Source: Curvularia clavata
Lineage: Eukaryota
Length of the DNA stretch: 64,000 bases
Assembly: GCA_023920165.1 (NCBI GenBank)
Contig: CP089274.1
Coordinates: 496,001-560,000 of the forward strand
Direction: 5' to 3'
In this document: positions 1-64,000 of the stretch, piece by piece
How the letters are laid out: every line of letters starts with the position of its first letter
Position numbering within the stretch: the first letter of the stretch is position 1
Translations under genes and position numbers: made by a program
Notes under the pieces: generated by a model
The model's database searches: none
The model's input: the letters and a program-made list of their open reading frames with translations, nothing else
What the model was told of the DNA's origin: nothing

Positions 1-1278
1 GTCGTAGGCGTAGATTTGGGTTTGGCGGCCCATACTACCCTTCTCGATACTACGCACACCCGCCGAGTGGTCGCTATGCGAGCAGTATGATCGCTCAATA
101 CGGCAGTGGCTACTCTCATGCCCCAGTCCCACGAGGCTTTGTCCGAGGCTACCCAGGCTATGCCTCTGGTTACGCATATGGAACAGGATATCACATCGGC
201 GCTCGCGCTGTTATGCCGGTCAATTCTGCAATGGTAAGTTTGTGCTCTTTCCTGCGTCCGATTGCGCTTCTTGCTGCCTTTCCTCCACCACACCGCTGCC
301 TTGCTCGGCCATTGTCGGCCCTTGCGATGTGAAAGACATCACGTGGGCCTCAATTCCCGTTCTCAACACGCAACACTCGTCTTTTGTTTGTCTGATGCGC
401 CCTCACATTGGCCTTCACCTTGCCTCTTTCCTTGCTTGACCGCACTACGCGCTCTCATCCCTACCCAGCCCATCTCCTTCCTTGAATATCACCGCACTCA
501 TTCACATCCCCACTGCTTTACCAATTGCCGAGCACCCGCCACCGCAATGGAACAGTACCCGAAGCCTCGCCATCAGTACATCTACAACCCCCGCTATGGT
601 CAGCGAGGCGTTCTCACCTACGCTGGCCAGGCTCCCAATGGTGCCGCGCCCGCTGGCGTTATCGGAGCCGGCTATGGCTTGGGCATTGGCTATCCCGGTG
701 TCGTTGCTGGTGTAGCCCCTGGCTATGGGGTGGGTGCTTATCAACCTGCGGTATACAACACTCGTCCCTTTTTCCAACATACTTACACCAGTTACTATCA
801 TCCTTATCTGAGCGGTGGTTATGGCTATTACAATTACAACCTGTATGGCTCGCTATATCCACTTTCTAACTTTTATTTCCCTTACCAGAGGACCTACTAT
901 ACCACTGCCCCCAGCTACGGCTACACAGCACATGTATATCCACCCGGACCGGCCGCCTACCATGTCACGAACGCTCAAGTCCCCGCTTATGCCTCACCCG
1001 CTGCACATGTAGTAAGGGAAACGAGGCCCGCCTATTCTTCACGAGTCTCGACACGCGAAGATATTCAGATGGAAAACCGCCGCATCGCAACTGAGCGCGG
1101 TGCCTACAGTCCGCGAAGGATACGGCCGGCAGATGCTCGCGATGACGACCCGTTTTGGTGCCGAGAGGTCAATGGCGAGTGGCATCTTCGCTCCTACTAT
1201 CAGATCGAAAACGAGTGTCATCCCGGTCGGTGGATGATGGATGCCGAGATTGGTTTCTTGGTCTTTCATCGCGCGTAG
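1..1278 (+). CDS. Tyr/Gly/Pro-rich hypothetical protein, 5'-truncated by the window edge (exon <1-233, intron 234-468, exon 469-1278; internal ATG at 547)
   Basis: Frame 3 is open from base 3 (RRRRFGFGGPYYPSRYY...PVNSAM) up to a GTAAGT donor at 234. CTTGAC branch and CAG acceptor at 468 rejoin the 262..1278 frame. Both exons share the Y/G/P bias. The C-terminus looks folded (PFWCREVNGEWHLRSYYQIENECHPGRW). Confidence 0.6.
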
Positions 1279-1435
1279 ACGCAAGTTAACTCGGGCGTAC
1301 GGCACTGTCTGCAGTAATACTCGGACACTACCGCCGAGACAAGGAGTGTAGTCGGCTCGCTCTATCTGCAGTGTGTTTGTCGAGATACACGCGGCCCTCT
1401 CGTCTTATGTTCTGCCTTTCTATTTACGGATACCC

Positions 1436-1457
1436 TTTCTTTTTTTCTTTTTTTTTT
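1436..1457. repeat. poly-T-rich tract
   Basis: tttctttttttcttttttttttt downstream of the first gene. Confidence 0.6.
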
Positions 1458-2155
1458 AAATCTGGCATTCAATAGCATCGGGGACTCATCATATTGGCGC
1501 CTGGAGTTCGAATGGGGGTGCAGATGCAAAGCAAGTCTTTTGGAATCCAAATTAATACAACCCGCAAGACCTGAATCCCAGCTACAACAACGTGAACATC
1601 AAGGAAATTCCTGATCCCAGCTGCAACTTCGGCACTGCTTCCACTGGCCTGAGAGATGAAGTGGCGTGAAAATAAGAGATGTACGAAGTAGAGTAGTAAT
1701 ATAAAAAATGATTTGCTTCGAGGTCATCCTTGCATTTGAGTCTTTTGCTCATTGCATAGGGTTCCATAAGTAATACCCAAGGCTTCGAGCCGTACGACAG
1801 GTAGGAGCTGTCTAAACTCAGTATGTCGATATCAAACGAATTGTGCTCTTGGATTGGTGTGCGAGATATTGTGCGAGATATCCAAATCAATTTTCAGGTG
1901 CATCAATTGGCCGAGGTGAGATGGCTGGTAAAGCATTACTGGACCAGCAATTATTTGCCAAAGAAAAGAAAAGAAAAGAAAAACCAACAACCATAAGAAA
2001 ACAAACAAAATCTTTTCCGTCGATTTCTCTCCCCGACGAAACCCTCCCTCTTAGCTCGAACCCCCGCCTCAGCCTCAGCCTGACGTCACAAGCCCCCCAC
2101 ATTCGCACAGCGAACCTCCGAACCTCCACCTACCTAACAAACTCTAGCTTCCCCC

Positions 2156-2885
2156 ATGCCACAGCAACAACAACACTCTGCCGGCTCGCATCTTATCACT
2201 TTTCTGTTTGTGTCTATATTCGTGATATCTCTCTTCCCAGGTATCTTCGTGTCGATATTCTGGGCTCCGTACAATTCCCTTGCGAACTATCTTGTCCCGA
2301 CTCCCGCACCGCGCAAAAGCGTAGTTTGTACGAGTCCCAACGTGTGTACTTCGCTGCCTATCATGTCTTGGTATGTGTATCGCCTTAAATTCAAAAAAAG
2401 AGATTCCAGCGATCGATGAGGCAAAAGAACTAACATTGGGCCCTCTCGCAAACAGGTCTCAGAAAACATTTACACTGCCCTCGCGCTCGCGCGGCTGCTA
2501 CCTCGTGACGGACCACGTTCTCAAAGAAGTACCAGAAATCAAGCAGTACAAGACGGGGCTTCTGAACCTTTTTGTTCAACACACGTCGTGCGCGCTGTCG
2601 CTGAACGAAAACTACGATGAGGATGTGCGTGCGGATATGGGCACGGCGCTCGATCGCATAGTGCCAGAGGACAAGAAGGGCCAGGGCCTGTATCTACACG
2701 ATGCAGAGGGCAGCGATGATATGCCAGCTCATGTCAAGTCTGCGCTGGTTGGCGCAAGCGTTACCATACCGATTACAAATGGGAGACTAAATACGGGCAC
2801 ATGGCAGGGAATTTGGTACTTGGAGTTTAGGGACTCGAAGCATACGCGCAAGGTGGTGGCTACGATTCAGGGAGAGAAGGCATGA
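2156..2885 (+). CDS. UPF0047/YjbQ family protein (intron 2371-2455; core ATG 2363, possible upstream ATG 2156)
   Basis: Spliced product MSW|SQKTFTLPSRSRGCYL...HTSCALSLNENYDEDVRADM...HDAEGSDDMPAHVKS...GTWQGIWYLEFR carries the YjbQ motifs. GTATGT donor, CTAAC branch, CAG acceptor. Confidence 0.92.
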
Positions 2886-3073
2886 AAGGGGAAAATCTAG
2901 GACGGAGGGATGATATCCATAGCACACTTGCTGAAAAAGATGTATATAGCACATGTCAAGGCCATGCCAGTTCAAGTTCACGAGAGTTCCAGGGAATATT
3001 GTGCAGTAGCATGCCTCTTGCATGACTTTGAATTGAAACACATATGTACAGCTTCGCAAAACTCAGGACTGCT

Positions 3074-3901
3074 TTACCGCTGAGCAAGCGGCTCGTCAGT
3101 AACCTTTTGTGTTTCGTTGACTTCGGCTGCGTTGCCCTTGGGTCCCAATGGGTATGAAAGCTCGTGCTCGGGGGTAGCTTCAAGGACAGCGCGGTGCTTC
3201 TCGTGGGCCTGTGGAGTGTTAACAGTCGTCCTTCCCAACTTATATATGCCAGAAAATCTGCAATTCGAATATCCGCAGCTGGAGAAAATAAAGCTTATAC
3301 GTACAAATGGCAGACCGCAGTATGTGCACCAGCAGATCTGGGGCTTATCTGTGTTGATAAAGATGCGGGGGTGTCCTAGAGGACCGCCTCCACCGTCGCA
3401 GGAAACAACACGGTCGTGTGTCCAGCGAACGGGTTGCTGGTGAATGAGTTCAATGGCGGCATATGGGCGTGGCTGTATATTTCCATGTTAGCAAAAAGTT
3501 ACTTTTCCGTTCCTTTCCTCTCAACACCACCACATCTCCCGGAAGAAGCCACGACATACCTGGTCTGCAATGATCGTCTGCTCAAACCTCGGCCCACTCA
3601 TCGCAACAGCCCTGGGGTTCTGGCTCCTTGACCAGATTCCCTTGTAGTTGGGCGCCTGTGTAACCCGCATCTCCTCCGCATCCTCTACAGACTCCTGCAG
3701 GACCTTGTCGAATGAGCCCTCGGAAGAGGTGGCCATTTCATTCGTCGACGAGACATTCTGCTTCGCGTCGCGCTTGATGGGGTCGTTGGCGGGGACCTGG
3801 TTGCTGGTTGTGGCTGTCGAGACGTAGCGGGTCAGCGGGCGCGAGGCGGTGGCGGCCGCTGCGCTGCGGGAGCGCAGAGCGCGAAGAGCGACTGGGAGCA
3901 T
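3074..3901 (-). CDS. NDUFS6: NADH:ubiquinone oxidoreductase Zn-binding accessory subunit (NDUFS6/NUMM-like); introns 3473-3559 and 3209-3304
   Basis: Mitochondrial-type presequence; WSRSQNPRAVAMSGPRFEQT; exon 2 reads PRPYAAIELIHQQPVRW...SCDGGGGPLGHPRIFINTDKPQICWCTYCGLPF (zf-CHCC). Confidence 0.93.
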
Positions 3902-4781
3902 GCTGGGCGAGGGAGTTGGGTGCAGACGGGCTGCGCAATTGCTGGGGGTAGATGGCGGGTTGCGTTGTTGAAGTTGAGCTTCCGAGCGTTCGCGCTATGG
4001 TTGTCTTATGTAAGCAGAGGTACGATTGGTTCGAGTCTATGTCGCTTTATCTGTTCGTCTTGTTCCTCTATTATAAGTTTAGCTTTTCTTTTTTTCTGCA
4101 AAAGAACTTTGGAGATACTGTAGACTTATGGATCATGATTTAGCGAGGGTTCTTTAAGCTGTTCTGGTCATTTCTGAACCTGATTTCCTCAATGAGTTGG
4201 CGATGGATCCTCAACTCGTCAAAGCAGCATAGAACATATACAGCATCCTCATTTTACTGCTTTCTTTATGTATTCTTATCGATTAAAATTCCTCACTTAC
4301 TTCACGAGGTTCTATGGGTGTCCAGAATCCTGTCTTCCGATAGAGGGTCGACCCTAATGAGATTCCTAGGGCACTCATACATGATCAGGCGAACACTACT
4401 TCAAGGCCAAGAAGACGAAGATTGATACTCTTCTAAGACGTTTGCTACAAGAAAACACTCCGCATCCATTTGTGGATATATAGAAAACAAAGCAAGCTAA
4501 AATCCAGTCTATGACCCGTGGAAAATGTCGACCCCTGACTAGGGACTGCTACTGTAAAGAGAGAACCCGGGCGCATACCAAATCTGACATCTGTTCAGTC
4601 AACAAAAGCGTGAGCCGTTCTTCTTAGAACGATGCTATGATAACCGAGTCGGTTATCGGCTCTCCGCTAATGCCGGACCCTTGCACAATCTTAATCTTGA
4701 ATACCATCAGTCCACCTTAACATAACAGTAGAAACCGCAAAGAATTCCCTTTCACAGAAAACAATCATCAAACTGGTAATT

Positions 4782-5411
4782 ATGGTGGCCTCAGTACCAA
4801 ACGACATCTTTCAATTCTCCACATACGCCGCTCTAAAAGCCGGGTTCAATCAAGGCCAACCGCGAACAGCAGACTTAACCTCACACGGCTCAGATGGCAT
4901 CGGTGTCTACGAGGATGGTAGTCTCATGATGCTGAAATCCGGTCGAGCATACGCAATCGCCAAAGACGGCAAGGCCAAACCAGCGCCCATGGAAGCACGT
5001 CTCCCCCTTGCCTTGGTAACAGTCTACGAGCCAAACTTTCGCCTCATGTTCCCTTCCTTTACTCTAGAGGGTCTCGAGGAGCTCACATCATCCAATGAGT
5101 TGGGGCCTACAAAAGGCGTCAATACGCTTATGCCTTTCAAATTGTTTGGCCGCTTCGAATCAATAGAATTCGAACATGGACCCAGTCGCAATGACATTGA
5201 TGGGGCGGTGTTTGGGTTCATTGTGCCAGAATGGATGAAAGCGATCAGTGGGCCGCGTATACACGCCCACTTTCTGGATACGAGTGAGGAGATGGGTGGT
5301 AGAGTGGTGGATTTCCGGATGGCCGAGCAGGCGCTACTGGACTTTGCGAAGTGTGGAAGGTTTCATCTAGGGTTCCCTCAAGGAGAGGAATGGGAGAATG
5401 TCAGGCTATGA
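4782..5411 (+). CDS. Alpha-acetolactate decarboxylase-like protein, intronless, degenerate active site
   Basis: PNDIFQFST..AL..G, HG.DGIG..EDG and IHAHFLD....GG.V.DF match the ALDC/BudA pattern. Confidence 0.75.
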   Translation: MVASVPNDIFQFSTYAALKAGFNQGQPRTADLTSHGSDGIGVYEDGSLMMLKSGRAYAIAKDGKAKPAPMEARLPLALVTVYEPNFRLMFPSFTLEGLEELTSSNELGPTKGVNTLMPFKLFGRFESIEFEHGPSRNDIDGAVFGFIVPEWMKAISGPRIHAHFLDTSEEMGGRVVDFRMAEQALLDFAKCGRFHLGFPQGEEWENVRL

Positions 5412-5948
5412 TTGTGCATTTTGTAGAATGATGGGTTTGTGATATTACGATTTTTTTCAAAGAGTACAAAAGGTATAATCTACAAGTGAGTGGCTGCTTT
5501 ACTATCTTCGCATACATTTACGAGCGTTTGTTTATTGGAAGTAGCAACAAGAATTCCCGCTCAATTAAACTAAACTTAATTTGGAGTTGTCATTTATATC
5601 TTATTGTGTCGCAAAGGTTGTTAAGTGCGTATGGGCAAGGTCGCTAACATTTTGCGGCTTCTAGTGTGACCTCACTACCTTCCGGACGATATTCTAGACA
5701 CAGGAAGCTCCATCAAAAAAGCCCTTGAGCACAGCGACTGCAGTTGGAATTGGCAACAATTCAACTACGGTAAGTCACCGGAATCTTATAGTCGGCTCCA
5801 ATAGGACATACCTCTCTTATGCCTCTGAAATGTTCTACTTCCTTGTTTTGTGGAAATTGATTTAAAGTAGAATATGTTAGCCAGATAATCGTCCAGTATT
5901 CCAAAACGTCTAACCAAAAAACACTACCTACTCAATCATAAAACCATG

Positions 5949-8441
5949 TCATACCAATATGATCGTCTCCCGCTTCCCATCAAAATGCTTCGTACTGCCT
6001 TCACATTTCCTTCCCACAGGTATCAACTTAAAGCAACCAACACGTTCCCAAGAAAGTTTTGCCGGATCGCCGGGCTGCACCACAAGTCCACTGCAACCAT
6101 CTCCGTCCCTTTTCCCACCGACTAGGGGAAGAATAGCAAGCCCTACACTATTCTCCAGATGCGTGTCTGGCCACCACTGGAACGCATAATCGTCTTTGCT
6201 GAACGCTTTGCCTTGTCCTCGAACAGACTGGAACTCGTAGATTCGATTTCCCTCCCTATCACGCTTGAATTTCAGCTCGAGGTCAAAGATGCATCCGTGA
6301 ATAATCGCTTTGTTCGTTGCTCCGAGCCCATCGAACGAAAGGCGTGCTTTGTTGTCTGCTTCAGCCATAGCCATCCGGACGTCAATCTTTTCAAAGTCAA
6401 AACGCTGACCAACGACTGCAGCATCAACCGAAAGCCACGACCACGTGGGTGCCTTGAACTCTGCTGGGTCAATCCGTTTTCCAGGCTTGCGTATCTTCCA
6501 CATGAGTTCCTCGGTAAGGTTACGTCCCCATAAGCCGAAGAAGAGCCTGTTGGGTGTCGAGCTTTTGTTAATGACCTTCTCGGCTTGTTTGGCCAAGGCA
6601 GCAATCGCGTTCCATTTGTCGGAGTTGAAAGTTAAATTGCTGGCAGTGTATTCTCGCACGATGCGCCACCAGAACGGGCTCCAGTCTTCATATTGGAGGC
6701 CAGCTTTCGCTTCCCGGCGAATCATCTCCAGAGAGGACTTTAGTCCCATGTCTATGTGCGCCCCACTGGACAATCGATGGATATCTCTGTGTAGTAGAGG
6801 TGAAAGCTCATCTGCAGTGCCCTCGATACATTCCCAATGCACCATATCTGCTCCAAAATTCAATGTACGTGGAGCTAACGCGCGCTCTTGTACAACCCAT
6901 CCTCTCGTATGAAGAGGAGGGCGTTTGTCGCCGTTAGAGCTTGGCCCTCGGCTCTTCTCTGGCACTGCCCATATTCGATCCCGACTCTCCGGAATCCCGT
7001 CGCGAAGGAGTGCAGGGACCAATGATAGTGGGTAACGCGACTTGAAGCATCCGCCGTTGCTGTTTTCTGCTGCGAGCGCAGCAATAGTCAAAGTAGCGTT
7101 ACCGTAAACTTCGCCCATCGCGGGGATCTCCCGCGCTTTGTCGACCGGTGAGTCTTGGATGATGCACAAGGAATCAATCCAGAGGTAGTAAAAACCCATT
7201 TTTGAAGTGATTTGTGTGGCGTCAAGGAAGTTTTGTGGCAGTGAATCAATGGGTATGTCATTCAGCAGGCTGTTGTAGTTCTTGGACACTAGACTGAAAG
7301 AATGACCACCCCATCGGTGACTGAGGGCGAAGTACGATATGTTGCGGTTGGGTAGGTCGGAGGTAGCACAGAGCTTAAGGGAAATTACATCGCCTCCAAC
7401 AGCTGTGATCTTGATGAGTCGTGTGGGCAGAAAGCCACTGCGTGTAGTGACCTTGTTGCAAGAGTCATGATTCTCGCGGCACTTTCGGAGCCACTCCTTG
7501 GCCATGGCATACAGCGGTTGTGAGTCAGTCCGTGTGTGCTGTAAAGATGCAGACAAGTCTTTAGGCTTGTGACCATAGCTGAGCTCGATTGTCCGCAGTG
7601 TTATAGGTCCTCCCTCCTTTGATATCATTTTCTGCAAGAGGATATTTCCAGGTCCATCATAACTTTGTTTCCCTGATACCGCAACGCCGTAGAAATCGCT
7701 TTCGGGATCGGACTCGGGTTCGTCAAGCACAGTTTCCCGACCGATTAGCATTGAACACAAATGACATCCATCTTGAGCAGATTTGCGAACGGATTCCAGA
7801 GTGTAAAGGTGGCGCGAGAAGAGATCCCTAACTTCTTGACCCGAAAAGCTATCATCCTGGCAGCAATCGCAAGCCCCGTCTTCAATGTGAATTCCGAAGC
7901 CAGTTGATGTACACCCCGGGGGTCGCATACGGATTGCTCGGGCTTTTTTCAGGATTACTTTGCAAAAGCCGCAATACCGATATGGCTGAACTGCTTGGGC
8001 GATCGCATTTTCGCAACCAAACGAGAACTCGGAACTTGGCCCGCTGTTACTTGGTTGACTTTGACCAAAGGTAAAGGCACTAGTCGGAGGCGTCTTGCTG
8101 CTTCCAAAGACGAACAGTTGACGTGAATTGTTTGGGGGCTTCGACCGTTGACCTGACGAGTCTACATGATTTTCCAATGGAGAGACACCTGGGCCAGTTT
8201 CTTCCACCTCATGGAACTCAACGTCGATGGCAGGTTTTTTTGGAGTTCGATTTGAATTTCTAGGAGGTCCTGAAGGTCCATAGCGATCTGCTCTGGCGGC
8301 TGGATCAGTGCGTACTAGCACTTCTTCGACTTGTTCCCAAGATTTTAACATTTCCAATACTTCCTCTTCATCCATGTCACGACCACCCATTCTCGGGCCG
8401 GCTTGCCATACCAGCCCTTTTGGGAGCCCGTACTTTTCCAT
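5949..8441 (-). CDS. HET-domain (heterokaryon incompatibility) protein, 830 aa, intronless
   Basis: GCHLC, LPTRLI, YFALSHRWG, YLWIDSLCIIQD, MGEVYGNA, RGWVVQER..APRTLNFG, WECIE, APTWSWLSV, WERVG. Confidence 0.92.
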   Translation of the reverse strand: MEKYGLPKGLVWQAGPRMGGRDMDEEEVLEMLKSWEQVEEVLVRTDPAARADRYGPSGPPRNSNRTPKKPAIDVEFHEVEETGPGVSPLENHVDSSGQRSKPPNNSRQLFVFGSSKTPPTSAFTFGQSQPSNSGPSSEFSFGCENAIAQAVQPYRYCGFCKVILKKARAIRMRPPGCTSTGFGIHIEDGACDCCQDDSFSGQEVRDLFSRHLYTLESVRKSAQDGCHLCSMLIGRETVLDEPESDPESDFYGVAVSGKQSYDGPGNILLQKMISKEGGPITLRTIELSYGHKPKDLSASLQHTRTDSQPLYAMAKEWLRKCRENHDSCNKVTTRSGFLPTRLIKITAVGGDVISLKLCATSDLPNRNISYFALSHRWGGHSFSLVSKNYNSLLNDIPIDSLPQNFLDATQITSKMGFYYLWIDSLCIIQDSPVDKAREIPAMGEVYGNATLTIAALAAENSNGGCFKSRYPLSLVPALLRDGIPESRDRIWAVPEKSRGPSSNGDKRPPLHTRGWVVQERALAPRTLNFGADMVHWECIEGTADELSPLLHRDIHRLSSGAHIDMGLKSSLEMIRREAKAGLQYEDWSPFWWRIVREYTASNLTFNSDKWNAIAALAKQAEKVINKSSTPNRLFFGLWGRNLTEELMWKIRKPGKRIDPAEFKAPTWSWLSVDAAVVGQRFDFEKIDVRMAMAEADNKARLSFDGLGATNKAIIHGCIFDLELKFKRDREGNRIYEFQSVRGQGKAFSKDDYAFQWWPDTHLENSVGLAILPLVGGKRDGDGCSGLVVQPGDPAKLSWERVGCFKLIPVGRKCEGSTKHFDGKRETIILV

Positions 8442-9819
8442 GATGTAAAAAAGATGTTGAAGAGAGAAAGGAAGTTGTAACTCATTGCAGCGACAACGAA
8501 CTTTCCTATATGCAGGAATGGAAGGCTGCTCAGCCTTGCTGCGTACCGCCTCCAGCGGCTACCTGCATTTCAGCTGTCGAAAACGATTAGCCACTCGACG
8601 ACGTGTATGCCTTACGCGGTACACACGGCATTATAATTCGGGCATTATTGCTAAGTGGGCATAGCACGCGCTGTGGCTTGTCTCGGCGTCGATGGGTGGT
8701 TTCGGGATAGCAGCCATTGTGACACGCCCAAGGCAACGATCGGCGATAATTCGGAGCCTTGCCAATCGAACGTCGTCTGCGATAACGAACACAAGCTACG
8801 GAGTGGAGATGAAGTGGATATCTTCATATTAAAGTGAGGGCGTGACATAACGAGATAGTGTCGTTCTTGCACAAGGTAGCCTTCACCACCCAGCCTGGCG
8901 CCACCTATTGGATGCCATCAGGCTGGAAGAGGTGCGAGTGGTCCACTACAACAGTTGCAAAAGCCTCGCTCACGGATGGCACCACCTAATGTCGTCAAAT
9001 ATCTGGATTAAGCTTCCAAAAAGTGAGCGAACAGAATGGGTCCGCTGGGAGAGCCGAATTGATAGGGCAAAACCTCTCCTTTTATCTACGACTTGTTCAT
9101 AGCATACCCCCAAGATCTTAATGTTGCATTTCTTGTCATAAAGTGGCCTCATTTTTAGCAGAATTTTGTCTTTTGCTTGCACGGTGTACACAAGCGTACC
9201 CTCATGCTTAGGTATTAAAGTCTGGCTGCAAACGTAGCATTGATTTCAAAATCTACTTTAGTGCGCTTAAAATCGATGTTTCGTTGCTTCATGATCAGGG
9301 TCATTTCCTTCTGCCTAACTATCTCCCCTCACATTATTCTCAGCATGGCTTCTTCATACCCAGGCCCTGCATCCCCTGTGATACTATGGGGCTTTAAACA
9401 TCTTTTATTGCATGGACACTCAAGCACGTCATAGGTATGCATTGCTGCTTAATCTAATCCTATGGAAGCACGCGATAATGTTGAAGCTTTCAAGCAAGAA
9501 TCTCGATGTCTAGTCTTCTGCTTTCCACTGTATGTAACGTCTTTGCAGTCTTAGCCAGGCAATTGAATTGGGAGGGCTGGATGAATGGTAGCGTGCCCTT
9601 CTCCGTCGTGGAACGCCCGCGAGGAGATGTTCGCGTGTGGGCTGAGAGATAGTCATTATTGAACAGAACTTGCCTCAAATGACAGCACTTCTCTCGTTTA
9701 TACACGTACTGTATTCCACCTACCCATCCGATAGGCGTGCGTCTAGAAGGACTGCAGAAAAGGTGTAATGGACTAATTGTAGCTTGTTTTTTTTTGGAAA
9801 CTATAAATCTTAAATATAA

Positions 9820-11326
9820 TTAGACGGTCTCCCCATTTGGATCTGTTGGCAATGATGTGGACACTGGAGCTTGCGTGGATATTGGTGTGGGTGTGCCAGC
9901 CGATGTGCCAGCTGGTGTGGGCTGCGGTTGTGGACTTAGGTGTTGCGATGAAGTTTGTGAATATAATCTATCCAAACTGGATGATGACGATGGGCATAGC
10001 TGTGACGACTCATCCTTGCTCAAATTGATGCTCGATACTCCATCGTTCGCAACGTATTTGGAGTCAAGAAATGCGACCAACGCAATAAGCAAAGCTCCTA
10101 TTCTGCATTAGTCCTAAACTCCTCAAAAAAAACCAGCACTGGTATGGCTATACGCACCTGCTGTTACAACGTAGCTCCCAATGGTGAAGCCGGTCTGAGT
10201 GCTCGTATTGATATCGGCTTTATAGTAAATCGTGGAAACAAGAGCCCATACGATTGAGAGAAAAAAGCTAAAAAGCACCGGGATGATGACAATTGTGCTG
10301 GTAATGTAGGGGTCCCAAGAACGGACAATGTTGAGCCCATGCGTCTGCTGACTGGGTGCGGTGAGAACACCTTTTCTCACGAGTCGGTCCATAATTTCGG
10401 TTCTACCAGCCAACTCAGAAGGATCTTTGAAGTAATGAACCAGCCGACTGAAAGGACCATATCTTCCCAGGGCTAGAGGCAGGCCCACACGTGTGCCGAC
10501 AGCGTGGGATCGTACGAGCTGGAGGAATGGGTGATTCAGCATGTGGACAAACTTGCATTTCACTGGAGCTCTTACCGTTACAATGTCCACTCTCAAACTC
10601 GATTTAGTACCAAGGAATTCGAAAAGACCACCTTGTGCTCGCGAAAGATTGTAAAACACGCGAACATGCTGCAACAATGCCTTGTCATCCATGGAGCTGG
10701 AGCAGGGGATCACAAGGCGAGCGCCGTTGTCGGTGAATAGAATGAATTCCCTGTCGATTTCCGGCGATAGCTTCCAGGCTTCGCAATAGTCATCGATGAA
10801 TTCCCGGAGATCGTACGTCAGGACTGCATATAGTCGCCAAAAGGCCCTCCAGACGGTCCTCCTCCATCTTCGAGTATACTCAGTCCTCCTATCAGTACTC
10901 TGTATACTTGTACTGCTTACATTGATTCCTCCATCAGAGACGGCCAAGGATATCACCTTTTGCTGCAATTCGTTAACAACCATTATCTTATGGAAGAAGT
11001 AAGCAAAAGAGGAGGGGTCATACTAAAACGATATCGCGAAGATTGGCGGAGCTTGCGAATTTGCCGTCACCACACCCACAACATCCCAAAAGAATCGCAA
11101 ATAGTCGGATGACTAACCATATGATAAAGTAGACAAAGAAGAAAGTAATTGGGACAAGTTTCCTGGTAAATCGAAGCCAGATCAGGAATCGAAACGAAGT
11201 TGGAAAAATATTATCGACATAGACGCGGGTGGGATCTCGAGCAGCTTGTTTGAGTGCCACAGAGTAGAAAAACTTATCTCCTCTCGCCGCTCGCTCATCA
11301 CGCAGAAGCTGTGCGATCCTGTCCAT
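9820..11326 (-). CDS. Hypothetical multi-exon membrane protein (one N-terminal and two C-terminal hydrophobic segments)
   Basis: Three consecutive minus-strand ORFs (11018-11326, 10123-10983, 9820-10092) can be joined by GT..AG introns, e.g. GSYVVTAG|ALLIALVAFLDSK. The first intron would be short (~37-43 nt), so that junction is uncertain. Confidence 0.6.
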
Positions 11327-12660
11327 CTCGATCTAATTCAGCGCTGAGAACCAAGAATGCAAGTTTTGGGCTGTATTAGTTAAGGTTTCACATTTGGACG
11401 AGGATACGAAATAGTAGCCTGTTAATATAGGCAACAAGGCTCTGTTGCATAGCTGAAGCTCATAGAGTCAGCCTTGTTGATCTTTGCTTCTTAGAGATGT
11501 GGTGTTCAGCTGTCGCGCCACGAGCATCGCTTGTGGCGTCGCAGGTATAGTTTTCAGTAGTCGAGAAGCCGCAGTTGCAGCCAAGCGCAGCTGCACAGTC
11601 TAAGCAATTCAATTCTGTCAAGTCGGGAGCCAGTTTCATGCCACAGAACAATATGACCTTGAGAAAAAGTTGAATTACGCTCAACACCGATACTGGGCAT
11701 CCTCAACTTTCTCCCCTGGGATTTTCCTAAAAGTCGAGGATGTGCGTGTGAGTGAAGTATTTTGGCAAGGAACAATAAGTGGAAGCTGAGGAGCACTAGG
11801 TGTGCAAGGCTGAGCTGAGGCAGACTATTGTAGGCGAAGGCTGAGGGACCTTAGGCAGGTACCGCAAATTACAACGTAGACAATTCCGCGGGCCCTAGCA
11901 TCATTTCTGTCTCTTAGTTTTGCCAGCAACCTGGTTGCTGGTGCTTCGACCAAGAAAACTCCCTAGAGAGTCCAAAATTAGTTGAACACCTCAAACGACC
12001 TCGAGCGAATTCCATGTAGGTTCGACACGTGACCAAGCAACACGGAATTCCAAGGGCTGTTCTGTCAAAAAATAATGCAAACAAGCCAGGCTGAAGTATC
12101 GGACCTTGTCCCCTGGTTACAAGACTCTTATCCGCAGCTGAGGCCTGGATTACACATAGCTGGGCTTTAGCCATAAGTTCACTATTACTGAAAAGAACAT
12201 TCCGTTGGAAAGGACCTGGAACACCGAAGCTAATTACTCCTTGTAGTCTAAGTTGATCCAAACCCAGCACGTAAAGATAGCCCAGACTTTGGTAGATTGT
12301 GGAAAATACCTGAACCTCTCCCACGTCGAGTGGGGGCAACTTTGTTCAAGCCATCCTCATGGCTAACTCGGTCGAGAAGAAACCAAATGCAAACGATGTG
12401 GCTTCGATAACTACACTCCGTAAAACAACTGCGACGCACACCCGCGTGACCAAGTTAGGGCCTGGATGTGCAGATCGAATGGGGCCGAGAGCACTGACGG
12501 GTTGCGGCGATGAGCTCGGAGGCTTTCCGAATCTGGGGAGCTCCTGCTCCGCCTCACATGTGGCGTCCCCAGCCTGACTGTACCGCAACATCTCCACCAC
12601 CATCTTCCTCCCTTCGTCTCCTTCGCATAGAGATCGAAACATAGACGTGAAACTGCAAAC

Positions 12661-14545
12661 ATGACCAGGAACCATCCTGCCTTACGCAAGGCAACTTCGA
12701 ACGCTGATCTCTACTCGGACCCGTCACCGCCACGCCCATTGCGACACTCGTCTTCGGTTGTACTTGGACGCGCGCATACCACCGCGTCGCTACCATACAT
12801 GCAACGCCCGGACAGAGCAGGCCCAGGAAGAGCATGGAGGGTCCGAGAAGGCACATCTGACCTGAGCAACCGTCACAGTGTAGCAGCATCCTACCCTGAC
12901 TTGATGCAGGCCTATGATGACTACCCACCACCGGCAAGGCAGCAGAACCCGCCGCCAGTACCCCCCAAGATCCCAGAGGTCCCTGCCGAGCAGCCTGAAA
13001 AGGAAGCAGAGGCTCCTCGCCCTGTGTCTTCGCACTGCTGGATCCCGGTTCCCGCTCTTGCCAAAGAGGATCCCGCAAGCTACACCAAGCCGTTTACCGA
13101 CTACATGACGAACAACCCAACCATCTTCCATGCTGTTGACGCTGTTGCCAAGGACCTTGAGAAGAACGGATACAAGAAGCTATCTGAGCGGGATGCATGG
13201 GAGCTGAAGGCTGGAGGCAAATACTATGTCGAGCGTAACGGCACAGCGCTGATTGCGTTTGCCGTTGGCGACAAATACGCGTCTGGAAATGGCGCAGCAA
13301 TTGTCGCTGGACATATTGATGCTTTGACGGCGAAGCTGAAGCCCATTCCTACGCTACGTACCAAGGCCGGCTATGTGCAGCTTGGTGTAGCACCATATGC
13401 AGGTGCCCTCAGCGATACCTGGTGGGACCGTGACCTTGGTATCGGTGGCCGAGTGCTCGTCAAAGAGAATGGAAAGATTGTAACCAAGCTGGTCAAGCTG
13501 GACTGGCCCATTGCGAAGATTCCAACTTTGGCACCGCATTTTGGCGCTGCTGCCAACGGTCCGTTCAACAAGGAGACGCAGATGGTGCCGATTATTGGTC
13601 TAGACAACAGTGATCTGGGCGCTTCTTCAAGTGAGAATGTGGAAGAGTTTAAGGCCAGTGTTCTTGGTGGAGAAGGTGCCTTTGCGTCTACCCAACCCCA
13701 GAGACTTGTCAAGGCCATTTCCAAAGAACTCGGCATTACCGACTGTACGTTCCTCTCCTTCCCATCAATGAGCATATGTTTCTAACGTCCATCCAGACTC
13801 CACCATTGTCAACTGGGAACTCGAGCTCTTCGACACGCAACCTGCACGCACCGGCGGTCTGGATAAAGAATTCATCTTCGCCGGCCGCATCGACGACAAA
13901 CTCTGCTCATGGGCCGCCGTGCAAGCCCTGCTCAACTCGTCATCCACCCTCTCCAGCTCCTCTCAAATCCGCATGGTCGCCCTGTTCGACGACGAAGAAG
14001 TCGGCTCCTTGCTTCGTCAAGGTGCCCGCGGCAACTTCCTCCCCAGTATCATTGAACGCATAGCCGAGGAATTCGCGCCTAGCGGAAAGACCAGCAGCGC
14101 ACTCAGCCGAACCTACGCAAACTCTTTCCTCGTCTCCAGCGATGTCATTCACGCTGTGAACCCCAACTTCCTAAACGCTTACCTCGAGAACCACTCTCCA
14201 CGCCTGAATATGGGTCCTGCTGTGTCGGCAGATCCAAACGCACACATGACAACTGATGCGGTGTCGACGGCTATCCTGCAGCGCTGTGTCGACCGCGATG
14301 TTGGCGTGCGTAAGATGGATCCTAAGCTCCAGGTGTTCCAGATTAGAAATGATAGCCGCAGCGGAGGTACCGTGGGACCTATGTTGAGTGCTGCGACGGG
14401 TATTAGGGCGATTGATTGCGGTATCCCCCAGTTGAGTATGCACAGTATCCGTGCGACGACGGGAAGCTTGGATCCTGGGCTGGGCGTGTTTACGTTCCAG
14501 AGCTTTTTGGAGAACTTTGAGAGCGTGGATCAGGAGTTTAAGTGA
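12661..14545 (+). CDS. M18 family aminopeptidase (vacuolar aminopeptidase I / aspartyl aminopeptidase type); intron 13745-13796
   Basis: NPTIFHAV, GHIDAL, WWDRDLGIGGRV, IPTLAPHFG, GRIDDKLCS, FDDEEVGS, DVIHAVNPN, RSGGTVGP, QLSMHSIR. Confidence 0.93.
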
Positions 14546-14857
14546 AGGTTGTAGTTATCTCTCTCTCTGCATTTGTTAGGTCCTTTTAGCATGGAGGGTT
14601 GATTTACGTTGGAAGGGGGTAGCATGTTAGGGTTACTGGGTCAGCATAATTACGTACACGAATACACGACTTTACAGTCACTCAACCCCAGTTCACAAGC
14701 ACAAAAAAATTCGACCGTCACATTCGTCATACATGCTAGAGCCAGTTAACTATATAAAATGAGGTATCCTCATCAAGCCTTCAGCGCCGTCCTTTTACTA
14801 GGTAAATCCCGTTAACTCCATCAATGCCGCAAAATCCAGGAACAATGTCGTCAACCG

Positions 14858-15742
14858 TTATGGACCGTTGGGTCGCGAAGGCATCTCTTCATCCTCGTCA
14901 GCATCTTCGGGGTGGCTATGTACCTGTTAGCTTTCACTTGACTCGTGTTGTATGGTGCAACAATACTTACCCGAGAAGATCCTTGACATTCTTCATCTCG
15001 TAATGCTTCTTACGGAGCTCTTCGAATTTGCGGTGCTTCTCTTTCTCCTCCTGGGTCGCGTTGGGAAGCAGCTCGCCGTGGTAGCCCTCGTCCGTGTCCA
15101 TGCCCTCGCCGACAATGACTCGCTTCTCGCTATCCGGGGTATGTGAGTGGCGCGTCTGCAACTCCGGTTGGCCTAGATCAAACTCGGGAATGTCGTCAAT
15201 CTTGGGCTTGCGCTTCGCCTTGTCCAGCTCGTCGACCTTGAGCTCTTGGGCGTTCAACATTTCAATCTCGTCCTCGTCCTCGGCGGGGTCGTATTGCTTG
15301 GCATAGGGCGTTTTTGGCTCGTCAATCTTCATGGTGCTGTCGCGGTTCTGCTCGTTGAGGTAGAGGTTGGCCTCGTCCCACTTGAGCTGTGGACTGGCGT
15401 CTTCGGAGGGGTCTGCGCCTGATTGACGGCGGGACGTCAGGCCGCGGGGGTTGGAGGACGAGCGTCGATGGGCACCGGCATTGCGCAGCGTGTTCTCGAG
15501 CACAATTTCTTTTTCCGACAGCTCACGGCCCAGCTGGGGGCGGTCTGAGATTGGGCTCGTGGCAGGGGGCAGGTCGCGCGTGGGAGAGGATTGCGAATTT
15601 GAGCGATAGGAACTCGAGTTCTTGAGAATGCCTGGGCTTGTCAGCTCGCCGCGGTCGCAAAGCGGGGTAGTGCCGTCGACGAACCCTTGGGCCGCTCAGG
15701 ATGCGAGTTGGGCGAGTGCAGCGGGGGCGATTGAGCCGTCAT
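14858..15742 (-). CDS. GLC8: Protein phosphatase 1 inhibitor-2 (Glc8/IPP-2 family), 3 exons
   Basis: Spliced RPK|GILKNSS (SILK motif), [30 protein letters not shown]; terminal exon [18 protein letters not shown]. Confidence 0.9.
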
Positions 15743-17517
15743 AGTGTGAGTGGTGGTAGTGGTGTGATATTAAGTGCTCAGCGAGAGCGTGTGTGGTTGG
15801 ACGTCAGTGATGATGCAGAGGTTTGTGGGTTAGGAGCGGGAGACGGGAGTGAAAAGCAAAAAGCAGGCGGGGGCAGGGGAGCTTTGTAGGAATGCAGCGC
15901 AGGAACCGATGGGGTTGGGTTAGTGAGGCCGCCGAGGAAAGCGCAGTCGGGCGTGGTGGGGTGGGCGTCCTGGTGAAGAAGGCACGGCGCGATGACGTCG
16001 GCGGGACCGACCTTTGTTTGATGACAACCCCTCGCCGCGTACGGCGCAATCACCATGGCCTGCAGGGGCGGCGCTGGGCTGGCTTAACGCGCTTGTCTTT
16101 GATGCGTGCCATATCTGTCAGAGCGGATGCGTGTGCACTAGCATCTAGTATGCCCCATGAGGCTATCCTCCAGCCCGCCGCTGCGAACATCAAGACTGGG
16201 GCGCAGATCCATGACGAGAAGCGAACAAGTCACGATGGCTCCACACTGTCTGGCCCACACCACCATATGTATCGAGTCCCCAATCAAGCAACCCTCGAGT
16301 GAGCAATCACATGCAAACCCAGGGGGGCGCACGTGAGGGGGCATGCACGCGTCTACTTGGAGCGACGACATCTATAAACCTTCTTTCACGCCCTCGACAA
16401 CCCTGCCTGGCCATGGCTAGCATGGCAGCGGCGGCAGAACAGCGCCAGACAGAATAGCGCCAGGCTACTGTGCTCTGTCACTGAGCCATCCGAGTCCCAT
16501 CACCAATACTCTTGCATGACTCCCCACCCTCCACGCAATGCTCGCTGCCTTGGGTTGCAACGGTGCACAACCAAGGCTGATATGCTCCGTGTGAGCGCCA
16601 TGGCTTCACTCCGGGTTGGGGACTGCTGGGCAATCACCAATTAGCACGTCTTTCTTCGCAATCAACCTGCCCATGACCCAACACAGCACCAATTGCTTCA
16701 GACTTTGCCTTGAAACGTCATGCTCAACCGAGAAATCGCTTTCGCGATAGTGTACATCTGGCTGAGACTAAGACTACCAGAAGTGGTCCAGAGGACCCTC
16801 ATCCCTAGCTACGGTGCAACAAAAATCAAGGTAGCACACATACAAAGAAGCATACGCTCAGAGACGCACACTGCGCGAAAACAGCTGCCGTCTCAAAACG
16901 CGTCGCGCGCGTGACAACAAATATGTCCCTGCTTTCAGGTCATCACCGCATCATGGAAGCCGCCGAAGCGGCCCTCGTGATGATGGTTTTAGAAGAGGTT
17001 GGCTCGTTCTGGGCCAGTTATCCGAGTTGCCAGCTGAGTGGGAGATGTCGAGCTGGCAGTTGATACGAGTCAAAGGCCGGTGTTGAAGAAAAGAAGAAGA
17101 GAGGTTGGCCGGAATGCGCGACTAAAGAAGAGACTGTCGGTCTTGGCAGATGACTAAGCCCCCGGCCTTACCGCGGAAGGCGCGCGCCTGCTGCAAGAGC
17201 CAACCTCTCAAACGTTTTCTCAGAACGCTCCACTATCCAGCATTGCATTCCATACATCCCACTGCGCACAACAATCCCACGCATTCCGTCTTCTCCACAC
17301 ACCACTGTACCATCACATCATCCACACGCCCATACACGCCCTCCGCCCGCTCCACGACCAACCCCGTCGCACCTTTACCCCCCCGCATATCCAAAAGCAC
17401 CTCTTGGCCCTTGTTCCGCCCACTCGTATACCACTCGCTCCCGCACCACGCCCACTCCGCTTTTGGATACCCTACTTTTCTTCTCTTGTATTATTTACCC
17501 ACTTGCCGCCGCTGCCA

Positions 17518-18637
17518 ATGGACAACAGGGACAATCTCTGGACTCGGCGCTCCAAGTATGCTCGCACGCACCCCCGCACCTTTACCTGCACATTCAAACT
17601 GACCCGCTTCCAATAGCACCAGCAAGCTCTCCCTCTCCATGTCGCATTCCGAAAACAACGACAAGTCCGAACCACACCAGCGCACCGTCTCCGCCACTAA
17701 ACGCTTTGGTGGCGACTCGTCCCACGGCGGCCGCAATCCCTTCAACGCCATCCCCCCATTGACACCAGGCGGGCTCGCGTCGCCAACCACAGGCGGCTCC
17801 TCTGCCTTTGGTCTGGGATCAGGCGCGTTTGCCTCCTTTGGCTCCGCAGCCAAGACGCCCAAGACACCAGGAACAGCCTTTGACTTTAAAGCTGCGGCCA
17901 TGTCGTCTACAGCACCATCGACACCTTCTGACAAGAAGGACAAGCCCGTTAGCAAGGTCGTCAACAGCATACGCAAGGAGCCTACAACAACACCCTCAAT
18001 ACCAGAAAATACCGCGAGCCCCTCCGCACCCCCAGACTTCAGCGCGCCATGGCCGCTCAAGTACACCTGGGCGGTTTGGTACCGCCCGCCCACGGCCAAG
18101 AACGTCGACTATGAAAAGTCGATTGTCCCGCTTTGCCGATTCAGCACTGCCCAAGAGTTCTGGAGAGTCTTCTCTCATCTCAAGCGCCCTTCGAGTCTGC
18201 CCTCCGTTTCTGACTATCATGTTTTCAAACAAGGCATACGACCGGTCTGGGAGGATGACGAGAACAAACGAGGTGGGAAATGGATCATGCGCCTGAAAAA
18301 GGGCGTTGCAGACCGTTACTGGGAAGATCTCTTGCTTGCACTGGTTGGCGATCAGTTCTTGGATGCTGGCGATGAATTTTGCGGCTTTGTCCTGAGCGTT
18401 CGAAGCGGTGAAGACGTCTTTAGCATCTGGACAAAGAGCGACGGAGTGAAAAACGTCAAAATCCGCGACACGATTCGGCGGGTTCTCAAGCTGCCAGAGG
18501 GCACCAACATTGTGTGGCGGAGCCATGATGATAGCATTGCCCAGCGTTCAGCCATCGACCAGGCCCGACATGAAAAGAATCTCATGGAGAAGCGGAGAGT
18601 GACTTCGACAGAGGAGAAGACACCGGCGGGATCTTAG
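17518..18637 (+). CDS. eIF4E-family cap-binding protein (non-canonical, 4EHP/eIF4E2-3-like); intron 17556-17616
   Basis: MDNRDNLWTRRSN|TSKLSLS splices in frame; WPLKYTWAVWY, EFWRVFSHL, DYHVFKQGIRPVWED..N..GGKW, RYWEDLLLALVG, FSIWT. Confidence 0.92.
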
Positions 18638-19414
18638 ATTGAATTCAGCATTGCTGAGCGACTACCCTTTTCTTAGGCTCGGCATCTGGGTCATACGCTC
18701 GCCATGTTGTTTTTGCAAGAGCATCTGTGGTCTTAGATCCACACAGGTTTCTGGGTACCACCAGCGAGAGCCACGGGCAGAAATGCCTTTCTCTGGCTGA
18801 GCGCACATGGGTATCCGCCGCCGGTGTCTGCATGCAACACATTTGGGCGGTTACGGCAGCCAATCGGTGCTCCATCTAACGCAGATCATGCCCACCGCTA
18901 TCCACAGCGTCGTAGAATAGATGGTGAGGCGTTGCAATGCTTCGGCCAGCTTCCCCAAGCCTATATTCGTCTATATGCACATCGCATAGACCTGCGACCA
19001 AGAAAGATAATCATATACTGATGCGCACATGATTGGTGCGCTCTGATGCCCTGATTCTGCCTTTTGCTACAAGTGACCTTGTATGGCCCAAGTGTAAAGA
19101 AGAATACCATTTCGCTGTGAAGTCGATTGGATGCGTATTGGAAGATGGTCAACAATGCTTACATGTCCTGACTATTTTACATAACATCATAAAGTAACTC
19201 AAAGTGCACAATAAGGCTGCCTGCAATAGCAATACCTGTATTGTGAGCAGCCACAGTAGGAGCGGGCGCACGGACGTCATCGCAGACTCACCTGGGCGCA
19301 ACTTCACTTCCACATGCCCCACGGCGCGTTTGCGCTCTGTGCCTTTTCCTCGCAGTTAGCGTGCTTGTCCAACAATGACACCACTGGCTCCTTTGCCACC
19401 ATAATGCTACACCA

Positions 19415-22400
19415 ATGATTCCAGTCTTCTTGAATAAAGCGAAAGCTGCTGTCGAACGCCTTACACACCCATACGTACGCGCACTTTTCCTTGTAGACCC
19501 GTCTTGAAAGTCACCGCTACTACCTGTACTTGAGTTCAATCTCGCTACTACTGCGAGCTAACATCATGTCGCCCCAGGCAAACCATGCCACCGCCCAATC
19601 TCCCATACGCGACTCGCCTCCACTTCCCGCTTCCAGGGATTCACCGGCCTCCCCAGAGCCCACCCCGACTGTCGTAGACCTGTCCTCACCTACGAAGCCA
19701 CCGAGAAGACCTAAACACGAAGAGCAAAAGTCGAGGGCATTTCTCTCACGCCCATCGAAGCGCACTAGAAGCGAGGATGAGAAACGCTTAACTGGCGATT
19801 ACGAGTATGTCACCACAACGTACAGAAAACAAGCAGAAGGGAACAGGCTAATAGTCGCGCAGAAATCCAGCGGACGCGGTCAGAATTCCAGACCCGTACT
19901 CGTGGTTTTTGGAGTCGCAAATCATGTCGTCAAAGGTAAGTCTATAGATACCGATACCTATGAATCCTTGCGCTGATGCCTTGAAGCCGGGCGCGAACAA
20001 GGGTTACCAACCCGTAAACACGCTTGACAACGTAGCTCGCACGACAAATCGGAAGCCTACTACCTACGGAAAAAACAACCGCTCTCGTTTGATTGGCCAA
20101 TCACCAGGTCCAGGCCAGGCAGCCTACTCTGAGTTGCAACAAAACAAAACCCCTACAACACCGAGCGGACGTAAATTCCTGCGAGACGAGGAGGGTCAAC
20201 GGAATGGATCTGTAAAGCGAAGGAAGATCAACCATGTCATAAACCTAGCCGATGACGAAGAGGACGCAGCATCTGCGGCAACCCAGAGTAATATCTTCAT
20301 GCCAGGCACAATATCTCATGAAAGACCACGCTCAGCCAGGTCTTCACAATCACTACTGAGCGTTGGGAGTGAAAGCACTGCGACCGAATTCAAGCCACAC
20401 CAAGCCACAAACGAGTTCCGAGAAGTGCAGGATCTCATTAGACCTCAGAAGAAATCCAGACAAACAAGCTGCCACAAAATCCAAACTAAACGGCAGACTT
20501 CCCCTTTCGGAGGTGGCACTATGTCCCCAGATGCTCGCAAGTTCATATTACAGAATTTTCAACAAGGGGAGCCTTCGTATAGGCCAAAAGAACATGGAAC
20601 CACAGGGCAACCGGTCACGTCCAAACACTTTCCCAAAGCTCGGATCAATGAATCGACGGCAGAGCAACCGACGACCAGCCGAGTCGTCACTGTCGATAGC
20701 CCCAATCTTCGCGCGCAACATCACCCAGCGCCTAAGCAAGTAGACTGGGCCGAGGGCAGCGATAGCGCTGATGAGCTTGCCATGTCGCCTACCAACACCA
20801 GGAAGCAGCCACGGTCACCAAAAGCGAAAAGGACCATGCCCACCATTATCAAGAGGAATGGAAATGATAAAGATGGCAGTGTTTTCTGGCCATTGTCGTT
20901 CGCGAGGTCATATGAATGGGATGGAACCGGTTCCAAGATGGAGGACGGCCATGCTACTCTGGTTCTGCGAAGTGACCCCGAAGGGCTGCGTGTCCAGACG
21001 TACGACGCAGACGGCTATCACAGAGTAATTTTAATCCGTTCTCAACATGTCAACCGGGCTCTTGCAGACAATGAAGGTCGAATCCGCTTGGACGGCCCCA
21101 GAGATGCAAATGGCAATGCCCACATTTTTGACCTGCAATTTCTCAACTCGTCTGACTGTTTGAAATTCTGCAATAAATACGCAGCGTCTTTGACAACAAG
21201 GGGAAAGGTTACCGAAAAAGAAGCGTAAGAGCTTGCCGGCATGTAATCAGTCCCTTACTAACGCGTTTCCAGCGAACACATGCGCAAACTATTTGATGCG
21301 CCCCTAAGGCCAAGGAATGACAAGATAAGGTCACCTGAGGCATTGAATAATCATGTTCAGGACTACGAACAGGGAGAGAGACAACCGGGAACTCGAGCAC
21401 AACGCTCTGAAAGAGAGATCGATGATAACTCCGCTACTGTTACGATGCAAAGAGCTCCAATATCGACTCGATCGTCACGTCCACGACTATCAGCACCCAC
21501 TCAGATCTCGGATGGTGAGCCAGAGATCTGTGAAGTATCAAAATACTCGATCGACACGGGTCTCGGACGCCGCTGGGCCAAGTAAGTGTTTAGACCTAGC
21601 CGCATGATCTTGCTAACCGTGTGAAGGGCTCTTGAGTACGGTGAAGGGCGTCAGCGCGCTGTAGTCCATTTCGACGACTTACCTCGCCTGGACGAAGAGG
21701 AGTACCTGAACGATAGTCTTATAGATTTTTACATGATGTATGTGGGCCACCATGTGCGCTTATGCAACTGCTGATATTGTATAGCTATCTCTTCCGAAAG
21801 CTCAAAGTTCCTGCTGAGAAGGTGTACTTCTTTAACACCTACTTCTTCACTCGGCTTACTGAAAATGCTGGCCGCAATTCAATGAACTACAAGGCTGTCG
21901 AACGTTGGACTTCTAAGATCGACATCTTCTCCTACGACTACATTGTCGTGCCCATCAACGACTCACAGTATGTGTAATTGCATAATTTTAGGATAGCCAC
22001 TGACCTCCGCCAGAGCTCATTGGTATTTGGCTATCATCTGCAATGTCTCAAACATCCAACGAAAACCCGTTATTGAAGATTTCGATCAACTACACCCCGA
22101 CAAGGAACAGTCTGAAACCTGCACAACACCGACTGTAAGCGAGAGCGGAGAACATACCAAGTTGCCTCTGATTCAACTTGCTGAATCACCTGCGAGAGCC
22201 GAACAAGTACCCAATCAACAGGAAGAAGAAGACCCCAATCTCTTTGACGATCCACCGATATCGCTGATTGAACGTGACGACCCTGGAATTGAAGCTCGCT
22301 CAAACGCCAAAGCTAATGAGTCGAATACCGTGTCTCTTGATTCGGAAACTGAACCAGTGGAGGTCTCCCGGACCAGTGCTGAGGCGTCGAAAGGGCGACT

Positions 22401-23898
22401 GGCGCAACCAAGTCTATCATCTGTGAAGAGCAAGAACAAACGTAAGGCTGTGCCTAAGAGAGATCCTCATCAGCCCGTTGTTGTTGTGCTGGACTCTCTC
22501 GGAGGTGTCGCCCGCAGTGGAGCAGTTCGTATCCTCAAGGACTGGATAGCAGCAGAAGGCAAAAGCAAGCGTGGTATGGAAGCAATCATCAAGGAGAACG
22601 GCTACTATCCGAAAGGCACCCAGATCCCAATGCAGAAGAACTGGACCGACTGTGGCGTCTATCTGCTTGGATACGTTGAAAAGTTCTTTCAAAATCCTGA
22701 TGAGTTCATGCACAAGCTATTGACAGGATCTATGTCGGCTGCCGACGACTGGCCAGAGCTCAATCCTTCGGCGATGAGGCATAAAATGCGAGACATTATA
22801 TTTGAATGCTACAAGCAGCAAGAGGAGGAGAGAAAGGCCCAAAAGAAGGCTAAAAAAGGGCCAGCTAAACCAGATACATCGCCTGATCCAGCTACAAAAC
22901 AGTCTCTGCCTGTCGGAGATGTGCCTGCCGAAAACTCACCAGATTCAAAATCTGAGGAACAACATGAACAGCGTGTTCTTGATGACGCAGCTGAAGCTGA
23001 ATCCGCTATACTCTCTCCCGTCCCCAGACTCGGTTCCCCGTTTGAGCCTAAAAAGCGAAATGCAGTGCCAGCTAAGCAATCATCACCTGGGGCTGCGGCC
23101 AAGGAAACCGACTTGACGGTACCGAAAAAGTCATCAGTCAAGGAAGCTTCAGCAGCTCGTTCAAACTCGCCACCAATGAGTCACAGCCCAGAGGTTTGTA
23201 TATCCAATACTGCTTCTCGGGCAAATGATTCGATTGGCGACGGGCGTACCAGTGCTATCGGATCGCCAGACCAAGCCAAGCAAACAGAGCAACGTGGGTC
23301 TCGGTCACCCAGCCTTAGCAAGCGTCGGAGAGATGACAATGATGGCGGACCCGAAGGTTCTCCAAAAGCAAAAAGATTACAAAGAGACGTGTCGTTGGAG
23401 GAAAAGGAAGACGACAATTTACGAATCAAGGCTCCGTCCGCACACAATCGAGAAGGAAGTGCACCAAACGCGCCCATTGAGATTGAGGACTCACAAGAGG
23501 TGGAAGTCGTGAGCTCTCATCGAGTCCATGTGCGGGCCAGTCAGATCGCTCGTCACATGCCGTCGTCGCACCCACCCAGGCCCCTTTTGGCCCTTCATTC
23601 CTCGTCATCCATCGAAGAAATTCCACACTTGTCGCCTAAAGCCGATGTTGGACAGCGTCGGGCACGGGAGCCCAGTGAGGTGGATGATTACGACCGCGAT
23701 CATGATCGGCGTTCTAGAGCACCAGACCCAAGCATGTCGAGTCAAACCTTGCAAGAGACAGAGACAGAGACAAACAGCCAGGACCCGGTGGAAGTAAGTC
23801 GACAGCCCACCGGTTCGATGCAGCTTGATGGGACTGGAAGTGGTGACATAGTTCGAGAGACACCAGAGCCGGGAAGGAGGAGTCCAACGTCTGCGTGA
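19415..23898 (+). CDS. Ulp1/C48 family SUMO protease (Ulp2-like), multi-exon
   Basis: [71 protein letters not shown] (His/Asp/Cys triad). Long S/P-rich disordered termini. The 5' start (ATG 19415, intron 19475-19577) is less certain. Confidence 0.88.
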
Positions 23899-24236
23899 AG
23901 AACCAGTCAGGTCCCCCAGTCAACGATTTACTAAAAGATTGCGGGCAGGAGATGAGTGGAAGCCGTGTGTGTGTTCTTGCATCCTTTTTTCCATATTTAC
24001 CCTTGTTTCCTTAAAAGTTTCACATCACATTCTCCGGCATGGCATGGCGATGGCGTTGCTCCTACTACATATACCATATGGGTCGGCATTTTGTTCGCTT
24101 TCTTGTTTCTTGTTCTCTTTCTCTATATGCTGACAGGCTGCTGATTCTAAAGAAGAGTATCTAGTAGGAATACCTTTGCATGGGCCGGAGCAAAAATTGC
24201 TCGGGGATATGTAATAGTAAGCTTGTGTTTTTTTTC

Positions 24237-25007
24237 TCACACTGCACACTCGAGTATCTTGTCGTTTGCTTTGCCCTCGTTTTCCAGTTGGCGGGAGATA
24301 TTGCCGTTTGCGCCTCTTCCACCGGTTGGGTCGTCCAGTGCGGCTACGGCGTCGTCGACGTCTGGGGTGAGTTAGCATGGTGTTTTCCTTCTTTTCTCAC
24401 CTTCTCTTTGGCTACAGGATACGCATGGAAAAGGAGGAGTCTACGTACCCTGGAACCCCTCATCCCTCTCTGCCACACTGCCCCCAATCCACCTCTTCAT
24501 CTTCTCCCTCACAAACTCTGCAAAATCCCACTCCTCAGCCTCCAATCTGTGCGCGCCTGCAATCCAGATATACGTCTCGGCCTCGACCTCTTCCCCCTCT
24601 ACATTATCCTCCTCTTTCTGCGTTAAATCGCCCATTCCCTCTTTTACTTCTCCATCTTGTCCCTCCTTCTCCTTGGGCAGCAACACACGGACCTTGACTT
24701 TCTGCCGCGAATACTCGGAACCTTCGAAGACATCCAAGCGCCAGAGATCGCCGTCAGTGAGACCTTGGACGAGTGTTCCGCGGACTGTACTTCGTTGTTT
24801 TACATTGTCGTCTTGGGACGAGACGGGCAGAACAGCGGGGTAATCCGCGCTCTTTACTTTGTGGCGGCGGTGCGCATGCAGGATGGCTGGGCGGATGTGC
24901 AAAAGGGAAGCATGCGCAGGTGTGGGTGGGGTCTGCGAGCCCCAGATTACACGGTGCAGGACCTGCGGGGCCATGAGAGTACCATAGAAGAAGGCCGTAT
25001 GGGACAT
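24237..25007 (-). CDS. Gamma-glutamylcyclotransferase / AIG2-like protein, 2 exons
   Basis: MSHTAFFYGTLM, RHKVKSADYPAV, VRGTLVQGLT..DLWRLDVFEGSEY, ETYIW, EEWDF; last exon DVDDAVAALDDPTGGRG...ILECAV*. Confidence 0.9.
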
Positions 25008-25011
25008 GGTG

Positions 25012-25085
25012 GGTGTGGCTGGTGTGTATGTGGCTAGTGGATGTGTGGCTAGTGGCTGTATGGCTAGTGGATATGTGGCTGGTGT
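25012..25085. repeat. Degenerate ~15-bp tandem repeat (TGTGGCTAGTGGATA-like, ~5 copies)
   Basis: gtgtggctggtgtgtatgtggctagtggatgtgtggctagtggctgtatggctagtggatatgtggctggtg immediately 5' of the GGCT start codon. Confidence 0.75.
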
Positions 25086-25704
25086 TGCACACAATTGATG
25101 GGGGAGGAAGGATGATTCATTCAATCATACGACAGATTCAGACTATATAGCTGCTGCTTGGCAATCACATGATCTCAACATGCAGCAGTCTGAGCAGGTG
25201 GGGGGTCAATTGGGCAGAGGGTAAGGAGAAAAGCCCAAGGGAACCAAGGGGGAGACGATGCTATCTATATGTAGATAGTATGCGGACGTTGGATGTTGGA
25301 GTAAACAGCAGCGATAAGAGAGGGCCGGTCTTATCGGTCAGCCTTATGGAGTGGTGGCCCGCTAATGCGCTTGTCAAATAGCGTGGCAGACGTAAGTACG
25401 TGCGCCGTCGCTCCCTTTTTTCGCCCGCCGTCCGCTTTCCTTTAGTCGTGTGTTTGTTTTGCCTTGTCTCTGTCTCCCGCTACCCCGTCACGTCCGTCTA
25501 CGAGGTTACGTGTGCAGCATTTCCTTATTTTCTTGCTACTGTTTTTTATTCTGGAAAGAGGACAAGGAAAAAAAAGGAAAAAGAAGAGGAGGAACCGTGA
25601 AGTGCGTGCGCTTGGTTTCAAAGGGAAGGATTCCGACCACGACCGCCGTTCCGAACAATACCGCCCACGCTGTTCCCACGCGACAGACAGCAGCAACCCA
25701 AACC

Positions 25705-26612
25705 ATGTTCTTCATCAGCGCCATTGTCAAGAACGTAGCCCCGATTTTGTACGGCCCTACAATGATTCCCTCTACCTCTTCCCCTCTAACGCCCCCTCAA
25801 GCATAGCAACCAGCCCCATCACCAGCTATGGCGACCAAATCTACTCCATGCACAAAGCGCGCAGCTCTGCCGGCTTCTCCCTCGACATCCCCCTCATCAT
25901 GCTCGTCGCCAGCATCCTAAAAGTATACTACTGGTTCGGCGCCCACTTCAGCACCTCGCTGCTCATACAAGCCCTGCTCATGATATGCGTGCACCTCGTG
26001 CTCCTTCACGTTGCGCTGTCGAACCGGCCGCCGCCCTCGCACCTCCCCTTCCAGCACAACGATGTTTCGAACCGGCCGTATGACTTTTGGCAGTGGAGGG
26101 CACCCAGGCCTTACTGGGCGTTTATAACATACTTTGCCGGTGGATTGCTCGTGCTGCATGTTATTATGAGTTCGACGAGCGTGTTTGGACCGTATACGGA
26201 TTTGCTGGGTGGTATTGCGCTGACCATCGAGGCGACGCTGCCGCTGCCACAGATTCTGGCTAATTGGCAGCGCAGGGGTTGCAAGGGGTTTAGGCCTAGT
26301 GTTATTGTCAACTGGGTGATTGGTGATACCTTCAAGATGTGGTTTTTCTTTGCGAGCAGTAGTGGAGAGGTGCCCTGGGCTTTTAAGGCTTGTGGTATTT
26401 TCCAGGCGTCGTGCGATTTGGGGCTCGCGGCGCAGTATCTGATCTGGGGTGATGGGCCACAGGGTGTTGAGGGAACGGGCCGTGAAAAGGAGATCAGGAG
26501 TCCCATTCCTGGGGATGTGGATTGGAGTGCGGAGAAGTTGGGCCAGGCGGATGTTAGGGGCGGGATTGAGATGAGTGAGGGGCAGGCGTGGGAGAGGCCG
26601 CGGGTTGGGTAG
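25705..26612 (+). CDS. PQ-loop repeat membrane protein (Any1/PQLC1-like); one short intron near 25749-25801
   Basis: MFFISAIVKNVAPIF|IATSPITSYGDQIYS..SSAGFSLDIPLIMLVASILK, FWQW, IEATLPLPQIL.N..R.CKGFR.SV..W..GD.FK. Confidence 0.88.
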
Positions 26613-27274
26613 GTGAGGGATTGGGATGGAAAGGTATGGTGTGGGAAAGAGGGTTGTTGAGACGAATCAAATGTACATGGACATCAGGTATGTCGAGTAA
26701 CGTCACTGCTGTAATAATGATAGGAATCGATGATTATGTAAGTGAAGTTCTACTGCGAGTCATTGTGGTGAGGGTGTATGCTTTTTCTTTCATGGGCCAT
26801 CTTGTCTTGTAAGGACAGGCGCAAGAAGAGAAGGCGATGGGTAGTTTGAATATGTGGATGATTGCTTCATAGATACTGAGTATACCCGGGACGGATAGGT
26901 GCATTGTATCATCGGCACGTTACATGAGAAGCACAGCGATCCGTGTCTGTTGCATTCCCACTTTTACAGTGCATTTTCTAGGCTTTTCGAATTATGCATG
27001 GTGGGAAAGAGGATAATGTACGAGATGCAGGGGACCGCCTTCAACAAAGTCATACAATCACCATGGCTTTGCTCTCGCGTTTGTGAGTTGACAAGCAGCA
27101 ATCGAATATGCATTCGGGTCAAACTACTCGTACACCTTACGGATGGCATTTGATTTCTGCACACTATCAAAGAGCACAGAAGGGAAATACATATAGCAGT
27201 CCCAAATCTATCATCAAACTCGCCATACGCAGGATAACCACCGACAATCTCCACGACCGAACCAATCACCCAAC

Positions 27275-27636
27275 ATGTCCAGCCCAATCCAATCCACGCT
27301 TTGCCCCCGCTCCACGCGCCACCGCTCGCCAGACTACAGTTCGGACCACACCTGTACGTTTCCCCCACTATCCCCACTCCTCCTCCTACCTAACCACTCT
27401 CCACAGACTTCTACACCTCCGAAACAACCCTCACGCCCACCTCCCCCGTCATCCCTGCCTACCACTCAACGCCCTCGCCCACGCTCACCCCTCCTCCACC
27501 CACGCTCACCCCTAACTTCCCTCCCCTCACGCATCAGAGCCCTAAACTGACGCGCTCCCATTGTGAGTGCCAACCTCGTACACCTAAATACCGTCGTCAG
27601 ACCGCTGGAAACTACGCAGCTTCATGCGCTGAGTGA
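27275..27636 (+). CDS. Possible small Pro/Thr/Ser-rich protein (102 aa; intron 27354-27406)
   Basis: ATG in CAACATG context, GTACGT donor, CTAAC branch and CAG acceptor give an open spliced frame; no recognisable homology. Confidence 0.3.
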
Positions 27637-28062
27637 TGACTTGCTGAATGATATGTGGGAGGAAGAACAGTGGCTGAGCAAGACGATGGAGGCATTTAAA
27701 GAGTAGATGGAGGAGGTGAGTGGGTTTTTGGAAGACCTGTTAGTAGTTAAGAGGACGAGAAGTAGGAAAGTGGTGGGTAGAGGGAGATGCAGGGTGAAGG
27801 GAAAGGGTAGGCAGTTGGGGTTTAGATGGAGGGCATGGACTACAAGATGGGAGTTGGCAGTTTAGAGGTGGAAGGCAGGGTTAGAGGCTGCATATTGGCG
27901 GTATAGTAGTTAGGGGTTCTGGCTGCGTGGAGTGGAACTGAGTGAATATAGAAGGTAAAAAGGTTTATTTTGCTACATAGTGGATATTTTTGTGAATTTC
28001 ATCGTTGAAAGAGATTCTGGTTTCTTGTGCTAAGCACCCTTAACTAGTCAAACAGTGGTTTA

Positions 28063-30309
28063 TCAAGGCACGCGCTGTGGCTGCACGCTCGTAAGCGTAG
28101 GAACAACAGGCTTGATGAATCCAGAAGCATCAAAGTACACCCTGTCAATCGTCGTTTCTCTGTGCGTTCCATCTCCGTCGGGAATGTGAAAGCGGTGGTA
28201 CGCAATGTACCAGTCATCAGTGCCGGGTACGTTGATGATGGAGCTGTGTCCAGTGGCCAAGATACCTAGCGTAGTGTTCTTTTGAAGAATCACGCCGCGG
28301 TAGGTCCATGGGCCGTCGACACTGGTCGAGGTTGCGTAGCCGACTCGGTAGTTTTCGGAGCCGGTGTCATCAATTGAGTAGGTGAGGTGGAAAAGTCCCT
28401 TGCGGTAGTTCACAAAGATTCCCTCGCGGAAATCAGTCAGGCCGCTGATGGAGCGAATGGTGCCATTCTTGAGCGAGACCATGTCGTCGGCAAGCTCAGC
28501 GTAAAGGGCTGGAGTGCCGTTGCCCCAGAAAATGTAGTACTTTCCGGTGGTAGGGTCGCGGAAGACTGCTGGATCAATGGCTTGACCAGTCTTGAGGCTC
28601 TCGTTGTTCAGGATCATGGCTTCGGGTTGAGCAGTGAACGGTCCCTCGGGTGAATTGGCAACAGCGACACCAATGGTCTTTCGGTTATACTTAGCGTTCT
28701 GGCCACTGAAGTAGAAGTAATATTTGCCGCCTCTCTCAATGATCGTCGGAGCCCAAGCGTTGCCTGTTGCCCACGGTACGTTTCCACTTGTGCCGTTGAG
28801 AGTAAGGAAAGGTTTCTCTGATCGGGCCCACGAAACCAGATCAGGTGACTTCCAGGTGTAGAAAACGTTGCCTCCCCAGCCGGCAAAACCGTCAGTAGTA
28901 GCATAGATGTAGTATTCTTTGCCGAAGACTACAATGTTTGGATCGGCGTAGAGACCTGGAAGTACAGGGCTTGATCTGGTGCTTAGTCGAGAGCTTCCCC
29001 GGGCAGCGACTGTGGCTTCACGGCTTGACAATCCACTACGTAGGCCAGCGAGCTCAGCTGCAGTGACCGGAATCACAGTTCCGTGACGTGGGCTACGTGG
29101 TAGGCTGTAGGAAGCAGAGACCTTCCAGCTTGGCTTCGCGATATCCGTAGTCTCCAGAGGAATATATCCGCGGTTGGTGTATTCGTCGACAAACAGGTAG
29201 AACTTCTTGCCATTGACATCGCCGTCGTTTGCTTTAAACACGGTCGGTCCTTCAACGGCACTTGTGCCAGCATTCTTGCCAATGCATGCAGCAACCCGAG
29301 TCCATCCGCTCACGGGGGCAAGGAATGATGTTGAGCTCTCCTGGATGATATCGGCGCAGTTTGTGCCTGTGCCTCCCTCATCTTTGGTAAATCGGTAGTA
29401 TGTGCTTCCCTCTTTTATGACGGTGGTGTCGATACGCGACATTCCAGCATCCTGCCAGACCTTGGGCTCACTAAATGTGACAAAGTCCCGAGTGGTCACG
29501 TAGAGCATCCGGTGGTAGGTCGGTCCGGTACGGTTCACGTCACTGGCGTCATATAGCGAGGAAGCCCAGAAAACTACGTATGAGCCGATACTGGAGTCGT
29601 AGTACGCCTCGGGTGCCCATGTGTTGCCAGCATTGGACGGAGAAACCTTGACGTGGCGTTGCTTTGACCAGGTTTTGAGATCATTGGATTCCCAGATCTC
29701 AAGGTAGAGACTGCCAAACTTGACTGCATCTCCCCAGGAAGTCCCGGATCCAATTGAAAGATCAGTGGCGAGCAGAAAGAATTTGTCGCCTTCGTTCGAT
29801 CGAATGACAAAAGGGTCGCGCAGGCCCTTTGTGCCTTGGGTAGAGGCCAGGACCGGCTGTCCGCCGTTCAGCTCTGTCCACTTCAAGGCATTGTTTCCTT
29901 GGCTGGCTGCCATATAGATCTTCTCGCCGGCTATGCTGTTGCCGGTGAAGTACGCGAATGCATAGCCTTGGAAAGGTTCGAGAGCGACTGCTCTACGCAC
30001 ATTGGCGTTGAATGTGCGGTTGGAAATGACTCCATCCCGATCTATGGTCGCCGTAAGATCGACTGTGGTCTGGGCATCTTGTCGTTTTACGATGCCATCT
30101 GCCGATATGATTGATGGATGACTGCTCGTCCAAGTAACCTTGAAGTCTCCAGATGTGTCTGGCAGATGGAGGTTTCCATGTACATCTTCAACGTTGGTGA
30201 TTGTGAGACCGTCGAGCGCCTGTCGGATTTTCAAGTTGGACGCGCTAGCTTGTGTAAAAGCTACCGACCACAGCCCCCATGCGTAAAGGGGGAAGTTGGA
30301 AGGACGCAT
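28063..30309 (-). CDS. Secreted tandem GH43-GH43 glycoside hydrolase (arabinofuranosidase/xylosidase/galactofuranosidase type) with small N-terminal Ig-like module; intronless
   Basis: Signal peptide; domain 1 GLRDPF..WAPE..IDTT..VEGP..PRHG; domain 2 YADPN..WAP..AIDP..FREG..TGHSS. Confidence 0.9.
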   Translation of the reverse strand: MRPSNFPLYAWGLWSVAFTQASASNLKIRQALDGLTITNVEDVHGNLHLPDTSGDFKVTWTSSHPSIISADGIVKRQDAQTTVDLTATIDRDGVISNRTFNANVRRAVALEPFQGYAFAYFTGNSIAGEKIYMAASQGNNALKWTELNGGQPVLASTQGTKGLRDPFVIRSNEGDKFFLLATDLSIGSGTSWGDAVKFGSLYLEIWESNDLKTWSKQRHVKVSPSNAGNTWAPEAYYDSSIGSYVVFWASSLYDASDVNRTGPTYHRMLYVTTRDFVTFSEPKVWQDAGMSRIDTTVIKEGSTYYRFTKDEGGTGTNCADIIQESSTSFLAPVSGWTRVAACIGKNAGTSAVEGPTVFKANDGDVNGKKFYLFVDEYTNRGYIPLETTDIAKPSWKVSASYSLPRSPRHGTVIPVTAAELAGLRSGLSSREATVAARGSSRLSTRSSPVLPGLYADPNIVVFGKEYYIYATTDGFAGWGGNVFYTWKSPDLVSWARSEKPFLTLNGTSGNVPWATGNAWAPTIIERGGKYYFYFSGQNAKYNRKTIGVAVANSPEGPFTAQPEAMILNNESLKTGQAIDPAVFRDPTTGKYYIFWGNGTPALYAELADDMVSLKNGTIRSISGLTDFREGIFVNYRKGLFHLTYSIDDTGSENYRVGYATSTSVDGPWTYRGVILQKNTTLGILATGHSSIINVPGTDDWYIAYHRFHIPDGDGTHRETTIDRVYFDASGFIKPVVPTLTSVQPQRVP

Positions 30310-31813
30310 GGCTAGTAGTGAGGCAGGAAAGAGAACGTAAAGCTATCTTCTGAACAGTCTCTGAAGGGGACTCCACGCATTGCTGTTATACTACAACTAC
30401 AGCACTGGGTTTGTCCCAAACAGGCTTGTGCGAAGTACCCATGCTTGAAGGCAAACTAGACGTGACCTCGTACTTTTTCCCAGGGCGAAGAATATCCACG
30501 AATGCGCAGCAGCGACCCCAAGGGTTACAGCATGTTGTTACTTGCTGGTAGGCAACTCAAAGTACATCATTCCTGTGAATGGCTAGGCTGATCCGGAGTA
30601 TGTCCCGTACTTGTCGGGATCACGGACAATCTCCTGTGCGTAATTCGGCAAATACAAGGAACGAACGAATGACGATGGTGCTGTCTCCAAGGTCACGCTC
30701 CAAAGATTTTGCGGGGTGTGCGCTAAACACCGTCTTGGCGGTTCGGGAAAATGACGACCGAAGCCGGAAACAATGCGAGTTTACTATTTTATCCATAGTC
30801 CACTGTTGCCCTGTCTCCATATATAGCCAGTTGTCCTTGATGCTCGTACTAACTCTTGCACGGTTTCAGTAGCTCACACCAGTCTCGCACAAATTCCCTT
30901 GGCGCGCAAACTTGAGGAAATCGCTCCACCCTTCAGAAATATGTATTAGATCTGCGGAGATACTAACGCACTTTAACATTCAACCTCGAGGACCGGGCTT
31001 TATATGAGTGGAGGCATTCTATTTTAGCGGATCACGTTCGCCACATGGGTTGTCGATGCCAAGATATTGAAACACCCCGGAGAGAGTCGATGACAACATT
31101 CGCAAGACAGGGGTACAACGGAAGGTTCTTACTTTATCGAGAAGGAGAAACATGTGAACCGGACACAGCCAGCCGACAGCGGTCTCACGTGGGTTACATC
31201 CCATAGAGCAGCGGATTCTTTTACCAACGTGTTCCGCCTTACCAAGTACTTGGCAATCCAGGCAAAGAGGTGGAAAAGACGTTAAAAGCTAGGCATGCGT
31301 GCAAGGAATTAGCTTAGGGTAAAACGTGAATATTTCTGCCGTTGTGAGTGGCTGCTACTTCGCAGATTGTTCAACATAATTTGATGTCGCACAGCATGGG
31401 AAATTTGAACATTGCTCTTTGCAACGCGTCAAGCTGATACTCATGGTGCTAGGGAACGTTCAAAAAAGGCCTCGGGAGTCCGGAAAAGAAGGAGCGTATT
31501 CTTTCTGTTAAACTCCAATCGCTGGTAGATGGACTGTGGCCATTCGTTGTATCGAAACCCCAGACATGGTTCCCGTAATCGCGTGATAAGGACTCATCAG
31601 GACTTTGCATCTTGGTCCAAGTCCAAGGCCTTGGGAAACACCAACTAAACGGCTTCGGTGCTTGAAATGAGTACTTAATGGCTATCTTTGTGCCGAGAAT
31701 GCCGTGATATCTAGGCATGCAGGTCCTTGAGGACTATAAATCTCTTTCTACGGGCCACACAGTCGACTTCACAGAGTACTTTTGTCTTGTTGCCGGTCTT
31801 TTTTGTTTTCAAA

Positions 31814-33333
31814 ATGCGCGCATCGGCCGCTCTCGCAGCCATATATTTGGCACAAACCACGTTGGCAGCAATTGAGCCTAGGAACTTCATCTTTGTTGTT
31901 CCCGATGGAATGGGTCCAGTTTCCCAAACCCTGGTCCGGACGTACTTGTCGATGATCAACGGCGATTCAACTACTCGAGCACCGAGAATAAAGTCTCTTC
32001 CCATCGATATCACCGTTATCGGTAACACCCACACACATTCTTACAACAATCTAGTAACCGATTCGGCTGCTGCTGGTACCGCTCTTGCAACTGGTCACAA
32101 GACCAACAATGGATACATTGGCGTTTTGCCTGACGGCAAGCCTGTTGGATCCGTTATGGAAGCTGCAAAGGCAGCGGGTTACCTCACTGGTCTTGTTGTG
32201 ACTTCTCCTATCAGTCATGCGACGCCTGCATGTAAGTGCCTTCAATCTCTGAAATACTTATTTATTGCTGAGTAGATTCAGCGTTCTTTTCTCATGCCAT
32301 AAGCCGTAACTCTCTTAGCAAGATTGCCGAACAGCAAATCGGTTACAGCCATCCTCTTAACATTAGTGTGGACGTGATGCTTGGGGGCGGACGCTGTGAC
32401 TTTCAGCCTCAAAATGAAACTGGATCTTGCCGAACTGACGACATCAATCTGTTCGCCTACGCCGAGTCTCGAGGCTACTACACCGCGCGTGACCGAGCCG
32501 GCTTCGACGCTCTTGAACTCGGACTTGGTGACATCAAGCTCCCCTATGTTGGTCTCTTCAAAGATGGAGACCTCAGCTACGAGATCGACCGCCAACAACA
32601 AGCGCCAGAAGTGCGAGAACCATCGCTATCTGAGATGACAGAGACTGCGCTCAACTCGCTCTCGCGCGCTAGCGAAGACAATGAAAAAGGCTACTTCATG
32701 ATGATTGAGGCTTCGCGTATCGACCACTCATCGCACGCTCACGACTCCGTCGCGCATCTCCACGATGTCCTCGAGTTCAATAGAGTCATCGATATAGTGA
32801 TGAAGTGGATCGACGAGCACCCGGATACCGCTTTCCTCGCCGTTGCGGACCATGAAACTGGCGGTATCACACTCCCCTCTGGATACAATCCAATGGTACT
32901 CCAATCTGGGAAACATTCGGTCGAGCATCTTAGTGAACAATGGAGCAACTACAACGGGACAGACGCAAATGGCTTTTTGGTCAATGAAATCCTTCCTACA
33001 TACGGTCTCGCCAACGTTTCCGATGCGGATATCCAAACTCTCCTTACTACTGAAGACTTTGCCCAGGAGCTAGCGGATCTGCTGAATGCTCGTGCGGGAC
33101 TTAAATGGTCAACTGGCGGACACACTGGGGTTGACACTACCCTGTATGGTTATGCTGCTGGTGAAATGGGTGATCGGCTCGTCCTTGACATGTCCGGTGG
33201 TTGGGATAACACTGATCTGCCGAAATATCTCGCAACCGCGCTCGGCGTGGACATGGACGAGGTTACAGAGCTTTTGAATCTACAGGGTAGTGCGTGGGTA
33301 CCAGTTGACGGGGAATTAGGACAGAAGATTTAA
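31814..33333 (+). CDS. Secreted alkaline phosphatase; intron 32232-32281
   Basis: Signal peptide; NFIFVVPDGMG, VTDSAAAGTALATGHKTNN (catalytic Ser), HATPA, MIEASRIDHSSHAHD, ADHETGG, GHTGVD. Confidence 0.93.
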
Positions 33334-35459
33334 ATTGGTGTGCTATCTGCGGAATATGTGTTGCATCACTAAGAAATTCTCGTTTCGTATAGTGATACAA
33401 AATATATCGGTAATTGATCAGCTCGTTTAATAAAGCCCCACTTTATTTGTTGTGATACTTGCCTTGCCATCATAGCAGGTTATGTTAATAGTATTACCCT
33501 AGTTCAGAAAAGGTGATATACAATATAAATTGTAGATTGGTTACGTCGAATGTCGGTGGAGCAATAACTCTGGTCGACTACTGAGTGCTTCATATCGCGA
33601 TTTCCGTAACGCATAGATCTCTCTTTTCGATTTAGATAACCTTACTCGGAACATGAAGCACTCCTGCATCTCGTAAGAAGCTTTTCTTGTAGGCGATTAG
33701 CGTCTTGTTTTGCCTCTTCACGTCGGTTGTCTCTAGGTCCATCTTACCACGTTGGGTTGGTACCGAGGATGATATCGATATACTTTGCAAAAGTTGGCAA
33801 TGACAGCTGCTCATCACATACAAGAAGTCTTTTGATGTGCAAGAGCGAATGGGCTAGATGAGGCGTTGTGTAAGGAGTGTCATTGGCGAAGATAAGATCG
33901 AATTGCCGATCTCCGAGCCACTTCTCAACCGAACCCTCACGCTGGCTCGATGTAGCTGGAACCGTTAAAACCCTGGGAGGACAGTTTCAATATTAAGTTT
34001 GGTTCACTTTCGCTGCACATCAGTGATCGCTTGCGTGAGGCTTGTGAGCGGACTATAGCCCAGAACGCAAACGCATGGGCGATTCACGTTTCATGGACGG
34101 CAGTTGCGAATAGATCGAGCCGTTGGGTAAGAAAGTGTCACCGAATAAGGGGCTGGGGCTGCTTGATGGTAGTTTGCGCGTTATAGCGGCAACTATGCAA
34201 TTTCCGACGGGTCCGGCCTAGCGATGCACTTGATTATGATGAGCTTGTCGACGGCATTTCGCGATTGCCTGCCAGCACCGGATCATTCCAGCTAATGTTC
34301 CACATCGACACCACAAAGTATGCGGCGGTTTCTGTCTTATTTCCAGTTTTTTCCCAATGGCAAGGCGCGGGATCGCGTGATTATTTGTGCGAACGATTCT
34401 GACCAAGTGGACGGTCTGGTGACATTTATTCGTGAGTGGGCTGAGGAATTGGTCTAATTGAGACGGGTACCAGTGGTTGAGGCAACATCCCTTGGGCCGT
34501 GCAACTAGTCAACATACGTGTTGACGGAAGGTCCCTAAGTGGGCTAGATGTGGCTTGCAGTTGGTTACAAGGGTTGGATAAGGGCTCCCAAGTCCGAGCT
34601 TGGTTTACGGTTGGAGCTGAAGGCGGAACGGGACGTGTTCGCGACTTGGCAGAAGCTTGATTAGAACACAGTCGTACACTGTCCGACCTTGTTCACAACA
34701 AGGTCCATTCAATGATGTTGATCAACTCAATTTTCGCAGCTTCGAGCCATGAGCCGCCTACTGTAGAGTGGGCAGGCGTACTCGGACCATTAAATCACGC
34801 ACTGGATCCAGCACTTAAGCCCAAAACTTCCATGAACTATTTTCATTGGTTTTTCTCGGTAATCGCGGCAATAGACATAGAACAGGTCCGTCTCAAATAC
34901 TATGAATATATCTCGGAGTAGACTGCTGTATTCAACAAGTTCTGATTGTGGCTATGTAGTTAAACATGCTGGGTGGCTAGTCAAGTGGCTAGGGGGTAGC
35001 TCCAGCTCCTTCACCGACACATTTCAATTCAAAGAAAGTTTGTAGCAAAACGGTCGGCTTACGTGGCTTCAAACGCCTCGATCGACTCCTGGCGTGGCGG
35101 GTGAGGGCCCGTGGCGCGTAAAAGCTTACTCTTCATCGGCGAGCATCTCGGCCTATCCGGATACGAATGAATCTGCCATTATGTACGCGCTCAGACCCGC
35201 CGCTATCTGTAACAGGCATTCTCAACCACACTGGTGGTACCTTCAGGAAATGGCGTTAGGGCCAAATATTTTGCTCTTTAGATGGGGTCTGCGCAATGCT
35301 TGAGTATGGCGCCTACTCCTTCCTCTTTTTATCGAGCGAAACCAAGCTTGTCACGTGCGCCTTGTGGCGTTCACGTTTCACTTCGCAACTCACGAATACT
35401 GCCCTGAACTTTTGAGGAACACAATACCTGAACCCGATACATTTGATGGTCCTTCCATT

Positions 35460-37172
35460 ATGGCGACCATTGCACAGCATCAAAGCTCTTTGGAACTTGA
35501 GGAGTTTTCGAGTTCTGAACGTGGCAGTCATGACCAACTGCTCACTGATAATGTGGCAAGAGCAAGTAAACCACCATCGTTCTATTTGACATTCGCAGCA
35601 TTGAATATCTGTGTTTTGCTTGTATCGCTAGATGCAACTGCTCTTGCAGTCGCAGTGCCAGTAAGTTCCAGCTTTATCAGTCATTTCGAGTCCATCGACT
35701 TATAAGCGTGACAGGTCATAACACAGTCTCTCGGAGGCACTACTATCGAAGCCTTCTGGGCAAGTTTGTGCTTTCTATTGGCTGTTGTGGCAGTGATGCC
35801 CATCACCACGAGCATTTCTGATGTTCTAGGCCGCAAAATCCCACTTTACGTTTCCTTTGTAGTGTTTATCGTCGGATCGATAGTGTTTGCACTTGCTGGA
35901 AACATGAGTGTACTTATTCTTGGACGAGTATTACAAGGACTCGGTGGCGGGGGCCTCGACGTCCTAAGCGAAGTAATTCTGGCAGACATTACTACCCTAA
36001 AGGAGCGTCCCTTGTACCTCGGCCTTTTCTCCATCCCAATGGCCGGCGGCGCTATCTGTGGTCCCATTGTTGGAGCTGCTCTTGCCGAATATGCCAGCTG
36101 GAGATGGATCGGATGGATAAATGTACCACTCGGCGGTGCTGGCCTGCTACTCTTCTTCTTTTTCCTGAGGCTGAAACCGATCGACACTACACTTACGTCG
36201 AATCTTGCGCTCCTTGACTGGACCGGAATGGCACTCTTCTTGGTCGGCAGCATATTGTTCTCTCTGCCACTCTCTTGGGCGGGTGCTATCTACCCGTGGG
36301 CATCATACAAAACTCTCATACCATTCATAGCAGGGATCGCTTTGCTCATAGCTTTCGGCTTTTACGAAAAGCGGCCTGTTCATCCAGTCTTCCCTTATCG
36401 TATCTTCAAAAACCGAACGGCTAGGGCAACACTCGTTGGCTCTTTCATACATGGAGCAGTACTCAATGGCGGCTTACTCTATCTGCTACTCTCATTCCAG
36501 GCCACTTTCCGAGACACACCTTTTAGGTCTGCTGTTGAGGTATTACCCATCTGCGTTTCCACGGTTGTCTTCAGCATTTTCGGCGCTATCAGTGTCGAAA
36601 TTCTTCGAAAATATAAGCTGACTACCATCGCTGCATGGATATGCCTGACGCTGGGTGTTGGGCTCTTTGCGCTTTGGAAGCCGGGAGTGTCCGACGGGTT
36701 GAAATACGGCCCTCAGGTGCTCGCTGGGATGGGTATTGGTACGATCGTTACGATCTGCACATTTCCCATGAATGCTAGCCAGCATGTGGATGATGCTGGT
36801 CTTGCCACTGGAATTATGGTGTCCTTTCGAATGTTCGGAAGCATGACTGGACTTGCTATCGGCTCAACAATCTTCCACACCATCTTCGAGCAACGTATCA
36901 AGAAACTTGGCCAGCTACCTGTCCAACTCGCCAAACTACGTGACGTACGTGAAGCTGTCGGCTTCATTCCTGACCTCCGCAAGATCGACCACGCACTCCC
37001 CTTCTACGATGTTGTGGTTGATACATATAGAGTTGCCTTCATGGCTGTATTCTTGGCGCTTGCAGGTATGGGTGTTGTGGGCTTGGTCTTCTCTTTCTTG
37101 ATTGAAGAGCTCAGTCTTGAAAATGATGAGATCGGTAGACAAGCTTTCGAGGAGGAACCCAAAAACAGCTGA
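35460..37172 (+). CDS. MFS transporter, 14-TM drug:H+ antiporter type; intron 35661-35714
   Basis: LVSLDATALAVAVP, SDVLGRK, GRVLQGLGGGG, DITTLKERP, GPIVGAAL...SWRWIGWINVP. Confidence 0.92.
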
Positions 37173-38737
37173 GCACTCAAAGCCAAATAGTCTAACGCAT
37201 TCACGCGGGGTTGGAGAGCCAGTAGCCAAGGGGATTAATTACTTGTGGCAAGGGTGATGACCTCTCAAATGTATACCTGCTAGACTAGGCAGATACTATT
37301 CGGTACATCACCCACATATGGTGCGTACTGAAATAATTGAACAGTTTTAGAAGACATTTCCAAACCAGACTGTCACTACCATATTTTTCCTTTTGTGAAG
37401 TATCAAGAGAGTTTCAGCCCGTAGCATCACGAGATGATTCATGCTACTAAAATTGCCACGATTGCGCCTTCAAGCCTTGATCAAACTAGCTCGGGTTCAT
37501 ATTCTTTTATATATCAGGAGAAAGCGTGTCCGCAGTGTTGGGATTGATACAGCCATGTTTATCCATGGTCTCATGAGGCTGTGTTTCTATCGTCCTAAAG
37601 CACACATTGACTAGAATGAATATGCACTCTGAGAGATTCTGAGCCGCACATTATGACAGCAACAGCTCAGAAATATGAGTACCACCATACATGCTTTGTA
37701 AGACAATCATAGACGTTTTTTCTCATTTGATTATCGTGGTTCAGCGTCCTGTTTCTTATTTTAGTGGTTAATTTTGTAGCAGGCTCATAATACTACTAAA
37801 TGGCGCATGCAGAGATGTTTTGCACCTGCACGTAGTTCGAATCTACGAGTGATAATTCTTATCACATCACAACTCAAAACCGTTACTCTTGAGTTTTCTC
37901 AGTGACCGACCATGGCGTAGCAAATCCATTCCATCTCTTGGATACGTTCACTGTGCTTCCATCCTGCATTTATTGCAAATGCTTCGAACGCGAGGTATTT
38001 CTGGTATCACACATTGATTTCTCTAAGAAGCCATCGTGACAAAGCTCAAGCGCATATCTATCCTACGTCATAAGGCTGGATATGATTGTCTGCTAAAGCA
38101 GCTGGACTAGCTGGGAGAATGCTGATGTCATTAAAGTAGTATATTGTCCCTTAAAACATGCTGCGTACATAGTTCAAGGATGGGACGCATTAGCTTGGTA
38201 TGACTGACGTGAGAGGCGTGGCAATGCAGGGCTCAACGTGCAGATTAGTACCAGATACAAGCACGAGGATCGCAAGAATACCGGACCACGCGAAATTCAG
38301 GGATCATAACGCATGCAACAGACCATGCTTAAGTGACTGTATCCCCGAAAACAAAAACAAAATATTCGCTTGCGACCAGCTGACTCCTACAGGATGGGGT
38401 ACGTGGTCCGAATAGAGTGAGTGTATGATGGCGATCTGCGTCTCTCTCTCTCATTGTATGAAGGGCTTCTAGTCAAATGCATTCAGCCACTGAATATCTC
38501 GCTGTGACTACATGCCTAGCTTCTAATCAATCCGCCAGTTGGCAGTGTTCGCAGCCACAGATGCATGAATCTCGGTACATGTAATGAAACCTTTTTCTTT
38601 GACATTCCTTGTGTGCACCCTATTTCACAACTATTCCAAGTGCCTCTTGGACAACAACGAGTCTCTTCAACAAGTGTGAGATTGAGTCAAGTCAAAACCA
38701 GAAGCTCCTTGTTACTTCAATACCTTCGGAAACCTCA

Positions 38738-40016
38738 ATGGAGAGGGGGTTTCTTCCTCCAGAACAGCCTTTAGAAGGCTTTGACGACCCGTACTACGAG
38801 CCTTGGGAATGGCTTAGTCGCAATCTGGCTGTATCACTTGCGAATAGGACTTTCCGTCAGCATGTCCTCGAGATGCCATACCTAAGCATAGATCGACTCC
38901 AGGAGAGGCGAGAAATGCAGAGAGCCTATACTCTACTTTCTTTCTTCACTCAGGCATGGATATGGCAGCGACCTGGGCCCTGCGAGGTGTGTCTTCCCAT
39001 TTCTCCCGCTACCTTGATTATGAGTCTCACATAGCCTTAGAAGATTCCTCAAATACTCTCTAAACCATACCTGGCCGTATGCGAAGCCCTTGGCATGGTG
39101 CCCACCGCAACCTTTGCTGCGTACTGTCTATGGAATTGGCGTCTCAAAGACGCAAACGCTGCGATGCAACCTGAAAATCTGTCTACAAATGTCAGCTTCA
39201 CGGGACTACCAGATGAATCATGGTTCTTCAGCATATCCACTGCGATCGAGTGGCTCGGCGCTCAACTCATCCACGAGACTATGACGTTCATCGATCGCAT
39301 ACAAAATATATCCCTGACGGAAATCCTCGACTGTAACAGAATCCTTGTTGGTTATATTCGAGCAATACAGACTACGCTGCTTCGAATGCGAGAGGGCTGT
39401 GATCCGGAAACCTTCTACTGGAAAGTGCGACCTTTTCTAGCAGGGAGCGCGAATATGGAGTCCTCAGGACTGCCACAAGGTATTATCTATGAGCAGGAAT
39501 GCAAGGTCCCACATTACCAAACCTTCAGTGGTGGAAGTAACGCTCAAAGTTCTTTGCTACAATACATTGATGCACTAATCGGACGAGAGGACCACAACTC
39601 ACATAGCCGGGAGTTCATGCAGGTAAGTGCAAATGTACATAAAGGGGCTCCCCATCTGACTGCTATCGATGGCTTAGGCGATGTTGAGATACATGCCACC
39701 ACCTCACCGGGAGTTTTTGGACAGGATCAGGTCGGGCCATACTCTATCGGACGCCTGCGACCGGTTAGCTAAGACAAGTCCCATGGACGGTGCAGTCGCC
39801 ACGCAAGCTGTCATAGAGAGCAAGAAAGCGATGCATGAGCTTCGGAATCTTCACCTCAGAATCGTTGTGCAGTACATAATAATTCCACAGAGGCGGGAAA
39901 AGCAATATTCGGGTAAGGAACGGGTCGGGACGACGGCAAAAGGCACGGGTGGGTCTGATCCGATAGCACTTCTTAAAGGCTGTCGTGGATCTGAGGGTCC
40001 TCGGTGGATGGGATGA
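38738..40016 (+). CDS. Indoleamine 2,3-dioxygenase family protein (introns 38987-39040, 39623-39677; start uncertain)
   Basis: GFLP, LWNW, FTGLPDESWFF, CDPETFYWKVRPFLAGS, SGGSNAQSSLLQ, YMPPPHREFL, RNLHLRIVVQYIIIP (proximal His), GTGGSD. Confidence 0.88.
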
Positions 40017-41239
40017 TTATTATCCATGCAATGATTACCATGAAGTAAATATGAAATGATTGTACAGTATGTTTTCGTCCAGGGTACATCACCAGAAGTA
40101 TGGGTAGATAGCAGAATGACCTGGCAATTATCACGGATCCCAAAAGCCTGGGTTTTTCATTCTGACCGCCACTTTCATGGCGAAGTTGTTTTCTTGGGCT
40201 TCGGGTGGTGGTAGGGCAGGGGTGGCTTGCCGGTTTTTCATTGTTTTTTTTTGAGGAAATACTAGAGAGCTGATCGCTACGTACTATGTAGGTGCAGGAG
40301 CTAGAGGTAAAAGCAAGAGAGAAAGGGACATTCATTGGCAATCGTATTACACACTATCGCCACCATAACCTACCCGTGACGGCTATACCAAGATTTTTGC
40401 CGATTGCAGTTGCACACAATCTAGCTCTCAATGATTCGTGGCATGCAGATCGAGCCATCTCGTGAAGGCTGCGGCATTGCCTTGCATTGCATCCATGCTG
40501 GAATGTTGGTCACCCGACATAAGTCAAATACTTGAATTAGTAGTAGCACCCTTGTAGAATTCCAGACGATCATCCGCTGACCTACAGATTGTTGCTTCTG
40601 TACCTACATGGTATGTGATTTGATGCATGCGAGCATACAACAGCACGACATGCGACTTGGCAATCATATTGTGCAGGGCAATTTGCGTCACCTGCTGCCG
40701 AGAACATGTCTTTGGTAGAATTCGGCCGTAATTGAACTCTAGATCTATGACATGGTGATCCTATCGTCCGATCATGGGCGTGCGGCTATTTTTGTTAGCC
40801 AGTTATTCACTCCAAAATGGGTCCCCAATGACTAGTGTATGATACAACTGTCAGGATAAGTTTGCAATGATGTAATCAGTCGGCCAGCAATCGCATTTCC
40901 AAGTGACTTACAAGAAGGGAGGTTCTAGTTGAGCACATCGCAGCATCTCGTGGCCGAATCACAAACCTGGATTCTCGGACAAAGCACACCAGGTGACGAC
41001 TCTAACAGGGTATAGGCACTTTGAGAAGACAGCGACAAGCTGCAGGACATCTTTGCCTCTAGAGAGACGATGATGCGAAGTGCCGCTAGGGGTGGATTGA
41101 CATTGAGGCATCACACATGATGTAACCAACCCTGCAGCAGTGTCCACAGCTATTTGGTATAAGTACTCTTACAATTATTGACCGTTGCTGCTGCAGTAAG
41201 TCAGCAAAGCTTGCGACAAATTAGCATCGAATTTCCATT

Positions 41240-42882
41240 ATGATCGTGAACACTCCAGTGAAAAGGGTTGTGGGATATTATCCCAGCTGGGTGAGATCTT
41301 TGCCATTGTAATTGGCACTAGATTACCTCTAACTTTACTCTAAGGCATCATACTCAGAGCAGGGTTATACTCCCGCTGATGTTCCAGCTCACAACCTGAC
41401 TCATCTCATTTACGGTTTTGCTCTCATTAGGGAGAGCGGTCAATGGTAAGCTGTTCATAGACCATGGATATGAGAAGTAACTGACTTTAACAGCGATCAT
41501 TATGACAAATATGGTGATGTCGAGACAGTTTTTGGAGACGACGATGCCGCGCAACCAGGCAACAACGTGTTTGGAAATGTCAACCAAATTCTCAAGCTGA
41601 AGGGCCGCCATCGCCATCTGAAGACAATCATCTCCATTGGAGGCTGGCGCCTGTCTGAAACCTGGTCGGCAGCAGTATCAACTCCTGAGCGCCGTTCCAA
41701 ATTCGTAGACACATGCATGCATTGCATGTACAACTTTGGTTGGGATGGTGAGCATCCGGAAGACGGCATCTGTTCCTGTTTGATAGCTGCTGACATCAAC
41801 CAGGAATCGATCTAGCATGGATCTTCCCGAAGAGTAAGTTCTCATACATCTTGTTGTCTATATAGTTATCTGCCTGACCTTGATTGCGTCATCTAGGTGC
41901 CGACGATGCAAACAACTACGTGGAGCTAGTCAAGTCTTTTCGAGAGGTGAGAAGTGCAAAAGGTGTTTGAACAGCTTCAGATCCTGATTACGTAGGCCAT
42001 TGATGATTATGCCACTCGAGCCAATACCAACAAGGTCACCTTGTCAGTTGTGGCGCCCATTCGTAAGTCATCGGGCACAAGTATGAGGCAAATAACTGAT
42101 AAAAAATAGATGCAAGTGATTTCAACAACATGAAAGTGAAAGAGATGGACCCCTATGTCGACTTTTGGAACATGATGGCGTAAGCAGAGTGCTCATGCTA
42201 TAGTCTATTTTGGATCACCTAACGTTTGCAGCTACGGTTTCAATGGTGATACGCCGAAGATGAGCGATGCCAACCATGCAGTGCATTCGGCGCCCTGGAC
42301 CATTTCATCCACCCGCCCATCTTCAACACCATTCGCCGTCCAGTCCGCTCTCGAGCTCTACCTCGCGTCCGGTGTGATCAAAACCCATAAGATCAACCTT
42401 GGAATAAGCCTCTACGGCCGAGCTTTCTACAACAACATTGGCCCTGGCCATTCATTTGGCATTCTTGAGAATGACTGGTTGCCGCATTTGTATCCGAAAA
42501 AGGCACTGCCACTGCCTGGCGCTCAGGAGTACTGGGACTCTGACGCTCATGCTTCGTACTCGTACGACAGCGTCAAGCGAATGATGGTCTCTTACGAAAA
42601 TCGCAAATCACTAAGGTACAAGATTGAGCAGGCCATACAGAGCCACCATATGGGAGGGCTTGCGTTCTGGGATGTCACTGCAGACGGTATAGGAGAATCA
42701 AGTCTATTAGCTTACGTAAGTTTGTCACTATCACATCAGGATATAGCTACTTTGAGGATGCTGACCCGTTTCGAAAGGCAACCGAGCTTTTGGGTGGACC
42801 TAATCAGGCTGGCATGGACATGGCCTTCAACACCGTTCATTACCCCCTCTCGGACAAAGATAACGTCAACCAGCGTGTTTAG
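41240..42882 (+). CDS. GH18 chitinase-like protein, 9 exons, no signal peptide, catalytic motif mutated
   Basis: VVGYYPSW, NLTHLIYGFA, NVFGNVNQ, LKTIISIGGW, DFWNMMAY, KINLGISLYGR, ASYSYD...MVSYE, MGGLAFWD. Eight GT-AG introns splice in frame. Confidence 0.85.
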
Positions 42883-43974
42883 AGGCAATGGGATGTCGGT
42901 GGTCATGAAATTGAATGTTCTTCTGGGCGTAGTCCCATCCTCTGTATAGCTAATTGGAATGAAATTTTGCAACGAAAGATATCTCATAGAAATTCAGTGT
43001 CCATTTCTGGATTATTTGGTTGATTAAGAGGAGGGGATTTGTAATCATGATGAACATCATTCCAGTTTGCCGAAACTAGGCTCGAGCTAGATACAGCATT
43101 GGTAGTGGAGCCGGACCGAACGACTTCACGCCCCCGGATAGGCACTACAAGACTGAAGCGCACCGTCCAGATTATCACGGGCAAGTCGACGCTGATTTAT
43201 GTTTATAGTGACGTGTGGAAGAACTTTCCAGTCGAATATAGACGAGCAAATTGCTTGTTTGGGGAGTAAAAGTGCTGACAGGCTGCGTCTTCATGGAAGA
43301 GTACTGGAGTGCCAACTCGGCAGCGCCCTCGGCTTCCAGGACCGAAGGTCCGCCACAAACGTTTCGAGAAGGGTGACCAGAGGGCCATCGCAAGAGCTCT
43401 AGATTGAGAGCGATCGAATTTCTCAAAAAGTTCCAGTGAGAAATTCAGATCTCCTGCATAGCCCTCAAAGCGCTATCCTCATCACCAGCAAAGCTAGCTT
43501 CATCGTTCTCTTTCTTTCGCGGTATGTCGTCGGGGTGAGGGTTTCCCTCATGATGATCATCGCTACGTGCTCGGCTCCAGAATACCATGAAAGCAAGGAA
43601 TCCAAGGAGTACAGCGATAATGGTAGGTGCTGCAGGGTGACGCATCTTCGATCTTTGTTAGGCGTTGATGCTGAGGATCCCAAATTGTTGATTAGATCTT
43701 GTGCTGGTCTTTTTTTTGCTATCTCTTCAATGTGATATCCACTTGGATCATGAGTTTCAATGTGCGCTTGTATACGTAGTGGATTTTTTATAAGGCGTGT
43801 TATTATGGAAAGAAATCTTGAAGGATTCGGGGTTTTGCATGTTACACAGAGATCTTCCACGGTTCAAGAACGGCAGCCCCTGCCGAGGGTTTTGCTGACA
43901 TAACACGCACTAGCATGTGTAAGGAATGGCGCGTCAACTGAAGTGGAACCAGGGCCCGACTGCAGGCTACGTGA

Positions 43975-43980
43975 ACGCGT
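43975..43980. promoter_or_regulatory. Possible MCB element (ACGCGT) upstream of the gamma-tubulin complex gene
   Basis: Exact ACGCGT ~72 nt before ATG 44052. It is a single hexamer and could be chance. Confidence 0.3.
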
Positions 43981-44051
43981 ACAAGCTTTACGCAGACTGA
44001 TCGCAGCCTTCTTTTGGACATGTGATCGATTGACATGGGCATCGCAAAACA

Positions 44052-46601
44052 ATGGCGCAGAATGCAAGGGTGTCTGGTCTCACAGACGAGCTGATCCGGT
44101 CCCTCCTAAATTTTGATCCAGCGAAAAACAAACAAGCCTACAAACACGCCAAAGAGATCGCATCGCGTAACCTTCGAGGTCAATATGCGCGTACAAATCA
44201 GTTCGAGGTAACAGCCAGCTTTGCAGGGCTTGACGAGAAGTTCCGAATTAAAAATCGCGATGACCTAGCCGATGCGCTGCAAGCACGGCTAAAGAAGCTT
44301 GAAGGCTATACGAACAAATACAAGCCCGAAATCTTATCCTTGCTACTTCAGCTAGCCGATCGGCCTCTTGAGAATACTCAGATTGAAGCACTGGATCTGC
44401 TCAAACCACCAAGCCCTGCTCCGCCATTGACATGGGCAGAGATATTGCAGGACGACCCGTATAGCGATGAAGAGATCTGGAAAGACATTGACTATGCTGA
44501 TGACTCTTCTGATGACGAAAAGCCGCTGAGAAAGCCCAAAAGGCGCCCTAGTTCTCCCCCGACGAGTTTTGATGAGGATGACACTTACGATCCGGAGTCT
44601 TGTGTCGTGTCTACAGACCAGAATCTCGTAACAAAACTAGGAGAAACACAGTTCTGGAACCGCACAGCACACAAGGGTGCTTCTGATGTGTGTATCACAG
44701 AGTTACAAGCAGTGAAGGAAACCCTGTTCATGGTCCAGGGACTGAAGACAAGTTCGTATGAAATCGACAAGCAAAAGCGCTGTTACCGCCATGATAGCAG
44801 ATACGTCCTTGAGCATATCCGAGCCGCCCCCATCGAACATTTGCTCTCTCAGTTTGCAGAAATCGGCTCACGGGTGCAACGAATGCGACAATGGGTACTG
44901 CGGCAGCGATCTGGGAAACGCCCCTCACCGCCTCTGTTTCAGACATTCGAGGCCGCTGTGCGAAAGCGACTACTGCAATTCGACCAGTCGTTGGCAAATT
45001 TGCAACAGCAGTATCTTCTGCCAGACGCCCCGATCCCGGTCAGCTTGCTTCAATTGCACAAGGACATCCGAAATCTATCCATTCCCATTCTCCGTCTAGC
45101 TCCAGTTGTAAGTCAGGTCGACCGGGACCAGTCGACTCTAAGTGACAAACCTCTGGCGTACATAAACCCATTTCGCCACCTGGAAGCACTGTTCGAAGCG
45201 ACCACCTTAGCGCAAATGGCACTAGAGGACGAAGTCTTCAAGTATATGTCAGACGTCTTCTTCGAGTGCTTGCAGACCTATCTCAAACCCATACGGCGAT
45301 GGATGGAAACCGGTGAACTGGGGTCCGATCAGGAAGCATTTTTCGTCACGGCAAAAGATGCAAAAAGCGAGGCCGCATCATTATGGCACGACCGCTACGA
45401 GCTGCGTCGTGACAGCCAGAACAAGCTGCAATTTCCCTCGTTCCTGCAGCCAGCAGTAAGCAAGGTCTTCAACACCGGAAAGAGCATCGTCTTTCTGAAG
45501 GAGCTGGGAATCTATGACACTGTGTTACATTCTTCAGTTAGCGAGCCGAATTTGGATCACGAAATGGTTTGTGGCGAGTCAGAAAACGCACCGCTTTCGC
45601 CCTTTCCTGAGCTGTTCCGGATGGCATTTGACTCGTGGATTCGCAGCAAATACTCAATTGCTGCGACTGTACTTCGTCAGCACATATTTGAGACAGATGA
45701 TCTTATACACGTACTCGGTATCTTCGAGACACTTTATCTAGGACGAAACGGAGCCGTCTTTGAAGATTACGCGACAGCAATATTCGAGCGTATGGACGCC
45801 GGCAGAAGAGGATGGAATGATCGTTACGTGCTCACAGAAGTCACAAGAGGTATATTCAATACCGTTCTAGCGACACCCGAAACAGACAAAATCGTCGTGC
45901 GCTCTACCAAAGCCAAGGAGGGCCAGGGGAAATCTGTCAAGGACCTAGCCATCATCTCTTTAGACTACGCAGTAAGTTACCATCCTTGACCCGAATCTGA
46001 TGTGACTATGCTTAGCATAATTTTAAAGGTTCCTTGGTCTCTTCAAAACATCATCCAGCGTACCTCGATACCTATCTACCAATCCCTCTCCACGCTCCTC
46101 GTGCAAATCTACCGCGTAAAATATCTTCTGCAAAAAACCCGCCTGCACGCTGCTCGGAAGCCAAAACTACCACCTCTCTTCTACAAACTCCTCCATAGCC
46201 TGAATTGGTTCATCGATACCCTTCGCTCCTATGTCACTGAAACCGCTATCCATCTTACAACGCGCAATATGGTGTCGTCAATGCAGAAAGCGAGAGACAT
46301 TGACGAGATGGCGCAGATTCATGTCGAATACATGGCAAAATTGCAGCAAAGAGCGTTGCTTTCGAAGGAAGTTAAACCAATTTATGCATCGGTGATCGAA
46401 GTGTTGGACTTGGGTGTGCTACTTGCACGAAAGGAGGTCAAGGAGCAAGCACATGTAGACGCGGAATTCAAACGATTGCTTCCGTTTATAACAGCGGGGC
46501 TGAAAAGTGTGGGAAGAGCAGGGGCAGAGCCTATGTGGGAGCAATTAGCGGACCGTTTGACATGGGACGGAAAGAAGGACCGGATCGGGCAAGGAGTGTA
46601 G
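44052..46601 (+). CDS. Gamma-tubulin complex component (Spc97/Spc98 family, GCP5-like); intron 45972-46028
   Basis: ARTNQFEV...GLDEKFRI.NRDDLADAL, ITELQAVKETLFMVQG, YLKPIRRWME.G, FNTGKSIVFLKELG, WNDRYVLTE, VPWSLQNII. Confidence 0.85.
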
Positions 46602-46909
46602 GCTAGTAAAATGACATGCGAGCTTTGAGTTTGATTTCTTAGCTGATACATTGTTTATGTGCCTATTGGTATATATGCTATCAAGTGACAGTGGCCACTA
46701 TCTAAGAGTGGACTACCGAGTGGGACCAAAGAAAAAAAAGGCAAAAAGCGATTGAACCTGGGGCGCCACTTAACTCCGCTTCTCAATGCATAAACGGATA
46801 TCCGTCCTACATGGTGTAGTAGATAACTCTCATATCTATACACAGCAATTACAATAGAAACTCGCAGAGCCCGTTGCTGTAGATGAACGAACAGTACTGG
46901 GACTTGGTC

Positions 46910-48173
46910 TCAGTCCATACCAACGTACTTGAACCACAGCGGGCGGCAGTCCTCACGATTCAGCCACTTCTCGCCATCCGTGAAACGACCCGTGACGCAG
47001 CCTGAGCATTTTGGATTATTCGGACAATTGAAAAAGGGAATGTGTTGGTATCCAATGTCGCGGAACCAATGAATCTTGTTCTTGTCCTCGAATAGGCCGA
47101 GCGCCACACTGTGGACCGGTGCATCGCCCCAGCGCTCGTAAAAGAAGCCACCAGCACGGTCGAGGTGGTTGAAGTAGTCGCGGTACTTTTTGCTGCGCCA
47201 GAAGCTCAGATCGCCAATCTCAAAGTTGGACCAGAAATGGCAGGTCGAGTAGCCGTGAGCTTTTTTGTGGTTCTCCGGTCGGCGTTTGCCATCTTCAAGC
47301 CATTCGCGCGCGTTATTCGGGTGGACATAGTCAGGGTGATCCTGAATGAATTTTCGGGTTTCTGGCCAGAGAGTGGCGACGCTGTCGGGACTGTCGTAGA
47401 TGTTGATGTTGAAGCCGTAGGTTTTGTTGTGGTCTTGCATCCACGCAAAAACATCGTAGTCCACGTCGCAGAAGAAGTGAACATTGGGCTCCACTCTCCA
47501 GTAATACTGCATGTCCTTCAGAGCAGGATGCTCACTGAACATGCCGCTGTTCCACCGACACATTTGATGGTACGATTTTTTGCCCATATATTGTACGTCC
47601 AGCGATTCGAGTAATGACACGGACTCCTGGTACAGATCCATGTTGATCCACGATGGTACGTCCCAGTGTTCGGCGGGCACCAGCTCGTATCGTACTTGGG
47701 CCTTCGTAGCTGCCCGCGTAGCCTTCTTGAACTCTTCCGTGAAAGGCTTATCGTTAAAGAAGGTCCATGGGTAGTTGAACTTGTGATTCCACGTGCGCTC
47801 TAGATCTCGCATGCTCTGAAGCATATCCTCAAGTTCTTCATTGCGTACCAGGCTGAGAATCGTAGCATTGATGCGCGCGCTCTTGGGGTTATCGGGGGCA
47901 TAGTTATCGCCTTCAACTCGTCGCAACGGCTCGGGAGGCTCGCCAGACGCTGCGGAAAGCATTTAGTACTTCATCATTGCAACCATACTGGAGACGATCT
48001 CTCTTACGGTCTAATTGAGGGTCATGGTCCCAGTCTCCCGCTTGATTCGTCGGAAGCTTGCTCGGAACCTGTATTGGCGTCTCGGAACCGGGCCTGAGAA
48101 TCTGCACAAACAGATATAAGAAGACGCAAATGGTGGCGCCAGCCAAGTAGCGCATGCTCTTGGGAAGCGCCAT
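46910..48173 (-). CDS. GT15 alpha-1,2-mannosyltransferase (KRE2/KTR family); intron 47950-48007
   Basis: Type II TM anchor; NATILSLVRNEEL, FNYPWTFFND, SYHQMCRWNSG, YYWRVEP, CHFWSNFEI, GGFFYERWGDAPVHS. Confidence 0.95.
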
Positions 48174-48425
48174 CTTGATCAGCGGTTGCAGTGGCCGTGG
48201 GGTTGGGACAAGAGTCCCGCCTCGAAAAGTCGTTGCGACGTTGGACACCGCGTTCCGCCGCAGTGACGCGGTCAGCAAGGGCGCTAGTCCATGATGGGAA
48301 ACGTCGCAAACGTGGGTGGAGATAAGTGATTCCTAGGCACTAGCTCAGGGCAGGTGAAGAATAGCATGGAATTGTAAAGCTGCCATCACAGTGGCGTGTG
48401 ATCCAACTATGCCAGCAACTAACAC

Positions 48426-51400
48426 TTAATGAATTCTCACAGAAATCCCAGTCGGCGAGATGCATTTTCCAGGAAGATGACCAGCCCCCACACGCTCATA
48501 TACTGTTTCACCCGCGCGACCACCATGCCCTGCTATTGCAATAATCAAAACATAGTGCCTCTTCATCTCTGATGAAAGGGTACCTCTGGCCTTTCCTAGT
48601 ACTACGCAAAGCGTTTTCGGCATCGAAGATCTGTTTGGCGTATCGAATATCAGTTCGCCCTCGCCCAATACTGCAGCACCCAGATCGTATTGTCTTGCTG
48701 TAGCAATCAACGCCACGTTGACAGTGCTAAAATCAGTGTTGGATATGTTTTGAGGAGAGTTCGGTGACCATGGCGATTGCAAGTCTTCCCACTCAAAGCT
48801 TCCGAATTCGGGTTGTAGATAGTCTATGCCGCCAGTATAGGCCATCCAAGACCACGAGGGCACAGTCGACACAACGCTTTCTGTGGGAAAATGAATTCTT
48901 GTTAGACGCCCAGTATCAGCGCCACGCCGCCAGAGGAGGCTTCTTCGGAGCAAGCCGCGCGTCACTCCTTCATCGAAGACCCCAAAACCACCGTTGACAC
49001 GCATGGTACGGAGCAGGCGCTGTTGCAGACCGTCTATGGCTGCAGGCCTATCGTATGGTTTTGAGAGCCCAAGGCGAGAATATTTTCGATATAATTCTTG
49101 GTAGCGCAGTATCCTTTCTCCTTGGCTGGCATTGGACAGAATGTGTGGGAATTCTGGGTCACCTAAGAATGCCGCAAGTTTACTGTGGTCCAGGGTCAGT
49201 CAATGAAAGCTCAATATGTGTAGTATGTACTTACTTGGTCAGCAATGTTGAAGTTTCACAGTGTACACCCTCACCGCATTCAAAATATGTCTGATTTTCG
49301 GTGAAGAAGAGTGTTCTACGAGCCAGAGCGTGCTCCTGTAGCACCCATCCGCGAGCGTGTAGATCTCCGTCAAGTACTTGACTCTTGAAATCATCGATGT
49401 TCTGGCACACGTAGAACGGCTCCTGGTCTTTGTCCTCACGGCACAAGCCAACATGCTTTCTGCGGTAGCGTGGTTTCAAAAACCCAGAATAATGATCAGT
49501 GGCACAACTTGCTGCAATCACACAGTAAGCGCCGCTATATACCTCCTCCATTCGCTTGGCCTCGGTCATGAAATCACTCTCTGGCCCTTGTATTATGCAT
49601 AGGGAATCGATCCAAAGATATCGTCGCCCCAACGCACGCGTGACTGTTATGGCATCTCTGAACGTAGCTGGAAGAGAGCTCAAATCTATGCCGCTGATGT
49701 GTGCTTGGAGCGTTTCAAGCGTAGTAGAGAAATGCTTTGAGCCCCATTGGTGAGAAAGAGCCACCCACTCGCCTGTATCTTCAGCTCCAGTTGCCCAAAG
49801 ACGGATCACGTCGTCCTCTTTTACTCCTAGGTCGAGTAGTCTGGTTGGTAATCTTGGTTTCGAATACCTTTTTGTATGATGAAGTGGCGCGCATTTGTGA
49901 TTTTGATCGCAGTTGGTTAGCCAGTGCTTGAAAACCTCACCATGAACAGTGCTCCCAGCGTTTGGAAGGATAACAAAGCCAAGCTGTACGTCTGTAGTAG
50001 GGGCGAACTGTTGCTCAAGATCCCGTACTACAGAAAGAACAGGATGGCCGCTTCCTCCGATTCTTAGGAACGGGCCGTTCCGATCGAACGTGATGGTTGG
50101 AGATGTCGCGCCTCCGTGCCGGACCACAGCGTCCCACAACAGACTGCACAGGTCGCATGCATTGGCGAGCTCGCTCGTCTCTAATTCTTGAACATCGTAC
50201 GATACAGAGAACCCAGGGATCAGGATTTGGTCTTGAAATTCGACACAACGAGCGCAAAGTCGGGATGTAGCTTCATGATTAGTGGATCCAAGCATGTTCA
50301 TATTTTTGAGCGATGCAGCTAAGCTTAGTGCAAGACTGTTACCAGACTGATATCTCCAGTCATTCTCATCAAGCTCTGGAGAGGCATAATTGACCTTGGA
50401 TATATTACGTTAATTGTGTTAAGACCAGCTTGCTAGGTTGTGACGATGCTTACCCTTGGTTGATTTGGAGCAGCAAGACTGTGGCTATCTGGTTCTGAAG
50501 CCCTTGGATATGCGCTAGAGTTACGCTCAATAAGTCCGTGATCCGTGGTAGGAGGTACAGATGCGGAGTATGACAGAGAAGATCTTTTCGACATTGAAAG
50601 GTGTGATTCTTGCAAACACCAATAGCTCTCGTCTTCGTCCTCTGCATCGATCTCCTCAAGCCGTTGACAGAAACCGTCTGAAAGAAGTCGAAAGGGTCCT
50701 CCGGCCGCAGCTTGGAACTGTACAGGGGCTTCGGAATGCTCTGGTTCCGCTGGGCTGAAAATGAAAGAGGGGAGGTCTGCTGCTGGTTTCGTTACATCTG
50801 CTATGGCACCTCCTTCGCCAATCGGTCCCCTAGAAATGATATTGGTGTCTTCGTTCGGTATGATCAATGCAGAATCTGTGCGATTTCTCTGAGGTAGACT
50901 AAGCATCGTCTGTCCGAGTCGTGGCGGAAGTTTCACAACCAGCAAACCTGTTCTCACAATCTCTAGGATATTACCCACAGCTGTGGTGCCAACTCTGCAC
51001 CGAGGGTCATCTGCCATTCGTTCCATCCAAGATGTTACGACATGGTGTACCTTGGCTTCGTTTTTTCCATTTTTGTTAATGATCTCGTAAAAGCTGTCAT
51101 GCCCCAATTCGTTGTGAAATGTCATCACTTTGCTCTCGCCATACAGGAGCCAAATGAGAAGCTCTAGGGTGATGCAGCCCATAGCCCATATATCATATAA
51201 GCGTGAGCGTCGTTTGGTTATGGTGCCCAAGGTCGCGGATTCAACACCTGTCACTACCTCTGGAGCTTCGTAGCGTAGGGTACCATACTTTGCAGCAGTC
51301 TTACTAGGACGCATCTCCGTAGCTTTAGTATGTCCACGAGCCTCACCCCAGTCGCCGATCTTGAACGTGCCTATTGATCCCTCGCTACCGAAAATCAGAA

Positions 51401-52431
51401 TATTTTCTGGCTTTATATCGCCGTGTCGATATGAAGATCCAGTCGTGTTCAAGTTATGAGCAGCTTCTAGTGCTTTGGCAAGTCCCAGGATCTGTTTGAT
51501 GATGGCTTTGATGAGCGGTGCTGTCAGAATAGGAGTTGGCATCCGTTTCCAGAGATCACAGAGATTCCCGCCGTCTGCCCATTCAAACATCAGATAATGT
51601 TCCTCTCTACAATGCTCCATTCGACGCCTGAAAGCTGTGATAAACCGAACAATATGCTTCTGGTTCAGTTGATTCATTGTCCTGAGGGCCCTGGCCTCGT
51701 TTTCCCAGTGTGTTGCCACTTCTTGCGCGTCTTCTGTAGCCTGGATCTCTTTGACGGCTAGTGTCGTATTTTCCGAACTCACCTATACCACGTTAACATT
51801 GCCTCCGCCGCGATTTGATTCTAGCTCAACCACGTACTGGGAGTAGATGATTTCCGTGAACAAAATACTGTGAAACTACGCCAAAGGAACCTCTCCCTGA
51901 TTCTGAATTTTTGGACACGAAAGGCAAAATATGTGATGCCTCTAGATCGTGATTGGGAGCGTCAGTCGAAAAGATTGGAGCAACGAAGCGCCACTGGTTA
52001 TGGAAGAATTCTGATGCAAAGACTTTCGATCCTAACACCCCCTCATCCTTGATAGGGAGTTTACTGTCATCAATTTTCTTTTTCTTCAGCGACCTCATAA
52101 CTGTCATGATATCTTTTGACCAGGTCAATACTGCGATAGCGAAGGTCTTCTTAGCGCGTGATTTGATGAATTCCACAATCTCGTCCGCCTTTTTTGAGGG
52201 CTGATTTATCTCCAAACAACTTCTGATCACGTCTTCCGTCATCATGTTTTCAATGACGCCTTCAGGGACGAATCTATGGGGAGTTTTATCGAAGGCGCTC
52301 AACGTAGAGTTCGCTAGGATCAATGATCTGAGTTGTGATCGAGGATCAGTTTCTTCCTCTTCTTCGTCGTCTTCTTCTGAAGACGAATCATCCGTAGTTT
52401 CGTTTCTGCAAACTACAGAGTCGTCGGCCAT
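48426..52431 (-). CDS. Protein kinase-HET domain fusion, ~1279 aa (introns 51783-51837, 50395-50453, 49183-49234)
   Basis: Kinase: GRGSFGVV, LAVKEI, HGDIKPEN, KIGDWG, YEAPE, DIWAMG. HET: CDLC, LPTRLLD, WVALSHQWG, YLWIDSLCIIQG, MEEVYSGA, RGWVLQE, VPSWSWMAY. All three introns splice in frame. Confidence 0.88.
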
Positions 52432-53348
52432 GGCTGCGTATGGTTAATAAGTCAATGAGGTCGACCCAGTGAGGAAATCGACTTGAGGAAGAAGTAACGA
52501 TGAGTCCAGAAACAGTGTAGCCCGCTAGCTTTTGATGAGGCCGAATTGGAACACAGTTACTAAAAATGCTAATTTCATCTGATTTATACGAAATGCCGAG
52601 CGCGGCTAAGTGCCACTGAGCTGCTGTTAGGGTGATGAGATTCCACGGAATACAGGGAATGAATATAGGGCTAGATTCGCCAGAACCTTGCAGCGGACAA
52701 CAATGCATGGATTGTTCACTGTCGAGATCCAATGAATGAACGGGTTGATACGCCGCAACAACAGTCTAGGCGTGAATGAGAGTCAATTACCGCGGAGCTC
52801 GCCACTCAAGCACCTCTCAAAGCGGCGTGCCAAGTTGCATCCACGGCCAACAGGAAACTGAATCGGGCAAAGACTGATACTGGGGGGATGTGGGGGCTGG
52901 CATTCGGACGCAGGGGGAATCGCATGCCTGCTCGAGACTTGTCGCGTAACTTGGAAGTGGCCGAGAACGGATAATGACAGGTATGTGCAGTGTACATTAC
53001 TTCGAGCGACACTGGGGACTGCATGGCTTTTTGTTTCATATAGTCGAGAGACTGACAAAGAGCATGGCAGCTGTATACTGCTGGCGAAGGACTGCTGCGT
53101 GATGATGGCTTCTCTTACTATGGACTATCTAAGCACGGCCCTCCACCACATTGGGTACTCGCCCGTCCTGATAGGTGTATCCACTACTGCAATCTTCCCA
53201 TCGCTTCGAGCGATCGGCTGCAGCCGCAATCACAACTGGAGCATCCGAGCCGAACCGACTGTCAACTATAGTCGCCCCATCAATCACACGGGAAGCCTTG
53301 CCCTTGCCGATATGGGCGGCCGGCCGACCATCACTTCCGAGCTTTACT

Positions 53349-53733
53349 TTACCAGCACTCATCAAGATTCGTCTGCAAAAGAACAAGCAGTCATAATGTT
53401 CAAAACAGACATCATTACAGCTTTCCTACCTGTATAAGCTGCTCAGGGACTTGGATGATCTAGTTGTTATGCATCATCTGCGGTGGATCAGCGAAGCGCA
53501 ACCACGCCGCATTCCAGGTGAACGCCCACATGTATCTTGAACTTTGGGCCAGAATCAGAAGCAAACTTCAACTTCAGCTGCTCTGTTAAATTCTCTGGAT
53601 CGATATCATTGACACCAACAATGTGTATGTCAGGCTCCGGAGACGGTGATGCGGATATCTGTTCTGGATGTTTTTGCTGTTGTCTCGAAGTATTCGCGAA
53701 ACGCTCCCAAAGCGTTTTCGTTAGCCTTTCCAT
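53349..53733 (-). pseudogene. Small 3-exon gene (~91 codons) with an in-frame TAG at 53460-53462 (pseudogene, truncated allele or recoded)
   Basis: MERLTKTLWERF...IDPENLTEQLKLKF...FKIH | intron 53478-53529 | MMHNN*IIQVPEQLIQ | intron 53373-53429 | TNLDECW*. Both introns are canonical GT..AG and phase 0. Confidence 0.55.
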
Positions 53734-54378
53734 TGTACTGCAATTAAATTGCTCTACTCCTAAACTCAGTAATGGTCCTGAAGACTGATCATAGATTTGG
53801 GTCACTTCCCCGTCAGCCAAAGTCCATATTGAAGCGCCAATCATGGTCATGCCCCAGACACCCACAAGGTTAAAGCTGAAACCTCGCACTGACCCGGAAC
53901 AGTGATAGCCTAACTTTTTTCAGTCCTATAATCCCTACGCGACACGCGATACGAGGTGGCGTAGGTCCCTGTCTCTTACATCGAGGCTACAGCGAGTAGG
54001 TCTGCCATCTCAAATTGCTGCTGTTGATGTTCTACAGCTTCAAGGGAACGAATATTATGTCGCATGTTCTCAATGAATCCTGTGTATCAAGAGCATCTCC
54101 AGGCAATATCTTGTTCATTCTAGGTATTATAAGAGCATCAGGAGCTTTTTTCCACCAGCACATGAGTGTCAGCCTTGCGGTCTACCTCGTCGCTGTTACA
54201 AGGATGTCACAGCTGTGCGTTTCGGACCCCACACTTTAGTTCAGTATTAGAACTTTTGGAGGGCATCAAGTCTGTCATATTCAGCATAGCTACTGTTAAC
54301 TAATTCCTGGACTGCAATCTTGCCTGAGGCGTAGTTTGGTTGCTCCCCCGACTGAGATAATGTAATACGGCCCACACC

Positions 54379-56718
54379 ATGGACATCGGATCAACCATAT
54401 CGGCGAAGAACTTACCTGAAAGAAATACACCATCACCTAAAAGTCATCGTACCCAACTTCTGAAAGAGACTAGGCTAGTGAGGGTGCAATCAACGAGTGC
54501 TTTTTGCACCGCTGAACGAAACACTGCGCTCACCCCAGCCAACCATCAAGGTGCACATCCATTGTGGCAAAGTAAACGCAAATAATCTAACTTTCTGAAA
54601 CAGATCCGAAGCGAACATTACAGCCGAAAAGTGAACATATACTCAACTTTAGAGGCGACCGTCTTACTAGTAATTCACTTGGCAGCGTACATGTGCCAAA
54701 GAGACATTCAGTAAATTCCACGATCGGTACCACAATCGGGAATGAAACAATTGGGGGAAACGAAAGCCATGACGAAATTGAACATGAAGAGCACTATGAG
54801 TTTCAGGGACCAACATCTTCCAGAACTCAAGACAACACCGTCAGTCCGGTTAAATTTGTAGGGCGATGGGCGAAAACACGTCTTCCCAGAGACGACTCAA
54901 GTTCTCAGCTGCGAAGGAGACTTTTAGAAGTTACCGTCAAAAATCATCTTCAGCAAAGGTTCATACCAGACAAAAAGCTCAGGGAGATTGTCACAGCTGA
55001 GACAGTGTGTGCGGAGCTCAAAAAATCTAACTATTCGAACCTTCGGAGGATACATGCAAGGCCAGTCACCGTCGAAGACGGAGGAGAATATCAGAAAATA
55101 CTTGCCATATTGTATCTCATCAAACTGCCATCCAAAATTCGGAAGTTTGTCAAGTACGGTGTGTGCGACAAAGACCTTCCGCTCGTGGCATGCGAGAACT
55201 CAAAGGACGCATCTTCCCCTAAGCTGAGAAGTGGACACGACTGCACAGCTCATCCTATTAGATTCAAGAGAAAAGAGTACATTCAAGATTTTCTGGACAC
55301 ACAGTGGGAAGTTCTTGCCCCCATTTTCCCATGGACTGGTGGAGACCATATTTGGCACCGCAGACTTATGCCTGAGACAATCATACCATTCATCTCTCAT
55401 GATAGAACGGCACAAGGAGGATATAGCAAGGTCCTCAAGACTAAGATCTACCCAACTCATCATCAATTCGGTAATGTGAGTTTTATCGTCCCCATTTACT
55501 TAGGTCGTATGATACTGACATGTGTATTTCACCAGGGAAACATCTTCGCCGTCAAGGTGCTAAAAGAATGTGACCAAGAAGCATTCAAGCAAGAAGCAGT
55601 CATCCTTGGCAGATTCTCAAACCCTTTGCACAGTCACAAACATTTAATCACGCTCTTAGCCACTTTTGAGCATAAAGAAATGTTTCACTTTATATTCCCT
55701 TGGGCCGAAGCTGACCTGCTGACATTCTGGAAAAAAAGGCGCGATCCTCCCAATAGCGAAAAGATGGAAACATGGATCATTGAACAATGTTATGGTCTTG
55801 CAGAAGCTCTCAATACCATAAATAGATATGAGACAATGTCAGGGACAACCCTGATCGATCATGTCTCCAAGCAGGTAGAGGGAAATGGAGAACAACGCAC
55901 CATTCAAATCGAAATCTCGAGCACCGATCACCCACTCCGCAATCTATTTGGGCGCCACGGGGACCTAAAACCGGAGAACATCCTGTGGTTCCCGTGCCCC
56001 GAGTCTCCGGGAGGTCATGGTATCCTTAAAATTACCGATTTCGGTGCGGCTCGTTTCAACACCGTCAATATATGGGACACGCGTAAAACTGGCCGCATTC
56101 CCAATTCTGCCGTCTATAGTTCCCCTGAGATAGATCTCGATGGCAGGTTGACTACTGCATGCGACGTTTGGGCTCTCGGTTGCGTCTACCTTCAGTTCAT
56201 CAGTTGGTTTTGCGGTGGCAACTCACGGCTCGAAGATTTTGGCCGGAGGCGTTTGGCCGATGATTACAAACTGGCCAACGTGCCAAATGGCACCTTCTTC
56301 AGTCTTGTTCAAGAAGGAGAGTTGATGAAGGCCATTGTTAAGCCTGCTGTTGTAGATGTAAGTTTCCGCCAACTCTTTTCTACCATCCTGATATGAACGT
56401 ATCTAGCAGCATCATAACAAAGAGCGCTAAAAGCACGTTGTCCTCTTCGCATTAATAACAGAGAAACAGGAAATTGAAAAGCTATGGAATCATCCAAGGT
56501 GTACCAAAGATTTTAAAACTCTTCTCAATATAATCCAGGAGGATATGTTGGTGGTTTATCAACAAGAAGCATCTGGTTGCCAAGAGTCGATCACGCCAGG
56601 AATTGAGAGGGTTTCCGAGTCAATACCTCCAAATGGAAGCGATACTGTTGTTAACAGAAGAAAGAGTTGTGGAAATATCTGGCGTCGAATAGGTGACATT
56701 AAAGCCACCGGCGATTGA
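54379..56718 (+). CDS. Fungal Ser/Thr protein kinase-like protein (introns ~54551-54603, 55475-55534, 56358-56469)
   Basis: QGGYSKV, FAVKVL, HGDLKPENILWF, LKITDFG, YSSPE, DVWALGC; last exon EIEKLWNHPRC...LLNIIQEDMLVV...RKSC. The first exon is uncertain. Confidence 0.85.
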
Positions 56719-57321
56719 GAAGGGGATTTCACACGACACGACATGTTTAAATCAAGATCATGCCCGGAGAACAGCCTTTCCTTTTGACCCTCAAAGGATG
56801 GCTTGAACAGCACATCGAATTTAACCAAAGTCTCTTCGTACAGCTAAGCAGAACCTGGCTGTAACAGCAATCCACGAAAGATTTATTAGGCCAGGAAACA
56901 CATTGTACCCTCTGAGCCTTTACCACGTCTCGAACATCCTACTGTTTCCACTTACACAAGCACTTCGACATAAAATATTATTTTCCAAGTTTACTTCTAG
57001 GGATGGATCAAGTTATTTTGCTTCTCATTATCATTTTCTCCGCTCTGAAATAAGCATACGAATCATCTGTGGCCTGGATAACCCAAGGAGCCCCAAACAC
57101 ACCGCATACTAGGCCTACATCAATGTGAATGAAGATATATATGGCATGGAAATGTAAAGAGACATGCTTAAGAAAGAAACACATCCAGTCTCACCAAGGC
57201 AGGGCCCGAACCAAACGAAACAAGATCCAATCACCAAGGAATTATCGAACTTCATTCTCAATTCCTCTTTCATTTTTGACTCCAGAATACCAATACATTT
57301 CTCATGTCCAATCTTTTTTTC

Positions 57322-59366
57322 TTACTCGAGCAAAAACTCCCAAAGCCCTTCACCATTGACAAAATCACCCCAGATAACATTAACCAGCCAATAGTCGCGC
57401 CTAAGCCCTCCAAGCAAAGTACTCGTTGCACTTCTCGGTGGGTAAATTCTCTGCCACTCCTGCCAAATGCTAAAGGCCTCGTCTAGCCAACTCCTAAAAC
57501 TGACTGCTTCGATGATAGTAGGCGTGACGATTTCTTTGCCAGCAAAAGTGCCCCATGTAACGGGATTCACACCATCCTCTTGACTGGCTTCAAAGTCTCC
57601 TGCGGCGTTACCGGCGAAATAGGTGACTTGGTCGTGGGCATCGAGCCTTGGTTTGAGGACAGCGAATTCGGAAGCAGGGATGAAGAACTCAACAAAGGGT
57701 TTCTGGAAAACGTAGCCGTTTTTGGGGCCCCAGCCGAAGACGGGGTCGGTGGATTTGATGCCGTTGACAGCAGGTTGCGAGGCTACTGTCCACCAGCCCT
57801 TGGCATTCAGAGCGAGCAGCTGTTTGCTGATGGTCAGGGTTTCTGGTGAAAGGCCTTGTTCGCTCCATGGTATGGCTTCAAGGTCTCCTCCAATGTGGCG
57901 GCGGAACAGGGTTGAGATGTCGTTCTTCTCAACTGGGTGACCCCAGAGCTTAAGCGCTTGCGGTGTAGAAACGTGAAGCGTTGGTCCATAGCCATCGATC
58001 TCACCAAACGCCGGAGAACGCGCATCACCCCATCGGCCGTTGGGGAAATCGTCCCAAGTTGCTTCTCGACCTAGAGATCCCTCACCTTCCGAGATTGCCA
58101 GAGTGTTTGCGCGAGTGTTGATTGGCCCTCGTGGAACTCCAGCCTCCTCTTCTGTTGCTTCATATGAGGGATTGCTCGACCGAGCAGCGGAAACATGTGA
58201 CACGATCACTCTGTTGCGTGGGCCAGAGTTGACAGCGGATGATCGACGTCGATGCGGTATGACGCCGTTGGGTGGCGGCTCCAAGTTGATGGCCGGTGTT
58301 GTTTCAACAATGACCTCATCGTCATCCTCGAACAATGTGCTAGGAATGAGGTGTGTATCTTCCAATATATGTGAGACGGCCTTTTCCAGGTTGAGCGTGT
58401 AGAAGTGAAATCCTCTCCTGCACGTATCTGGCCGGGCTTTGATGTGTTCCACCATCTCGTCCATGATCTGAACACCCACTTGCTTGACCAGTTCGTCATC
58501 ACTTTTGACTGCATCCAAACGCGCCAGAATTTCTGCAGGCAGCTTTGCGTGCGAAAGCTTGGTTGTACGAAGCAGGATCTTGTATGATTGGATTGGCATC
58601 AATCCTGGTATTATTGGTATTGTCTTGAACACGCCGCTCTCATGCTCTCTCAGCATCTTCTCAAACTTGTCGTAAGCTGAAACATCATAGAAAAGTTGAG
58701 TCATGATGAAGTCGGCGCCCGCTTTGGTCTTTTCAACAAGGTACGGTAGGTCGAACAGTGGATCTTGATGTTCGGGGTGACTCTGGTCGGAATGGCCCTC
58801 GGGATACGCGGCGACACCAATGCAAAAGTAGTCACCATACTGCTTCCGGATATACCTAACAAGGTCAATGGCCCATGTGAAGTCCTTGTTCGAGTCCTGT
58901 TCAGGTGGTGTATCCTCATCCCTGTACTCTTCACTACGAGGCGCGTCACCCCGCAGAGCAAGGATATTCCTTATTCCCAGCACCTGTGCCTGCTCCAGCG
59001 CCTCATCGATAAGCTGACGGTTCATGTTTGTGCATGTCAAGTGGAGACATGTTGTAAGGCCCAATTGGCGCTGGCAGATCTCAGCAAGTTCCAGCGACTT
59101 TGTGGCTGTTGACCCTCCAGCGCCCCAGGTGACGGTGACAAACAGAGGACGGAGTGCCTGTGACATGCGCTCTAGTCGAGTTTGGAGGTTCGCAAATCCC
59201 TGAGCCGTCGTTAACATCTGCTCAAGCCATGCCGATGCCCTTGCTTTGGCAATGGTCGCGTGCAGCGGGGCAATCTCACCATCGCCGTCTTCGGCGGAAA
59301 GAACTCGAGCGAGAAGTAATTGGCGCCATCGGGCAGCGCATTGATCTTATCCGTAATCTTCTCCAT
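57322..59366 (-). CDS. MET12: Methylenetetrahydrofolate reductase (Met12-like paralogue); intron 59200-59279
   Basis: FSLEFFPPKT, VTWGAGG, CLHLTCTN, ALRGD, AAYPEGH, IMTQLFYD, HFYTLN, ATWDDFPNGRWGDARSPAFGEIDGYG. Confidence 0.93.
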
Positions 59367-59853
59367 CGCGAAGATTGAATCGAAGGTGAGACTCAAAGTG
59401 GCGTGGCGAACGACGGTGTGTCATGGTTGCAAGTGATGAAAGAACAAAAAGTAAGGGAAAGCGCATGTGGAAGCCGCAAGTGGGGCTGGGATCGACGTCC
59501 AGGATCGTTAATCTCTATCGGCAATTGCATGCCTTCATTAGTCGGTTTCCCCTCTGTGAAGGCGTTTGTCGGGTTTCCGCATTGTATATCCTGTTTAGAA
59601 GCCTTCAGGTAATGATTTGTATTATGCAGATCGTAAGCCGAGCATAGCAGGTTTCCATAATGAGTAATGCGTCTCTGTTTGTAGGACCTCCGGAGCGGGG
59701 TACCGAATACCACATAGCATACTATTTGGCAGTGATGCGCTCAGGTAATGCCCGTCATGTATTGCTTTTCAAATTGTGGATAAGTACGGCAGATCAATTT
59801 TGAAATTACAAATAGTCATGGTATAATAAATGCAGGTGTAAGGTACCGTCGCC

Positions 59854-60975
59854 ATGCTCTCCTTACGTCTCGTTCTAACACTACTAGCATACACTATCAC
59901 GCCTGCAGCCCCGCAATCTACTGCGAACATGTCCCACCCACTACCTCGACGAATTGATGTACACTCGCATTTCCTTCCCCCGTTCTACCGGACTGCACTA
60001 GCTGAAAATGGGCACTCGAACCCTGACGGCATGCCCGCCATCCCGGAATGGTCTCTCGAACGCCATTTGGAGATGATGTCCACAGCCAATGTGTCCAAGG
60101 CCATCTTGTCCATATCTTCACCTGGAACGCACCTTGTCCCGGGGAACGAGGCATTATGTCAGTATTTAACACGCCAGTGTAATGCCTACGCCGCGGATCT
60201 CAAGAAGCAGTATCCGGATAAGTTTGGTGTATGGGCCGCACTGCCATTACCAGACATTGAGGCCAGTTTGGTGGAGATTGAAAAATGCGTCGAGGAAGGG
60301 ACCGATGGCTTCGGGCTCATGACCAACTACCATGGATATTATATCGGTGGAAAAGAGTTGGACCGTGTATTCGACAAACTCAATGAGATTGGTGCAACAA
60401 TCTTTATCCACCCTACGAAACCATGTATAAAGCATGGTAACGACACATCCACTGCACAAGCAACAGACGCGCTACCTTTCGGCGACCAATACCCCATCCC
60501 CATTTTCGAATTCCTCTTTGACACTGCGCGCGCAGTAATCAATCTCTTCAGTACGGGGACCGTGGATCGCTGCCCAAACATCAAGTTTGTCATTCCTCAC
60601 GTAGGGGGTGCGTTGCCACCCCTGATGACGCGCTTCATTCAATTTTCAAGTGTGGTTCCTGGTGGGAGAGTTTTGAATGCTTCTACGGTACAACACCAGT
60701 TCGAAACCCAGTTCTATTTTGATTTAGCTGGATTCGCATTTGACGGAGAAAGTGGCGGAAATGGACAACTGAAAGCACTCATCGAAGGATTCGACATATC
60801 GCATGAGCGGTTACTATATGGGAGCGACTTTCCCTTTACGCAAACACAGTTTGTGCAGATGTTCGCAAATCGGATGAAAGACGGCCTAGAGAATCTCTTC
60901 AGTGAAGAAGAAAGAAATGCGATTTATGAAGGCAACGCAATGAAGCTACTGAAAGAAGGTGGATATCCGAAATGA
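59854..60975 (+). CDS. Amidohydrolase_2 family non-oxidative decarboxylase (6-methylsalicylate decarboxylase/ACMSD-like); second ATG at 59929
   Basis: RIDVHSHF, ILSISSPG, FIHPT, EFLFDTARA, IPHVGGALP, FYFDLAG, LLYGSDFPFT, GNA. Confidence 0.88.
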   Translation: MLSLRLVLTLLAYTITPAAPQSTANMSHPLPRRIDVHSHFLPPFYRTALAENGHSNPDGMPAIPEWSLERHLEMMSTANVSKAILSISSPGTHLVPGNEALCQYLTRQCNAYAADLKKQYPDKFGVWAALPLPDIEASLVEIEKCVEEGTDGFGLMTNYHGYYIGGKELDRVFDKLNEIGATIFIHPTKPCIKHGNDTSTAQATDALPFGDQYPIPIFEFLFDTARAVINLFSTGTVDRCPNIKFVIPHVGGALPPLMTRFIQFSSVVPGGRVLNASTVQHQFETQFYFDLAGFAFDGESGGNGQLKALIEGFDISHERLLYGSDFPFTQTQFVQMFANRMKDGLENLFSEEERNAIYEGNAMKLLKEGGYPK

Positions 60976-61034
60976 GCTTGAAAAGGCTCGATGATGACAA
61001 CAACAAGCTCGTTTCATTTTCATTTCACCGAGGT

Positions 61035-62862
61035 CTATATGTACTTGTATGGGTTCATGATACCGTTCTGGTTGAATGTTAGTCGAGGCATAGAGCGGTT
61101 CCGTGCGAGTACCACTTACAGGATCATACAAATCCTTGATCTGCTTCATCAACTTGATCATAGTTTCACTCTTACTGTATCCAATGTATGGCTTCTTCGT
61201 CACACCCAAGCCGTGCTCGGCACTGATACTTCCGTTTCTCTTTTGTACCCACTCATAGACAAAAGGTTCAAGCGCCTTCTCCACCGTCTTGTCAAACCTT
61301 CTTACTGGGATGTTCAGGTGCAAGTTGGCGTCGCCCATATGGCCGTATCCTACGACATCAACTACTGGGTGGCTAGGATCGCTGCCGAGTAGTCCAGCCT
61401 CGGTCAAGCGATCGCGTGTCTCGTTAACCAAGTCGTAAAGCTCTGCGATAGGTATCGACAAGTCATACTTGTACACGCCGCCGTCATGACCAAGACATTC
61501 GGTGATGCCTTCACGCCATGACCAGAGCTCCTGAATTTGAGTCTGATCCTGAGCGAGAACACCGTCTGAGACGACTTCAGTCTCCATGACATGCTCTAGG
61601 AAAGTCTGCAATTTCTATAGAGGGATTAGCACTGGCTGTTTGTTTTAGGAGAAGAAGAATTTCTTACCTCGCTGTCGTGGTCTGCGTTGGAGCCGCTGGT
61701 CTCAATCAAGCAATAGAAAGGATGTTCACCTTCAAGTGGCATTTTCTTGCCAGTTACCCTGTTGACCAACTTTTGTGTGCGTCCATCCATGAGCTCGAAA
61801 GCTGACAAGATCTCAGACAGATGACCTTTAGCCTCGATATATGCCTTTTGGACCTTTTCATAGCTTTCTAGGCCAAAGTACGCGACATTGACTGCGGGCG
61901 ACCTGCGTGGGCAGATGATTGAAACCTTTGTAATGATGCCGATCGTACCCTCTCCACCAATAAAGAGCTGCTTCAGGTCGTATCCAGTGTTGTTTTTGCG
62001 AAGTGTAGAAAGATCGTCTACAACGGTGCCATCCGGAAGAACAGCCTCAAGACCCAGTACATTTCCGTGGAAACTACCATAGCGTAACAAACGAAGACCA
62101 CCAGCGTTGGTTGCTACATTACCGCCGATATAGCATGAACCCTTAGCACCTAGATCCAATGGAAAGATGTGGTTCTTCTCGGCAAGGAAGTTATCCGCAT
62201 TCTCCAGAATGACACCAGCATCAGCAACCAGGATACCGGATACTTCATCGAAAGACCTGATTTGGTTCATTTTCTGCATGTTGATAACAATCTCATCGAA
62301 AACCGGGACGGAGCCACCAACAAGGCCCGTGTTACCACCCTGTGGCACTACAGCGAGCATGTTGTCATTGCAGTATTTGAGAATCTTGCTGACCTCTTCG
62401 GTAGAGCTGGGCTTTAGGACTAGTTTGGTGTGGCCACGGAACTTGCGCATCCAATCACTGTTGAAAGGTTCGATATCTTGCGATGCGTCTTTTGAAACAC
62501 CATCGATGACAGCCGACTCCGAACCCAGCAAATCTTGAAAATATTTGACATGCTCTTCGGTGACTTGGCTGAATTTCGAGTCACGCTTGAGGTGAGGATA
62601 CCTGCCCAGCTTAGCGAAGTGTGAAAGCCTGTGCAAAGTCGAAAGCTTACGACTCCGAGGTGAATTTGATTGTTTTTGAAGACGCGGTTGGGCCCTTCAC
62701 GCCACCCTGCTCATCAGGCTGGTGAGGCTCCGAAGTCGCAGACGAGGTACCGGTCCAGCGAACTTGACTTGATGGTCTCAGACATTGGTAGCGCAATGAT
62801 GCACGGGAGGTAAGTGCACTTCGCCGCAGCGACGACGATACTAAGCGCGCCGAAGATGCCAT
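61035..62862 (-). CDS. DLD2: Mitochondrial D-2-hydroxyglutarate/D-lactate dehydrogenase (FAD-linked), 4 exons
   Basis: VPQGGNTGLVGGSVP, PLDLGAKGSCYIGGN.ATNAGG, RKNNTGYD, YKYDLS, YGHMGDANLHLN, SAEHGLG, DP|NGIMNPYKYI*. Confidence 0.93.
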
Positions 62863-63001
62863 TGCAATTAGTGTAGAAGAAAATGTGAATGATTCAAAAG
62901 TTGCCTCAGTAATACCGACAAGGATGACATAAGTGGAAAAATGACGCACGGACCCCAATCCTTGGCGGTGGTTAGGCGGGAGCATCAACGCGGCCAGCTC
63001 T

Positions 63002-63009
63002 GGAGCTCC
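63002..63009. promoter_or_regulatory. Possible Rpn4-type proteasome control element (GGAGCTCC)
   Basis: Palindromic GGAGCT core ~125 nt upstream of a proteasome subunit ATG. GGAGCT is the Rpn4-type motif described for filamentous ascomycetes, but the motif is short. Confidence 0.3.
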
Positions 63010-63128
63010 CGCGATCAGCTTGTCGCCTGTAACAACTTCCCCACCCCGCCTTCTCACTGCTGTGCCTCCTTGTCGTATTTTCGGGATATAAAAGGAAACT
63101 TATATCACAGCAAACAAATTCTCTCACA

Positions 63129-64000
63129 ATGGCGTCCGGCTACGATCGAGCTCTCTCCGGTATGAGCATATACCGACTACAGTTGGTGGTTTAGCTAACC
63201 GTGCCAGTCTTCAGTCCTGACGGTCACGTCTTCCAGGTCGAGTATGCCTTGGAAGCCGTCAAGCGAGGTGAGGCGTTGCTGGAATCTAGTTTGTAAAATC
63301 TGTCACTAATTCGCCTCCAGGAACATGTGCTGTCGGTGTCAAGGGCGCAGACATAGTAGTGCTCGGATGTGAAAAGCGATCAGCAATGAAGCTGCAAGAT
63401 ACCCGGATTACACCCTCGAAGATCTGCCTTGTCGATACCCACGTCGCTCTTGCCTTTGCCGGTCTCAACGCCGATGCCCGCATTCTGGTGGACAAGGCCC
63501 GCCTCGAAGCGCAATCACATCGTCTCACAGTCGAGGACCCCGTATCGATAGAGTACATCACAAAGTACGTTGCCGGTGTACAGCAGAGATACACGCAAAG
63601 TGGTGGTGTCCGCCCGTTCGGCATCAGCACACTCATCGTCGGTTTCGATCCTAATGACAAGACCCCGCGCCTGTACCAGACAGAGCCCTCTGGTATCTAC
63701 TCAGCATGGTATGTAATTTGACTCTGCGTGTCTGCCTACTTGTGCTAAAGACTACGATAGGAAAGCAAACGCGATTGGTCGATCAAGTAAAACAGTGCGC
63801 GAGTTCCTCGAACGCAACCACAAGGAGGGCATGGACCGGGAGGAGACGATCAAGCTGACAGTCAAGTCACTGTTGGAGGTTGTGCAGACGGGAGCGAAGA
63901 ACATTGAGATTGCCATCATGGCGCCTGGCAAGCCGATTGAGATGCTGCCTGTGGAGGACATTGAGAAGTACGTGGACAACATCAACACGGAGAAGCAAGA
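63129..64000 (+). CDS. PRE6: 20S proteasome alpha-4 subunit, 3'-truncated by the window edge
   Basis: [81 protein letters not shown]. Confidence 0.96.

What the first reader, a model, noticed from the sequence alone, without database searches (positions are those of the whole stretch)
48426..56718. Head-to-head kinase-HET fusion / paralogous kinase pair: candidate kinase-gated cell-death or allorecognition module
Seen: two divergently transcribed genes, ~1.9 kb apart, sit between the housekeeping genes KTR and MET12. One encodes kinase+HET, the other a kinase alone, and both keep the VAIK-type Lys, HGDxKPEN and DxG motifs. A tiny gene lies between them. Known: HET domains are TIR-related cell-death effectors (TOL, HET-6, HET-E), usually controlled by NLR/STAND sensors or a linked partner gene, and head-to-head sensor/executor pairs are a recurring immune architecture. 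No NACHT/NB-ARC gene was seen in this window. Inference: the free kinase guards, inhibits or activates the kinase-HET executor by phosphorylation or heterodimerisation.
Basis: partly seen in the sequence, partly recalled or inferred. Interest (0 to 1): 0.8.

Follow-up and report, generated by a model that had tools for sequence, protein, structure and literature searches.

The report
Conserved kinase / kinase-HET death-gene pair
Two back-to-back fungal genes, a kinase fused to a cell-death (HET) domain and a related free kinase, have stayed neighbours across distant fungi and exist as very old, sharply different versions in near-identical genomes, which makes them a strong candidate for an undescribed self/non-self recognition locus.

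Summary
Between KTR and MET12 sit a 1279-aa gene (KH: N-domain, kinase, 4-Cys domain, HET, PSWSW domain; 48426-52431, minus) and, head-to-head 1.95 kb away, a 704-aa gene (S: the same N-domain plus kinase; 54379-56718, plus). An 81-aa ORF lies between them. Both kinases keep all catalytic residues. They are distant paralogs (27% identity).

The linkage is conserved. Of 20 distinct metagenome KH loci with enough flank, 17 have a kinase-only paralog next door, 13 of them head-to-head. Two annotated genomes show consecutive locus tags. KH and S kinases form two clades with mirrored branching (Mantel r 0.85).

New here: in two independent pairs of contigs with near-identical flanks (dS 0.07-0.08), the module has dS 0.4-1.5 and dN/dS 0.09-0.29, with no RIP signature. 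That is the footprint of ancient balanced haplotypes, as at het loci. The N-domain models as a SAM-like bundle and the HET domain weakly resembles TIR. A co-fold gave weak support only.

I found no description in print. The best reading is a two-gene, kinase-controlled HET cell-death locus of allorecognition type. The mechanism is inferred, not shown.

The parts
48426..52431 (-). KH gene. Encodes 1279 aa: N-domain, Ser/Thr kinase, linker, 4-Cys domain, HET, and a C-terminal PSWSW domain. Exons 52431-51838, 51782-50454, 50394-49235, 49182-48426.
   Evidence: ORFs and splice sites read; the spliced ORF is intact. Exon junctions match full-length homologs P0001 and P0006. Intron 2 is seen as a spliced loose end in a relative's transcript contig.
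51976..52344 (-). KH N-terminal domain (aa ~30-152). Its second half (aa ~90-152) models as a SAM-like five-helix bundle.
   Evidence: AlphaFold2 model of exon 1 with 50 sequences, pLDDT 89.6. VIA-align wide search: 8ucy_A SAM Z 7.0, rmsd 1.7 over 59 of 65; SARM1 SAM 6o0s_A Z 5.6; 10 of the top 11 rows are SAM domains. No Pfam hit. Foldseek found nothing.
50913..51900 (-). KH kinase domain, interrupted by intron 51783-51837. The G-loop GRGSFG lies in exon 1 and the rest in exon 2. Non-RD catalytic loop RHGDIKPEN, with DWG in place of DFG.
   Evidence: Pfam PF00069, 1.9e-25. Motif positions. AxK, E, RHGDxKPEN and DWG are invariant or nearly so in 27-50 homologs.
50143..50259 (-). Conserved CxxC...CxxC (4-Cys) site in the domain between the linker and HET. 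Putative zinc site.
   Evidence: C47, C50, C80 and C83 of the exon-3 piece are conserved in at least 90% of 50 sequences. The region is confidently folded in the model (pLDDT 90.2 overall). Metal binding is inferred, not tested.
49333..49767 (-). HET domain (PF06985).
   Evidence: Pfam 3.3e-30, 105.8 bits against a cutoff of 22.5. The blocks WVALSHQWG, LWIDSLCIIQ and RGWVLQE are present. The fold weakly resembles nucleoside 2-deoxyribosyltransferases and TIR domains, Z 4.0-4.5.
48429..49182 (-). C-terminal PSWSW-motif domain (exon 4).
   Evidence: The PSWSW motif is at KH aa 1136. A domain with this motif is described for TOL/PIN-C-type HET proteins in PMC10890737 (passage read). No Pfam model matches.
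53491..53733 (-). Tiny gene: an 81-aa ORF on the same strand as KH, about 1.05 kb upstream of the KH start. One transcript contig of a relative is spliced at 53529-53478, giving a 73-aa product.
   Evidence: Translation. tblastn hits in the S/KH spacer, in the same orientation, in L005 and L001 (4e-7), L014 (3e-6) and L003 (4e-4). Four homologs of 81-130 aa share the same C-terminus. Spliced contig X6, depth 4.5.
52432..54378 (.). Divergent spacer between the two start codons. It is presumably a shared or bidirectional promoter region and contains the tiny gene.
   Evidence: Coordinates from the gene models. Comparable spacers of 0.9-3.7 kb between BLAST-hit edges in 13 related loci. Promoter function is inferred.
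54379..56718 (+). S gene. Encodes 704 aa: disordered N-terminus, the same N-domain, and a Ser/Thr kinase with an insert before the catalytic loop. Exons 54379-54550, 54604-55475, 55536-56357, 56470-56718.
   Evidence: All three introns are seen as GT..AG joints in contigs of 4 runs from 2 studies of a close relative. ORF is intact. Pfam PF00069, 1.3e-15. Catalytic residues are invariant in 47 homologs.
46910..47962 (-). Flank: KTR-type alpha-1,2-mannosyltransferase (main exon).
   Evidence: Pfam Glyco_transf_15, 3.1e-114. The same gene lies beside the KH 3' end in L001-L003 at 92-94% aa identity, but inverted.
57322..59346 (-). Flank: MET12-type methylenetetrahydrofolate reductase (main ORF).
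   Evidence: Pfam MTHFR 2.7e-92 and MTHFR_C 9.2e-57.

Best explanation
The locus is a two-gene, kinase-controlled cell-death module of the heterokaryon-incompatibility (allorecognition) type.

KH is the executor. Its HET domain (TIR-related) together with a TOL/PIN-C-like PSWSW domain would kill the cell. Upstream of these it carries an N-terminal SAM-like domain and an active kinase that act as the control part.

S carries the same N-domain and an active kinase but no effector. It is KH's dedicated partner.

The two proteins are proposed to associate through their N-domain and kinase parts and to trans-phosphorylate. Within one haplotype the co-adapted S and KH keep HET silent. When hyphae of different haplotypes fuse, a non-cognate S/KH combination (or loss of cognate control) releases KH self-association and HET-dependent death.

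What is shown: the architecture, catalytic competence at sequence level, conserved adjacency, co-diversification, and haplotype-like hyper-divergence. What is inferred: binding, phosphorylation, the direction of control, and the death output.
For: 1. Architecture. Pkinase plus HET sit in one intact 1279-aa ORF, and S is an intact 704-aa kinase. All catalytic kinase residues are invariant or nearly so in 49 KH and 47 S homologs.

2. Family. Of the 120 listed longer relatives of the KH kinase exon, 99 carry PF00069 plus PF06985. They are about 1290 aa long and come from Dothideo-, Sordario- and Leotiomycetes.

3. Adjacency.
- Locus tags are consecutive for Nn.00g099850/Nn.00g099840 and for O1611_g3458/g3457.
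- There are 34 metagenome loci with KH plus HET, forming 29 clusters at 95% aa identity. Twenty of these clusters have at least 3.9 kb of upstream sequence.
- Of those 20: 10 have an S-type kinase head-to-head, 1 has S in tandem upstream, 3 have a third kinase-only clade head-to-head, 3 have S just downstream, and 3 have none.

4. Tree. S-type (55 rows) and KH-side (90 rows) kinases split with SH-aLRT 100. All S genes adjacent to KH except L047's fall in one 38-row subclade (support 94). Pairwise distances of 24 KH/S pairs correlate, Mantel r 0.845, matched by 0 of 2000 permutations.

5. Balanced-haplotype footprint.
- L002 vs L003: KTR dS 0.081 (100% aa identity). S dS 0.72. KH N-domain 1.50, kinase 0.93, Zn 0.91, HET 0.77, PSWSW 0.44. 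The left flank gene has dS 0.35. dN/dS is 0.09-0.25.
- L013 vs L012: the flank HET-gene ORF has dS 0.073 over 589 codons. S dS 1.38. KH 1.18, 1.05, 0.66 and 0.42 along the gene. dN/dS is 0.13-0.29.
- There is no RIP signature: GC is 0.49-0.52 in both members of each pair, TpA/ApT is 0.56-0.64, and transitions are symmetric.

6. This window. Against transcript contigs of a close relative, the KH HET plus C-terminal part differs by 8.5-9.7%. KTR differs by 1.4%, MET12 by 1.3%, S exons by 0.6-3.6% and the KH kinase by 1.9%. A Logan protein, P0254, is only 90% identical over the C-terminal exon, while Bipolaris, a different genus, is 83% identical.

7. Domain folds. The N-domain models as a SAM-like bundle. 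SAM domains are oligomerisation modules, are present in SARM1, and are reported on fungal NLR N-termini (PMC9815663, passage read).

8. Co-fold. The Bipolaris oryzae pair (P0004 residues 46-505 with P0126 residues 21-535) scored ipSAE 0.59, against a best control of 0.01. The verdict was 'weak support'. That mark was reached by 51 of 78 solved complexes and 2 of 108 mismatched pairs. At 0.60 or below, however, it was reached by only 5 of the 78 solved complexes and by all 4 mismatches that passed. Runs agreed in at least 61% of contacts, and partner pLDDT was at least 72.

9. Precedent. Linked two-gene HET loci with highly divergent haplotypes and non-allelic interaction are established: het-B Bh/Bp and het-c/pin-c (PMC10890737, abstract and passages).
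Against: - No experiment and no population sample was available. The hyper-divergence rests on two pairs of metagenome contigs plus one relative of the window, so allelism is inferred from shared flanks.
- In L002/L003 the two flank genes disagree (dS 0.08 and 0.35), so the genomic background level is not well fixed.
- In the window's own comparison the peak lies in the HET and C-terminal part, and S coding sequence is conserved (0.6-2.4%). In the two contig pairs the peak lies at S and the KH N-domain instead.
- The relative's 3' contigs have higher depth (24-37) than its 5' part (0-3), so they could come from a paralog.
- Its exon 3/4 joint carries 10 unmatched letters, so an intact frame there is not shown.
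- Three of 20 KH lineages have no partner kinase within 4.9-9.7 kb upstream and 6.8-7.8 kb downstream.
- The co-fold is only 'weak support', did not use the alignments, and two kinases may dock from memory of solved kinase dimers.
- The SAM-like match (Z 7.0) and the TIR-like match (Z 4.0-4.5) are below the level the tool calls clear.
- Most HET-domain genes are not het genes, according to the reviews PMC10197012 and PMC12881547 (passages read).
Confidence: 0.55

Rival explanations
1. Guard/guardee xenorecognition module. S is a signalling kinase, or a decoy of one, that is targeted by antagonists such as mycoviruses, bacteria or mycoparasites. KH monitors S through the shared N-domain and kinase surfaces and fires HET-dependent death when S is perturbed. 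The old haplotypes would then reflect an arms race with antagonists rather than conspecific recognition.
For: The same structural and linkage evidence applies as for the main reading. Reviews argue that most HET-domain genes act outside allorecognition (PMC10197012 and PMC12881547, passages read). Conservation of the pair across fungal classes fits a general immune function better than a species-level het role. dN/dS of 0.09-0.29 shows that both proteins are constrained.
Against: No antagonist or trigger is known. The steep dS peak bounded by near-identical flanks is the pattern documented for het loci in the papers seen (PMC10890737 abstract; PMC11138114, search listing and abstract start only). 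It does not exclude pathogen-driven balancing selection.
Confidence: 0.2
2. Ordinary paralogous signalling kinases with no death function. They would be kept adjacent by a shared bidirectional promoter after an old duplication. The high divergence would come from exchange between paralogous pairs in the genome, or from mis-paired contigs.
For: The family is large: 213 S-type hits and 162 KH-type hits. Alternaria-named records hold several pair types, for example P0005 and P0008 at 63% identity and P0127 and P0128 at 51%, so paralog replacement is conceivable. No death assay exists.
Against: L002 and L003 share both flank genes (OCD and KTR), and L012 and L013 share the downstream HET-gene flank. 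dS falls smoothly toward the flanks: 1.50, 0.93, 0.91, 0.77, 0.44, then 0.08. That is what recombination around a selected site predicts, not a block replacement. HET is a documented death-inducing domain (reviews). The effector half is as conserved as the kinases.
Confidence: 0.15
3. Selfish toxin-antidote or spore-killer-like element. HET would be the toxin, and the fused kinase, the free kinase or both would be the antidote. The element would persist by drive rather than by benefit to the host.
For: A killer domain and a kinase-type domain sit in one protein, with a linked second kinase. The analogy to Podospora Spok proteins, which combine killing and kinase-dependent resistance functions, is recalled from memory and was not read here. 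The divergent haplotypes could also arise under drive.
Against: The module sits at a stable syntenic position next to KTR in Curvularia and in Alternaria-like contigs, and next to OCD in Alternaria-like contigs. It co-diversifies with the species tree, unlike a mobile driver. No transposon or Starship features were looked for or seen in the ORFs scanned.
Confidence: 0.07

Closest known systems
het-B of Podospora anserina (adjacent Bh and Bp genes); also het-c/pin-c and un-24/het-6 of Neurospora crassa
   Same: Two tightly linked genes, one of which encodes a non-NLR HET-domain protein. The haplotypes are highly divergent, and balancing selection is documented (PMC10890737, abstract and passages). 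KH's C-terminal domain carries the PSWSW motif that the paper attributes to TOL and PIN-C.
   Different: The partner here is a paralogous protein kinase, not a PII-like protein, HET-C or ribonucleotide reductase. The HET protein itself carries an N-terminal SAM-like domain and an active kinase. The pair is conserved as a pair across fungal classes. No incompatibility phenotype is known.
SARM1 (ARM, tandem SAM, TIR NADase)
   Same: A SAM-type oligomerisation module lies upstream of a TIR-type death effector in one polypeptide. The SARM1 SAM (6o0s_A, Z 5.6) and the SARM1 TIR (9hq0_A, Z 4.1) both appear among the fold matches to the corresponding KH parts.
   Different: No sequence-level SAM or TIR membership was found: there are no Pfam hits. 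KH has a kinase and a 4-Cys domain between the two parts, has no ARM domain, and has a separate partner gene. NADase activity of HET is unproven (reviews).
Animal kinase-plus-adaptor death and immune complexes: MyD88-IRAK Myddosome and RIPK1/RIPK3-MLKL necrosome
   Same: Paralogous kinases assemble through a shared homotypic interaction domain and control a TIR-type or membrane-attacking executor. The necrosome logic is described in the reviews read. The Myddosome comparison is recalled from memory.
   Different: The interaction domain here is SAM-like, not a death domain or RHIM. The executor is fused to one of the kinases. There is no evidence of homology beyond the kinase fold. The nearest solved kinases are Rad53, CDKL5 and HIPK2 at E 1e-8 to 1e-10.
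Fungal two-gene immune clusters (gasdermin/protease, NLR/amyloid effector) and head-to-head plant NLR pairs
   Same: A regulator gene and an executor gene are kept adjacent. The fungal two-gene clusters are discussed in PMC10197012 (passage read). The plant NLR pairs are recalled from memory.
   Different: There is no NLR, protease, gasdermin or amyloid motif here. No NACHT or NB-ARC domain occurs in the window.

Membership tests
HET domain proteins (PF06985) | Pfam HET profile match above the gathering score | tested here: met
   105.7-105.8 bits against a cutoff of 22.5, covering the full profile 1-146.
HET domain proteins (PF06985) | Conserved sequence blocks of the domain (W.ALSH.WG, LWID.LCI.Q, RGW.LQE). 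The block definitions are recalled from memory. | tested here: met
   WVALSHQWG, LWIDSLCIIQ and RGWVLQE occur at KH aa 851, 901 and 989. These columns are invariant or at least 90% conserved in 50 sequences.
HET domain proteins (PF06985) | Induces cell death when expressed | not testable with these tools
   Needs an expression assay. The property is reported for other HET domains in reviews.
TOL/PIN-C-type HET proteins | C-terminal domain with the PSWSW motif | tested here: met
   VPSWSWMAY at aa 1136. P, S, W, S, W are invariant or at least 90% conserved. The motif is described in PMC10890737.
Eukaryotic protein kinases (PF00069), catalytically competent | Pfam match plus the VAIK Lys, alpha-C Glu, HxD...KxxN catalytic loop, DFG Asp and APE | tested here: met
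   KH 90.2 bits and S 58 bits against a cutoff of 31.7. All motifs are present in both proteins and conserved in their families. Both have HGD (non-RD), and KH has DWG. Enzyme activity was not tested.
SAM (sterile alpha motif) domains | Five-helix SAM fold | tested here: inconclusive
   VIA-align wide search: 8ucy_A Z 7.0, rmsd 1.7, 59 of 65 aligned; 10 of the top 11 rows are SAM domains. The tool warns that Z under 8 can be a common arrangement. Foldseek found no match with E at or below 0.001.
SAM (sterile alpha motif) domains | Sequence-profile membership (Pfam SAM families) | tested here: not met
   No SAM family hit even at E up to 10 for the KH or S N-terminal pieces.
TIR domains / TIR NADases | TIR (flavodoxin-like) fold | tested here: inconclusive
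   Z 4.0-4.5 on model residues ~207-383. Matches include nucleoside 2-deoxyribosyltransferases and TIR domains: SpbK 9phb_G Z 4.3, Hydra TRR-2 4w8h_A Z 4.2, SARM1 9hq0_A Z 4.1, TIRAP 9fqm_B Z 4.0. Foldseek found nothing.
TIR domains / TIR NADases | Catalytic glutamate and NAD+ hydrolysis | not tested
   A nearly invariant Glu sits in RGWVLQE. Its equivalence to the TIR catalytic Glu was not examined, and activity needs an assay.
Heterokaryon incompatibility (het/vic) loci | Highly divergent haplotypes at one locus, with a narrow peak of synonymous divergence between normal flanks | tested here: met
   L002/L003: module dS 0.44-1.50 against KTR 0.081. L013/L012: module dS 0.42-1.38 against a flank ORF at 0.073. 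No RIP signature. This rests on two contig pairs only. The window against a relative gives 8.5-9.7% against 0.6-2.4%.
Heterokaryon incompatibility (het/vic) loci | Haplotypes segregate within a species, or are shared across species | not testable with these tools
Heterokaryon incompatibility (het/vic) loci | Co-presence of unlike haplotypes triggers cell death or barrage | not testable with these tools
   Needs pairing or co-expression experiments.
NLR / STAND-controlled HET proteins (HET-E/D/R type) | NACHT or NB-ARC NTPase domain with repeats in the same protein or nearby | tested here: not met
   No such Pfam family occurs in KH, S or any of the 41 ORFs of 170 aa or more in the window.

The most novel reading that the evidence does not exclude
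The S/KH pair is an ancient, class-spanning fungal allorecognition or immune switch. Two paralogous kinases would assemble through SAM-like domains to gate a TIR-related HET executor, making it a fungal counterpart of SARM1 or Myddosome logic. It would be maintained as trans-specific haplotypes, and it would be the first molecularly defined het-type locus family for Dothideomycetes (Curvularia, Bipolaris, Alternaria). Recognition specificity would lie in the co-adapted S and KH N-domain/kinase surfaces, where dS peaks.
Probability: 0.35. Interest if true: 0.85.

Novelty: new variant of a known kind. Interest (0 to 1): 0.74.

Why it matters
How HET domains are switched on outside NLRs is an open question, and the reviews I read call these genes mysterious. 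This pair offers a defined, widely conserved regulator-executor couple that can be tested directly with kinase-dead, N-domain and haplotype-swap constructs.

If the balanced-haplotype signal holds in populations, it would point to a recognition locus in important plant-associated fungi (Curvularia, Bipolaris, Alternaria). In my five literature searches I found no cloned incompatibility locus for these fungi. It would also link protein phosphorylation to TIR-like death signalling in fungi.

Tried and rejected
- Whole genome of the window: none is held, so I could not count paralogs or test presence/absence in the same genome.
- RNA evidence: the look-up of sequencing runs listed no RNA holder. 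The 8 runs listed are guessed RNA with a small share of words. I laid 4 of the 8. Their spliced joints show they are transcripts of a relative, not of the window's own strain.
- My first S model (intron 54478-54623) was wrong. Joints in 4 runs place the intron at 54551-54603.
- My first KH exon-4 boundary (49181) was off by one and gave 13 stops. It is corrected to 49182.
- Foldseek against the PDB gave no match at E 0.001 or better for either model.
- ESM Atlas feature search on the N-domain gave no usable hit.
- Pfam at E up to 10 gave nothing for the N-domains, the tiny protein or the C-terminal exon. The one exception was a sub-threshold Usp38-like_N hit (E 0.098), which I dismiss.
- RIP as the cause of the divergence is rejected.
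- Window vs L001-L005 nucleotide comparison was too distant (66-78% identity) to inform on haplotypes.
- L015/L024, L039/L043 and L013/L011 are too diverged (pS saturated, or flanks also diverged) to test the flank-versus-module contrast.
- Whether the Curvularia clavata record has a KH ortholog stays open. Its S is 96% identical (P0121). No KH hit above 62% identity appeared among proteins of 777-2215 aa, and the best C-terminal fragment is the unnamed Logan protein P0254 at 90%.
- My recollection that Cryphonectria vic4 involves a kinase could not be confirmed in the passages read, so I do not use it.
- The search of earlier findings by place and by sequence returned nothing.
- Literature: five searches, plus passages in PMC10197012, PMC12881547, PMC9815663, PMC4540973, PMC10890737, PMC7849911, 10.1101/721753 and 10.1101/2025.10.01.678058, gave no description of a kinase-HET fusion family or of a kinase/kinase-HET gene pair. 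Subscription journals and supplements were not seen.

Full report
**What is in the window**

The region lies in a fungal genome of Curvularia type. The plus-strand kinase is 96% identical to a Curvularia clavata record, P0121.

Two intact genes sit head-to-head between a KTR-type mannosyltransferase (Glyco_transf_15, 3.1e-114) and MET12-type MTHFR (2.7e-92).

KH, on the minus strand:
- Exons 52431-51838, 51782-50454, 50394-49235 and 49182-48426.
- Three GT..AG introns of 55, 59 and 52 nt.
- 1279 codons with no internal stop.
- The exon junctions reproduce the sequence of full-length homologs from Bipolaris and Neocucurbitaria.

S, on the plus strand:
- Exons 54379-54550, 54604-55475, 55536-56357 and 56470-56718.
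- 704 codons.
- All three introns appear as GT..AG joints in transcript contigs from 4 runs, 2 studies, of a close relative. This corrected my first guess for intron 1.

The two start codons are 1,947 nt apart.

**Domains**

In KH, Pfam finds Pkinase (1.9e-25) and HET (3.4e-30). In S it finds Pkinase (1.3e-15).

Both kinases keep the ATP-anchoring Lys, the alpha-C Glu, an HGDxKPEN catalytic loop (non-RD), the DFG/DWG Asp and the APE motif. These residues are invariant or nearly so in 49 KH and 47 S relatives. Both therefore look catalytically competent.

They are only remotely like any solved kinase. The best matches are Rad53 and CDKL5 at 1e-10 to 4e-9, and HIPK2 at 2e-8.

The two proteins are distant paralogs. 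They share 27% identity over the kinase core (1e-17) and a collinear 150-aa N-terminal domain (3e-5). The intron between the G-loop and the VAIK strand sits at the same place in both.

The N-domain has no Pfam family.
- An AlphaFold2 model with 50 sequences has pLDDT 89.6.
- Foldseek finds nothing.
- An all-against-representatives structural search gives SAM domains in 10 of its top 11 rows for residues ~90-152. Examples are Tric1 SAM (Z 7.0, rmsd 1.7, 59 of 65 residues), SARM1 tandem SAM (Z 5.6), and Ste50, tankyrase and ASK3 SAM.
- These Z values are middling by the tool's own warning, so 'SAM-like' is a lead, not a classification.

Between the kinase and HET lie a poorly conserved linker and a folded domain with a conserved CxxC...CxxC site.

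The HET model (pLDDT 90.2) weakly resembles nucleoside 2-deoxyribosyltransferases and TIR domains at Z 4.0-4.5. This agrees with the remote HET-TIR relation stated in the literature but does not prove it.

The C-terminal exon carries the PSWSW motif. The het-B paper attributes this motif to TOL/PIN-C-type HET proteins.

**The tiny gene**

An 81-aa ORF lies at 53733-53491, on the same strand as KH and about 1.05 kb upstream of it. Its conserved C-terminal half reads ...GIDPEKL..KL.LKF.S..F.IHV...LECGVV.

- It recurs in the S/KH spacer, in the same orientation, in four related loci: L005, L001, L014 and L003, with E 4e-7 to 4e-4.
- An exhaustive profile-free search of 1.84 billion representatives found 6 hits, 4 of them convincing, of 81-130 aa.
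- One of these, P0242, sits on a 3,853-nt contig.
- One low-depth (4.5) contig of the relative is spliced right after ...FKIH and would end the protein at 73 aa.

The tiny gene is real but restricted to the closest relatives. Its role is unknown.

**Is the pair more than chance?**

The KH architecture is a large family.
- 162 longer relatives of the kinase exon were found.
- Of the 120 listed, 99 carry PF00069 plus PF06985 at about 1290 aa. They come from Dothideomycetes, Sordariomycetes and Leotiomycetes.
- S-type kinases number 213 hits. Only 1 of the 120 listed carries HET.

Two annotated genomes give consecutive locus tags for the pair: Neocucurbitaria Nn.00g099850/Nn.00g099840, and Lasiodiplodia mahajangana O1611_g3458/g3457, the latter on a 16.7-kb contig. 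One of these, Didymella keratinophila, has tags 65 apart and so is not adjacent.

A scan of metagenome contigs with a KH alignment returned 80 loci. Scripted tblastn gave the following.
- 34 loci hold a KH kinase followed by HET. They fall into 29 clusters at 95% identity.
- 20 clusters have at least 3.9 kb of upstream sequence.
- Of these 20: 10 have an S-type kinase head-to-head, 1 has it in tandem upstream, 3 have a different kinase-only clade head-to-head, 3 have an S-type gene within 0.5-2 kb downstream, and 3 have none.
- The remaining clusters lack enough upstream sequence to be judged. None shows a downstream partner.
- Three further loci with KH truncated by the contig end (L004, L005, L014) also have S head-to-head.

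**Co-diversification**

I built a tree of 145 kinase cores (quick IQ-TREE, LG+C20).
- It splits S-type (55 rows) from the KH side (90 rows) with SH-aLRT 100.
- Every KH-adjacent S except L047's falls in one 38-row subclade (support 94).
- Of the 17 metagenome-locus rows in that subclade, 15 lie next to a KH-type gene.
- Of the 12 S-type locus rows outside it, only 1 does. Several of those contigs are too short to judge.
- The branching of partners mirrors each other: the window with Bipolaris; L002 with L003; L001 with L005 (L014's S joins them, but its KH core was too short for the tree); L011, L012 and L013; L015 with L024; L008 with the Sordariales records.
- For 24 pairs, the distance matrices correlate at r 0.845, equalled by 0 of 2000 permutations.

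So the pair is old and has been inherited as a unit. A third kinase-only clade inside the KH side pairs head-to-head with other KH genes (L039, L043, L056), which suggests the arrangement arose more than once.

**Haplotype-like hyper-divergence (the main new result)**

L002 and L003 come from one metagenome. Both are ordered OCD - S - KH - KTR.
- They are 97-99% identical in KTR but only 70-83% identical across the module.
- Nei-Gojobori estimates: KTR dS 0.081 (335 codons, proteins identical); OCD 0.35; S 0.72; KH N-domain 1.50; kinase 0.93; 4-Cys domain 0.91; HET 0.77; PSWSW 0.44.
- dN/dS is 0.09-0.25.

L013 and L012 show the same pattern.
- The downstream flank, another HET gene, has dS 0.073 over 589 codons. 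The next ORF has 0.146.
- S has 1.38.
- KH has 1.18, 1.05, 0.66 and 0.42 from the 5' end to the 3' end.

Base composition and dinucleotide indices exclude RIP: GC is 0.49-0.52 in both members, TpA/ApT is 0.56-0.64, and transitions are symmetric.

A 5- to 19-fold excess of synonymous divergence, with both genes still under purifying selection and a decline toward the flanks, is what long-term balancing selection on a recombining locus produces. It is the pattern described for het loci (het-B abstract).

In the window's own lineage the signal is partial. Against the relative's contigs:
- The KH HET plus C-terminal part differs by 8.5-9.7%, that is 70/819, 21/234, 133/1376 and 142/1499.
- KTR differs by 1.4%, MET12 by 1.3%, S exons by 0.6-3.6% and a KH kinase fragment by 1.9%.
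- Seven of the 10 listed coding differences fall on third codon positions.

An unnamed protein, P0254, is 90% identical over the C-terminal exon (226/251). The Bipolaris genus is 83% identical there but only 61% in the S kinase exon.

Caveats: the relative's 3' contigs are deeper than its 5' part and might derive from a paralog, and its exon 3/4 joint has 10 unmatched letters.

**Binding**

I co-folded the Bipolaris oryzae pair: KH residues 46-505 of P0004 with S residues 21-535 of P0126.
- It scored ipSAE 0.59 in three runs (0.59, 0.59, 0.60), against a best control of 0.01. The verdict was 'weak support'.
- The mark was reached by 51 of 78 solved complexes and 2 of 108 mismatched pairs.
- At 0.60 or below, however, it was reached by only 5 of the 78 solved complexes and by all 4 mismatches that passed.
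- The runs agree in at least 61% of contacts, and partner pLDDT is at least 72.
- My alignments were not used.

I treat this as a slight increase in the odds of direct association. Two kinases may also dock from memory of solved kinase dimers.

**Interpretation**

The best-supported reading is a two-gene HET death module of allorecognition type. KH is the executor, made of HET and a PSWSW domain. It is held under control by its own N-domain and kinase together with the partner kinase S. The peak of divergence in two lineages lies on S and the KH N-domain, which suggests that co-adapted S/KH surfaces carry specificity.

Rival readings are a guard/guardee immune pair, ordinary signalling paralogs, and a toxin-antidote element. 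The data do not exclude them.

No step of the mechanism has been shown experimentally. That includes binding, phosphorylation, the direction of control and death itself.

**Novelty**

Five full-text searches and the passages read in eight papers turned up no description of the kinase-HET family, of its pairing with a paralogous kinase, or of its haplotype structure. Supplements and subscription journals were not seen.

I did not check it.

The kind of system, a linked two-gene HET locus with divergent haplotypes, is known. This architecture, this partner and the breadth of conservation are not. I therefore classify it as a new variant of a known kind.

Noticed in passing
window 5952-8558 (-): A second, stand-alone HET-domain gene. 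It is an 869-aa ORF with HET at aa 409-558 (1.8e-27) and a 400-aa N-terminal part with no Pfam family. It is 34% identical to the KH HET region.
   Followed up: partly
window 54044-54378 (+): The S transcript leader holds six upstream ATGs, the longest uORF being 60 aa from 54057. A relative's contig runs unspliced from at least 54044. This stretch, extended to 54548 and so including S exon 1, is 10.7% diverged from the relative.
   Followed up: no
L001 13622-14662; L002 10489-11538; L003 10839-11843; window 46910-47962: KTR stays next to the KH 3' end in Alternaria-like contigs, but in the opposite orientation to the window. This is a local inversion of the flank gene.
   Followed up: partly
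P0121 (Curvularia clavata record) vs window 54379-56718: The public model of the S ortholog (529 aa) starts in another frame and skips part of the last exon. Transcript joints of a relative and the Bipolaris orthologs support the 704-aa model given here.
   Followed up: yes
P0130, P0132 (Alternaria alternata records); L002 358-1482 (-): Some public models fuse S with the neighbouring ornithine-cyclodeaminase-like gene (PF02423/PF01488). The same gene lies left of S in L001-L003 and L014. This looks like an annotation fusion.
   Followed up: partly
L039 6390-8056, L043 5558-7103, L056 6484-8238 (all minus): A third kinase-only clade, nested on the KH side of the tree, sits head-to-head with more distant KH genes. 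This suggests the kinase / kinase-HET pairing arose more than once.
   Followed up: partly
L011 12726-13655, L012 9506-10660, L013 12924-14690 (minus): Another HET-domain gene lies directly downstream of KH in this lineage. In L013/L012 it is nearly identical (dS 0.073) while the module beside it is highly diverged.
   Followed up: partly
P0005/P0008 and P0127/P0128 (records named Alternaria alternata): Records under one species name hold very different pair types: KH at 63% identity and S at 51%. The rarer KH and S types each have 4 member sequences. These are either hyper-divergent alleles or paralogous loci, and I could not tell which.
   Followed up: partly
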